Positions 1 through 64,000 of a DNA stretch of 64,000 bases are shown piece by piece. Within the stretch, counting starts at the first letter, position 1. Each line of letters begins with the position of its first letter. Made by a program: the position numbers and the translations under genes. The notes below the pieces were generated by a model. It saw nothing but the letters and a program-made list of their open reading frames with translations, did no database searches and was not told the origin of the DNA. Source of the DNA: Vicugna vicugna (lineage: Eukaryota); the NCBI GenBank assembly GCA_013265495.1, contig MU060042.1:6072258-6136257 (forward strand), given 5' to 3'.

Positions 1-1792
1 CAGTGGACGTTGGGTACCTGCGTGATAGCGTGGTCACAGCTCCTTGGTGTTAGTTACAAGGAGGTTAAATTAAGTACTTTCAATTCAGACATCTTTACAG
101 GTCGGTCTTGGTCTGTTGTTGTCTACAGGAAATAGGTTTTGAACCCCCTCTACTGTTTAGCACCCTTGTAGGAAAGGTTCATCACAGACACTGGAGCGTC
201 GTGTAACTAAATTCAGCTCATTTGCCCAGCATGTGGCTGCTGTGCAGCCCCCAGGCACATAACTGGAGACAGACACAGTCCTTCCGGGACTCCTCGTGCA
301 GTGAGTGCAGCACCCGCGTGGACATGGCACAGGGAGCCCCTCGGGTGCACCCTCAGCTTCCCCTTGTGGCCTTCCACCCAGAGCCTGTCCTCTCTAGGAG
401 TCAGAGAGGCCCATGGGACCCCAGCAGCGGGTCCCTGGGGAGGCCTCTCCCGTGCACGCCAGCTCAGCCCACCCGCCTCCCAGGGGAATTCCCGCAGTCC
501 CGCATGGGTCCAACAAGGACGTCATAGGGAAACTGTGGGCAGTGTCCCAGGAGGGGGGTGCGGACACCCTCCAGCAGCACCTTGTGGTGGGGGTGACATT
601 GAGACTGACAGTGCTCGCTCATGGACAGGACCTGGGAAGAAGCTCATGGCTCACGGGGTCGGGGTGGGGGCTGCTGAGAGCGGTGGGCTCCGAGGGTTTG
701 GGGGCTGAGCGTGTCCACACATGACCAGGGCACCTTTAGCTGGAAGGAGTCAGCTGGTCACCTGTGTCAGTGTGATTATTCACAGGTGACAGCAAGAGGC
801 CAGATGTTCATTCTGATGCCTGAGTGGCTTTTAACAGCGATGGTTTCTGCAGCTTTCTCTTTCCGTCAGCTTTTAATTGTGAAAGTCACTCCTTCCACAG
901 AATGGCACCTTCAGTGTAGCTAGGGTGGAAGTATGTCCATTGAGGCTTTGCTTGCTTTTCGTTGATTCATTGTAGAGACTTAATAATTCTGTTCATCAGC
1001 TTTCGGCTTAGCTGCTGAGAACCATCAGCGTCCATACAGGAGTGACAGCATTCTTTCTGTGTTGGAAAGTAGTGTTACGTTTCTTCTGTAAGAGCGAGTT
1101 TTCTGTTAACGAGATACTGATGACTCAATGAAGGCAGGGATTGAGACACAGTGTCAGATTCACGGTGTCATCCGGCGTCAGGGATGAGGCGGGATCTGGG
1201 CGGCACGGGGAGGGTGGGCTGGAAGCCAGGCTGGAGAAGAGGGTGACTGGGGGGACAGGATGCACTTGGAGCTACGCAGGGCTTCCCTGTCTGGGTGAGA
1301 GGTCTGCAGCAGGCCCGGCTGTGGGTGGAGTCTGCAGGCAGGGTGCGAGGTTAGAGGTGCTGCCGCCCACTTTGTCCTGTGAACGATGAGGGCTCAGGAA
1401 GATTTTAGCCCCCAGTCGGGACCGCCACTTCTCCCATGTCTGGGCCCCTCTCCGGTGCCCCAAGCACCCCGTGTGCGGGTGTTGAGGGGCATGCCTGGGT
1501 GTATTGCCCCGGAGGCCCTGAGCTTCCTGGGCATGAAGCTCATGCTCCCGCCTTCCAGCCCAGTGAGACCCCAGGGGGTGTGAAATGCAGCCAGCGTTGG
1601 CTGCACGGGTGGCCTGACGTGTGTTAAACTAAGAGTGGAAGGCGGGAAGTGGCCGGCTGTCCCGCCTGAGCGAGGAGGGCGCTGGCGCCAGTCCTGCTGC
1701 GGCGCTTCCCGCATTCGGAACGGCCTCGCCACGTGCACAGTGGGACCTCGTGCATCCCACACACGTGACCTCGTCCTGCTCTCCTTTCGTAG

Positions 1793-1883
1793 GGTTCTTG
1801 GATCCTGAGAAGAAGCTTTTTTCTCACCGAATATTATCGAGGGACGAATGTATTGACCCGTTTTCTAAAACAGGGAATCTGAG
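1793..1883 (+). CDS. CTDP1: CTDP1 (FCP1) coding exon 6, FCPH phosphatase domain
   Basis: TAG acceptor at 1790-1792 and AG|GTATGT donor. 91 nt. Translates (G)FLDPEKKLFSHRILSRDECIDPFSKTGNL(R), matching human FCP1 as I recall it. Confidence 0.98.
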
Positions 1884-3457
1884 GTATGTACCTGGTTGGT
1901 GTGTTCCTTGCTGGGGCGCCCGTGCGGTCCCCGCTGACTGCACTTGGAGCGTCAGACAGCAGTTCTGCCTTGATTCTCCTGGTTCCCACTGTTGGTTTTC
2001 CGGCACTTAGCATGCCGGCTGTCTTCTCCCCAGACCCTCCCATCCCTGCGTCTCTATGGATGTCCAGGCACTGGCGGTTCTGGGGAACTTGGGGCCGGAG
2101 CCCAGGGCGACAGGGGTGGGGAGAGGCCCCGAGAGCAGTGGGGTCTTAGCAGTTGGAAGGGGGCGAGTGGAGGTGGTGGGAGAGGGGCGCCCAGGGCTCC
2201 CCGCGGGCAAGGCGGTGGCTTTGCCGGGTCAGGAGTCTCGAGGGGTTGCTGGCAGGGGTGTTGGCTTTAGACTCTCGTGTGCTGTTGTCCCTCAGGACGT
2301 GATACAGTCCTGAGTCCGACAGTGCCTGCCCCCCCCCTCCCTGTCCTGGCCTTTGCTTTCACCACAGGGATGGCCAGGCATTGACAAAGGGCTGTTTTAT
2401 ATTTTGAGAATTTTTTGCTTCCCCTGTACAAAGAATTTCCCCACTTCTACCCAGAAAAGTAGCCCGCCCCATTACACTACATCAGACACCACTTTTTGTG
2501 GGTGTTGTGGGGGGAGCGGGCTCCAGGGCCCTCGGGTGGTGCAGGTCTGGGCCGCTGGGTCTGCTCCCTGGGCTAGATTTGGTGTGGTTTTTACCTCCCG
2601 CATCTGGAGTTAACTGTGCCGGGTACTTGAGCTGCCTTTTGTGTTTCACCTGCCACGACGAAAACAGACTCAGGAAATAACATTAACTTCGGACGCATGA
2701 ACACTTTTTCTGGGCAGTCGCAGGCTTAATTGGCTGCTGGAGAACCTGAAGGGCGTCAGGCGCCCCTCCTGGGTTTGCTTTTCGACGCAGGAGGCAGGCA
2801 CAGGGCTCGCACCCTCTGAAGTTTGGCTCTCGGCACCTCCCTCCCTGGGTCTCAGTCGTGGGCAGAAATCAAGTTAAAAGCCCACAGGGAGGTCCGCTTT
2901 TGTTAAGTGGCTTTTTGGACCCTCGCTCATATTTCTGCTCACCCCGTGCACCCTGACAGCTTCGGGGAGAACAGTAATCCCTTTCTGGACTCGATGTCAG
3001 GTAGGTGCCCTGCAGGGGAACGGTTGGGTATTCCAGACAGCTGAGATTCGAGTAAGGGCTCGCCCTCCCCCTGTGACTGAGAGCTCTCCCCTGGCCGCGG
3101 GCTGGACACCTGTGTGTGTAGATGAAGTCGTGTTGGGGTGCGGCCAGCCCTACTGGTCCACACCAGCTTTCCGTGGACGAGGGCTCCCGAGGCCCCTGAA
3201 CAACCCCGTCCCTCTGGCCCTTTAGAGGAAGTGTTCTGACTCCCGCTTTGAGGGATCTCAGAAGCGAAGAAGCCTGTCTTAGTGTTGCTTTCTGCGGAAA
3301 CTTGGAGATTTTACACGCGAGCTGAATGAAGGCTCTCAGTGTATCTGTTTCTAGGGAATTTGCTTTCCGGTGGTTTCATATAAGAGACACTCTTAACTTC
3401 TGATTGAGGATTATTTTATAAACTGTGCTGGTAATTTTGATGGGTTCTTACTCCCAG

Positions 3458-3624
3458 AAATCTCTTCCCTTGTGGAGACTCAATGGTTTGCATCATTGAT
3501 GACCGAGAAGACGTCTGGAAGTTTGCCCCCAACCTGATCACTGTGAAGAAGTACGTGTACTTCCAGGGCACGGGGGACGTCAACGCCCCGTCTGGGTCCC
3601 GGGAGCCTCAGGCCAGGAAGAGAG
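3458..3624 (+). CDS. CTDP1: CTDP1 coding exon 7
   Basis: CAG acceptor and AG|GTGGGC donor. 167 nt. Encodes NLFPCGDSMVCIIDDREDVWKFAPNLITVKKYVYFQGTGDVNAPSGSREPQARKR. Confidence 0.98.
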
Positions 3625-4522
3625 GTGGGCCACTCCGCCGGGGCGTCAGAGGATGAGTGTTTGCTCCTGTTTTTCTCCTCTCATCTCTGTCACGGCCACT
3701 GTAAATTCAGAATTCAGTTTGGTTTTATTTCTTTTTATTACTTTAGTTATACAGGTTGTTGGTTTATTTATTTACGCTGAAAAGCACGATATTATTTGGC
3801 TTCAGTTATTTTTTTTCTGACAGTACTAACCTAAACGTTTTTTGAGTGAGTGAAGATTAAAGAATACAACTTAGTGCATCTGAATACTGCCTTTCATTCC
3901 CAGCTTTCCTTGAAGGACAAACGTGACTCTGGGAATCTGGCCGCTGCACTGTGTGCAGAGAGCACACTGGTGTGAGGCTCTGGCACGCGGGAGGCCGACG
4001 CCGTGCCCTGGCCCGGAGCCAGCGGGGAGGCGTGCAGCTGCGCCTGCCAGGCAAGCCTGAACCTAAAATCTGGAGAAAATTTAAAGTTTTGGTTTAAATG
4101 AAGTTTTTCTGATGATCTTTAGTTTTTAAATGAAATACTTCGAGGCATACGGTTATTGCTGCAGTCACTGAAATGACCCTGAGGTGCAGGCCAGGAGGGG
4201 TGGGACCCAAGAGCATCCCCACGGAGGATCAGGCTGGACAGCACGGCTTGTGGAGGCTGCCGTCCACAGGCCCGGCCTGACCGCGGCCTGGACACTAAGC
4301 ATGCGGCATGTTTTGTGTCGTCGTGGAAACCAAGGCAGAGTGAGCGTGTGAGGTCCCCAGACCTGAGTGTTTTCTCTCCAGCTCCTCCCAGCAGAGGTTT
4401 GCCAACCCTGGGCCAGAGTGGGGTTCAAGCCCGCAGCCGTGGGAGGCAACCAGGTCTGCTTGAGCGGGAAGTCCCTGTTAGATGCTGAGTGACACACCTT
4501 TTTCTCTCGTGCACACGTGTAG

Positions 4523-5519
4523 TAAATCCTTCTTCTAAAAGGTGCCGACATCCCGGAACAGCCTCCATCCGTCAGGGACCCCGAGGAAGGAAGGCAGGTG
4601 TCTGGGGTTGAGCAGAGCAACGGCCTCGGGAAACCAGCGAGGGAGCTAAACGGAGGTGCTGCTCCACGGGGGGGCTGGCCCTGGCCTGGGCAGGAGGAGG
4701 ACAGGGGCGCCCGGCCCGCCGCCCGCACCCCTGGGGCCGATGGCAGGGGGCCCCCATCATGTGTACAGCAGCGGGGGCGGACACAGCCCGAGAAGCGGCC
4801 CGTGTGGGGCCCCACAGGCCCCGACCTGGAGCTGGACGTCCCCAGTGACAGCGGGAGCAGCAGTGAGTCTGAAGGCCGGCCGTCCCCCGCCGCCTCTGAC
4901 TGCGAGAGCGGGGAGAAGAGGGCCCGGAAGACCAAGGCCCCCCGGGACGCCGGCAAGGGCGGCCCACCCGGCGCAGCGGCGGACAGGCCTGCGGGTGCCA
5001 ACCACTGCGGGGAGCCCACGCCCGGTGCCCACCTGGACGGCCAGGAGGAGGGCGAGCGGGACGGCCTCTGCGGGCTGGGCAGCGGCTGTGCTGACAGGAA
5101 GGAGGCTGAGACGGAGTCGCAGAACAGCGAGCAGTCAGGCATCACGGTGGGTGAGTCCCTGGACCAGAGCGTGGAGGAGGAGGAGGAGGAGGAGGAGGAC
5201 GCCGACGACGATGACCACCTGGTGCACCTGGAGGAGATCCTGGCCCGTGTGCACTCTGACTACTACGCCAAGTACGACCGCTTCCTCCGCGGGGAGGCCC
5301 AGGAGCCCCCCGACATCCGGAAGATTGTGCCCGAGCTCAGGAGCAGGGTGCTGGCTGATGTCGCCATCATCTTCAGTGGGCTGCACCCCACAGACTTCCC
5401 GGTGGAGAAGACGCGGGAGCACTACCATGCCACGGCGCTCGGTGCGCGCATCCTCACCCAGCTGGTGCTGGACCCCGACGCCCCCGACAGGGCCACCCAC
5501 CTGATCGCGGCGCGGGCCG
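4523..5519 (+). CDS. CTDP1: CTDP1 coding exon 8 (linker, acidic tract, start of BRCT). Apparent +1 frameshift near 4537-4540; an in-frame alternative start exists at 4542.
   Basis: The ORF-track frame gives ...ETESQNSEQSG...EEEEEEEEDADDDDHLVHLEEILARVHSDYYAKYDRF...VLADVAIIFSGLHPTDFPVEKTREHYHATALGA...ATHLIAARA. Donor G|GTGAGT at 5519/5520. From the orthologous TAG acceptor (4520-4522) the exon is 997 nt, not a multiple of 3; from AAG (4539-4541) it is 978 nt. Confidence 0.95.
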
Positions 5520-6582
5520 GTGAGTCGGGCCTTCCCTGTTGGGAGTGGGGTCCTGGTGCAGCCTCTCCCTGGGGACAGCCCCAACTCTGACTCGGCGGCT
5601 GTCCCCGCGTGTGGCCCCGTGCTGCGTGTGAAATGAGCAGGTTGTACCTGGGTCGGGGTGGAGCTGGGGCCCCAGCGCGTCTGCCCAGCCGCCGTGTGTG
5701 GTCACACGTGTCGAGGTTGAACAGGGGAGGCGCAGATTGGTCAGGACCCATGTGCACCCCGGTTGAATATAGGTGGTAAGTGAGGGTTACGGCGGAGCTT
5801 CCCTCAGATGCTCAGGCACTGCTGGTCTCAGCCGAGTGGATGGTTCCTCATCGAGCGGACGGCCCCTCAGTGATTGGCGCACCATGAAGGCATGCTCACG
5901 CCCTTTTCCTTTAAAGAAAGTCAGAAGAACCTCATTACTTCCTTGAAGCAGTTTGGTGTTTTCCAAACAAAGCCTGCTGCAGGCCGGCCTCTCTGGTCAT
6001 TGCCCCTCCCTCATCTGCAGCCGCTGAGTCAGGGCTTGTGAACACCTGCCCCCAACAGAGCATGATCCGCAAGGTCCTCTGTGAACTCGCGGGTGGGACA
6101 GGCCCTCCCCGATGGTGGAGGAGACCTTCCCAGGACATCAGGTGCTGTTGTGTGTCTGCCCCGCCTGCATCCAGAGTGGTCTGTTACTGTTCTGGGAGAT
6201 GGTGGGAGACGGTGGGCTCCAGGGGTGGAGAAATGAGGGGTCCCAGCAGAGGGGGACTAGGGTCGTGACCTTAAACGGCCAGCGGAGGAGCTGAGACTCC
6301 ATGTAGCAGGGAGAGGGGCTTGCAGCAGGTTCCTGATTGGGGCAGGGGAGCAGGACTTGGGGACGTGGTACTGTGTTCTCGGGAAGAGAGCGAGCTGCAG
6401 GCTCTGCAGTGGACACTGAGAGGGGTGGTACCAGCGGAGGCTTGAGACCCTTCCTGAGCCATCATGAAACAGTGTCCCTGCAAACCTGGCCTACCGCCCT
6501 GCTGTGAGGTCACCCCTCCGGGGCCCCAGCCTGCACACCTTGCCCTGACGGCAGCACTGCACTGACGGGTGTTTGCTTGCAG

Positions 6583-6724
6583 GCACGGAGAAGGTGCGCC
6601 AGGCCCAGGAGTGTGGGCAGCTGCACGTGGTTAACCCCGACTGGCTGTGGAGCTGCCTGGAGCGGTGGGACAAGGTGGAGGAGCAGCTGTTCCCGCTGAG
6701 GGATGACCACGGCAGGGCACAGAG
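6583..6724 (+). CDS. CTDP1: CTDP1 coding exon 9 (BRCT domain C-terminal part)
   Basis: TTGCAG acceptor and AG|GTGAGC donor. 142 nt. Encodes TEKVRQAQECGQLHVVNPDWLWSCLERWDKVEEQLFPLRDDHGRAQ. Confidence 0.98.
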
Positions 6725-7442
6725 GTGAGCACCGGCCCCCAGCCTCCCTGCCCAGGACTCCCAGCACGGCATTGCCACAGCCAGCCAGGCCGGCCCGTGG
6801 CCCCCAGGGTGCGGATGGGGAAAGACAGGCTTGGGGTAGGGGTCTGCTGCTCCTTCCAGAGGCCGCTCATCTGTCCCCTGCCACCCTCGCCACAGGTGCT
6901 GCAGGCTCCAAGCAGGTCATCTTGAAAAGCACCTCTGAGCATTGCTTCCTGGGGAAGGAACAAAATTGCCTTTTCTGAGACACAGTGTGGCTTTTAGCAA
7001 CAAAGCTTAGTTTGTGTGTCTTTCCTTTGTGGCTTGGATGTGGTTGTAACAAGTCACAAAGCCTTTGTGGGGTCCGACGTGGAGGGAGGTGGTGAGCGGG
7101 ACTGGGGCGGGGCAGAAGACCGGTTGGCAGGTCGTGAGTCCCCAGGGGCAGCCGGGGGTGGGGGTGCACCGTGCAGGCCTGTTTCTATTGAGGCAACTTT
7201 GATAGGGCTCCTGTCTGGGCAGAGTCAATTCCGTGCTTGGAGGGGAAGCACCAGAGACAGCAGGGTGGCCCCCATGCCCACCTCTCGGGGGGCCCAGGCT
7301 TACTTAGAAGAACCGTGTCCTCACGTGCAGACGTGGAGGGAGGAACCGCGGGCAGGAGGGCTCAGCTCCCAGCCTGAGCAGAGGTTGCTGGGTCCCGCGT
7401 CAGTGCCAGCCCCTCCTCATGGCCCTCGTTCTCATCCTGCAG

Positions 7443-7646
7443 GGAGGACGGCCCGGCAGCCTTTCCCGACAGGCAGGGTGTGCTTCCCACCACCCTGTTC
7501 CACCCGACGCCCGTCCATCCCAGGGCCCTGCCCGGCCCCGAGGCTCGGGTGTACGACGCCAGCACGGGCAGGCTCATTCGGAAGGGCGCTGCGGGCCCCG
7601 GGCCCCCCGGCTCCCTGCCCGTCCACGCAGAGCTCTCCTCCTTCAG
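7443..7646 (+). CDS. CTDP1: CTDP1 coding exon 10
   Basis: CTGCAG acceptor and CAG|GTATGT donor. 204 nt. Encodes EDGPAAFPDRQGVLPTTLFHPTPVHPRALPGPEARVYDASTGRLIRKG...ELSSF. Confidence 0.97.
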
Positions 7647-10600
7647 GTATGTGGGCTTAGCCAGCAGGTAGCGCGCTGGGGCGCTGGTGGTCCGCGCATG
7701 AGGGTCGGGCTGGGGCATGCTCCTCACGCATGTCCACGTGGGGCCTTTCTCCACGTTCCCTGTCCTGCCTTGGGTCCCAGAACTGGGAAGTCGAGTCCGT
7801 GGTTTAGCCTTTGCTTGGTGTCGGGGTGCCAGCCCATGTCCTCCCAGCGGACGCAGGCCTTGGGCGGCGGGATCTGACCCTCCTGCCTCGCCCTTGCAGG
7901 CGTGTCCCCCCTGCAGGACGGAGAGAACTGTCACGAGGGAGGAGGGTCCTGCTCGGGCCATCGGGAGCAGCTCTGCTCTGCGGCTCCCGCCCTCAGTAGG
8001 CCCAGCCTCCCTGTCCCACTTCCGACTCAGGTCAAACTGAGGGTCGTGGCGGCTGGGGCAGTTTGTGAGCAGGAGTGCAGGTGGGTGGGGATGGCACTGC
8101 CCTGAGAGGAGCATGGCCAGTGGTCTCCACCCACGTCTCCACAAGTGTCTGTTTCCTCCCTGTGTGTGGAGGACCTCTGCCGGACTGAGGGCCTTACACA
8201 CCACTTGGTGAGGCACCTTAGGACACCCTGAGGTTCAAACGAGGGTCTGAAGCTCTGTCTTGTTTTCCATGAGTGGCCGTTGCTGTGAAATGTGTGTGAT
8301 GGACACGTGTCATCTTGCTTCTGGGTTCCCCTGCTCTCTGGAGCCCAGAGCCCTTCCCGAGAGCCAGCCCACGTGTGGCAGCCGGTTCCTTCTGCCTTGA
8401 CTCCTCGGGCCTACGCTGACCTGCCTGCACTGACCGGCGGGGCCCCACCAGAGTGCTCTCTGTGGATGGGCAGTGACTCCACACCCTCTGGCCACAGTGA
8501 CGCTGCGGGGCCGCTGCGAACCAGGGCTGGTGTGTGCAGAGCGGACGTGGGCGCGGGTCCCCCGAAGGCCAGTGGGTGTCTGCTGGCCCCGCTGCTGGGC
8601 TCCACACATGAGCGGACAGACGCCCTGTTCAGCCTCTTAGGCCAGTTTGACTTGGGCTACTTGATTGGTGGTTTGTTCTGTTATTTTCAAGCAAAGGCAT
8701 CGTCACTGATGAAGCCTCCATCTTCTCCCAGTGACGGTTAGTCATTTGAAGAGACACGTGGCGACGTCTGTGCTTCTGTTTACATGCGAGTTCCTTCCCG
8801 AGAGCAGGGCTGCTGGGCTGAAGGGCACGTGTACCCTTGTCCTTAATAAACGGGGTCAGTTGTTTTCCAAAAACTCACTAGGGTCCATGGCCCCACCTGG
8901 AGGACCCGGCCCCGCCCTCGCCCTCCATCCAGTGCTGGCCCCTCACACCCGCCCGCCCGGTGGGGAGTGGAGGCAGACGTCCCCAGCGGTCGTCTCCAGC
9001 TGCCGGGGGGCCCCCCACGCACACCGGTCAGCCTTTTGGGTCTTACGTCGGGCGGCTGCTTACATCCCGGATGGACTCCCTTTGCCTTACTGGGGTCTGA
9101 CGCCTTGTGGCTGTGTCGTCGGGGAAACGTTTGTTGTGGGTAGAAGTGTGTTCTGAAGATGACGCCACCCGCCGAGGTGCAGGGGGGACCTCCATGGCTC
9201 TCGCCGAGCCGCCGGGGCTGGGGTTCTCTCTGTAGTCCCAGTTACAGCTGCGGTTTTCACCGTCGGGTCTTCTCGAGGAGTTTCTCACTTTGCTCCTCCT
9301 GTCCTCCGCCTTCTTTTTAAACATGTTACGTTGATCTGGCATTATTTCAAGTCCGTGTTTTTTGAGTCATAGCTTACCTGAGGCCCCAGGACAGAGTAGA
9401 CATTTGGGCGTTTTCTGTCACCGGCGCCGAGCGGGTGGCGGGCGGCTGAGGGAAGGCCCAGCCCAGGCCCGCGACGCCGCGCTCCTGCTGTGGGGACCTT
9501 GCCTTCAGGGCAGAAGCGCCCCAGTGCCTGAGGGAGCTCCCGCAGGAGATTCGGTTTGGGCTTATAGCTCTGTATTTTACTGTCCCTGAGGACATCGGCA
9601 CCCGAAACAGAGGCCTGTCGCCCCTTCCTCAGACTCCTCACGTGTGCAGACCTGTGGGTCAGGATGGTCCATTTGTCACCACGTAGTGTTCGTCTTCGTG
9701 CAGTCATTGCTCCACTGAAGCATTCTGAACGGGGCATCACCCTTGTTTCTGAGGCTCCTCCGTTTGAAAGTAAACCCAGTGGGTGTGCAGGACACACCTC
9801 CAAGGGGGACCCTCCCCAGGCAGGACTGTGGGTGCTGCCTGCAGGGGCCTTCAGGGACGTGGACCCAGGCCCCTGCGCTCACAGGTTCCGAGCGCGGGGG
9901 CCGTGGGTGCAGGCCCTGCTGGCTCACTGCTCCCAGGGTCACAACTGAGGAGCCTGCAGCCTCGAGGCTGTCGGGGACACAGGCCACGGTCAGTTAGCCT
10001 GCGGGACGGCAGGGAGAGCCTTACCTCCACCCGCACTGGAGTTGCCCTCCTGGTGGAGGAGGGTGTGAGCTCGCACTCAGGGAGGGGCCGGGGAACAGGT
10101 GGGGAGAGCCAGTCCCGCCACCACTTCTCACACCTTCCACAGCAGGAAACAGTGATGGTCCAGTGCCGATGTTAATTCTCAGCCCGAGCCCGCTTGTGCG
10201 GTGACCGGCTCTCGCTGCAAGAGTTGCCCACAGACTGAGGGCACCAGGCCTGAGGTGGAAGGGCTCTGGTCCTGGTAAGAGGGCACTGGTCTGATGGGAT
10301 TGGTCCTCCCACTGCAGATGGCCAGAAGTCTCACGAGCGGGCGCACCAGCCATGGGAGGGTATCGGCCAGCACCCTGCACGGCGGGGCTTCTCCTACGCC
10401 TGAGAGGAGCGAGCTGGCAGAGCCCTTCCTGAGGGCGTGTCTCGTGTGTCCAGCGTGGATGAAGCCATGCCCATGGCGGTGCCCCCAGGGCTCTGAGGCA
10501 AGGTTGGGATTAGAGGCCATCGGAGCAGACCCCCGATGGGAGGGTGGAGGGGCCTTAGAGACGGTGTCACTGCGTTGATGTGCTGGGAGGACAGCAGGCC

Positions 10601-13600
10601 GGGCGGGAAGGTGGAGCCATCTCCGCAGAGAATTGCAACCCGTGACGACAGGCAGACAGGCGCCCAGACTGACAAGTGCAGGGCCTCAGGGTGACTGGAG
10701 AGACGGAAACCAGGCGCGTGAAAGGCGACGCGGGAGGAGGATACCTGGGGCGCGCACCCCGCACGGGGGTCAGCAGGGAAGGCCCCGGCCGCCACAACTC
10801 CCGGCCACGGGCTGGACGAGGGAGAAGCCAGGATGAGCACGGCGTGGTTCAGCTTTTTAAAGACCAGAGATGAGAAAAAGCCTGTTTTACGACCTGTCCT
10901 GTAATAGTGTGTGTGTTACACGTTAACGCTGGCGTTAATGGTGTGTTCGTGCCGTGATGTACCATTAAGTGGCACCACAATGTAAATTGTAACGTGTACA
11001 ATTAAAGAATGGATTTTTATCTCTTAAGGTTTAATGTTTTTGTGTAGCAAGAAAGTTAAGAGCTGCTTTTGTAGTCGCCACCAGCTCATTTGGGTAGTAA
11101 CATTCGTAGATCATGAGATGCTGTGAGTGAGGAAAGGGAGATGCTCGTCTTCGGGGGCTTGCATGCTTGGGAGGCACAGGCGGTGAGGGGTGCTGGTGGG
11201 GCCAGGTCTCCTGGGGGCGGACACATTAGCACAGCCCCTTCCAGACCTCCAGGCCTGTCTGGATGGCCGGGCCACCCGCAGTGTCAGAGCCGAGGGGCTG
11301 CCAGCACACGGGAGCTGGGCCAGGCACTGAGGAAGCTGGGCGTTCACACAGCGGTTGCACCGTCTCCAGATTTGGGGGCACCGTCAGCCTTCAAAGAGAC
11401 AGCTGTCTGTTAAGCAGAAGAGAACGAGGCTCCTTTGGTGGTGTCCTGGGAGGAGCCCCTGACGCTCCCCTAGCAGGCACAGGGCTGCACTCTCCCCAGT
11501 TTGCTCTCTGCCACCTGTCTTGCCTGGAGACCCCCGACAGCGCCTGACAGCACCCCGCCTCCGTGCACTCTGTACCTGCTCCTCCTGGTTTCCTGGGCTG
11601 GTGGGCGGGGGTGCTGGTAAGTTTCACTCGTAGGGGCGAGCAGTCCCCGAAACACCTGGTGTTGGGTTTACCGCGGGGATCGGTGCTGGACTGAGACGCC
11701 GTGGTTCACCAAGGACGGGGATGCATGCCCTTGTGTCTGGAGCCCCAGCCCCACGAGCAGCCCTGCCCTTCGCAGTGGGGTGGCCTCCCGCCCTTGGCCT
11801 GTGGCTCGTGGAAGAGGGGGTGTCAATGGGCAAGGACAAGGCAGGCAGGTGCTGGCGGCTCCCTGAACAGCCACGGCTCCTTCAGGAAGTGCCCTGGGGT
11901 GCATCACAGGCTCCCAGGCTACGATCTTGTGGTGGCTGTCGTGATGGGACGGGGAGGCCAGGGACTGGGCTCCGAGAGTACTGTGTCCCCGTGCGGGCAG
12001 CCCTGGGGGCCTGTGGCGAGTCTGGGGTTTCCAACTCAGGTGGCAGTGGTGGCACAGACACAGAGATGAGCACAAGGAGGTGCTGTTGTGGCCTTCATCT
12101 TCCGTCTGTGTGAGTCTTGATTTGACCTGAACACTTCTGGCCTCTGGGGAGTTGACAACCTCCCTGGGCCGCCTGGCGATGGTCACTGCCCAGATTAGCT
12201 CAGATGACCCCCCCAGGAGTAAAACGACACTGTGGTTCACGACACTGGAAATGAGGGACGGCGGAGCACGGGGCTGTCCCCCTTCCGAGCGCTGTGTTCA
12301 CCAGGGTCCTCCCGGCAGCGTGGTTCAGGCTTCCGCTGCAGGGACAGCCTACAGATGCTGTACTTTGAATTAGAAGGATGCAGGAGATGCCAGGAAGGAT
12401 CTGTGTGTTAAAATGACACAAAAATGACAGTTCTTAAATTGCAGTTTTACAATAGCGTTTGCGTAGCTTAAAGCAGCCCCAGGTCAGTCCTGTGCTGACG
12501 TTTACCCGAGTGAGTCCTGGCTTTAGATCTGCTTCACGCTGAAAATAAAGTGACAAACATTTGGCTCGTTTCTCTTAAATGTGAAGAACAAAGGCATATT
12601 AAACTGTTTGGCATATTTAAAAATTATGTACAGCAGTGGGTTTTCAACTGCTCAGCCTCGCTGGGAGTCAGTGGCGGCAGGCGAGGAGCTTCTGAGACAG
12701 GAGGGAGCAGTTAAGTGCTGTCTGGAAACAACCGCGCAGACGTGAGGGGCTTCCTCCCACTTGTGTGACAGTGCTGTCGATGAGGCGCGGAGGGCCCGGA
12801 CTTGTCCCGAAATGTGTGTGATTTACATGAACAGTCGCAGTTCAGTCCCACGTGGTGCAGAAAAGAGAGGCTTCAGCTCTGCCTGTCTTTCCTGAGGAAA
12901 ACACACGCGTTGGGCTGGGGTTTATTCTAATGAGTTGACTTTCGGTGAAATTTTCTCTTTTTTTTAACTTGAAAGTGTGATCCCCACCAAAGCACTGATT
13001 TTTGTTAGTTCTCGTCCAACCACTTAGGTACACAGAGGGACAGTAACATGGTTCACTGTCCGGTTATTCCGTGAACTCTGTGAAGGGGGCAGCGTTGCTC
13101 CAGCCGCACCAGCACGCTGCCCCGATGGAGACCATCTCCTCGGAGGAGGCCGGAGACATCTTCTAGATAGCCCTCGTCTCGCGAGTTACGCTCCATCCTC
13201 GCCCCACTCACGTGTGCAGGAGACCGTACGTTCTCCTAAGACTGGCAGGCGGTCGACGGCTTGTGGGTGGTTCTGCTTCCGAAGCTGGTGAAGTGGCCCA
13301 TCTCCGCAGGAGAGCAGCAGCGCTCCGAGCAGACCGAGAGCCTCCCGTTTATCTGATGGCGTGCTGTGCCCGACACGTCTGTGCCTGGTCCGTCTGCCTC
13401 TGTTTGCGCAGTCAGCCCTTGGCTCTGCTGCTCCTGCCTCCGGAAGCTGACCCACACCCGTGTGCCCAGGGCGGGGGGCCCCCTCCCTTCGCCTCCCAGG
13501 CTTGTGACTCAGCAGTGTTCTAAGCCTGGAGCCCGCGTGGGCCTTATTGTGACAGGTGCCAGGCTTCCGGGCAGCTGCGGCTCTTCCACGGGCTCTCCCG

Positions 13601-14109
13601 GGCGAAGGCTCTGAGGATGCTCAGTTTCTGTGATTTTTGCTTTGATGCTTTGGTTGCGGGCTAGGCTGCTGGCACCTTGGGGGGTTGGGAGCAGAGGTCC
13701 TTGTGGTGTGGTCTCCCTGGCTGTGGTCAGCAGGCGTGAACGTGCTCTCGCACAAGCTTCCCCTGTGTGGAGCACTTAGGGAGAGCGTTGGACATGGGAG
13801 CAGTTGGCAGGTGCAGTTTGGAGCCACCCCGAGCCAGAACCAGGGCCGGGGCCGTCCGTGGGATGTGCAAGGCTCCGAGGGGTGGTCACTGGGCCTAAGC
13901 CTTGGGCCTCCCACAGGGGTGTCTGCAGGTGGAGGTGACAGGTACCTGTGCTGGGGAGTGGAGCGGCGTCCCACAAGGAGATGCAGGGCTGGGAAGGAGT
14001 CTGGGTTCACAGAGTTGGAAATCAAACATACTTCCCTGCTCGGACAACGTCTGAAATTCTAGACCCCTTTTAATTTATCTGTCATCAGCTGTGTTGTGTA
14101 AGTTGTGAA

Positions 14110-14350
14110 CATTTTATTTTCTTGAAGGTTTTATTTTGAGGTAATTGTAGATTCACAGACAGTTACGAGAAATAACACAGACCTTGAGTGTGCTTGTAAT
14201 CGCCTGTTGAAGCATTTTTTTATCATGGATACTTAAGAATCTTCATCAGGTAATTCCGTCATTTCTGTCACCTCAGAGTTGACATCTCCTGGTTGCCTTT
14301 CTCGTTCAGTTTGCGATCTCCCTGCTTCTCAGAGAGTTTTGGTTGAACCC
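14110..14350 (-). mobile_element. Ancient L1 fragments (L1MC-like 3' end joined to an L1M 5'-region piece)
   Basis: ttttattttgaggtaattgtagattcacag resembles L1MC-type 3' ends. tcaggtaattccgtcatttctgtcacctcagagttgacatc resembles the antisense L1M 5' region. Confidence 0.65.
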
Positions 14351-15066
14351 TGAACAGTCTCCCGTCTCGTCGTGACAGTCGGGACCTCCTGTGATGCTCT
14401 GTGTGGCTGCGTTCACTGCTCTGCTTCAGCAGCAGAAGTGGGGGCACAGCTCACCTCGACTCTGCTGGGGGGGGTGGTCGAGGTCCCTTGCAGGCGCTGC
14501 TGACCCCTGTGGGGCCATCGTCACTGCTGGGCAGCTGTCGGGGTCCCAGCCTCCCGCGGTCACCACGGGCACGTGGGGGGATGTGTCCGTGAGTGTCTGA
14601 CTCTGGTGCCCCCTGGTTACTGCAGGGGGTGGGCTCCACTGGCTGCAGCGGGTCATGGACTGGAGTATGAAGTGTGGAGCCAGGACGTGGGGCCAGGTGG
14701 GCACAGACTTGGCACCAGGTCAAGAGCGGGACCTCTGTTCACCGTCTCCCCATACTTGCCCTTTGCTCTGAGATGAGGGCGGCCGGGCTGTGAGCCTCAG
14801 TGTGTTGGCAGGAGAAGGTAGATGCTCGCTTTCGCTGGAGGAGGCGTGAGCCTGGGCTGCCCGTGGTCGGGCTGGACCCGCCAAGGTTGCAGTTCGTAAG
14901 CAAACTGATGCAGCCCGGGCAGGCACTGCCGACAAGACAGCGTGTCTTCACGGCTGAAACGGTCTGTGCATGTTTGCACACCTGTTCCCAGGGTCAGGCG
15001 TCTGCGTCGGGGCTGGAAGTGAGCTCAGACCGATTCCTCACGTGGGGCCTGTGAAATTCGTTTCAG

Positions 15067-15229
15067 GGCTGTTCAGCCACATCCACCGCCGATGTTTGGT
15101 GAGGATGTGCCAGACCATCAGGATGGGGAGCCGCCCGGCCCCCCTCGCAGGAAGCGCCAGCCCAGCCTGTCGGAGACAATGCCACTGTACACGCTGTGCC
15201 GGGAGGACCTGGAGAGCATGGACAGAGAG
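15067..15229 (+). CDS. CTDP1: CTDP1 coding exon 11
   Basis: TTTCAG acceptor and GAG|GTGAGG donor. 163 nt. Encodes AVQPHPPPMFGEDVPDHQDGEPPGPPRRKRQPSLSETMPLYTLCREDLESMDRE. Confidence 0.98.
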
Positions 15230-17566
15230 GTGAGGCCGGCCTGTCCCCTCCCCAGGGCACATGTGAGGAGGTGGACGGCAGCACCGGGGGGCCGTCAGCA
15301 TGCAGTCTGAGTCCACTTCCAAAGTCGGGTTTGTGATTCCAACCGTGGGGCCTGACTGCGTGCGCCCCCCCCACCCCCCCCAGCCCACTTGGCAGCGTGT
15401 GGGTCATCGTTCCAATGAGGGCTCCTGATGTGCAGTGGGTGGGGCCGGGGTGCCAGGCGGCCCCCACAGTGTCACCAGTGCTGAGGGTGAGAGACCCCAG
15501 TTACTGCCGTCTCGGGTGCACACGGACTGCTGAAACACACTCAGAAGACTGGTACTTTGTTGTTACACCACTAAGAAAGTTTGGGCAATGGAATCCCCTC
15601 CGAACTGAAGGTTAAATGCAGAGGGGATTCTCCTTGGGAGCAAAACACGCCTGAACTGGGGGTGATTCTGCAACCAGTTGCCCGTGTCTTGCCCACGCGA
15701 GCAGCCTCGGGCCCTCACGTCGGCCTGCCCTGGACCCCCCCAGCCCCCCCGGCCCCCAGGCTGTCACAGCCAGGCCCCTCCAGAGAAGGGCCAGGCCCTG
15801 TGGGTGCTTGTGCTCATTACTCCTCGCCTGAACATTCCTCGCAAGGACCGATGTGTAAACATAGCCCTCAAGAGTCCCCAGCCAGGCCCTGGTCAGGACG
15901 GACGCTGCCCAACGCCCCTCAGACTCTCACCTCCGAGGCGTGTGAGGAGCCGTAGCCGCTGCGCGCTGTGCCGCATGGGTGGGCGTTGTCCTCGGGACCT
16001 CTGGGGACCACTGGGGCGGCAGGCACATTCCGTTCACATTCAGTGATCTGTCCCAGTGGTCAGCCTCATGGCTTCTCCTGGGAGGCACCTGCCCTCAGAA
16101 AGCCTTAGGGAGCCTCCAAAGCAGGGCTCTGGCCTTAGCAGCCGGGAGACCGCAGGCCTGGCGGACAGAGTTCTCAGCGCGTGCTGGCCGTGAGCCCTGC
16201 CCGTGAGATGGGGATGCTTCCGCCTGCGTCATCGAATCCCACGAGGGGTCTGCGCTCACTAGGCTGTAGAGAGGGCGAGAGAGTGAATAAGACCCCTCAT
16301 ACAGTAGGGAATGTGTCGGCGTCGAGCGCTCCCTCCCCAGGCAGGTCCCAGAGCGAGTCCCGATCTCAGAGGCGGGGGCTCGATTCTGCCGGCTCGGTCT
16401 CCCCTGAGAGTAGGAGGCAGGAGCGGTGAGGCTCACTGGTCAGTGTTGAGGTAAGTTTTAGGAGAAAACCCCAGAAGGCTCCTTGAACTGAGATAGGCCC
16501 TGGCAGAAAACTGCCGTGCATCTGCCAGAGTCAAGGTCAGTTTTCTAAGCAGAGGTTCCTGCTCTTTAGAGATCGCTGAGGACAGAGCCTTCTCAGGTCC
16601 CTTCTGGTCTCTGTAGAGCCATCTGTACACTGGAGACCTAACTGGGGGGCCTACTTTTTGTGCTTTTTCTCGACTTATCAGCAGATTATTTTCCCGTTGA
16701 ATGACATTGTTCCTTCAGTGGGCTTTCTGCTGAAAACATGTTGCAAACACAGTTACGTTCTGGGAATCACAAGATCTGCTTCAGGTCACCTGGCGTCGTT
16801 CTGTACGACTGTTAGGTGGGCGTGCTTTCCTCTGTTCCATGAGTGGAGGGTCCTGCGAGGTGTGATGGAGTCAAATACGAGGTCCCCCCCCCAACGCCCT
16901 GTCCCGGGAGCCCCGTGCCCACCCCACACCTCATCCCTGGGGCCCCACGGCCCCCGTGCAGTGACTCTGAGCCCGTTGCAGTTGTATTTCAATCCACCAG
17001 AGGGGGCTCTCGCTGCAGGCTGTGACCAGCAAACAGGTGCTTGGTTCTTGGGTGAGCCTGCCTGCTCTGAACGTTTGAGACCTCATCTTGGGGCCCCACA
17101 GCCAGGGCATCTGGAAGCGCAGACCCCTCTCCAAGCCCCGCAGCCCCCGAGCCATCCCCGCTCCCTTCACGTCCAGCCCCTCTTTGTTCTGTGGCCAGAG
17201 TCTCGGCTCCTCTCGGGAAAGCACAGAAGGTCACGAGGCGGCGTAGCGTGGCTTCCCCTGGACTGTTGGTTAAGTGCGTGCTGTCCTTGGATGCGCCAGG
17301 CACAGGCTGGCATCTTAGGTCAGTGTCTTTGCAAACCCAAGGTCTAAGACAGAATCTCCTCCTTGCTTCTGTAAAAGAATTACAAACGTAACGTGCATCT
17401 AGCGTGATCATCTTAGCTCTTTGTCCTGTCGATGCCAGACGGTTATCCTTGTGTATCTTGGTTCACGTGAAGGAGCTTTGTGCTGAGTGGAGGCTCATGT
17501 GCCACATGGGCCATGGTGCAAACATCAGTGAGGGAGCCGGCCCAGCCTGTGCACACCACCGCTTGC

Positions 17567-17660
17567 GTGCTTCCCCACGTGTGTGGGCCCGCATGTACCT
17601 CCCCGCGTGTGCTTCCTCGCATGTGCTTCCCCAAGTGCCTCCCCACATGTGCCTCCCCAC
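17567..17660. repeat. 14-bp minisatellite in CTDP1 intron 11 (about GTGCYTCCCCACRT x ~7)
   Basis: Units start at 17567, 17581, 17595, 17609, 17623, 17635 and 17649. Confidence 0.85.
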
Positions 17661-18561
17661 CGAGGGTGCAGGCCCGCCTAGGCCTCTCCCCCGAGGGTGC
17701 AGCCTGCTGGCGGTTTCCTCTCGCTTCCATGGCAGCTCCTGTCAAGGAGGAGGACGTAGACTTAGTTTCGTGGTGTTTCGTGGGTGCTTTGTCTTCACTG
17801 ACTGTGAAGGTAGCTTTGGACCAGTGAGCACTACCTGTCCGCAGAGCGAGTTTGTGTGTGGACATGAGTACGTTTCACTAGAGAAACTGAGGCCTCAGAC
17901 ACAGGTTTGCTGTCTGGTGGCTTAAGGCTTCAGTACGAATTAACCAAAGTGTCCAAAAGCCGTCCTGTGGCCCTGCAAGGCCGCCGCCGCACGCGCGCCG
18001 TCAGTCCCGTGAGCGGTCGCTGGTTTCCTCTGAGACATCTCGCCACCGCGCGGTGGGGCCGGTGCCCCAGGGGAGCCTCAGTGAGCGTTTCTGGAGCTTC
18101 ACCCCAGGCGCCCCTGCCATCCCCTGCGGCTCCGTGTCTCCCCAGGAGGGGCTCTGAGGGGGTGCCACCTGGTTGGCCTGGCTCTCCACCTGATGGGAGC
18201 CTCCCCGCCTCAGCCTCGGTTTAGACGAACGCCCTGCTCATTCACCGTGGGCCCTGAAGTGTGCTGGAGGCAGAGCCCCATCAGGGTCAGGCTCTGCGTG
18301 GCCTGCACCCGGGTCTCCCTCACGGACCCAGGGCCCAGTGAGGTGGGCACAGAGGAGAGGACGGCCTGGGCCATCGTCTGTCCACGCGCCCCATTGACGG
18401 TCCTTGGCGCTGTTTGCGAGCACCTGACTGCGGCCCCGTTTCGGAGTTCTGGGAGGCGGTTGGGGCCGTGCTGCTGCTGTGGGTTCATCCCTGGGCGAGG
18501 GACATCTCTGGGCTCTCGGGGACGTCAGTCTCACAGTGTGCTGCCCTCGGCCCTTCGTCAG

Positions 18562-18746
18562 GTGGATGACATCCTAGGAGAAGGCAGTGATGACAGCGAC
18601 AGTGAGAGGAGGCGGCCGGAAGAGCAGGAGGAGGAGGAGCGGGGACCGAGGCCCCGTGAGCCTGAGGCCCCGGGGGCCCAGCGGGGACGCGCGCTCAAGT
18701 CCACTCCATCCAGCGAGGGGAGTGCAGCGGATGGCCGGGGGCCCAG
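18562..18746 (+). CDS. CTDP1: CTDP1 coding exon 12
   Basis: TCAG acceptor and CAG|GTGAGC donor. 185 nt. Encodes VDDILGEGSDDSDSERRRPEEQEEEE...GRGP. Confidence 0.97.
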
Positions 18747-18841
18747 GTGAGCGCGGGCAGGTGAGGGGCCGTCGGGTTGGGGGCAGCACCAGGAGAGGGG
18801 GCCTCACCGCGAGCCGAGTGCCTCACATGCTTCTCCCACAG

Positions 18842-18986
18842 GGGCCACAAGCGGAAGCTGAGCGAGGGGGATGCTGCCAGCGGGTCCAGCTGCGAGGACG
18901 AGGAGGACGAGGACGAGGAGGGGGGCAGCTCGGAGGCAGACGAGATGGCGGCTGCGCTGGAGGCCGAGCTGGGCGACCTCATGTGA
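18842..18986 (+). CDS. CTDP1: CTDP1 coding part of last exon 13 (TFIIF/RAP74-binding C-terminus)
   Basis: CACAG acceptor. Encodes GHKRKLSEGDAASGSSCEDEEDEDEEGGSSEADEMAAALEAELGDLM* (TGA 18984-18986), matching the FCP1 C-terminal helix. Confidence 0.98.
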
Positions 18987-19715
18987 CCGCCGGGCGGGGC
19001 TGGCACACGGCCACCTCCGTCTGCACAGGCCGCCCTCGGTGGGGTTGCCTTTTCTCCAGAGGGACATGTCTGTTTAGCACAGCTCCACATACAGAAACAC
19101 GTTATTTTGAAGAAAATAGGTGTTTTTAGAAATTTTACTACAGGAAAGCCGACTTTTTTAAGTGACAGCGTGTGACGGGGAGCGTGGTTCATGCCAAAGA
19201 TGCTGGTCAGCTCAGCGGAGCCGCCTGGCGAGCTGGAGCTTGTGGTCTGCTGTCAGGCAATGAGGGGCTTGGGGGGGCTCCCTAAATACCGCACTTCATT
19301 TAGGGAGGAGACTGGGGATCCGACACCACGTGGGGGACGATGTCATGAGAACCCACATTTTCATGCTTTTTCACAACTATAGCCACCAAACAAACGTGTT
19401 GGATGTTAACTGAGGCAGAGCAGTCACGTGCGTCAAAACCTGACATCGGGTGGACAGGCCCGGGGGGCCCAAGGGAGCAGCACCGAGGCAGCCGGGCCCC
19501 TGGAGCTCTGCAGCGACCCGGGTTCCAGCACGGGGTCCACTCCACACACCCAGACCGCCCCCTTCCTCCGCAGGCGTCTGGAGTCTGGACAGAGGGCTGC
19601 CCTCAGTGGCAGCCTGGCTCCCCTGCGAGATCGGATGTAAAGTTTTGTATATCGATTTCGTATTTGACACACAGATTTTTTCTTTCATTTAATAAAAGTC
19701 CTTTTTGTAAGCCTT
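18987..19715 (+). other. CTDP1: CTDP1 3' UTR (end approximate)
   Basis: Runs from the stop codon to about 20 nt past AATAAA, with AU-rich blocks. Confidence 0.8.
19636..19696 (+). terminator. CTDP1 main polyadenylation signal
   Basis: AATAAA at 19691-19696, two upstream TGTA (CFIm-type) motifs at 19636 and 19646, and U-rich sequence on both sides. Confidence 0.85.
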
Positions 19716-20444
19716 CTCCTCTGCCCCACTCCCTCTGTGCAGGATCCAGCTCACGCACCGCGTGGGTGAGCCACCCCGCACCGCCACCCTGTCAGGGAGC
19801 TCGCGGGGCAGAAGGTGTCTCAGAAGATTCCTGGCTGAGTTACCGGGGCCTTGGAAGGTTAAACAAAAACAGGTGCTCTCTCTGAAGCCATTCCGTGGCT
19901 GTTTTCCTGTTACTGGGAGGAGCTTTTCAAAGGTGTCATTTCTAATTACTAGATCTATGGAAATCAGATCTAAGGCGCCTAAGGAAACTGAGGCAGCTTT
20001 GCTGGTAGGTCCTCACCCCTGACAAGGTAGAGAGTGAGACTCTTTGTACACGACGTGGCACCAGACGGCCTGGGCTGGGGTTGCCCTGGGACCTCGGCTC
20101 TGGCCTCAGGCCGCGGCCCCCGGGGTGGGCAGCGGGCGAATTGGCCTTTGTGCCCCTTTGAGGCAGCCACTCGGGGCCCTGCCTGTGTGCTCCCTGCTGG
20201 GCGGCGGGCTGCAGGTGGAAGAACCCAGAGCCCAGCCTGTGTCTGTGACCTGTGGTGGTCACATGGAGAAGGAGCCTGGGGCTATAGTGTCGGCTAAGCT
20301 GCCTGAGGCGTTGATTAGAGACTTCAGTGCTGACTCGCTGAGACGTCGCGGGTGAGCTGCTTCATCTCGACACCAACACAGCGGACATTTTTCTTTCCGT
20401 TTTCTGGGCTAATCACTGAATTAAAAGTGAGCATTAGGCTAAGT

Positions 20445-20850
20445 CTGTGTGCTCTTAATACTTTCTCTGTTGCAAGTAACAGAGTCACAGCTCCAGTGAG
20501 CTTATCTTCCTGTGCTGGCACTTGTCTGAGAAGTTACGGAGCAGCTTCAGGTTCGGCTGGATCCAGGTGTTAGATGCTTAGGTGTCACTGGAAACCTGAA
20601 TCCTCCTCCCAGGGTTTGGCCTCCCTCTGCTGGCGGCACTCAGGGCAGGCCTTCTGCACAGTGTCATCCACTCTCCCAGCGGTGGGGTGGGGGCAGTACC
20701 ACAGTGCACATGGGGATGTGTGTGGGTAGGCAGCCGTCAGGAGTCCAGGCACAGCCCTTGCCTCGTCTCCCCACCAAGGTGGATGTGAATGCACGCACTC
20801 AGCACCCTCCACGACGGCAGCAATGCGGCCCTCCAAGACTTCCAGTCAAA
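20445..20850 (-). mobile_element. ERVL-MaLR (MLT1-family) LTR remnant
   Basis: gttgcaagtaacaga...gcttcaggttcggctggatccaggtg resembles antisense MLT1K/L-type LTRs (from memory). Confidence 0.6.
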
Positions 20851-22279
20851 ACCGTTCCCATGGAACAGAAACAGGGACCCCCCTGGTAGGTGGTCTGTTA
20901 GGCTAGAAATGGAGATGGCAGGATTGTGACGCTGAGTAACCTCAGTGCAAACACAGCAGCCTCCTAGGTGGGTACTTCTAGAAAGGGTCAGCGCTGGCGG
21001 CGTCTTGCAGCCTTGTTGCCAGTGGACGCTGAGCCAGCAGGGACCACCGCTGTCCTGGGGGAGCCGGGGTCTTCACTTCCAAAGCAGAAGGGCAAGGCTC
21101 CCGGGAGAGGGCGGCAGGGCGACATCTCCCCCACCCTTGTGCCTTAGTTGATGCACACCTTTCAGGTGTGTCCAGCACTGGAGCAAACCACACAGTTACT
21201 TAAAACTTGGCTCAGCCGAGGCTGGGGCCAGCAGGGCTGGGTGTCGGGCTGCTAGTCCCTGGGGCCCCTCGTGCCTCCGTGGAGCTGCCACCAGCGTGGC
21301 CAGCTCGCCTCTCAGGTAAGGGCTGCCCGGGGCCAGCAGCCCTGATGGTCATGCAGAGAGAAACGCGCTGAGGTTGGGGAAAATGCTGAATTCAGTGCCA
21401 CTCTCCCAAATGACGTCTTTTTTAGAATTTTAATAGGAAACTTGGAACTTGCTTCCTTGAACGTAACTTAAATGTTAGACCCTATGCTTAAAATGACTGT
21501 TAGGAAATTCATGACCAAGAATTGAGAGAGAGAAATCTTGTTGGCACAAGTAGATAATAAATCTTAGGCCATTTATTTACCAACATTCAAAAATCTGTAA
21601 CACTGGAGATTCGGTGAAAGTTTCCTTTCCTCCTTGAGAAAGGGGAGGTTGAAATTTTGTGTAAACGTGAGTGGACTCCTGCCCCATCTGAGTTTTTCAC
21701 ATTACGTTTTTAAAACAACCATGAAGCTGTAACATGCAGGTGCCAACATGGATGGACGGCTAGGTCCAACCTGGTCCACAGGCCCACTCCTCACGGGAAC
21801 CTGGACTCAGGGCCGGGCTGCCAAGGCATCTGGGCGGGGGCCCCCGTGCTCCCCGTGAGGACCCTGGAGAGGGTGGAGGACGGCTACGCTCAGAGTGACC
21901 GGCCACCCACTTGTATGCCTGGAGGGGCGCTTCATGCTGCGTTGTGTCCATGGAGCTGTTACTGTCAAGATCAGAGTCAATCCAGCCCACGCACAGTCTG
22001 CTGTGTGTGCACCTTGTGTGTGTGCGCGCGTACACTCATGTTCAGAGGTGCAGCCTGGTTTCAAGTACACTCGTCACACACAGAGGTGACAGTCACAGCC
22101 AGCATTTACTGTACTTTCCAGTGGTCACGTGCCTGGCTTTTTAAAATGAGTCTAATTGTGAACTTTTTAACATAAACCATCGGGGACGAAGGAAAAAATG
22201 CTCTGACCCTGCCACCAAGTCTAACCACGGTAACATTTCAGTGTGTTGTTTCAGTTTCTTAGGCATATTGTTTAAAAAA

Positions 22280-22700
22280 TTTAATTTTTGGAACAGCTTA
22301 AGTTTAGAGCGAAATTGAGGGGAAGGTACAGAGACTCCCGCACAGCCCTGCCCCCTCCACGCACAGCCCCTGTTACCTGCCTCCCCCAGATGGCACCTTT
22401 GTTACGACTGATGGACTTATGGTGACACAGGATCATCACCCCAAACCCACAGCTCAGAGTGAAACTCACTCTTGGAGTCGAACGTTCTTTGCGTTTGGAC
22501 ACATCCAGCGTCACCGTGTCACGCAGAGGATTTTTACTGCCTGAAATCCTCTCTGCGCCGTTCATCTTCCCCGGCCCCACCGACTGTCCGCTGTGTCCAC
22601 GGTTTTATCTTTTCCAGAACATCATGTAGTTGGAATCGCACATCATGCAGCCCTTTCAGAGGGGCTTCGTCAGTATCCAATATGCAGAAGGGGGCTGCTG
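22280..22700 (-). mobile_element. L1MC/L1MB-type 3' end
   Basis: tttttggaacagcttaagtttagagcgaaattgaggggaaggtacagagactccc...tggcacctttgttacgactgatgg...atcatcacccaaacccacag is a typical antisense L1MC 3' UTR. Confidence 0.75.
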
Positions 22701-22849
22701 GGGACTCCAGAGGTGTCTTCAAAGGGTGCTTTGCAAGAAAAGCAGAAGAGAGAGGAGAGCCTTTTGGCTAAGACAGAGGCGTGTCATCCAGTCCTAACGC
22801 GGGCTCGTCTGGGTCCTAATTCACACAAACTGAAGGTAGGCAGACGTGA

Positions 22850-23000
22850 AAGCACACGGCATGACACGGTCAGAATTTTAAACATTGAACAGACGTATGA
22901 TAGTAACGAATATTCTCTTCTTTTAGGTGAGGTGTAGCTTTTCTAAAAGCTCCTTTTTTAGGAACAGTACTGAAATGTTTATGGATGAAATGACGTGGTG
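22850..23000 (+). mobile_element. L1ME-type 3' end fragment
   Basis: tactgaaatgtttatggatgaaatgacgtggtgtctggggtttgc matches the L1ME terminal motif. Confidence 0.65.
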
Positions 23001-26000
23001 TCTGGGGTTTGCATCAGAACATCCCCAGGCACAGCGGGGAGGGCGGGGGCCCGGAGGGACCACAGTCGGCTGGTCTTCCCTGGAAAGCCGCAGTTCTGCC
23101 CAATTTGTGTGCATTTGGAATCTTCCGTAGGAAGAAGCAGGAGCACGTGAGTAAAGGGGCTCAGTCTGAGCTGAAAGGAGCACAGGATGAGGCCGGTGCT
23201 CTGAAGTAACAGGATGCTTCTGTCAGTCCCCGCACCCCAGGCTTTGGGCACCACGTCCAGCTGTCTTTCTGAAAGGTATTGGGGGTCTTTTGTAGCAGAT
23301 ATGGGAATAGCACCAGTTTCAGGTGGTCATTTGGAAAAAAAGCTCTACGCACACTTGTCTGAGAGCCACTTCCCCGGCGCTGGGACCAGAGTGCTGAGAC
23401 GCGGCTGCCCCTCTCTGTGGGACCCACCCCAGTGCGGCCCCACCTAGGGAGACCTGTGCTGGGCATTCTAGCCGCGACGCAGCAGTCCTGAGACGTTGCT
23501 CCCGTTTCCAGTGCAGCAGTGAGACTGGAGGAGAGCTAGGCTCCGGCAGAGGGACGTGGGCAGCAGCAGGGCTGTCATGGTCCTAAACCTCCCACTGGCG
23601 GGGGTGTCCACGTACCTTACGTTCACTCCATGCAGCGAGTGACCAGGCCGGCCACTGACCAGGGGGAAGGTCCCCTCCCCCACAGGGAGGCGCCTCGGTC
23701 ACAGGAAAACGGGCAGGAACCCTCCACCGGGACGGCAGAAACATCGGGAGTAACCACGCAGCGTGATGATGCTTTGTCTGGATTTTTGCTGGTTGCATTT
23801 GAAGTGCAGACAGGAAGCTGAGTGCCTAAGGTGGAACCTGCCAGCAGACCTATGGAAACAAGAATGTATGTTTCTCGAGACTCCTCAGTGCCACGCACCT
23901 TCCCCAATACTCAGACAGACCGTCTCCACTCTGGTTGCACTGAGGTTCTGTGAGGTGAGTGGGCTGGCTGCAGCCCAGCGGGACAGAGCAGGGCCCCAGG
24001 TCCCCCACGGGGATGAGTCGGGCTGGCGCACAGGAAGGAGCCAGAGCAGGAGAGCCAGCCCACACGGAGGACCCTGGGCGGGCCGGACCGTGGGAGCGGT
24101 GAGGAGACAGACCCTCAGGAGGTGTGGGGAAGCCAGGGCAGCGCCATCCTTCCAGCCCAGGTGCTCTGCCCACTGCCCGGCTTGTCCGCAGCCCTTTGGT
24201 CCTGAGGTTTCTCTCCGGCACCAGCTCGTCTCCTCTGAGCCTAGCCATCCTGGGCACCAGCCGCCAGCTGGCCCTGGCTCCCCCCATAGGACCACGGGAC
24301 ACCTCCCGCAGACAAGAGCTAAGGACACCAGGGGCCACATGCGTGGAAGGAAGGTCACAAGGGCCAATGCTGGGGAATCCTGGGTTCCCACCACCGAGCG
24401 GCACAGGCCTGGCCTGCTTGGTGACAACGTGCTGTCTTCAGTAGCCCCTGACTGCTGCCAAAATTCTGGTCCCCAAGGTTGCTGTCTTCAAATGCAAGTC
24501 TCTACCCTGTTTGGATGACGTGTGCGGGATGTTTCTGCTGGCATCTGGCAGCACGCCGCCTTCACTCACCACGTTGTGGTCCCCACCTCAGAGCAAACCG
24601 GAGGAGTCAGTGTGGAAACACATAAAGCAAAGCAAAACGTGGCCGTCCTCACGACAAGAGAAACACAAAGCAATCTCTGTGGTGGAGACCCAGCGGCTTC
24701 TTTCTAGTCTGTTCCCACGTGTGATCTGGGCACCTGGCGGGCGTGTGCTCACATTGCCTGCTGCTCCCAGTGAGCCCAGCGGCGTCCCAGGTGCACACCT
24801 GCTCGGCACAACCCTGACTGTGCATCCTGGGAAGCCTCTGTGAACCTGCCTGGGGGTTTGCTCCAAACGCCTGCTTCTCCATCCCCGGCATGGGCCAATG
24901 CAGAGGTCTGCAGACCACAGCGGAGCAGGCCGGGCTGGCCTCGCTGCCACCAGCCTGTGTAGGGCGCCAGTTGTCCCCGGCCTGTCAGCGTTGCCTCCCC
25001 GCGTGGCTCCTGGGCTCTGAGGTCAGCAGTTCTGTGACCCACACAGGACACGATGCAGTGCTTGCTGTAGATCATGTGAACCACCCTCTGGACACACACA
25101 CGTGTGCACACACGTGTACACGCATGCGCCATCGCCTGGAGGTGACTGGTGTCCTGCTCACACAGGATCTTCCGGTGGGCACTAACCTCTGACACCTCTG
25201 AGACAGGCAGTCTGTGTGGGCACGGAAGTCCTCCGAGGATCTGGCCCTCGAGGCCGAGCTGCTCCCAGCAGCGCGAGCTGACGATGTCGCCGTGTGACGT
25301 GGCCTGAGAGGCTTCAGCATGCTCCAGGACATTTGCAGGGCAGCTGCTCCTGGCTCTCCCAGCAAAGTGGCCCAGATTTGAGGTTAGGGGTGTGCTGGAT
25401 TCCTGCGTGTGCCGCGGGGAGGGAGCCTGGCGCACGGTCAGGACTGACCGAGGGTCAGGAGCCACCCAGCTCATGCCGAGGGGGACAAGAGGCCTTGGGG
25501 AGCCCCTGCCCTGGGGATCCCAATGGGCCTGGTCAGCCCTGCCGAGAAGGCGCCCCCCGGAAGTCTGGGCGCCCAGCAGGGGAGACCCTGACCTGCACAC
25601 CTGCGCCTGCCACCCAGAGCCCATCGGGATCTTGGCCTTTTCCCTTCCTCCCTGCAGGTGAGCCCCTCCCAGGCGCCGGGTCGCTGGGGGCGATGCACCC
25701 CACCCAATGCAGCTTGGTGGGGAGATGCTGGGGGGCAGGTCCTGTCCGGATGCATCCCTGGGGGTGAAGCTGCTGCCTGGCCCTTGGCCCCCAGCCCATG
25801 AGCGTCACCTTTGCTGAGAACGAAATGGATTGAGGCCCAAGGGCACCTTCCTCCTTGCTAGGGTGTGGGCGGTGGGTAGTGGGGGCAGACAGCCATGCAG
25901 CTGGCCTGAGCCTCCCGCTGAGTCTGGCCCTGGGGCAGGTCACAGGGGTGGGGGGGTCACGGCGCCACGCAGGTCCCATCAGGCAGGTGGCACAGCTAGG

Positions 26001-29000
26001 GGGAGGGTGCAGGGCAGGAGGGGAGGGCTCAGCCGGTGCCTTGGAACAGTGCTTCTTGCGGGCCCTCCGACCTTCTGAGGACCCGGATTAAAGGGCTGGG
26101 GGCCATGGAGCCGAGAAGTCCTGCCCGCCTGTACTGCTCTCCCAACCCCACGAGTGTTTCCTCCAGGCATTTGCTGTGCACGTGGGTCTCCTGGGAGGAG
26201 GCTGGCCCTCCCCGCACTGAGTTGAGGATTAACTTGTGTCCTTCATTGAAGGGAATTCACTGCTGTTAATAAAGTAACATTGTTGCATTTCAACCTAAAC
26301 ATCTTTCGCTCACCTCCTCTTTTCTACTCCAAACAGTCCCAAACGCACCCCAAACCCCATTTTCCATTACTGTGCATTAGATCTGCCCCATGGCAGTGAC
26401 CCCAGAACACTGGACCACAAGGGCCTTTCACTACCCCAGTCCCAGCAGAGAACAAAAACAGATAAATTATGACTTCACTGCTTTGTTCAATTTTTAGACG
26501 TTTTTCCCCAGGGTCACCACAAGGAAGCTGACTGATTTCTTTAAGTAGCATTTTTCACAGGCACTGGTGACTGTAAAACTGATTTGCAGAAAGGAGTGGT
26601 TTTAAATCGCTGGAACACCAAACTTCGCCACACGTGGCATTTTGTCCCAAGAGCGGTGATTTGTCGTGAATTCTGTTCCCTTTCAGTGACCACAGGACTG
26701 GAACAGAGAATCCACGTGCCACGTAGCTCCTTACAGACTGTCCTCTGTCACAGAGATGCGCCTGCTAGTGCCCCGGTTCGCGCAGGCCCAGAACTCATCT
26801 GCTGGAACAAACGGTAGCTCGAGGGAGGACGCAGCCCCCGGGCAGGCGGTGGCCCTGCCGGTCACACGGAGCTGGCCCCTGTGTGAGGATGTGGCCCTGA
26901 TTCTGCCTGATACGCTGCTTTCGGCTGTCTGGGGAGGAACCGCCCGGCCCGACCACAGAACCCGAAGTCAGGGGAGAAGGCACCTCAGCCCACTTTGGTC
27001 GCTGCCGTCCCGGCACCACATCCCCTGCCCCATCACGCCCCTCCAGTCCTTCTCAAAATCAGATCCCCAATTAGCGTTAAAGGCTCCTCCCAAGCCCTTG
27101 CCGCCTGGAGCCTGCGGAGCCCAGGCCTCCGCCTCCCCGCGCATCCCACCGCCCGCCCTGCCGTGGCCCCATGGGGGAACTGAACCAGAGACAGCCGCGC
27201 AGGCCTGGTCCCAGCCCTCCTCCAACACCTGCTAAGAGTCACATGCAAACTTGGGGCCACGTGGGGAGGACACCCCGCCCCACAGAAGGCAGCCCTGGGA
27301 CCTCCGGGGTGAAAGGGGCCCCTGGCTTCCGGAAGCAGCCCCCGCCCTATGCTCCCTGGATGGAGAAGTGAGGTTGGAGCCTCCAGCTGAGCCCCGAACA
27401 TCTGTGGCATCAGCCGGGCAGCCAGCAGGACCCCGTGACCTGCTGCTGCTCCAAATCCAACTGGAAGCAAACTTTGTCTGCATTGGTGGCTGCTGTCCTA
27501 AAACAGCATCAGAGATTCCCCACCGAGGTTTCCCCGGCCCGCCTCCCCCAGCTCCTGGGAGCTTTCCCACCACCTTCCTGAAGTCCCAGTCCTCCCCACA
27601 GAGCTCTGCGCTGCCTCAGGGCTGCCTGCTCACCAGACCCAGCACACAGCAGGTGCCGACTATCCATTCGCTCACCGGGGATAACGGCAGTGACCACCGG
27701 GGAGCCTGGGGCTTCGGGGGAGGATGGTGGCTGGGCTGATGGGTCCTGGATAGTGCCTTGTAGGGGCCCCTTCTCAAAAGGGCCTGCTGCACTTCCGTGT
27801 GCTCACGCTGGGTCTGCGCCCAGGGTCCAGCTCGAAGAAAGGGTTCCCGCTAAATAAGGTGACCAGAACAGCAACAGCAGTGATAGTAAGGCTGAAACAT
27901 CACTGGCTTAAGAAACCTGCTACGTGCTTCCAGCACCAAGCGAAAGATGTGCGGCATCAGGTTTTCTCTTGCTGAAAAAGTCGCTTGATGAGAAAATGCA
28001 AACCCAGGGAGACCAGCGCTCCGCACAGCAGGTGTTCGTCCTGACAAGCCGCCTTGGCAATGTTTGGAAGCGGTAAACACAGTTCCATTCAGGGTGTCAC
28101 AACACACACTTAATGAATGGACAGAAAACAGACCCAGCCTCGTCGGCACCCACGTCCCTGCAGGTCCACAAGGAGCATCTCGGGAAGAAAACAAGACTCC
28201 CGCCAGGACCCCCACGGGGCCGGTCCCGCTGGGCGAGTCTGGGCTGCGAAGTCTCAGGTTTAAAATCGGGGGTGGGGGGGTGCTCCTTGTTGCCAGGAGC
28301 CCAGCTGAGAAGGAAAAGCCTGCTGACTCACCCGCATCCTCGGAGACATGACGTCCCCCTGACGTCCTTTCTCTGTCCCTGGGTGCCGCCTTTGGGCGAC
28401 TGGCCCCTTGTCCCTCCAGGTCGTCAGTCTGTCCTTATCTGTCGTGACCCAGACCTTCTGATGTGCATGGCCGGACATCTCACCGACTGTGCTTCCTCGC
28501 ACTCTGTCCCCGCCGTGCGCGTCCCAAGAACCGGCAGAGACAGCGGCCTCACCGGGCAGCGTCTCAGAAGGCTGGGGTCAGCCTGCGTCAGCACCAGGGT
28601 CTGGCCATCTGCCACGCTCCCACCTGTTTCAGAGGTGCGCCGGGGAGGCTCCAAGACCTGCAGCCACCCTGGTTGTCATCGAGCTTCTGCGCCCGGGGTC
28701 CCGGCTTCTCCCCCACATTCCTCGTGGTGGAGACTAAAATGGGCAGAAAGCATTTAGTGAGATTAAGAGGGGATTAAAATTGGGGCCTAAGAGATCGAGG
28801 CTTGTGAGGGTCTGAACACAGCCTGTCCCTGGGGGTGGACACGGCCCTGGTGGACGCCCCTCCTGGAGGACCGACACGGCAGCCTTGGAGTCTGGCCCCT
28901 GCACAGCCGGCAGCAGGCCCTGGAAATCAGATCATCAAAGGAGTAACAGGAGGGACCTGAAGCTCCCAGGAGAGGCTCAGGGGTGGCGTCAGGGCTGGAC

Positions 29001-30754
29001 CAGCGCCTGGTGACAAGGGTCTTCGCTCTCCTGTCTTCAAGGCGTGTTCTGGGGAAACAAAAGTACTTAGCGTGATGACAGACAGAAAAGCCAGTGCAGC
29101 CCACAGCCCAGAGGTCGAGTCCCCTCGAAGGCTTCTGCGTCCTGACCTCTCTTGTGGGTTCCCTCCCCCTTGGCCGACCTCGACTCCAGATGGCCCTAAT
29201 GTCTCTTCGCCTTGGCCGCCACCCGCAGGCTCACCTCCTGGTGACAGTCCCCAGGTGTGGGAAGCTCAGCAGAACCACGGGCAGGACGACACTTCGAGGG
29301 ACACGTGTGACACGAGCGTGGAGTCGACGGGCGAGGGCCCGGGCCTGGGAGAGGTCTGGGTCTCTGTGGGGCCCACTCACTCGTGTCCTGAACCACGATT
29401 CTGCTTTGCTTCCCCTGGCGGTCACTCAGCCGCCCGCTGGGACCGGGGGGCTTTCCCGTCCCCTTGATGCAGAGCGTGAGTTTTCTCATGGAAGAGGTTT
29501 GTGGGGAGAGCGGCTCTAATTAACCTCAACCTTTGTGGGGTTCTGGTCAGACAGAAGCGCTGCTCACATCCTGCAGCCTGGGTGGGGCGGCCTATGGTCG
29601 ACGCTCAGCGTGCGTGGGGAAAGGACGCCTGCCTGCAGAGGGACGGCCGGGGGTCCCTGCCCACTGTTTACCAGCATCAGTGTCACCTGAAGTGTGTTAA
29701 AGAGAGAAAATGCAAAGCACGCAGAAGACAGCACGATTAGCTGGTTCGTTATATAAATGTGCCGTAACGCATTTAGCAGCAGATTTCCATTTCAGCAACA
29801 GGAAAAGTATAAACATGAAGCCCACATGTGCATGAACTTGAATTTTGTTTGCATCTCCTGCGCTGTAAACACATATGTGCCCGGGCCCACCCACACGCAG
29901 AGCCCAGTGGGCTCCTGCCCCCGCCTCACGGTACGAGTTCCCCCACAATCTGAAGGGGGCCTCATTGGACCCTCTGGTCATTCCACTGGCACGTTAGGGG
30001 TTGGGGGGACAAGTGGGCCTGAAAATGGGCATGAGGCAGGGTTGGCACTCTTGTCAGAAATTCCTCCAACGCCCGTAGGCCGAGCCCACCACAGGGCTGT
30101 CTGCGTGGGAAGGCCGCTCGCTCAGCCACACGCTCTTTAACACCCGTGTTAGAACGTGTTGTGTGAGCAGGTGAGGCTGAGCCGGGTGACGGGTGGGGCA
30201 GCCTCCCAGCGGGCAGGAGCTCTCAGCCGGCTGAACATGCCCCTGGCCCCGCAGTGCTGCCCTTCTGGGCCTCAGGGCCCCAAGGAGCAGTGCTGACCTG
30301 TGGGGCCAGGACAACCAACCCCCAAGGTGAGGTAGGGACAAGTCCGTCCTCAGAGCAGGAAGGACTGTCAGAGGGCGGGCTGGGCATGGGGGCAGTTCTA
30401 GGGTGTCAAAACCAGGATGGCCCAGCCCAACACGTGATCAGGTGCCAGGTGGGCTGCTCTGTCCTGGGGAGGGGGCGGCCTGCTGACGGGGCTTCCACAG
30501 AGACGCCACGAGCCGGGGCACCCTCCTCAGCGGCCCGGGGCGCCCAGTGCCGGGGGCCTTCCCACGTGGCCCCTGCAGGAAGGTGGGCTCCGCACCGGGA
30601 GGAGGGGCGGCTGGGCTCTTCACTGTCTAAGTGGGATGAACACTGGGAGCCCGCAGTGACGTGAAGCCAGACTCCTCTCCTCACTGGGGACGCTGGTCCC
30701 CAGTCTGTTTCCCGGGAGGGGTGGACACGCGGAAGGAGCTGCCTGCCAAGAATT

Positions 30755-30880
30755 CCACACATTCAGCTTAGTTTGACGAATGTCTGTTGAACCCCTGCTG
30801 TGAGGCAGCCTCCAATCTAGGAGCTACAGAATAAAGATGAGCAGGCTCTGCCTTTAGAGAGATAGCCTTGATGCACGAAG
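30755..30880 (-). mobile_element. L2 3' end fragment
   Basis: tttgacgaatgtctgttgaacccctgctgtgaggcag...ctaggagctacagaataaagatgagcaggctctgcctttagagag resembles the antisense L2 tail. Confidence 0.6.
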
Positions 30881-30954
30881 GGGTAGTTTTATTACAATAC
30901 ATCAATGGCTAATGACTCACACGTGCTCAGGCACTGTTGGGCCCAAAAGAAGGA

Positions 30955-31330
30955 CACTGAGCTATCAACTGAAACACAACTTTAACTAGTTGAGGCAAGT
31001 GGGGATTAGTTAGCTCGTAGCATCGAGGAAGTGCTGAAAGACCAAGCTAAGAGATTGAAGGTGAGGGTCAGCTTCAGGAACAGCTGAATCCAGGTACTCA
31101 AGTGCTACTGGTGTTCTGTCTGCCTTTCTGCTTCCCTCCCCACTATCCCAGCTTCCTCCAGCCACGGAAAAAGACCCCAAGCCCACATGTCTCACCTCCA
31201 GCTGCTTCCTGGGCTGGGGCTTCCACACGAAGCACACGCACCCCTGAACCCATCGAAGTCCTTTTGCCACGTACGATGCAGCGGCCGCTCCCAGTGAAAA
31301 CATACGGTCTGCTGGGAAGAGAAGCGATCC
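30955..31330 (-). mobile_element. ERVL-MaLR (MLT1-family) LTR remnant
   Basis: aactgaaacacaactttaactagttgaggc...gcttcaggaacagctgaatccaggtactcaa; same family signature as the 20.5 kb copy. Confidence 0.55.
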
Positions 31331-33189
31331 CCAAGGGCAGGTGCTCACCCTGCAGGAAAGGGACGTTTAGGGCAAGGAAAACAGCTGATGTCAAGTCCAC
31401 CACGCGTAGGGCCCAGACTCGGAGATCAGAGGCTCCCCGGGGGAGAGGAAACCGCGGTGGGTCTTTACCAAGGACAGCAGTCAGCCTGGCGAGAACACAG
31501 CTGGATCAGCCACGCTGGGCACCAGAGTCCTGACCCGGAGGTGGTCCAGGAGGCCTGCTGCGCTGGGGCCGGGGGCGGGGCCCAAGCTCAGGACACCGCG
31601 ACGCTGCGGCGGGTGGCTGCTCCAGCCGAGGATGAGAAACGAGCTGCAGACACCACTGAGGGGCAGAAGCTTCTGGCTCTGACTTCCAGTCCGTCAGTGA
31701 ATTGGAGCTGCCGGCAATGGTGGGCTCCCGGCCGCGTGCGGCTGGGGAGCCGTCCTGCTGGCCCTGTCCTCTGAGCCACTTAACTCGGGGTGGGGGTCCT
31801 GTACCAGGATCCTCGTCAGTCACTTAAAAAGTCTCAGCCTCTTGAAGTGCTGAAAGTTCAGGCTTTACATGCAGCAGCAGCCGCTGGAGAAGGAGCTTTC
31901 TTGCTCATTCAGACGTTTAACGGCGTCTGTTTGGTGCACAGGACACACAGCCATGGAGCTGACCCATCTCTCAGAGGATGATTCTCTCAGAGCAGCCCCT
32001 GTGGACGTGGCCAAGCCTAACCCCTCGTGGCCCGCCCGCTCCGGGGTGACCCTGGTTCCAGGCTACCAGCTCCTGGCGGCCTGGGGCGGGTCTTCTTCTC
32101 CTTGGCTTCTCACGGGGGATTCGGACAGACACCGCACGGCCGTCTCGGTGGTGGCGGATGCAAGGGAGAGGGGGCCGCAGGTTGGACATTTGGCGGTGGG
32201 CTGAGGAGGGACCTCGTGGTGGGACTAACTGTGAATCTGGTGGTAAATGTTGAATCTGAGGGTCCAGCTGGCAGTTCTCAGAACAGGACTGAGGGGCACT
32301 TGCAGTGGGGCTGGACTCAGTCCCAGGGGTGGGGGGCTCGCTGGAGCACCAGGTGAGGGAGTGCACTAGGGCACCGATGCCCAGAGGGGCCCTGTGAGGG
32401 ACGTGTCACCCCCCAAGAGGCTCAGGCATGGTGGTGGACGGGGCCCAGGGCTGCACAGCCCCACAGAGGCATGTAGATGCCTGTCTTCTCGCGGGGGAGC
32501 CCGGCGGCCCTGAAGGAGGAGGTCCACCACCCTCTGGGGCAGCTGAGGGGCTAGGTGGTGACTTGTGACCTTGGCGTGGCCAGCTGGCATGGGGCTCAGG
32601 CCAGACCTGTCCATGGCCGGGCACTGCCCTGCTCAGTGGCCCAGCTCCACCTCCCGGGGACCCTGCAAACTCCTGACACCTTTCCAGAAAGACCTTTTCG
32701 TCTAACAGGGCCTGGTCGTGCCTGGAAATGTCCAGCTGAAGCTGAGGTGGAGGACCCTGTCTGGGACCAGGTCCCAGAGTCACCACTTCTTGCTGGAAGC
32801 AGGGTTCTCCTCCAGAGCCACTAACGGCGGTGCCGTGGACAGATGCCTGGTGCTAGAACGGGCCACGGTCCACTGGGGCTGGTTTGCAGCCCCTGCCAAC
32901 TGCGTACTGTAAATCTCCCCACGTGGTCCAGTTTCAGATACGACCCAGATGACCCGAGAGACAGCGCAGGCAGACAGGCACCGAGCGGTTCGTCCTGTAA
33001 CGCGTTCAGTTCGCGGTCAGCTCGCAAAGGTTGGTTTTTAATAACTGCACAGCCGCACGGCCCACCTGTGTCTGCCCCGCACGAACATTAAACAGCAAAA
33101 TCCTTCATCAGCGTTGCTCTGTTGCTTGTTTGGTGAGAGATTCTCTGCTCTGCTGGTCCCTTTATAGCCCCTTCAGAGCCTCCCTTCTT

Positions 33190-33430
33190 TTCATAGAATC
33201 AAATAAATGCAGAGCTGGACGGACTTTGGAGGGGGGGCGGCCAAGCCTCTGGAACTTGGCTGCACACGGGTGAATCGCCTGGGGTCTCGTGAACGGAGAT
33301 TCGGTTCCATGGTCTGGGGCGGGGCCGAGCCCGGCACTTCCAGCAGGCCTGTGCAGACCACACTGTGAGCGGCCCAGGCCCTCATTTAAGATCCAGAGAG
33401 TTTCCGTGACTCCCCTGAATCATGCTGCTG
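33190..33430. mobile_element. MIR interrupted by a MER5A-like hAT-Charlie element (about 33240-33375)
   Basis: MIR-like tagaatc...agagctggacggactttggag on the left and ccctcatttaagat...cagagagtttccgtgactcccctgaatc on the right. The middle aacttggctgcacac...gaatcgcctgggg...ggagattc...ggtctggggcggggcc is MER5A-like. Confidence 0.6.
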
Positions 33431-36400
33431 GTTCCTTAGACTAACTGCTTGCCTTTCTTCTTACCAATGTATTACAGATTTTCAGCTGTTTCCAGCACAC
33501 TCACCTGCACACACAGATTAAGCAAATCTCAAGACTGACGGGCAACCCCTCTGGAAACAGAGCCCCCGGGATCCTTAGCTGTGCACTCACACGGTGTGCG
33601 ACTGCAGCTCCAGGCTGCGTGGCGGCCATGACCGGCTGGCCTTTCTCACACTCACCACCAGGCAAGAGCCTGGCCTGCGTTTATCAAATAGCAAATGTCC
33701 TGGTTCCAGAGCCGAGCAAACACCACCCGGCTGGACACAGCTCACGGCGGACCTGAACAGCGCAGGCTCCTGCCACGACCACCAGCTCCATCCTGGCCCA
33801 GGGGCCCCACGCCTCGAGTCCCGGGCCCTCCGCTGCGACCTCTCCCCACGGGCAGCCTCTGGCCCAAGCTGACTCGCATCTTCCCGGGCTCTGCTGCTGC
33901 TCCACCCCCTCCCAGGGCAGAGAGGCCTCCAGCCAGATGTGCGCCGTTCGCTGGGGAGGCCAAGGCCCCTCACGGTCCCCACCTCCTTTAGGGAGCTGGC
34001 CATGAGCCTTCCCTGCCTCAGAAGCCTCAGCCAAGGAGAACTGGACCGGCTATCCTCCGAGGAGAACTCCGTGGGCCTCTGGGTGCAGAGTGCCTGCCCC
34101 CACCCAGCTCTGCATCTCATCAGGGGTGCAGACCCTGGGCACATCTGCCACTGTAACGAAGATGATGACACCGGAAGGTCCCAGTTACACACAGGCTGTA
34201 CCTGGACGGAGCGCGGGGCAGGCCCGTTCCCCGGTGTGTGCTTCATGACCACACCTGCCTCCCAGGAGACCTGGTGTTGCTCTAGAACCGGTGGGCTGTG
34301 CGTCTCCTTCTAAATCGAAATTTCCTGTTTTATAACTTGGCCCGAGTCCAGTTTGACAAAAAGGAAAATTTTAAAGCTAGCAGCATTTGGCATTTTTCCT
34401 CCTGACAGCAACTGTTTCTCTAATTGCTTGGCTGTCTTGGAGTCTCTGGGAGCGTGGTTTGAGGGCGTCTGGAGAGCCCTCGTTTGCTGAGCCGCACCTG
34501 TCTGGAAAGCTGTGGACCATCGTTTTATTTTTGGTTCTGGTAACCTCTGTTACGTAGGTGCTGAGGGACGGGAAGTTTTCCGGTCACTCCACAGCAAACA
34601 TAGGAAAATAAGTGAACAGGGCAACCATTCAAATTCCAGCCTCTGCCTTCCAAGTCCCTGCAGTGCTGAGAGAGTTCCCTGGGTGGTGTTTCCAGAACTG
34701 CGTGCTAACCTAAGGACGGGGTCAACCATGGGGTGGTCCCCGATGCTGCAGACCCCCTGGAGGTGGGAAGTCCGTCTTTCAGCTGCTGAATCACTCCCAG
34801 CAAGGGGCACGGTGCCCACACTGGGCGGGTCCCTGAAAACCACCTTCGAGAGAATAAATGAGTGCACACTGAAGTGTTCGGGGTCAGCCTTAGCAAAGCA
34901 ACGCTTCCTGAAAGGCCCCCTTTCCAAAACACTGTCGTGTGTTGGACAACGCGGCTTTCAGGCACGCTGGGGCGGCACCGGCTGCGGGGGTGGGAGCAGG
35001 CCATCCTCCCCCTCCCCACTTGGCCTGCGTCGCTGTCTCTCCACCTGTCATGCTGACCTGAATCCCCACCACAGCTGACTGGGCTGGCCAGCCAGGGTGA
35101 ATGGGGACCCTGGGGCTCCGTCTGACACCTGGGAGCTGCAGGCTGAGCCCCAAGCTGGGCTTGGACGCCACACCCGCCTCTCCACAGAGTGGGTCACACG
35201 CCGTTACACACATGCCTTCACATGAAGCGAGGTATCCCCAGGGTGTCACTCACTTGGCTGTTAGCACAGACCCACTCGGTCCGGAGCCGGCCAAGGAGTC
35301 AGGGAGAGCCGGTGGAAGTATTTAGAAGAAAGCCTTTAAAACATTCTCAAATAGCGTGGCCTTTCCCCAGAGCTGCTTCCTGCCTGCGCTTGGTGTCTTG
35401 TCATCAAACAAAGAAATTTTATACCCGACGCAAACTTAGAACCAGCGTCCTTGCTGGTTACCAAGGGAGATTTTTTCTTACGATTCCTCACCTGATAATT
35501 ACACTTCCCACCCCCGATAACAAGTGGGAAAAGCACATCCCTGTGGGTGGGAGGAGGGGCGGGGGGTGTTTAAGGGCAGTAAAAACAGCCTGCGACCAAC
35601 TGGAGGATAGTTTGCCCCCCCAGGCAGCACTGCTCGTCCGCAGGCGTCCCCGTCCACCTGTGATGCCATGTGGGATGGTGATGTCACTCCGATGACATCG
35701 TGGGACGATGTCCCTCAGAGCACCAGCGCTGCGGTCCTCAGAGCTGCAGGAGGGGATGTGACCTCAGCATCTGAGTCACCCAGTGCGTCCTTTCTGCAAG
35801 GGTCCCAGAGCATTCTTGGAAATACCCCCACCCCCACTGCTCCACCCTGCAGACACGGCCTCCTGCCGTGCGCACCGCACTCCAGTTGTCCCTGGGCCCA
35901 CTGGGCTCTGTCCTGTCCTGTTGTGAAATGACACCTCTCACTTTTCACCCAAATACAGGGCCCACCCTGGTGTGCACCGCAGGTGTCCCCATGGGGAGGG
36001 CTGGGATGAGAGGGAGAGGGTGGGATAAAATGTGGCAGGGACCAGCGGCTGGGACACCAGCCCAGCAGAGCCCTTTCTGTCTCTGATGGGGTCCCCAGCT
36101 CTGGGTGTCCCAGCTGAGAGCTCGGAAGACACCATGCATGGAAGACCACCCTCAGATTGGACGTGAGTACACAGAAGCTGCCACGCTCTGCCTTGTGCTT
36201 TATCCCAGAGAACACGGCAGCCGGGAAGCACATAGCAGACGCGGGAGGCCCCAAACTCAGGGCCTTCGTGGCCCCGACCTCGGAGCGCCGCCGTGTCACT
36301 CCCGCATCTGTGCGGGGCGGCGGGGCAGAGCACGTGTGCCTGGGAGGCTCCCCAGGCCCAGTGCCCACATGTCCCTGTGCCTCTGCTGGGGGTATCCCTG

Positions 36401-37619
36401 GGGCGGGGCTGGACCCCTCCCGTGGGTGCAGCTCTGCTCCCCACCACGGGGCCCCGCCTGCCTGCTCCCTGCATCCAGCACGTGTGGCCCGTGAGCATCA
36501 GGGCTCTGCCACAGCTCCGTCCGCAGCCCAGCCCCACCAGTGGGCATGGGGCTGAGTCTGTGTCCACTGTCAGCTAAGAACATTCTAGCAACTCTGCTTT
36601 CTGGGCTGGCAGCGAAGAAAACAGTAGTTTTTGTTTGGTTTTGTGGTCTGTGGACTGGGCCCCCCACTGCCTCTGAGAGGGGAGGCCGGGTGGGCAGCCC
36701 CAGGGCCCCACGGGCGCCTGAGTGTCTGCACAGACCACTGTGGCCGAGCAGGGGAGGACGGGCAGGGGAGGGAACATGCTGCGTCACTGGTTTCGCCGTG
36801 TTCACGGAGCTAAGAGACCTCAGAGTTCACATAGGGATTCTACCCCACCCTCAAGGGAATGGGCATTTCAGTTTTGGGACCTGCGGAACCCGGCCCACCC
36901 ACCACCATGGAGACCAGTTTGATGACACGCACGCAGTGGCCGGGGAGGCCCCACGACCACGCGTGCCCTCGAGGAGGCCCTGAAGACACCAAGCAAGGCC
37001 GGGTCACCCCGAACAACACGCCTGCGTCCAAACACTATCCCGTGAGGGTTTTAACGCCTGTCTCCTTGGATGCCAGGAGGGAGAGAGGGCAGGAGGAGCC
37101 TCGCTCCAGGGTTTGCTCCTCAGAGAGCTGTCATCTCGAAACTGGGGCAGAGGCTGGGAGAGGGGCCACCATGCTGGACAGCGCTCAGCGCTTCCGGAGA
37201 GTGCGAAGCAAGGGGTCAGAGCCGTCGGGAATCATCAGGGATCCTCAGGAAGATGCGGACGTGCGGAGCAAGGTGCCCTCGGAAAGTAGGCCGGAGCAGA
37301 GTCAGCAGACTGTGCGTGAGGCAGCCTGAGGGTGGGGACAAGAGACCAGCCAGGGGAGGGTGTCCAGCCAGCTAACCTCCCTCCCGCCACAGCCCTGCCC
37401 ACACAGAAGAGCTGGGAACTGAAGCTGCCACTGCATCACTGCTTCTAAATGCAAACGCCATCCGCTCACGCCGCAGGAACTTGGTGTCTGGCCAGGTGCC
37501 AGATCTCCCAGGTGTGGGGCCATGTTACCCTCCAGCCCCAGGAGAGTCACTGACCCGATACCTGCATGTGACAAAGGGCGTGCATCCCCACGGCCTGAAT
37601 GCCTGCACGTTGCACCTGA

Positions 37620-37740
37620 TGCCTCTTTATAGGTGTGGCTCCCCTACAAGGGCAGAAGCTCTTTGCGTCACAAGCGTCTGGCACAGACTTAGCACCTAGA
37701 GGGTACTTGAGGAAAGTTCATGCATGAGTGAGAATAGTTG
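37620..37740 (+). mobile_element. L2 3' end
   Basis: ctcccctacaagggcag...cgtctggcacagacttagcacctagagggtacttgaggaaagttcatgcatgagtgag resembles the L2 terminus. Confidence 0.6.
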
Positions 37741-38256
37741 TTTTACAAGAAGGTGAAACTCACTGAGGGCAGAGTCCACGCACACGACAGGGGGTCTCCA
37801 TCATGGACCTGGCGCCAGTCCCCCAGGGAATGAGTCTCCCCGGGTGGGAGGCCCCCTGCTGGTAAGGGGCAGGCAGCCAGGCTTGGTCTCACAGGGACGA
37901 GCAAGCAGGCACTGCGTGTCCCCTCCACCCCGAGAGACGACAATTTCCTCGGAGACACGTGGCGGGCGGGAAGCTACCACGCAGCACTGCTTCCACGCCC
38001 TCCCAGGCTGACTCTGCTCCTGCGACAAATGCGGCTCAGCTCTGACCCCTCAGGCCTCGGGGCATTTAACCTGCGGCCACACTGATGGGTCAAGTGCTGG
38101 CAGACCCGGCTTGAGGAAAATGGTCACGGAGCTGGAATCACTCAGCCCCAGGAGAGGGGAGGACAGGCTGCATTTGTCACCTGCAACGTCACTATTTTTA
38201 GCTCTTACTATTCTCATTTTTGAGGTTTGAGGCTTCAGAGGACTACCGGAGGCTGT

Positions 38257-38315
38257 CAGCAGTCAGGAGGGGGCGCTGGGGGCCGACAGCAGTCAGGAGG
38301 GGGCGCTGGGGGCCG
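38257..38315. repeat. Perfect 29-bp direct repeat, period 30 (CAGCAGTCAGGAGGGGGCGCTGGGGGCCG x2)
   Basis: Copies at 38257-38285 and 38287-38315, read directly. Confidence 0.95.
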
Positions 38316-39759
38316 TCCCCTATTTTCATTCACGGCAATGAATTGTCAGCCCTGAAATAATAAAAATAAACCGGTTTTGCTTTTTCTATTCCTCGAAACT
38401 GTATTTGAGACATTAATAAACTCCCCTCACCTGAAAACCAGAGCAGGCCCAGACGACCTCTGCGCGAAGTCCGAGTGACCTGAAGCTGTCTCGGCGTTAC
38501 AACAGCCTCGCAGACACGGGGTGAGGGACACGGGGTGAGGACAGTGTGCTCTGCAGCGGGTCTCACCTGGTGACTCTGCTGCCCCTCCCCGGGGACACTC
38601 GGCAATGTCTGCACAGTTTTGGTCACTCAGCCCTGCGAACCAAGGCCCTGACGCTCCACCACTGCATGACCCCAGCCTGACTTGCTGGGAGTTCATGCCT
38701 CTGGACACAGGGACCCGTTCAGTGATGGACACAGGGCCTGAGCTAAACCATTCCGATCCCTCCTGGGAGTGTTGCCAGAACTTTCTCTGGAGCCAAAGGG
38801 GCCTTGGCCCACGTGCAGCACCTGCTGAGAAGAGACCGGAGAGGACGGCTGCACCGGGACCCTGGGCCCCGTGACGCCCTTGAGCCTCAGCTCAGGGCCC
38901 CCTGGAGCCGGGCTCCCGGCCCAAGCCGGCCAGCTGTGGGTTAGCGCGTCTCAAGTCCCAGCAGCCCTCCTTTTATGTAACAAGTGCTCCCAGTAAGAGG
39001 CAGCTTCCTGAAATAAAACAGAAAATCGTTCACTGCTGAACAGCACTCCGGGGGCTGGGGGCTCTGGCCAAGCCAGTAATTCCCTTGTCTGATTCACAAC
39101 TGCACACATGATTCTCTGCCAGAATTCGTCTTCTTCCTTCTTCCCATCTTATGAGAGTCAGGCGGACACATTAGGTTTTTCTCTGTGACTTTCCTCTGCT
39201 CGGTTGTTCTGTGGTCAGAAATAGCACTTTCAATCCTCAGTATTTCACCGAATTGTAAGAGCCGGCCTACAGGGCATGGCTGGGCCTTCCCGGCACAGAC
39301 CCCTCCTGGGGCACCCGCAGGTTCTCCAGTTACAGCGCAGGAGCCGGCATGAGGACTGCCTGCGGCTGAGGGCAGGCCCCACGCATTGCTCACTCCCCGC
39401 CTTTTATGGCTATGAATGTTGCCCAAGTTCTTTGTGGAAAACACTGAAGAGCTGAAATCACTCAGGCCCGCAGACAAGGGACATGGCGCTGGGGCCCACG
39501 TTTCCGTTCCCAGGGCATCTGAACCAGCCCGTCCGGTTCACACACCTTTAGACGTTCTCCATTGACACATGACGCACAGTCTCTCGTCCTGCCCACGACT
39601 TGACCTTGTGTCCACGCCTGACCCACGGGTCGGCCCTGGGGACAACCTGAGGCGGACGCTGAGGGGATTTCCCATCTTTCACTATTATCTCCTGTGAACG
39701 TGCTTAGACCCCAGTGTTTCCATCCTCGACTCTTTTCTTCAAAGAGGTTTTCAGGACAG

Positions 39760-39900
39760 GGCAACTGGACAGTTGGAACACAGCATCTCATTTCACAAGG
39801 AACAGTGGCATCTTCTTAATTTGCATTCTTTAGTTACAAGTGCACTTGAACAGTTTTTCCAAATATTTGCTGGTATTTCGATTTTTTGTCGCTTTCATCT
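39760..39900 (-). mobile_element. Old L1 ORF2 3' fragment
   Basis: agtggcatcttcttaatttgcattctttagttac...ttgaacagtttttccaaatatttgctgg. Confidence 0.5.
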
Positions 39901-41506
39901 TCATCCCAAGGTGCCAGCCTTGAATATTCTGAGGGCAAACAGAGCTGAAACATCCCGAGCCCAGAGCTGACAGCAGCCCCAGTGGGGGACCAGCGCAAGG
40001 CTGCACGGGCCCCCATTACAGTCCCCGCAGGGCAGGGCAGAGCAGGGCTGAGCCGCGCTCTCCGTCCCTCCCGCACCTGCAGAGAGGACCCAGGACAGGG
40101 ACGAGCCTCCTGCTGGCAGGTCTCTGTCTCCCCCAAACCAGCTGCGACTCGAGGCTGCAGTCAGGCCAGTCATGGGACATGAGGGTTGGGACCCGCTACG
40201 TCTAGAAATTCACACTAAAAATCTGTTTGTCTGAGGTGTGGATGATGCAGCCCTTCTGACGAACAGAGTGCCGTTTTACTGGTCTTCAGTGGGAAGCAGA
40301 GGGGTGAGGAGCCCCCACCTCAACTCTCACAGGAGCCGTGAGTGGAGCACCAGCTTCAGGGCCACGTCAGGGAGCCTGGCTCAGCAGGAGGCGTGCGTGG
40401 CCGGAGAGTCCACCAAACCGATGCCAGGAAACTCGCTCCCCAGACGGCCCGATGCTGCCACGTCACCCTCCGGGTGATGCCCTTGTCTACCGAGGGAGGA
40501 CAGAATGAATCTCCCCAAGGGCCGGCCCCCACCGCGGCTCTACAGCCACAGCCCAAGCAGCCTTCACACCCCCTGCTCTTCCCCCAGAAGGTCCCCATGG
40601 GCCCGACACTGGTGCAGACCTCACCTGCTGGCCCCGAGGTCTCTCCTGTGGCATTTGTAGTGAAGCCCCTTTTGTCCAGTAAAGGAGCCGTCCCGGGCTC
40701 ACCGGGCACGCCACCTCTACCCTCCACCCCCGGCTGTTCAACGCCATTTCACCATGTCTTTTAACCTCCACCTGTCCCATTGCTGCCACCAAACACCACA
40801 CCTGGACCTGCTCAGGGACTCTCAAAGCTGCTGCAGGGAAGAGAAGGACTCATGATTTTCCATCCACCGCATTTCCCCATGGACCGCCCTCCAGCCAGTC
40901 AGTTCCAAAATGGAAGAAGACGGTTTAGTCAATCACTTCCCCTGCACCTGGTTCAAACATTTTTTGATTTAGTTGTATTTGCACAAGAAATATGGCCCAT
41001 TGGCCAGCAAAATGTAAAACTAACCTTTTTATCCAGAAAACTGCTACAACTGGGGTAAACGACGGGGCCTGGGTCCAGAGCACAGTTTGCGGCGCTCCTG
41101 TGTGTGGGGGTCCTCTCCTGTTAAACGTGGGGCCAAAGACCTCCCCACCTGGCCCAGCCCCACAACAGTGGAGCCCCCTCCCCAGAGGAGGGGGGCCCCC
41201 CATCCAGCCGTCTGGCCCTTCTCTGCTTCCGACGGGGTCCCCCTGGGGCACCCTTCTATAGGGCCCCTCCCATCTCAGCCACGCCGAGACCCGAGGTCTT
41301 CGGGGTGATGGTGCCAGAGGCCCGCCCCTGACCCTGGGCTCAGCGTCTCTGAATCTCTGAATTCCTGGGCAGGCATGGGGCGAGGAGATGCTGAGGAGGG
41401 AGGGAGAGAGCTGCTAAGACCCACGATGGAAGGAACCCAACACCCGCCCTGGGAAGCACCGTCTGTGTTCTCCGGACATGTGCAACCTAGCACCCACCAT
41501 GGCAAG

Positions 41507-41660
41507 GTGCACGTGCACACACACGCACATGCATGCATGCATGCACACGCCTCACACGTGCACACACATGCTTGCACACACCTCACACATGCACACAAGG
41601 TGAACACAGACACATGCACACACACGCATGCACACGCAGGCTCGCACACACCTCACACGT
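41507..41660. repeat. CA/CATG-rich low-complexity repeat
   Basis: Irregular cacacatgcac runs. Confidence 0.9.
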
Positions 41661-43949
41661 GCCGTCTACCCAGAGCTCCATCTTGCCCTTGACATTCTAA
41701 GGAGGGTGTGACCAGACCCCTCCTGGTCCCATAGGAAGGACGGAAAATCCTGGATCACTTGGTGTGTTTTGTATACCAGAAGCAGCGCTCCCTGTCCCAT
41801 CTCCACCAGGGGCTCTGTTCTCTCTGCGGCCAATGCGAGCAGGATGGCCCCAGACTGAAGTGTTGTCAGCACTGCGGGAACTCCTTGTAATTAGCATCAG
41901 GCCTCATTATTCCTCAGCAGAGAAAAACGACCCCAAAGCCAACGTGGAAGCGTGCAGCTGGCATCCCTGCCGGGCCTTTGCGGACAACCTGGAGCCACGT
42001 TGCCAGGATGGTGATGAGACGGCAGGCCCCGGGTGGCTCGAGGATGGGTCTGCACAGGGGAGCAGTTAACAAGGGTGTGAGGCTGAGGGTGTATCCAGGG
42101 AGAAAGTCCAACAAAAGGCACCTCTGCCCGAGGCGCTGCACCTCCTCACAAGCGATGGTCGTGCTGCTTATCGAGGGAGGCGAGGACAGGAGGAACGGGA
42201 CGCACTGCAGTCAGTCGTGGGACGGAGGGAGTGAGCGTCGCGGGCAGGGGCCCTGGCCCCCCGGACGGGGTTCTGTGGCCAGGATACCAGCAGGACGGAG
42301 GACATCTGACCTCGCAGAGCCTCCACCTGGGCACCTGGGGACATCGGCTCAGACGAAACAAGCACCGAGAGCAGCGTCTGCAGTCGGCCAGGCTCAGAAC
42401 CCTGAAGGAGGCTGGACTTCAGCATCCATTCGCTTGTTTCTAGCTGGAGGTGCTAACGGCCATCCTGGCAAGGAAGGCTGCGGGGCCGCTGAGAGGGAGC
42501 CTGGGGGGGCGAGGAGGGGGATGCGGCTCTGCTCCGCGCACCTGACGGTGACAGTCAACCTCCCTCTGAGGGACAGAGGGAGGCGAGGTCAAGGGCAGCG
42601 GGGACGCCACTGCTCTGGTGTCTGGTTTATTTTTGTCTTATCCATTCCATAACTCTCTCCCGTGTGTCTCCTACACTGCTCCTATCATTTCTCGCAGGAA
42701 AATCTTGGTCTTTGTGTGCAATGGCTCTGACTCATTCATTGTTTTTCGAGGAAGGCAGCCACCTCCCATACAGGCTAGGAAACACCTGTTGTCTGTCACT
42801 TACTCATCCAGAACGGCTCCTCGTTCTTTCTGGTTTGTGTGTGTGTGCTGTGAAGGGTAGACTGCAGCTTTCTCCGTGTGTCTCTCTTTTTCTCACTACT
42901 GTCCTGGCCTCTGTGATCTGAGCCACCACTTTCTGCAGACTGAAGATGGTGGGGGGGGGGTTCGTGTTTGGGGAGGAAGAATTTAAGGCTCATTTAAAGG
43001 CTGAGCCGAGACAGATAAGCCCCACACGGCGGTGTCCCGGCTCTTCTATCTGGGGCCTTGCCGTCTGAGATCCACCGCTGCGCAACAGGGGGTTTCCAGC
43101 TGAGTTCAAAGCACCTTTTGGCTGCAGTGCCCAGCACGCCCAGTGCAAACAGGTGTGAGCAAGTTCTTACTGAACTGGGTGAGGGTGAGTGGTCTCTCCC
43201 ACGGCGCTTGAGTGGCCAAGGCTCCACTCTGTTCACAAAGACAAGAGAAGTACTTCTCTTCCAGCTGTCACAAAGCCAAATAATTCAGGAAAAAAGCCAT
43301 CACCCAAAACCTTACTCAGTATGCTCTACAGGATTAAGCAATTCAAATAATTTAAAATGTACTGCATCAGCTTTGAGGCTGCTTCGGAGAAGCACGACAC
43401 AAGGGAAGCTGAATGTTGAATTCATAAGCACAAAGTTGATCGAGGTAGCAAAAGACTCCTGCATTCATTCCACTGAAGATCTAAATTAAATGACGAGCCG
43501 CTCCTGCAGAAGGGCTGCGGTGCTTATTGGATCATTTCGTAACAAGAAGAGCAACACTGAGAAGCGTCACGTGAGTTGCTCACTAAGGCACAGGTTCTGA
43601 GGTTCACAGACACGCAGCAGCCCCGCCAGGCTCACCGGCCTCCACCATGAGCATCTGCTCATCGGGACGAGAGAAGGACCAGGGCGCAGGAAGTGCCCTC
43701 ACGCCTCGGATGCTGTTTGAGGACAGCTAAGAGACGCTGGCTGCTTACCTCCCACGGTACCTTTCGTCAGAGCTCGCCTTAAAGATTCTTGTTTGACCAG
43801 ATTCACAGAGTCACAGCTGCACCCGTTTCAGGAGCATGCCTGTCTCCAGAGTGAAACGTCGCCCAGTCCTTGAACCGCAAAGGCTCCCGGCGAAGGACCA
43901 GGGCCGTCGGGATGACTTCCCGAGGCAAACACACTGAGTTTGTTTTAGC

Positions 43950-44460
43950 TACATTCCAGCAGCTTGCGCCCCTACGCAGAGCTCAAGGATGCCAAATTAA
44001 GATAAGGAAATGGGGGACCAGAGACACGCAGAGCTCGGGAAGTTAGGGCAGAGGATGAAAAGTGACGACCAAAGGAGGAGCTCTGAGAAAGCTCAAAGGA
44101 GCCACCGCTCCTGTGATGGGAGAGGTTTGATCTATCAAAGCGGGAGGGACAGAGCAGCCTCTGGGAGAGAAACAGATCACTCAGCAGTCGCCGGAACTGT
44201 GAGGTGACCGGACACATGAAATGCTGCAAACACTCCAGACAGAAAAGCCAGAGGAGAGAAACGCGGGAAGACGATGGTTTTCCAGTAGCAGCTGAGTGAA
44301 CCAGGGAAAGGCCTGCGGTGGCTCTGGCAGGAGGAACCACCAGCAAGGAGAGGGGCTGGCCTGCAGAGACGGAGGGTGGCAGACCTTGAAACAGACCCCT
44401 TCTTCCAAGAAGAAGACGAGAAAGAAAAGGAAAGCCAAGAAGAGGCAGATGAAAGAACGC
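43950..44460 (+). mobile_element. HAL1/L1ME ORF1-like remnant
   Basis: Purine-rich strand. aaatgctgcaaacactccagacagaaaagccag...gttttccagtagcagc resembles the ORF1 region of old L1/HAL1. Confidence 0.5.
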
Positions 44461-44889
44461 AAGCGTCTGAAAGGCCGTCAGACTCCAGCAGCAGAGGCGA
44501 CGTCTGCAGAACAGAGCTCTGAGCACCTGTGAACCCAGAAGGGGCAGGCAGGCAGATGGGCAGATGGACAGATCGACAGACAGCGAGTTCATGCCACCAG
44601 GGGCCGGGGGTCTTTGTGGGGAGGTGAAAATGCTCTACCACTAGCTGTGATGGTTGGATGACTCTGTGAACATTCTAAAACCCACCAGGTCACAGCCATT
44701 AGAGGGATGGATCGCACAGTATCTGAATTCTTTCTCAAGGAAGCCCATTCCCCAAAAAGGGGGGAAATGTATCACCTTATTTTGAAGAGGAGCCAAGAAA
44801 TGAAAATTCATGAAAATTATAAATACCTAGAAGAAAATTACTCATTTGGACAATATTAGCAAAGAAAGTAATTAGACGCCTATATTTGC

Positions 44890-45060
44890 AACAGTATCCA
44901 ATTCCTTCCTCACTTACACGTTCACAGCGAGCACTGACAGCACTCGTCCTCGGTGCCGGGTCTTGTCCACACTGAGGACAAAGAAGCAAAAGTAAAAACA
45001 ACCCTGCACAAGGGTTCACTGTCTGCAAAGACGGAGAAGCAAGTAAATGCATGGGCAAAC
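44890..45060 (-). mobile_element. L2 fragment
   Basis: cacttacacgttcacagcgagcactgacagcactc...gtgccgggtcttgtccacactgaggacaaag...aaccctgcacaagggttcactgtc. Confidence 0.5.
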
Positions 45061-45139
45061 TTCCCATTCCTTCAAAGAAATAAAGTTTCAGCTACATTCA
45101 CCACAAGGGTTTTCCACTAATAACATACCAGTCAGTATT

Positions 45140-45560
45140 TGCCAATATGTTACTATCGTCAAGAAAGTGGGTTAAGCTACACCTACAAGGCTGTTTTGGT
45201 AGCAGTATTTTATAATACTGAAAAACTGGAGAAAACTTGGGTGTCAAATAATAGAGTTTCAGCTTAAGTTTGGTACTGACCACAGATGGAGTTCTGTGTG
45301 ATCATTTAGAAAGATGTTGGCGCCTGGAGAGCTCTGAGGATGTTCATTCCCTGTTAAATCCAGTGAAAATCCAGTAAAAATTATGATGCTATTTTTGTGT
45401 ATAAACTCACAAAAATACATATCTGCATTTAAAAGGGTCAAAATGTTTTGGTACCAAAATAGGTCCTGGATAGTAACAGTGACAAAGTCTGAATGGTGGA
45501 GGTGCAGCTACAGGGATTTCTGACTCTCCCCTGTGCATTTTTCACGGGTGTACTGGTTTC
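45140..45560 (+). mobile_element. L1ME-type ORF2 end/3' UTR remnant
   Basis: gtagcagtattttataatactgaaaaactggagaaaac... and an AT-rich 3' UTR-like segment. Confidence 0.5.
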
Positions 45561-45999
45561 CCACAATGAGCAGGTACTACGCCTCCCAAACATTTCATAA
45601 ACGTTTGCTCATTTTGTAAAACAGAAGCTACACAAAAATTCAAATGTGTCAACCAGCGATGAATTTAATGTTATTTAGAAATAACATTACTGCCTCGGCA
45701 GCTACAAATATCCATTGTCCTGGGCAAGTTCCCCCCCCCCCCAAACCATATTCTGCTCCGCCTGCTCGGCTCCTCTGCTGACAGATGGAGCTGTCCAAAA
45801 CGCAGACAGCCTCCCACCCCCAAGCCATCACTTCCAGTGGGAGAGGCGGCCTTTCAGGGATAGGTGGCCAGGCCTCTCTAGCTCTGACACTCAATGAGTG
45901 TTTCTGTGGAGGAAAACACCTTCTCTCCAAGGTCTCGGTGTTCAGGCTGGAGAGGAACATCTCCTTGTAAATGCAAATGAGGGATGTCAGTAATCCGAT

Positions 46000-47780
46000 G
46001 CATCACACATGCCTCTGGCAACGCTGGCCCCCAGGAGCAGGCTCTCCTGGTGGCCAGCCGAGCGTCTCCAGACCCACCAGCTGGCCTTCCTCGGGGCTCG
46101 GGACCGCGCCCAAGTGGAGAGCCCCTCGTCTGCCCCTCTACCCCAGGGCTGCTTTGCAGTGTGGTAATGGGGATAGGAGGGGGCGCCACTGTGTGTGTGT
46201 GTGAGCGCGAGTGTGAGCGCGTGTGCCTGTCGCATCGGTGGGCGCGGTGCGCAGAGCGGGGCCCGCGACTCGTGCGCCCCCGAGAGTCCGCTCCGAGTGG
46301 ACATGGCCCTGGGCTCCGGCTCCCAGCCGGGCAGCCGCGCCCAGGGGTCCGCTCGTCCTGGGGACCCGCGGCCGGCGCGAGGGGGCGCCGCGCTACCGCA
46401 GCCTGGCGGATCCCCAGGGCCGGGCGGGCCGGGGGCGGCGCGCGGGGCGGTGCCGGACTCCGCGGGCTTCGGGCCCCGGAGACGCCGCGCTCCGCCCCGA
46501 GGAGGACGCCAGCAGGGCGAGCGGAGCGGCAGCCCGCGGAGTCCAGCCCCGAGGTAAAGTTGAGCGCACGATGGGGCCGGGGGTTTATACGGGAGGGTCC
46601 CGGGGCTGGAGTGGGCACCGGGGGCGCGGGGTTCTATACTGGAGGATCCCGATGCAGGAGCCGGGCGCGACGGGCGCGGGGTCTACACGGAGAGTTCCGG
46701 GCAGGAGCAGGGACAGAGGACGCAGTAGAATCTACACCCGAGGGTCCTGAGGCCAGAGAGGCGACAAGGGGTGAGGCGGGGAAAGACGTCTACGCTGGAG
46801 TCTTTCGGGGCCGAAGTGGGGACAGAGGGCAGGGAGTCTACATTGTAAGGTCCCGATGGAGGAGAGGGGCGGGAAGGGCGTGGGGGTCTACACTCGAGCC
46901 TCAGGGGCGGCAGCAGGGCCAAGGGGAGCAGGCACCTGTCCCGAAGCGGCGATAATGCGGCGCACGCAGTCTCCACTGGGTTGCGCGAAGGGCTGGGGGC
47001 AAAGAAAATTCCGGGAGGGACGTTTGAAGCGCCCCTCCCCCCTCCGCCCCTGGAGCCGGGGCAGGGCTGAGCTGGGCGCCGCCCCCAGCCCCCCGCAAGG
47101 CTCGGAGTCCTCAGCGCACGGGCGCCCCGCCGGACGGGCGCGCGGGTTCCCGCCGCTTCGTGCGCTTTCATGGAGGTCAGGGCGGCTGCGGCCGGAGCCT
47201 GGTTCCCGCTTCCGCCCCGTCTGCCCGCGTCTGATCTGCCGGAGCACAGGTGAGAAGAAGGACAGGTGGGCAAAGCGGCGTCCGAGACCCAGGGGGGTGA
47301 CCTGGGTGGGAGATTAGGGTGGGGGCACCCGAGCAGGGTGGCCGGGGATCTCCCCGGCGCCCGCTCTGGCTTGGTTGGTGGAGCACCCGGTCCCTCCAAG
47401 GGGGGGCGGGACGTGGGCGAGCCCGCAGCCCGTGGGTGCCCTTTCCTCGCCCCTGCCTGTCGCCCCCGCACACACACGACTGCGCGAACCCGCAGCCCGC
47501 CGCGCCGCCCCCCTCCACGCACGAACGCCCTCCCAGCTTGTCCTTCTCTGGCCGGGGCGCAGACCTGAACAGGGGAGAGGAAGCCCCACTCCGGCAGCCG
47601 GGAATTCTGCAAACTCGGAGCCCAAGCCCGCCCTGCACCCTCCAGGCCCTAGCTGAGCCCAGGGGGCTCCCAAATTCGCCCACCGAGCCCAGAACGGGCT
47701 CTCGGGCTGAGGGCAGAGAGAGAAGCCCGGGGTCCGAACAGTGGCCGCAGGAATGAGGGGGTACGGCACCGAGGAGTCCG
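46000..47780. promoter_or_regulatory. CpG island, probable promoter/5' end of KCNG2 (assigned by synteny only)
   Basis: Very high GC and CpG density. GC-boxes and an ETS-like CTTCCG next to CCGCCCC at about 47208-47218. + strand donor motifs at 46553 and 47249. KCNG2 follows CTDP1 on the same strand in human. Confidence 0.75.
46575..46910. repeat. Degenerate ~49-bp tandem array, 7 copies, core about GGGTCTACACNGGAGGGTCCCG
   Basis: TCTAC-equivalent cores start at 46584, 46633, 46682, 46731, 46789, 46837 and 46887 (spacings 49,49,49,58,48,50). Confidence 0.85.
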
Positions 47781-49817
47781 GGTCTTTGGCAGGACGAGCT
47801 GGGGTCTCCCTAATGCTTCCCCAAACCTGCGAGTCCGCGGGGACACTGTGGTGTTCGCACGCCAGGGTGCGTGGTAGGCCCCCCTCCCAGCCTGCCTCTT
47901 TCCGGGAGGTTCCTTTCCGGTTTCTGATTTCTTACTCTTCCAGCCAGGCTCTGGTAGAGGGCTGGAACTTCCTTTGTCACCCTTGTCACCTTGTGAAAAA
48001 GCACACCCAGAGCTTGGTTTGGGCTCCCGTCTGCCTGTGCCTCCCTGTCTCCTCCCCCTCCCGCAGCTGCAGAGACAGCTGGTTTACTGAGGTGTGTGCT
48101 CCAGGCCAAGGTTTGGAGCAAGTGGCTGTTGTAAAGGGGTTCTGACTGTTGGTGAATGTGGCAGTGATTCTGAGGAGGCAGCAGTGTTGGGCTGGTTCAC
48201 CCCTCAGCCCTGCTCAGGGGCAGCTGTGTTGGGGGGCGGGGGCGGGTCAGTCAGGTGAACCCGAGGTCTTCCTGTCTACAAGCGATGTAAGCACAGACTC
48301 CATCTCTGCTAAGAAGTCCGGGGTGGATCCCACAAACCCAGACGGGGTTCACCAGACCCTCACCCCTTCCCAGTCTTGAGGATTGGGTGGTGTATACAGC
48401 CGGCCTCTGAAGGCTTCACTCCAGCTAAGATGCCCAGTCAACGGGTGGATCGCTCTGGATTCTCTTAAGCTGAACTGGGGGAGCATCGTGCCACATCTGG
48501 GGGTTGAACCCTCTTGCCCGGGTCCCTGCTGCTTACCAGCCACACACACACTGGGCCTGATTGCACAGCACTGCCAACAGAGACTAGGGGCTGCACCTTC
48601 ACTGAAGACAGGTTGTGAGAACAACTCTGGTTCCTTCCAAGGCTGGTGCCAAAGTGTTCTGATCCCTTTCCTCTTACAATTTGTGTATTCCACTTCACAA
48701 AAGTTTTTTTATGCCTTGAGATTTCCATAATTTAAGGGAAAAAATTGGGTGTTTTTGTAGGCATGGGAAGAAAAGGAGGGAAGCCAGTGCTTGGCTGGCA
48801 CCGAGGCCTGAACATGCCAGATGCCCAGAAAATATGTGCTGGTTGATTCATTGTTTGAGTTTAATTAAGAGTTTCTACCCAGGGTATGGCTGGGAGCTGC
48901 ATTATCATAATTACAGGTGTATGCGCCGTGATTAATAGGTCATGTGGAACACACAGTTTGGTAGGAAATGATCAAATGTCGGGGTTTGTCCTGGCAAAAA
49001 CAGGTGGGGTCTGTGTCCTGGGAGGCTGGGCAGCCCCTCCTCCTGCCCAGGTACCAGGAGGGCAGGGCGGGTGCAGGGGCATTTGGAGTGGGAGGGGGGC
49101 CTGCACCGCTTCTGCAGCAAGCACGGATGTGGGGGGTGGGAGTGGAGGGAAGCAGGTGGAGCAGGCCAGAACTTGTGGGTGCCAGGGTCAGACCAGCCAG
49201 GAGAGGGGCACTGGGGGACCTGAGAAAGGAGGTCAGTGAGCTCTGCTGGTGAGACAGGTCCGGGGCCCGAGAAGGACAGCCGCGTGTGTCTGAGTATCCG
49301 GGTGCCTTTGTCCTGATGGACAGCTTCATGAGGAAGAGGGACATTTTAGGGCTGATCTACGGCACCCCCCAACACCTAAGAGTTGACTGCTGGTTGGACT
49401 GAAGAGGTTGTCACTGGTAGTGACAGCGGCTCACACCCTGGCCCTCCTCCGGACGGCACCCAGGACGGCCTGGAACCTGCAGCATCACCTCCAGGGATGG
49501 TCGGGGGTGCAGGCTCTCAGCCCCCTGTCCCCAGCCTCAGTGGTGATTACTGTGCCCTTTAGGTTAAAGGGGTCCACTCGGGTGCTGCAGAAGCTGTGTC
49601 CCTTTCACTGTCCAGCAACTCTCCTGAGAGCTCCAGCAGTTCTTGGCCAGAGCAGAGCGAGAGAGAGAGCGAGAGAGAGGGAGAAGTGGGACCCTGCTCG
49701 GAGCCTCGGCCATGACCGAGGGCAGAGGCACATGGGCAAGTATCTTGGCTGCTGATACTTCACATTTTCTGATGCCTCCCCTGTCAGATGAGAAGCTAGG
49801 CTGAACCACGTCTGCTC

Positions 49818-49907
49818 TCTGACTTCCAGAGGAGAAACTTGTGAGAGAGTCAGTAGTACATTCTGACTTCCAGAGGAGAAACTTGTGAAAGAGAGTCAGT
49901 AGTACAT
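49818..49907. repeat. Tandem duplication of 44/46 bp
   Basis: TCTGACTTCCAGAGGAGAAACTTGTGA(AA)GAGAGTCAGTAGTACAT twice; the copies differ only by an AA indel. Confidence 0.95.
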
Positions 49908-52149
49908 TCGCTCACAGTGAAGCACCCAGTATTCTAGTTTGGTTGTGTCTTCAGAAAAAGATGAATTGAAATGTCACATATAAACAGTGTAGAAAATTTC
50001 ATGTTGCTTTTTAAATTAGTGAAGCTAAGACAGGGAACTACCCACAGCCAGGGGCAGACGGTCCCCTCGGCACCGCCCCCCCGCCCTCCCCCCCAGCCCT
50101 GGATGGGCCTCTCTTGATATAGCAGTTGCTCCCAGGGAGCACCTGCCCCCCTGGCCACACCTGCTCTGTCCACACCCTTGGTGCTGCTCGGCCTCCCTCG
50201 GACAAGCAGACCAGCTCCCGCGGTGGCCAGAGCGCTGGGCTGCAGTTCCCAGAATTTAATGACCTTCCCAGATATTTTTAACCTTCTCAGATATTTGAAC
50301 GATGGGGCTTAATTCTTAGATTAGACGTGGGAAGTGCTGGGCACATGACAATCAAGGTCAGAATCATGGGGCCCAGCAGAGCCTCAGGAACGCTCAGGCT
50401 GAGGTGAATGTCGCAGCGGTTTGTACTGAATTCCAGCTTGGAGAGGCACATTTATTTTTGTAAAGGATTAGCCTTTTCCGGTGGGAATGTCTGTGCTGTT
50501 GTGTTCCTGACTCAGTCCTCACTGACCTGTGGCCGCCTGGCCCCAGCAGGGCTTGGGGACGGGTGGGTGGACAGGGGGGTCTGCCTGCAGCTGGTGTGGC
50601 TTCCGGGGGCCTCTGTGCCCCCCGCCCTCCCAGCACCAGTGGACGCCTGCATCCGGGTTCAGTCTGGCAGTTGGGGTGGGGCCTGGGGTTCAGAGTCTCA
50701 GCACAAGTCCTGGTGTCTCATCACTGGGAAGGTGGAAACACGGGTTTGTGGGCTGTGACTGGCATCTTTGCAGCAGGAATAGAACAGAAAGTATTAGCAT
50801 TTCACACATTACGGGTGTAGCTCCGTGTGTTCACGCTACAGGTGTAGTTCTGTGTGTTCTGGGTAGTGGCGTAAAATGGGTTCAATGATGGGAAGGCCCT
50901 GCCCAGACTGTTCCTAGAGTCCAGATCTCTTCTCTGAATTCAGCTTAGCTGAGAAACCAAGTGGCAGGGCTCAGAACAGAGCCCAGGGCACGACGGCACC
51001 CAGGGCGGGCGGCAGGGGTGGGAGGGTCTCGGCCTGTCTGTGCTGCGCTGGCTCAGGCCCCTGCCCCTTGCTAAGTGGGCACTTAGTGGGCTCCCGCATC
51101 CCAGGTCAGTTTGGAGCTCCAGGAGCCTCCGCCGTCCCCTCCGAGCAGAGTCACCATGTGCACCGTCTGAGCTGCCCGGCCACTGGCCCTGTGGACTTCT
51201 GTCATCTTCCTGAACAAACCCCTGTCTGGAAGCAGCCAGGAGGCGGGTTCTCTTCCTGTTCTTTCTTTTTTGGAGGTCGAGGAGGCGTGTAGATTAACAT
51301 GGGAAAAAGTGCACGACAAGTTCTACATCCGTATATTTTATTTAACATCATAGCAATTAGTGCAATGGAGTGAGATGCTTCAGTGAAATAAAATGCATTA
51401 AAAATGAATGCTGGTTATGCATATTAGCTGTTTAGTCGCAGGAAGGGGACAGTCTTCCTTCTCGGCCTCTGTGACATATGACTGTGATGCTGTGATGTTA
51501 TAAGGCCCCTGTCTTACATGTCTCCTTTCTGGAGCATTTAGCTGGTTCACAGTTACTTCAAGAAAATGACAGTTTCTGACTGTGAACAAATTTCCTTGAT
51601 TTTTTTTTCAGCAAAAGAAAAAACAGACATCTTGTAAATAAGGAAAGATGGGAGACGTGTATCGTCAGGCTCTTTACTACCCATCAGACTAGAAACAGAG
51701 GAATTCTAGAGCCAGGAGAGCGCAGAGGTGTGCTGGGCAGCACTCATGATGAACAGGGTGGATTTTGGTCCCCTACCATCGTGACAAGTTGTTTTAAGAA
51801 GAAACCTACGGGAGTCGGGGGGAAGTCTTGTTGAGTAAGAGGCTTCCAAGGGGCTTGTCAACGGCGGGGAGCCCTGGGCTCCAGCAGGCCTGCGGGGCTG
51901 ACAGACCTGAGCCCCAGCCCTGGTCTCCGGCGAGGGGGCCTGGACCCCAGCCAGGCTGTGGTTAGGAGGGAGAGCCACACAGCGGGCCTCCCAGGGCCTG
52001 AGGCCGGGCTAGCAGAATCAGGAGCTGGGCCTTCTGGGCTGACACCCTTTCACATGAAGAGAACGTTTCACACCAAAGGGAACGTGACTTTAAGAAGCCA
52101 GTGCCCACCCCAAGGAACACGCGGAAAGGTAACTTGTTACGTTTCCAGA

Positions 52150-52620
52150 CACAACAAACGCACTTAAAAATACTGGCCACTGCCTTTCCTTTGTTATAAA
52201 AGAAGTACCTTTTTATCATCGAAGACTTGGAAACAGAGTAAAGAGAAGCATAAGCTGGAGAAAAGTCTGTGTGCGCCCCCGTGATTACACCTCCGGGGGC
52301 GCCGGCTCTAACTTTACCAGCACGCTCCCTCCTGGGTCCGAATTTACCTACAGAGCCACACCGCTTCACGCATACGCATGCTCCCACGGAAACATCTGGG
52401 TTGCTGTGCGTCCGCACCTTCACTTGTTATATCAAAAATTTGTGCGTATGGATTTGTCAGACTCTCTGTTTCCTTCTATTGCTGGCCATGTGGGCTATTT
52501 CTAATTTTTCAATATTCTAAATACTGTTATAAATGCATCTTTATGGATAAGTCTTCAGAAAACTTTGCATTTGGTCCAAACGCAGGAGCTCTGAAGGCTT
52601 TTGATTCGGACGTGACGCTG
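52150..52620 (-). mobile_element. L1ME-type 3' region remnant
   Basis: cttctattgctggccatgtgggctatttctaatttttcaatattctaaatactgttataaatgcatc is a typical antisense L1ME segment. Confidence 0.6.
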
Positions 52621-53255
52621 GACGGTTTATCAGGAAAGTCAGGAAAGTCGAGCTGGGGCTCCTGCCGTGCCCTTTCTCTCAGCACATCTTGAATCAATGC
52701 TTTAATCTCTTTTTACGTTTCCAAAGTCAGTGTTTTTCTGTTGGACGGTACCACGTGGTCGTGGTAAACGCGTGTAGGAGAGAGGGTGTGCACTGCCGTC
52801 GGGCGGGGTCCTCCTGGTCATGCGTGTCCTCGTGCCAGGAGACCCCGGTCTCTGAGAACATTGCAGCTTCTGTTGTCCTGTTTGTCTCCCAGGAAGGTTG
52901 AGCTTGTCCTCTGTGTCTCACGATGACCTCGTCTGTCCTGTTTTTGGACAGTGCTCCTCCCTGGGCCACTGTTTGCCTCCACAGTGCTGTCTGGATTTGC
53001 CTCCAGCCCTGCAGCACGGCGCCTGGCCGGGTAAGCCCCGGCTCTGGGTCACCCATCGGGGCCGGGACGGCAGACCCGTGTCGGGGCTCTAGGGCCAGGC
53101 GGGCCTGAGGTCAGCAGACGCTCCCGAGTCTTACAGCGAGCAGGATTCCATGCTCAGCAGCCCAAAATATATCTCACCATCTAGAACCCCGAGTCTAGCT
53201 GACGGGAGGAGGAGGCATATACAGACATGGGTGGACAGCTGCACCTCCACATGAG

Positions 53256-53372
53256 TGCACATGCACACACCCACCCAGACACACCCACGTGTACACACCT
53301 ACACACATGCACCTCCACACACACGTGCGCGCACACACATGCACACCTACTAGACACACCTACACACACACG
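53256..53372. repeat. CA-rich low-complexity repeat
   Basis: Irregular cacacac/catgcac runs. Confidence 0.9.
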
Positions 53373-53599
53373 CATCCGTTTCACTTCATCTTCATATAAT
53401 CAGACGTGAACAGCCAGAGATCCAAAAACAAATGGTTGTGCACTGGTCTCGGGGACACTTCCTCTCTGGGTCCGTTCCCCAACTTACTAACACACACCTG
53501 CCCGACTGCAGGGCCCGGCCCTGGAGTAACGGGGAGAGCTTCCAGTTATGTGGCTGCGTGTCTGCTCTGTTGGTTCGGTGAGTTAGACTGACTGACTTT

Positions 53600-54680
53600 C
53601 GGACGTGGAACCAGACTTGCATACCTGGACTAAATCTCACCTGACCCAGCAACTTTACACATCACTACATGCTAATATTTTGTTTAGGATTTTGTGTCTA
53701 AGCTCATGAAAGTTATTGATCTATAGTTTTCTTTTTCCTCTTTTTTTTTTTGAATATTTGGTAGAATTTTCCAGTGAAACCATCTGGACCTGGAGATTTC
53801 TTTTTTAGGAGTTCTTAAAGAATTAATTCAGTTTTGTAAGTTACTTTGTTGCTATGACGTCATATAGAGACCCTTCCTCTTTTCTAATGTAAGCATTTAG
53901 TGCTATAAATTTTCCTCAGCAGTGCTTTGGCTGCATCCCACATGTTTTGATCTGTTGTGTTTTCAATTCTTTCAGTTCTATGTGTATTAAAATTTCCTTT
54001 GAGTCTTCCTCTATGACGTGATTCTGTGTGTGTTACCTGATTTCCAAGCATTTAGAGATTTTCTTGTTTTCTTGCTCTGCTTCTTGAATCTGTAGGTTTA
54101 TATTTTTTGCCGAATTTGAGAGGTTTTCAGACCTTCTTAATCCAAATACTTTTTCAGCCACATTCCCTTTCTTCTCTCCTCCTGAGACTTGATGATACGA
54201 ATGTTGATATTTTTGTTGTTGTCACATAGCCCCTATGACTCTTTTCATTTTTTTCCAATCTTCATTTCTCTGTTTTGAGTAATCTCAAGTTCACTGATTT
54301 TATCCTCTGCTATCTCCTCTCTATCTTTGACCCCATGCACTAAGTTTTAAATTCAATTACTGTATTTCTCATTTTCATATTTTCATTTGTGTATTCTTTT
54401 AATAACTTATATTTCTTTGCTGAAATTTTTTCTTCTTTTTTTTTTTTTTCGTTTCAGGAAACCCATAGTCATTTGGTGAAGCACTTTTATGAAGGGTCCT
54501 TTGGAGTAGTAGTCAGATAGCACCGACATCTGGTTTGTCTCAGTGTCTGCGGATGGTCGTTTTTCAGTCAGGTTTTGATTTTCCTGGCTCTTGGTAAAGC
54601 GAGTGATTGTTATTGTTATTATTTTGTATGAGGGACATTTTTGGACATTCATTCTTTTGCATGTTGAATCCAGTTGTTTC
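53600..54680 (-). mobile_element. Mosaic L1 fragments (ORF2 part, ORF1 and 5' region)
   Basis: gaatatttggtagaattttccagtgaaaccatctggacctggagatttc (L1 ORF2 antisense) and tcagatagcaccgacatctgg...gattttcctggctcttggt (L1M 5' region). Confidence 0.8.
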
Positions 54681-54859
54681 AGCTCCATTAGTTTAACACA
54701 CTATTCTTTCCCCATCAGATGGTCTTGGCTCCCCTGTTGAAAGTCAGCTCATCTGTGAGTTTCATGTTCTGGGTGTATGAACAATGCTTTCCTCATGATC
54801 CCTGTTCTGAAAAACTAGTCAGTGTTAAGATCTAAGCAACTGCGTGGTTTTGGAAGCAT

Positions 54860-56060
54860 TATTTTATTGCAGTAAACTATACATAACATAAAATTTACCA
54901 TTTTAACCATTTTTAAGTGTACAGTTTAGTGACATTAGATACATTTGAATTGTTGTGCAACCATCGCCATCCTCTGTCTCCAGAACTTTTTCATCTTCCC
55001 CAGTTGAAACTCTGTCCCCGTTAAACACTGACTCCCCACACCGTCCCCCAGCCCCTGGCCCCCACCGTCCTACTTTCTGTCTCTGAATTTCACTCCTCTG
55101 GGACCTCACACAGCATTTTCCTTTTGTGACTGGCTTCTATCACTCCACATGCGTTTCTGGTGTGGTTGCTGAGTTGTGGGAGTTCTCTATGTATCCTGGA
55201 TACTGATCCTCAATCAGATACATGGTTGGAGAATATTTTCTCCCTGTGATCTGATCTGTGTGCTGCCTTTCCACTCCACTGATTGCGTTCTTTGGTGAAC
55301 AGAATTATTTAGTGCTGATGAAATTCAGTTAATCTACTTTTTGTTTTGTTACTTGTGCTTTTGGTGCCATAGCCAAGAAATCATTACCAATTTCAATGTC
55401 ATGAAGCTTCTGTCCTGTTTTCTTCTAAGAGTTTACGGTTTTAGCACTTATATTTAGGTCTTCGATCCATATTAATTGTTTTTACATGGTGTAAGATAAG
55501 GGTACAGCTGTTTTCTGTTGTTTGTTTTTTGGGGTTTTTTTGGTATGTGGATACCCAGTTTTCCCAAGACCATCTGTTGAAAAAGCAGCCTTCCACACTG
55601 AGCGGTCCTGGCATCCGTTTAACCATGTAGCTGAGGGGTGCTTTCCTGGACTCTTGATTCTCTCCCATNNNNNNNNNNNNNNNNNNNNNNNNNNNNNNNN
55701 NNNNNNNNNNNNNNNNNNNNNNNNNNNNNNNNNNNNNNNNNNNNNNNNNNNNNNNNNNNNNNNNNNNNNNNNNNNNNNNNNNNNNNNNNNNNNNNNNNNN
55801 NCCCTGAGTTTCCGGATAAACTTTAGGATGGATTTTTCTATTTCTGCACAAAATGTTGGGATTTTCATCGAGACTGAACCTGCAAGAGGACGTGATTGGT
55901 GTAGACTTCGTAGTAATTCTGTCTTCCCGTCCATGGACGTGGGGACAATTCTAATTCTGTGTGCCTTCATTTGTTTCTTTCAAGCAACCGTTGTGGTTCT
56001 CAGAGATGGGCCTGACTCCCCTTGAGTGGGTGATTCCTACGTGTTTTGATCCCTTTAATG
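54860..56060 (-). mobile_element. 5'-truncated L1MA/L1MB element (3' UTR plus ORF2 end) spanning the N gap
   Basis: Classic 3' UTR aaaatttaccattttaaccatttttaagtgtacagtttagtgacattag...tgtgcaaccatcgcc, followed by ORF2 antisense motifs (ttttcccaagaccatctgttgaaaa). Confidence 0.9.
55669..55801. other. Assembly gap (133 N)
   Basis: Run of N seen directly. Confidence 1.
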
Positions 56061-57559
56061 CTCATCTTCCGTTTACAATGGCCCGGGCCTTGATGCAGCC
56101 CAGCGTGTAAAGCAGGGGCCACACCAGCAGCCCTTTCAGGCACTGCCCCCTTTCCTGCTCCCACACCCTCCCCCTTCCCGGGGTCCTGCTGCCGAGCCTC
56201 CCTCCCACTGCTCTGCCTGGAGGGCCTCTGGGCGCTAACTGTGGGTGGAGCCCCTCTGCCTCTGGTCCAGCTGTGGCCCCGTGAGCCCTGTCCGGTGAAG
56301 GTCAGTGACTGGGATCTCTCCTGCTGCTGGTGCCCCTGCACCCGTGGGACTGACTCCTGGAGGAGAAGAGGCAGCTGACACGGATGTTCCTGGGAAGGGC
56401 TCTCCCTTGGCTGACAGGAGGCCCCTTGACGAGGGGCAGGGGCAGCAGGTCACCCCCTGCCGCAGGGTCCTCATGACTTTGCAGGAGCAGGCTGTCAGGT
56501 TTTACTTATTTTGACCTGTGTTTATCTGTAGCAGCTGTAGATAAAGGAGAAGAGGAAAAAAGACTTCATATTGCTGACAGGAAACAGCATTTCTTCTAAA
56601 AATATTTTTTCCTGAAGCCTGAAGTCACAGCAGCCCCCACACGAATTACTTGGAGGCTGTGTGCAGGCATCTCCTCGGGGCCCTAATTACAAGATGGAGT
56701 GTGCTTTCTGCAGCGACTAAGTGCAGCACCTCGGGGAGACGTGCGATGCTGCCCCAGCTCTGTGTGTTCAAGGCCCAGCCCACCTGCCAGAGCCTCTGGC
56801 CCCAAGACAGAGCAACTTCCCGGAAGAAGCATCTGGAAGCCGCTTTCAGGGTGGGGCGCTCCCACCTCACAGAGGAGGGCCTCTGCAGCCCTGCCTTGCA
56901 GAACAGCCCCAGATGGCTGCGAAGTGGTCCGGCCGGGCTGCTGGAATCACAGATGACTCACAGGCCAGCCCCTCAGACCCGGGGCCCAGCCCGGCGCCTG
57001 GCCGGGGAGTGTGTTGGGTGAGAAAGTCAGGTGCCTGCAAACGCTCAAGCGATGAAAGACGCAAAATGAGAAGAGCAGAGAAGTCACTGCGACGGCCGAG
57101 GAGGGCGTGGGGATGAGATCCCCTTGGTCCTGTGTGACCAGTGAGGGGCCATTCCACGGGCCGCCAGTGCCAGCCATGGGAGCAGCCTGCAGAGGGTGAT
57201 GGGGAGATGACCCCAGCACCCCGCCAGCCGAAGGCTGCAGGGGCAGCTATTCCGCCAGCACCTGGCTCTCCAGGCATCTCCCCAGGGCAGGGCACTCGAC
57301 CTCACTCTCCTGGGAGTCTTCCAGATGGCCGTTCAGGTGCAGCTGGGGCTCCAGTCACAGCACTGGGAGCTGACAGGGAGGGCTCCTCCGAGCAGCCCCC
57401 CGTGCCCTCACTGTCCACACCGGGTGCTGCACTGGGCACTCAGTCTACATGGGCATCTGCTCTGCTTGGGCTGCATCACAGGAGTCTCTGCGTGAGCTGC
57501 ACTTTACAGATGGGCTCAGAGCTCAGCCCCGGCCAGAGCTTGAGGCCAGAGCTAGAGGC

Positions 57560-59030
57560 TGTCCACCACGTAAAACACGCAGCTGGCCATTCACACCACC
57601 TTGACCTGTGCGATTGTGGCATCAACTACACTCACCACGTGTGCAGCCACCACCACTGCTTGCAAAACACTGTCATCACCCCAAACAGAAACCCTGTCCC
57701 CACGAGGCAGTAACTCCCTGCCCCCCTCCCCCAGCCCTGGTACCTTCAGTCTGCTTTCTGCTGACTGGATGCCACATGCAGCACCGGCCCTCTTGTGACC
57801 GGCTTACTTCACGTGGCGCAGCATGTCCATCGGCGGTGCGGCAGGTGTCGGCGGTGCGGCAGGTGTCGGCGGTGCGGCAGGTATCAGTGCTGCTTTTCTT
57901 TCTGTGACTGAAAACATCCCGCAGTGTGGATGGACCACCGCGAGTTCATCACCACCTGAGGGTGGCCCCACCTTCCAGCTCGTGAAGGTGCTGCTGTGAG
58001 CACTGGCTTCCGTGCACTTACTGGAATCCCTGCTTTCAGTTATTCTGGTTTATACGCAGGAGTGGGATGGCCGGGTCCTGTGGTAATTCTGTTTGCTTTT
58101 TTGAGGGACCATCAAACTTTCCCCAGAGGCTGCACGTTTGAGGCGCTGGGCACCCAGCGCCTCCACCCCCGGCAGCCCTTGCCGCGTCTGTCGTCTGCCT
58201 CCTGTGACCTGCGGCCTCAGGGCCCTGGCTGGCGTTTCCCGGGTGACTCGTCATGCGGGGCATCTTCTTGTGGGCATTTTGGCCATTTGTTTGCCTTTGG
58301 TGGAGAGATGTCTGTTCAAGTTCTTTGTTGATTTCTAAACAGGGTTGTTTTCCTTTTTGTTGTTTAGTGGCAGGAGCTTTTTATACATTCTCGATGTTAA
58401 ACCCTTATCAGACCTGTGATTTGCAGATTTTCCTTCTGTCCTGTGGGATGTCTTTTCACTCTGCTGACAGTGTCTCTCAAGGTACAGAAGTCCAATTTTA
58501 ATCAAGTCCAGTTGATCTATTTTTAAATTCCGTTGTGTGTGTTTTTGGTGTCATGTTTAAGCATCGCAGTCCAGGGTTGTGAAGCTTTGACCATGTTTTT
58601 CCCCTAAGTTGTATCGTTTTAGCTCTGAGGCTTAGATCATGGGTCCCTTTTGAGTAGGTGCCGTATGTGGTGTGAGCTGGGGGTCAGGTTCATCCTCGTG
58701 CATGTGGCTGTCCAGCGTTCCCAACGCCATCTGTTGACAAGACTGTCCTTTCCATGTTGAGTGGTCTCAGCACCATACGTGAGTTTGTTTCTGGGCCGTC
58801 AGCTACGTCCTGTGGACCCGTGTGTCTGTCCACGTGCAGGACCACACTGTTAATTCCTGTAGTTTTGTAGTGTGTTTTGAAACTGGGAAGGGTGAGCCCT
58901 CCGTATTTGTTGTTCTTTTATAGGATTGTTTTGGCTATTAAGAGTCTCTGGCATTCCATAAGATTTGGGGATGGCTTTTTTCACTTCTGCAAAGAACATT
59001 GCTAGGATTTGATAGGCCACCCTAGGAGTG
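57560..59030 (-). mobile_element. L1MB-type element (3' UTR plus ORF2 end), GC-drifted
   Basis: ctgtcatcaccccaaacagaaaccctgtcccc...cccagccctgg, and the ORF track shows the L1 ORF2 motif TELPQDPAIPLL on the minus strand (58036..58263). Confidence 0.9.
57830..57883. repeat. 18-bp unit x3 (TCGGCGGTGCGGCAGGTG) inside an L1 3' region
   Basis: Copies at 57830, 57848 and 57866; the last base of the third copy differs. Confidence 0.95.
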
Positions 59031-59189
59031 AGCTGAGCATTCTGGTAGGCTTTGCTTTTGAGGAAGTCCCAGCACAAATACTTGACCTGGGAGAGGGTTG
59101 TGTAAAGGCGTCAGGAAAACTTGTCAAGTTCAACTCAGGAGTTTTTCATTCCAGTGCCTCAGGGCTTAAGCAGGAAAAGTTAGATTTTA

Positions 59190-60990
59190 AAAAGCTTTTT
59201 ATTTGAGCTATTTTAAACTTGCAGGGAAGCTGCAAAATCAGCACCGAGTTTTCCTGTGACCCACCCGGCTTCCCTTCGCGTTAACATCTTGCGTTGGTCT
59301 GATGCATTGACGCGGTTGGAGCCCAACTCCGATGTCACCAGTCTCCCCCCACGGTCACCCTCCAGGACGCGATTCGGAGCCTACCCCACATCCGCTTTCT
59401 GTTTCTCCTGGTCTCCGCAGTGCGCAGGAGACCTCCAGTTTTCCTTTGCCTCTCGAGGTGCTGACACTTCAGAAGGATGTGCTCAGCCTGTGGGAATTAC
59501 CAGCTTGACACAGCTGAGCTCTGCTGTCAGACGGGTCCCCAGCTTCTCAGGCTGGTTCTGCCCCGCACCCCGGGAGGCTGGTACGTGTTACGTGCACAGC
59601 GCATGGCTCTCTGCCCCGTCTGCATTTTGGTTTCTTTGGCAGGAACTCTGGGTGTGAGAGCCACAGCCACGCGGAAAGGTGCCCGGGAGGACTCCTCCTC
59701 GTCCCAGCTCCGCCCCCTTCCTCCCTGCCTGCCAGGTAGGGGACCATCTCCGAGGTCTCCGGTTTCTCCTTCCCGACATCTTGTCACCATCAGGCAGACA
59801 CCTGTGTGTCCCTGTGTGCCACCCGTCCCACCGGGGAGGGCGCACCCTGGCTGTGCCTTTGAACAACCACCCTGGCAACCGCTCCACTGTGTGGCCCACC
59901 CTGTCCATCCAGTGACTCCCCTCTGCCCAGGCAGTCGGCAGTTCCTGTGTCTGGTGGTGGCCAAGGCTGCTGCACGTGAACCTTCCTTTCTTCAGGGCTG
60001 ACTCCGCGCGGTGGGACGGCAGCCGCACAGCGCGCAGGCGCAGGCTGCGTGGCGCGGGCTCCCGCGCAGGCCCCCAGGTGGGCGTGGCCTCCTCCCGCCG
60101 GGCCGCCGCGCGCGTTGCTGGGTCTGCGGCTTTCTCTGGGCTCGTGGATGAGAAGTGACGTCTCAGAGTTGTTCTGACTCGCACTTCTCTGATCGTGAGT
60201 GTGCTTGAACATTGTCCCCATACGCTGGAGGGCCATTTTAATCTCTTTTTTATTAAAAATACATGTTCGTGGTGTTTCTCCCGTTTCTCTGCGGGGTCTT
60301 TGGTCCTTTGCCCCCGTTTGTAACAGTTCTTTACATCTGAGCTTTCTCCTCCTAGCTTTTCCGTCGCGAGGTGCTCCTGGCTGTTCCTGCACAAACGAAC
60401 ATTAGTGTTAACGTGCTTCACTCCATGAAACAGCTTGCTCTTTTCCACTGAGGGTGAATTGAGTCTATAAATTACCTTTGGGAGAAAAACGCCTTTATAA
60501 TGTTGAGTTATGCTATCCAAGAACAGGGGACTGCTGTCCTTTTGCTCAATTCTACTTTTGTGTTTCCAGAGTGCTTTAAAATTTTCCTTGTAAAAATTGT
60601 ACAGGTTCCTCATGGAATGCGTTCCTTTTTGTTGCCGATAAATAAACTTGTCCATCCTCACATCCTCCGTGTATTGTCTGTACATAGAAAGGCTGTTCTT
60701 TTGTAGCTACTTTGCTGAATTCTTCTGCTTAGCGAGTAAAAGTTTTATTGCTGACTCTGAGTTTTTCCAAGGACACATGGTTTTACTACCTCTTTGCCCG
60801 CACTGTGGGGTTAATTGATTTTTGTTGCCTAATTGCATTAGTTGATGCTTCCAGCATAATGTTGAATAATATCAAAGTTAAATTAAATGCATTATTTTCT
60901 GTTGCAGAAGGTATAGGAATGAGTAATCACTTGTTTAATACAATTGATTTGAAAAAGAAATTACCAATTAGGAATCATCATGACTGAAAA
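59190..60990 (-). mobile_element. L1MC/L1MD-type element (3' end plus internally deleted ORF2)
   Basis: ttttatttgagctattttaaacttgcagggaagctgcaaaatcagcac (3' end). Minus ORF 59588..60685 carries ORF2-like words NLYNFYKENFKAL, FLPKVIYRLN and CSSTLTIREVRVRTTLRRHFS. Confidence 0.85.
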
Positions 60991-61504
60991 GTGGAAGTTC
61001 AGCTATTTGGAGGCTTGGCTTTGGCTTACGCTTACTTTCTGCTCAGGGAACTCAGATTTCCTCTTCGGTGTTTGCGAGGAGGCTGCAGGCTCTCACTGGG
61101 TCCGTGGGGGTGGCCTCTGCTGGTCTTTTATGAGGACACGGTGGAAGCCTCGGGCCTCCTTCTGGGGACCAGCCTAGGGGACCCTCACTTAAGGCCACGG
61201 GGGAGTCCACAGGGACGTGGAGAGGCTGCAGCCCACCTACTCTTGGGTGCAGGGGCACCGGCTCATGCAGGACATGGGGATGGGCAGAGGGGGGAAGGGG
61301 CGGCTGGGATCCGCGAGAACTTCAAACCATCTCCTTTATGTTCCCCATGGTTTCAGTAGCTTGTCCGGTAAAAACATCTGCTCCACGGTCAGCATCCAGG
61401 GCCTGGCTGGACCAGAGCTACAGCCTCTTAGGCCAGGATGCCCCCCAGGCCCAGCAAGGGCTCAGGACCCCACCAGCCATGCAGAGCAGGGGACTCGGTA
61501 GCTT

Positions 61505-61590
61505 AGGGCAGCGGCTCTCAAACTTCTCGGTCTTAAGAACTATTCAGGTCATCAAAGAGCTTTCTTATGTGGGTTTAGAAACCCCCCAAG
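61505..61590. mobile_element. hAT-Charlie DNA transposon terminal fragment
   Basis: cagcggctctcaaacttctcggtctt...aagaactattcaggtcatcaaagagctttcttatgtgggtt. Confidence 0.55.
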
Positions 61591-63699
61591 CCTTGGGGTC
61601 CCTTGACATGCTGGGGGCCCATCCACTGCCTCCAGTTGTCGGAGGTGAGAGACACTCAGGATGGGTTTGGGAAACTCTGCAGAGAAAGACAGGTGTCCCG
61701 GGGCATACCACCCCTTCCCGGACCTCCTTCCCTCCAGACCACAGGCCCCGAAGTGAGCGAGGGGCGACTCCAGCCCCCCACAGCCCCAGGCACCTTAACA
61801 GAGAGGGAGTGTGGATGGGAGTCTCTCTCCTCTGGGCTCCAGAAGCTAAAGTACTTATGTGAATAGCTATTTCAGAGAAAAGGACGGATTTAACAGACAT
61901 TTGCACATGAATGTACTAATTATAATCCTCTTACCTGTACACTGAAACAGAATTAGCAGCTACAGTTGTGCGGGAACATAGTAGTCTTTCCGAGAACTCA
62001 TAGGCACACAGGCGGAAAGGTGCTTGGGTCCCCATGGGGGTGCCTGTGGAGTCTGCAGACTCTGACCGACAGTGGCTGAGGGGACCCAGGCCGCCCCTGG
62101 AATGGCTGTGCCCCATGAATCGTGGAACGAAGTCCAGGGCCAGAGTGAGCCCAGCAGTGCAGTCACCTGTAGGGCCATGGTGCACATGGAGTCAACTGGG
62201 CTGCAGGCGGCTGAGGGCGGGACCAGTGGCCTGAGCCACAGAGACTCCTGGGCTCCGTGGACTCAGAGGGCAGCTGCCTTGGGGGAGGGAAAAAGGGGCA
62301 GGCGAGGGCATTGCTGGCAGGTGTCCAGGAGGGGTCGGGTCTGGAGGGGGCAGGGGGGCAGAAGGAGCCCCGAGTGGGCCCCAGACAGGCAAAGCACAGG
62401 GAGGGGGGCTCCAAAGGGACGCTGCTTGACCATCCAGGAAAGGCTGCTGTGGGGCAGGGCGCACGGTGGAGCCCCCCGTCCAGGCGGGAGCCTCAGGGGT
62501 GGGCTGTGCTGGGGGGCTTTCTGTGTCTACGAGTCATTCTGGGCCAATTAGGATGAGCCCACGGGGACAAGGAGTCATTAGGGAGGTGGATGAGAACACA
62601 GGACACAGAGTGGCCTCCAGAAAGACTCCTTTCTCCCCAAAACAGGAGACCGTGTGTGGGGACCTCTAGTTGGACCCTTGAGGCCGTTGTTCTCACATTT
62701 CAGGGTGACACCCCGAGCGCCTGATTCACTGATGAGAGGCAGAGAGGAGACAGGAAAGAGGAGCTTTTCTGAAAAGCTATCCTGTTTCCATTTGTCTTGT
62801 CAAAACCCTGCCCTTAGAGTCTGTGCTAAGGGCACTGTGTTTTGTTTGGGAAAAGTGCAGTCACCATTGCAAGGTCATTTATTTGGTAACTGGAATAACC
62901 AGAAACGCCCCCGGGGAAGGGAAGTGCTCCACCTGGGACTGTGGTCCATGTGGCCACAGCAGATTTCAGGGGGCCACGGAACCCCAGCCTGGCTGTGCAT
63001 TGTATGAGGAGATGAATTATTTCCTGATCCTCTGAGTCCACGACCCAAGCAAGGTCAAAAAGCCGTGCCCTAAAGAGGGGTTGACATGTTGTTCCAGGGC
63101 TTGGAGACGCACCAGCAGAGGGCTCGTGAGACAGCAGCGGCTGAAAAGGGCCCCCTGGGATGAGCCCCGACGCGAGGACACCGGCCGAAGGTAAGAGGGC
63201 CCTGCTGCCCACGGGGAGAACAGGCGTCTCTTAATTAAACAGTCGCTTAAAGAGTTTCGATGAAGACACCTGAAAACCAGGGCCTTCCTCAGAGGTTAAC
63301 ACACAGTCGGGAGGACGATGGGGCTTCGGAGAAAGAACCAGAGGGGTGAGCTGACCTTCACGAGGGCTGGGCACCTTAGACACACGTCCCCACAGGATGG
63401 CTCCCTGGAGCCCAAGGCTGCACCGGGGAGGAGGGTGAGACAGAGACAGAGTCAGAGGGAGGGGGAGGGGGAGACGTGGCTGTGAGCAGCACTGAGTGGA
63501 GGACTCTGGCTGGCAGCAAAACCATGAACTTGGGCCCCAGAGAGCCTGTGTCCTGTCCCCTCTCCCACTGGGCTGTCGTCAGTGGAGACTGGGGAAGGAA
63601 CCCCCACCCCTCCCCACCAATGATGAAAAGTGCCCTCCTGGAGGGTCAACAGAGTCCAGGTGGGGAAGCCGCCCAGTGTGAGGTGAAGCACCTTCCTCA

Positions 63700-64000
63700 C
63701 CTGCTCTATCAGTGGCAGAGGAAGCCAACAGGATGTTCAGATATGCCTCCTAACACAATACCCAGAATGTCCAGATTTTGTTATGAAATCAGTCATCACA
63801 CCAAGAACCAGGAAGATTTCAAACCAAATGGAAGTGGACCACCACTGACAAGAACACTGAGATGACAAGAGAGATTAGAATTATTCGGCAAAGGAGTTTT
63901 AGAGCAGCCATTGCAAAAATACTTCGGTGAGCAATTACAAACAGACTTCAGGCAAATAGAAAAATAGAGCATCTTAGCAAAGAACTGGAAAGTCTCAGTG
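63700..64000 (+). mobile_element. L1M 5' region/ORF1 start, running off the window
   Basis: aaatcagtcatcacaccaagaaccaggaagatttcaaacc...gagatgacaagagagattagaattattcggcaaaggagttttagagcagcc; reverse complement of the family motif at 14.2 and 54.5 kb. Confidence 0.75.

What the first reader, a model, noticed from the sequence alone, without database searches (positions are those of the whole stretch)
4520..4546. +1 frameshift at the start of CTDP1 exon 8, with a built-in rescue acceptor
Seen: exon 7 ends in phase 1. From the orthologous acceptor (TAG 4520-4522) the sequence reads (G)TA AAT CCT TCT TCT AAA AGG TGC... and stops at TGA about 30 codons in. The FCP1 frame (K-G-A-D-I-P-E-Q...) is shifted by one base, i.e. 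TCT-AAAA-GGT has one A too many. The AAG at 4539-4541, preceded by CCTTCTTCT, would restore the frame (978-nt exon) and drop only VNPSSK. Established: FCP1 is essential and every other exon here is intact. Inference: either a homopolymer assembly error, or a real insertion tolerated because splicing moved 19 nt downstream.
Basis: partly seen in the sequence, partly recalled or inferred. Interest (0 to 1): 0.7.

Follow-up and report, generated by a model that had tools for sequence, protein, structure and literature searches.

The report
Camelid CTDP1 exon 8 start
The extra A is real and shared by all camelids, but it lies in an optional 18-base extension of CTDP1 exon 8 that pigs, hippos and ruminants are annotated as skipping, so the gene is intact and the finding is ordinary.

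Summary
Exon 7 ends at 3624 in phase 1. An exon starting at 4523 is 997 nt, shifted by +1, and stops at TGA 4609-4611. An exon starting at 4542 is 978 nt and open.

The four-A run is not an assembly slip. Three other camelid assemblies (alpaca, dromedary, wild Bactrian camel) carry exactly the same sequence. Seven non-camelid mammals lack the extra A.

The downstream AG is not a new rescue site. It is an old alternative acceptor, normally 18 nt downstream of the first, and both forms are annotated in whales, primates, rodents and elephants. It is the only annotated acceptor found in pig, hippo and ruminants, and pig cDNA contigs use it.

All 15 camelid CTDP1 proteins in public databases, from four species, already read ARKR|GADIPEQ, which corresponds to an exon start at 4542. 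None is flagged low quality.

So camelids fixed a 1-nt insertion in a dispensable six-codon extension within FCP1's variable linker region. The other exons in the window (6, 7, 9-13) are open.

One question stays open: how often camelid cells still use the upstream AG, which would give a transcript with a premature stop.

Interest is low.

The parts
3456..3624 (+). CTDP1 exon 7. It ends in phase 1 (last base G 3624); the donor GT is at 3625-3626.
   Evidence: Translation gives ...YVYFQGTGDVNAPSGSREPQARKR(G). tblastn with pig and dolphin FCP1 matches this stretch. The residues are identical to the exon 7 end of alpaca XP_072808495.1.
4489..4522 (+). Upstream acceptor region: GTGAC motif (a branch-point candidate, inferred), pyrimidine tract cctttttctctc, and tag at 4520-4522.
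   Evidence: Conserved in 10 of 11 aligned mammals; musk deer has TGG in place of the AG. This acceptor yields the long isoform (VNxSxK) in primates, bats, carnivores, horse and whales.
4523..4541 (+). Optional 5' extension of exon 8. It is 19 nt here and 18 nt in other mammals, and contains the extra A in the run 4537-4540. In camelid gene models it is intronic.
   Evidence: Alignment A3 shows a single extra column in the four camelids only. Piece lengths are given.
4540..4541 (+). Downstream acceptor AG (aaag|G), the acceptor used in all camelid gene models.
   Evidence: All 15 camelid proteins read ARKR|GADIPEQ. The AAG|G is invariant in all 11 species. Pig cDNA contig L009 joins exon 7 directly to the orthologous GTGCCGATG.
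4542..5519 (+). CTDP1 exon 8 as used in camelids: 978 nt, phase 1 to phase 1, with donor gtgagt at 5520.
   Evidence: The frame is open over 325 codons. It differs from alpaca X1 at 2 of 325 residues. tblastn gives a single HSP against pig FCP1.
4609..4611 (+). TGA that ends the frame if the upstream acceptor is used. It lies 908 nt before the exon 8 donor.
   Evidence: That such a transcript would be degraded by nonsense-mediated decay is inferred from the 50-55 nt rule (established knowledge), not shown here.

Best explanation
The window is CTDP1 (FCP1) of a llama-tribe camelid. Placental mammals have two acceptors for exon 8, normally 18 nt apart, giving FCP1 with or without a hexapeptide (VNHSSK-like) in the variable region between the catalytic and BRCT domains. 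In the even-toed ungulates sampled, the downstream acceptor is the main or only one annotated. The camelid ancestor fixed a 1-nt insertion (AAA to AAAA) inside the optional 18-nt piece. This destroyed only the long isoform. The short isoform, spliced 3624>4542, encodes the complete phosphatase and is the one in every camelid gene model. Shown here: the insertion is real and shared, the downstream acceptor is conserved and used in relatives, and the rest of the gene is open. Inferred: camelid cells splice mainly at 4542, and any use of the upstream AG gives a transcript with a premature stop that nonsense-mediated decay removes.
For: The identical 19-nt piece with AAAA occurs in four independent camelid assemblies. 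Over the first 19-20 kb of the window these differ from it by 1.06% (alpaca) and 4.7% (both camels) in mismatches. All seven non-camelids lack the extra A. All 15 camelid proteins from C. ferus, C. dromedarius, C. bactrianus and Vicugna pacos read ARKR|GADIPEQPPSV, and none is labelled low quality. Short-form proteins are annotated in pig, warthog, hippo (6 of 12 isoforms inspected, all short), musk deer, deer, muntjac, whales, monkeys, orang-utan, elephant, voles and pangolin. Long and short forms coexist in whales, primates, voles and elephant. Pig RNA-derived contigs encode the 929-aa short form (52, 54 and 167 contigs for three variants), and cDNA L009 shows the junction directly, although the pig genome keeps an in-frame VNLFSK piece. 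In musk deer the upstream AG is GG and the piece is 15 nt, an independent loss of the long form. Exons 6, 7 and 9-13 in the window align in open frames.
Against: There is no RNA or read evidence from camelids themselves. RefSeq models are predictions, and I could not see their RNA-seq support. The upstream acceptor is still a good-looking site in camelids (tag after a 12-nt pyrimidine tract), whereas the downstream one has an A at position -3, which is usually weak (established knowledge). Appreciable unproductive splicing therefore cannot be excluded.
Confidence: 0.9

Rival explanations
1. Homopolymer assembly error: the true sequence is AAA, and the long exon from 4523 is in frame.
For: Single-base errors in A runs are common in long-read assemblies (general knowledge). 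With AAA the piece would read VNPSSK|GADIPEQ, matching other mammals.
Against: Four independent assemblies from two camelid tribes have the identical AAAA. One of them, the wild Bactrian camel GCA_000311805.2, is a gap-rich older draft. No camelid protein model contains VNPSSK.
Confidence: 0.01
2. Compensated frameshift in the strict sense: camelid ancestors used mainly the upstream acceptor, the insertion was harmful, and splicing then shifted to the downstream AG as a lineage-specific rescue.
For: The upstream acceptor is the main form in many other orders (bats, carnivores, horse, primates). In whales, which lie inside the even-toed ungulates, the long form is still annotated.
Against: In pig and hippo every protein inspected uses the downstream acceptor although the long frame is intact, and ruminants use it too. 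Heavy use of the downstream site therefore most simply predates, or arose independently of, the camelid insertion. The AAG|G and its pyrimidine tract are the same in camelids as elsewhere, with no camelid-specific strengthening visible in A3.
Confidence: 0.06
3. Unproductive-splicing switch: both acceptors are used substantially in camelids. The insertion turned a harmless isoform choice into a productive/decay choice that lowers or regulates the FCP1 dose.
For: The upstream tag and its pyrimidine tract are intact in all four camelids. Its use gives a stop at 4609-4611, far upstream of five further junctions.
Against: There are no data on usage. In pig, where both sites are intact and in frame, none of the 15 listed members of the 38-member protein cluster has the long-form length, which suggests the upstream site is hardly used in this clade. 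This reading is compatible with the best explanation and is counted within it as a minor possibility.
Confidence: 0.03

Closest known systems
Annotated camelid CTDP1 (e.g. Vicugna pacos XP_072808495.1, Camelus ferus XP_032326611.1, C. dromedarius XP_031297567.2)
   Same: Same gene and same exon 7-exon 8 junction, ARKR|GADIPEQPPSV. The window's exon 7 end is identical to alpaca, and exon 8 differs at 2 of 325 residues.
   Different: The window comes from another llama-tribe genome, with 1.06% mismatches to the alpaca assembly over 19 kb. The annotations do not mention the decayed upstream extension.
Short-distance tandem alternative 3' splice sites (acceptor pairs a few to a few tens of nt apart, in frame), a well-known class in mammals
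   Same: Two AGs 18 nt apart, each preceded by pyrimidines, both annotated as used and giving plus or minus 6 residues in whales, primates, rodents and elephant.
   Different: In camelids the spacing is 19 nt, so the pair is no longer in frame and only the downstream site is productive. In musk deer the upstream AG is gone.
CTDP1 deep-intronic founder variant in CCFDN syndrome (PMC12785426, title and abstract only)
   Same: Same gene; a sequence change that affects splicing outcome.
   Different: The human variant is a disease-causing deep intronic change. The camelid change is fixed, lies in an optional piece, and leaves the normal product intact.

Membership tests
CTDP1 / FCP1 orthologue | Exon-by-exon colinearity and high identity with mammalian FCP1, including the catalytic (NIF) and C-terminal (FCP1_C) domains | tested here: met
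   tblastn with pig and dolphin FCP1 finds exons 6-13 in order and in open frames. The exon 8 search returns FCP1 proteins. Camelid proteins with the same residues carry PF03031 and PF09309.
Tandem alternative 3' splice site pair | Two nearby AG acceptors, each with an upstream pyrimidine tract, conserved across species | tested here: met
   The downstream AAG|G is invariant in 11 of 11 species. The upstream YAG is present in 10 of 11.
Tandem alternative 3' splice site pair | Both acceptors are used in mRNA | tested here: inconclusive
   Both forms occur among RefSeq isoforms and RNA-assembly-derived proteins of other mammals. The short junction is seen in pig cDNA L009. For camelids only the short form is annotated, and no camelid RNA could be examined.
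Tandem alternative 3' splice site pair | Spacing is a multiple of 3, so both products are in frame | tested here: not met
   The spacing is 19 nt in all four camelids and 18 nt in pig, hippo, whales, carnivore and horse.
Assembly artefact (homopolymer miscount) | The length of the run differs between independent assemblies or reads of the same lineage | tested here: not met
   AAAA is identical in the window, L011, L012 and L001.
Pseudogene / gene loss | Disabling changes with no productive transcript possible, and decay elsewhere in the gene | tested here: not met
   An open 978-nt exon runs from the conserved acceptor. The other exons are open.
Unproductive splicing coupled to nonsense-mediated decay | A used splice variant carries a stop more than about 55 nt upstream of the last exon junction | not testable with these tools
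   The stop at 4609-4611 meets the position rule. Use of the upstream AG in camelid RNA could not be measured.

The most novel reading that the evidence does not exclude
In camelids the upstream acceptor is still used at a meaningful rate. The fixed +1 would then have turned an old, harmless isoform choice into a productive versus decayed choice that sets the dose of an essential RNA polymerase II phosphatase. Together with the musk deer's loss of the upstream AG, this would be a second independent route to discarding the same hexapeptide.
Probability: 0.15. Interest if true: 0.35.

Novelty: already known. Interest (0 to 1): 0.12.

Why it matters
It matters mainly for the scan itself. An apparent frameshift in an essential gene turns out to be a correct sequence with a normal, already annotated exon boundary. 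The practical lesson is to compare exon boundaries with the nearest relatives, not with the human isoform. There is also a small evolutionary point. The six-residue extension at the start of FCP1 exon 8 has been lost twice in even-toed ungulates, through +1 in camelids and AG to GG in musk deer. It is also absent from every pig and hippo protein inspected. This suggests the extension is dispensable in that clade.

Tried and rejected
- **Read evidence:** There are therefore no read or junction counts.
- **Metagenome scans:** two scans for the camelid cDNA junction (either form) and for the genomic site with AAA or AAAA found nothing.
- **First protein searches:** these missed the camelid RefSeq proteins. 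The length filter excluded the 994-aa representative of their cluster. A third search with hippo X1 recovered it.
- **Contig look-ups:** look-ups for pig X3 and hippo X4 failed because only the longest product of a gene is on record. Using the X1 forms solved this.
- **Old C. ferus model (P0005):** it joins exon 7 to an internal site of exon 8 and looked like a hint of trouble. It is an artefact of a 553-N gap in that assembly.
- **Internal AG at 4588:** it also gives an open frame, but it has no pyrimidine tract and lies inside coding sequence in all species. Rejected.
- **Shifted exon 7 donor:** no other GT lies next to 3625 that could compensate.
- **Literature:** a search on CTDP1 isoforms found nothing about this acceptor pair.
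- **Splice-site scores:** I did not compute them, because no trained model was available offline.

Full report
**What is in the sequence**

Exon 7 of CTDP1 ends at G 3624, with donor GT at 3625-3626, in phase 1. Downstream the sequence reads gtgtag|taaatccttcttctaaaag|GTGCCGAC.
- An exon starting at 4523 is 997 nt. It reads VNPSSKRCRHPGT... and stops at TGA 4609-4611 after 29 codons.
- An exon starting at 4542 is 978 nt and open. It reads GADIPEQPPSVRDPEEGRQVSGVEQSNGLGKPARELNG... up to the donor at 5520.

**Which genome**

The exon 8 translation finds mammalian FCP1 proteins.
- Genomic loci of wild Bactrian camel (L001) and dromedary (L012) differ from the window by about 4.7% in mismatches.
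- The alpaca assembly GCA_048564905.1 (L011) differs by 1.06% over 19 kb.
- The exon 7 end (APSGS) equals alpaca, and exon 8 differs from alpaca X1 at 2 of 325 residues.

The window is therefore from a llama-tribe camelid, but not from that alpaca assembly.

**Is the fourth A real?**

The window and three other camelid assemblies carry the identical 19-nt piece with AAAA. They cover two tribes, and one of them is an older draft assembly. In alignment A3 the four camelids have a single extra column compared with the other seven species: pig, hippo, a dolphin-like contig, a baleen-whale-like contig, a carnivore-like contig, a horse-like contig and musk deer. A repeated miscount at the same base in four assemblies is not credible. 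The insertion is real and predates the split of camels and llamas.

**What the downstream AG is**

It is not a lucky rescue site. Across placental mammals, public proteins show two forms of this junction.
- The long form has a hexapeptide: VNHSSR in monkeys, VNHSSK in rodents, VNYPPK in bats, VNQSPK in seals, VNHSPK in horse, VSPSPK in whales and VIHSSK in elephant.
- The short form goes straight to G-A/T-D/E.
- Both forms are annotated within the same species in whales, Old World monkeys, voles and elephant.
- In pig, warthog, hippo, musk deer, deer and muntjac I found only the short form. This includes all 6 hippo isoforms inspected, out of 12.
- For pig, proteins derived from RNA assemblies encode the 929-aa short form on many contigs. 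The cDNA contig L009 shows exon 7 joined directly to GTGCCGATG.
- The pig and hippo genomes nevertheless keep an intact upstream AG and an in-frame 18-nt piece (VNLFSK, VSPSPK).
- Musk deer has lost the upstream AG (TGG), and its piece is 15 nt.
- The AAG|G of the downstream acceptor is invariant in all 11 species.

**How camelid genes are annotated**

The cluster around Camelus ferus XP_032326611.1 holds 15 proteins, from C. ferus, C. dromedarius (two annotation releases and one submitter annotation), C. bactrianus and Vicugna pacos. All read ARKR|GADIPEQPPSV, which corresponds to an exon start at window 4542. None carries a 'low quality protein' label.

**Mechanism**

Shown:
- The insertion is real, fixed and camelid-specific.
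- The downstream acceptor is old and is used in relatives.
- The 978-nt exon and exons 6, 7 and 9-13 are open.

Inferred:
- Camelid pre-mRNA is spliced mainly 3624>4542.
- The insertion was close to neutral when it arose, because the piece was already mostly treated as intron in this clade.
- Any residual use of the upstream tag gives a stop 908 nt before the next junction and would be degraded by nonsense-mediated decay (50-55 nt rule, established knowledge).
- The hexapeptide lies in the poorly conserved stretch between the catalytic and BRCT domains. This fits its repeated loss.

**Rivals**
- Assembly error is effectively excluded.
- A true compensatory shift of splicing in camelids is possible. 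It is less simple than prior dominance of the downstream site, given pig, hippo and ruminants.
- A regulatory unproductive-splicing switch cannot be excluded without RNA data. The upstream acceptor still looks competent in camelids.

**Novelty and interest**

The exon structure is already annotated. Tandem acceptors and lineage-specific loss of one isoform are well known. The only new detail is that camelids lost the long FCP1 isoform by a +1 and musk deer by AG to GG. Interest is low.

**Things that led nowhere**

These are listed under Tried and rejected.

Noticed in passing
L002:12440-12482 (musk deer, GCA_022376915.1): The upstream acceptor AG of CTDP1 exon 8 is TGG and the optional piece is 15 nt instead of 18. 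The long isoform is therefore impossible in this ruminant, an independent loss from the camelid +1.
   Followed up: partly
L001:10195-10747 (Camelus ferus GCA_000311805.2): A 553-N gap sits inside exon 8 of the old wild Bactrian camel assembly. It explains the odd 555-aa GenBank model (P0005), which joins exon 7 to an internal point of exon 8 and skips about 140 residues.
   Followed up: yes
L008:17958-17975 (pig) and L010:15159-15176 (hippo): Both genomes keep an intact, in-frame 18-nt extension with a good upstream AG, yet none of the proteins inspected (pig RNA-derived ones included) uses it. It is unexplained why the weaker-looking AAG acceptor wins over a TAG or CAG 18 nt upstream.
   Followed up: no
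window 4489-4493 and the same columns of alignment A3: A conserved GTRAC motif lies about 30 nt upstream of the first AG in nearly all species. It is a plausible shared branch point for both acceptors.
   Followed up: no
window 5177-5203: The acidic run encoded by the GAG repeat has eight E in the window and seven in the old Camelus ferus model (P0005). Camel and window exon 8 also differ by a small in-frame indel near residue 129 of the exon.
   Followed up: no
   Followed up: no
P0420 versus P0452 (Camelus ferus X1, 994 aa; X2, 946 aa): The camel X1 isoform is 48 residues longer than X2, and exon 8 starts 48 residues later in it (index 390 against 342 in dromedary X1 and alpaca X1). The extra sequence therefore lies upstream of exon 8 and outside the finding.
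   Followed up: no
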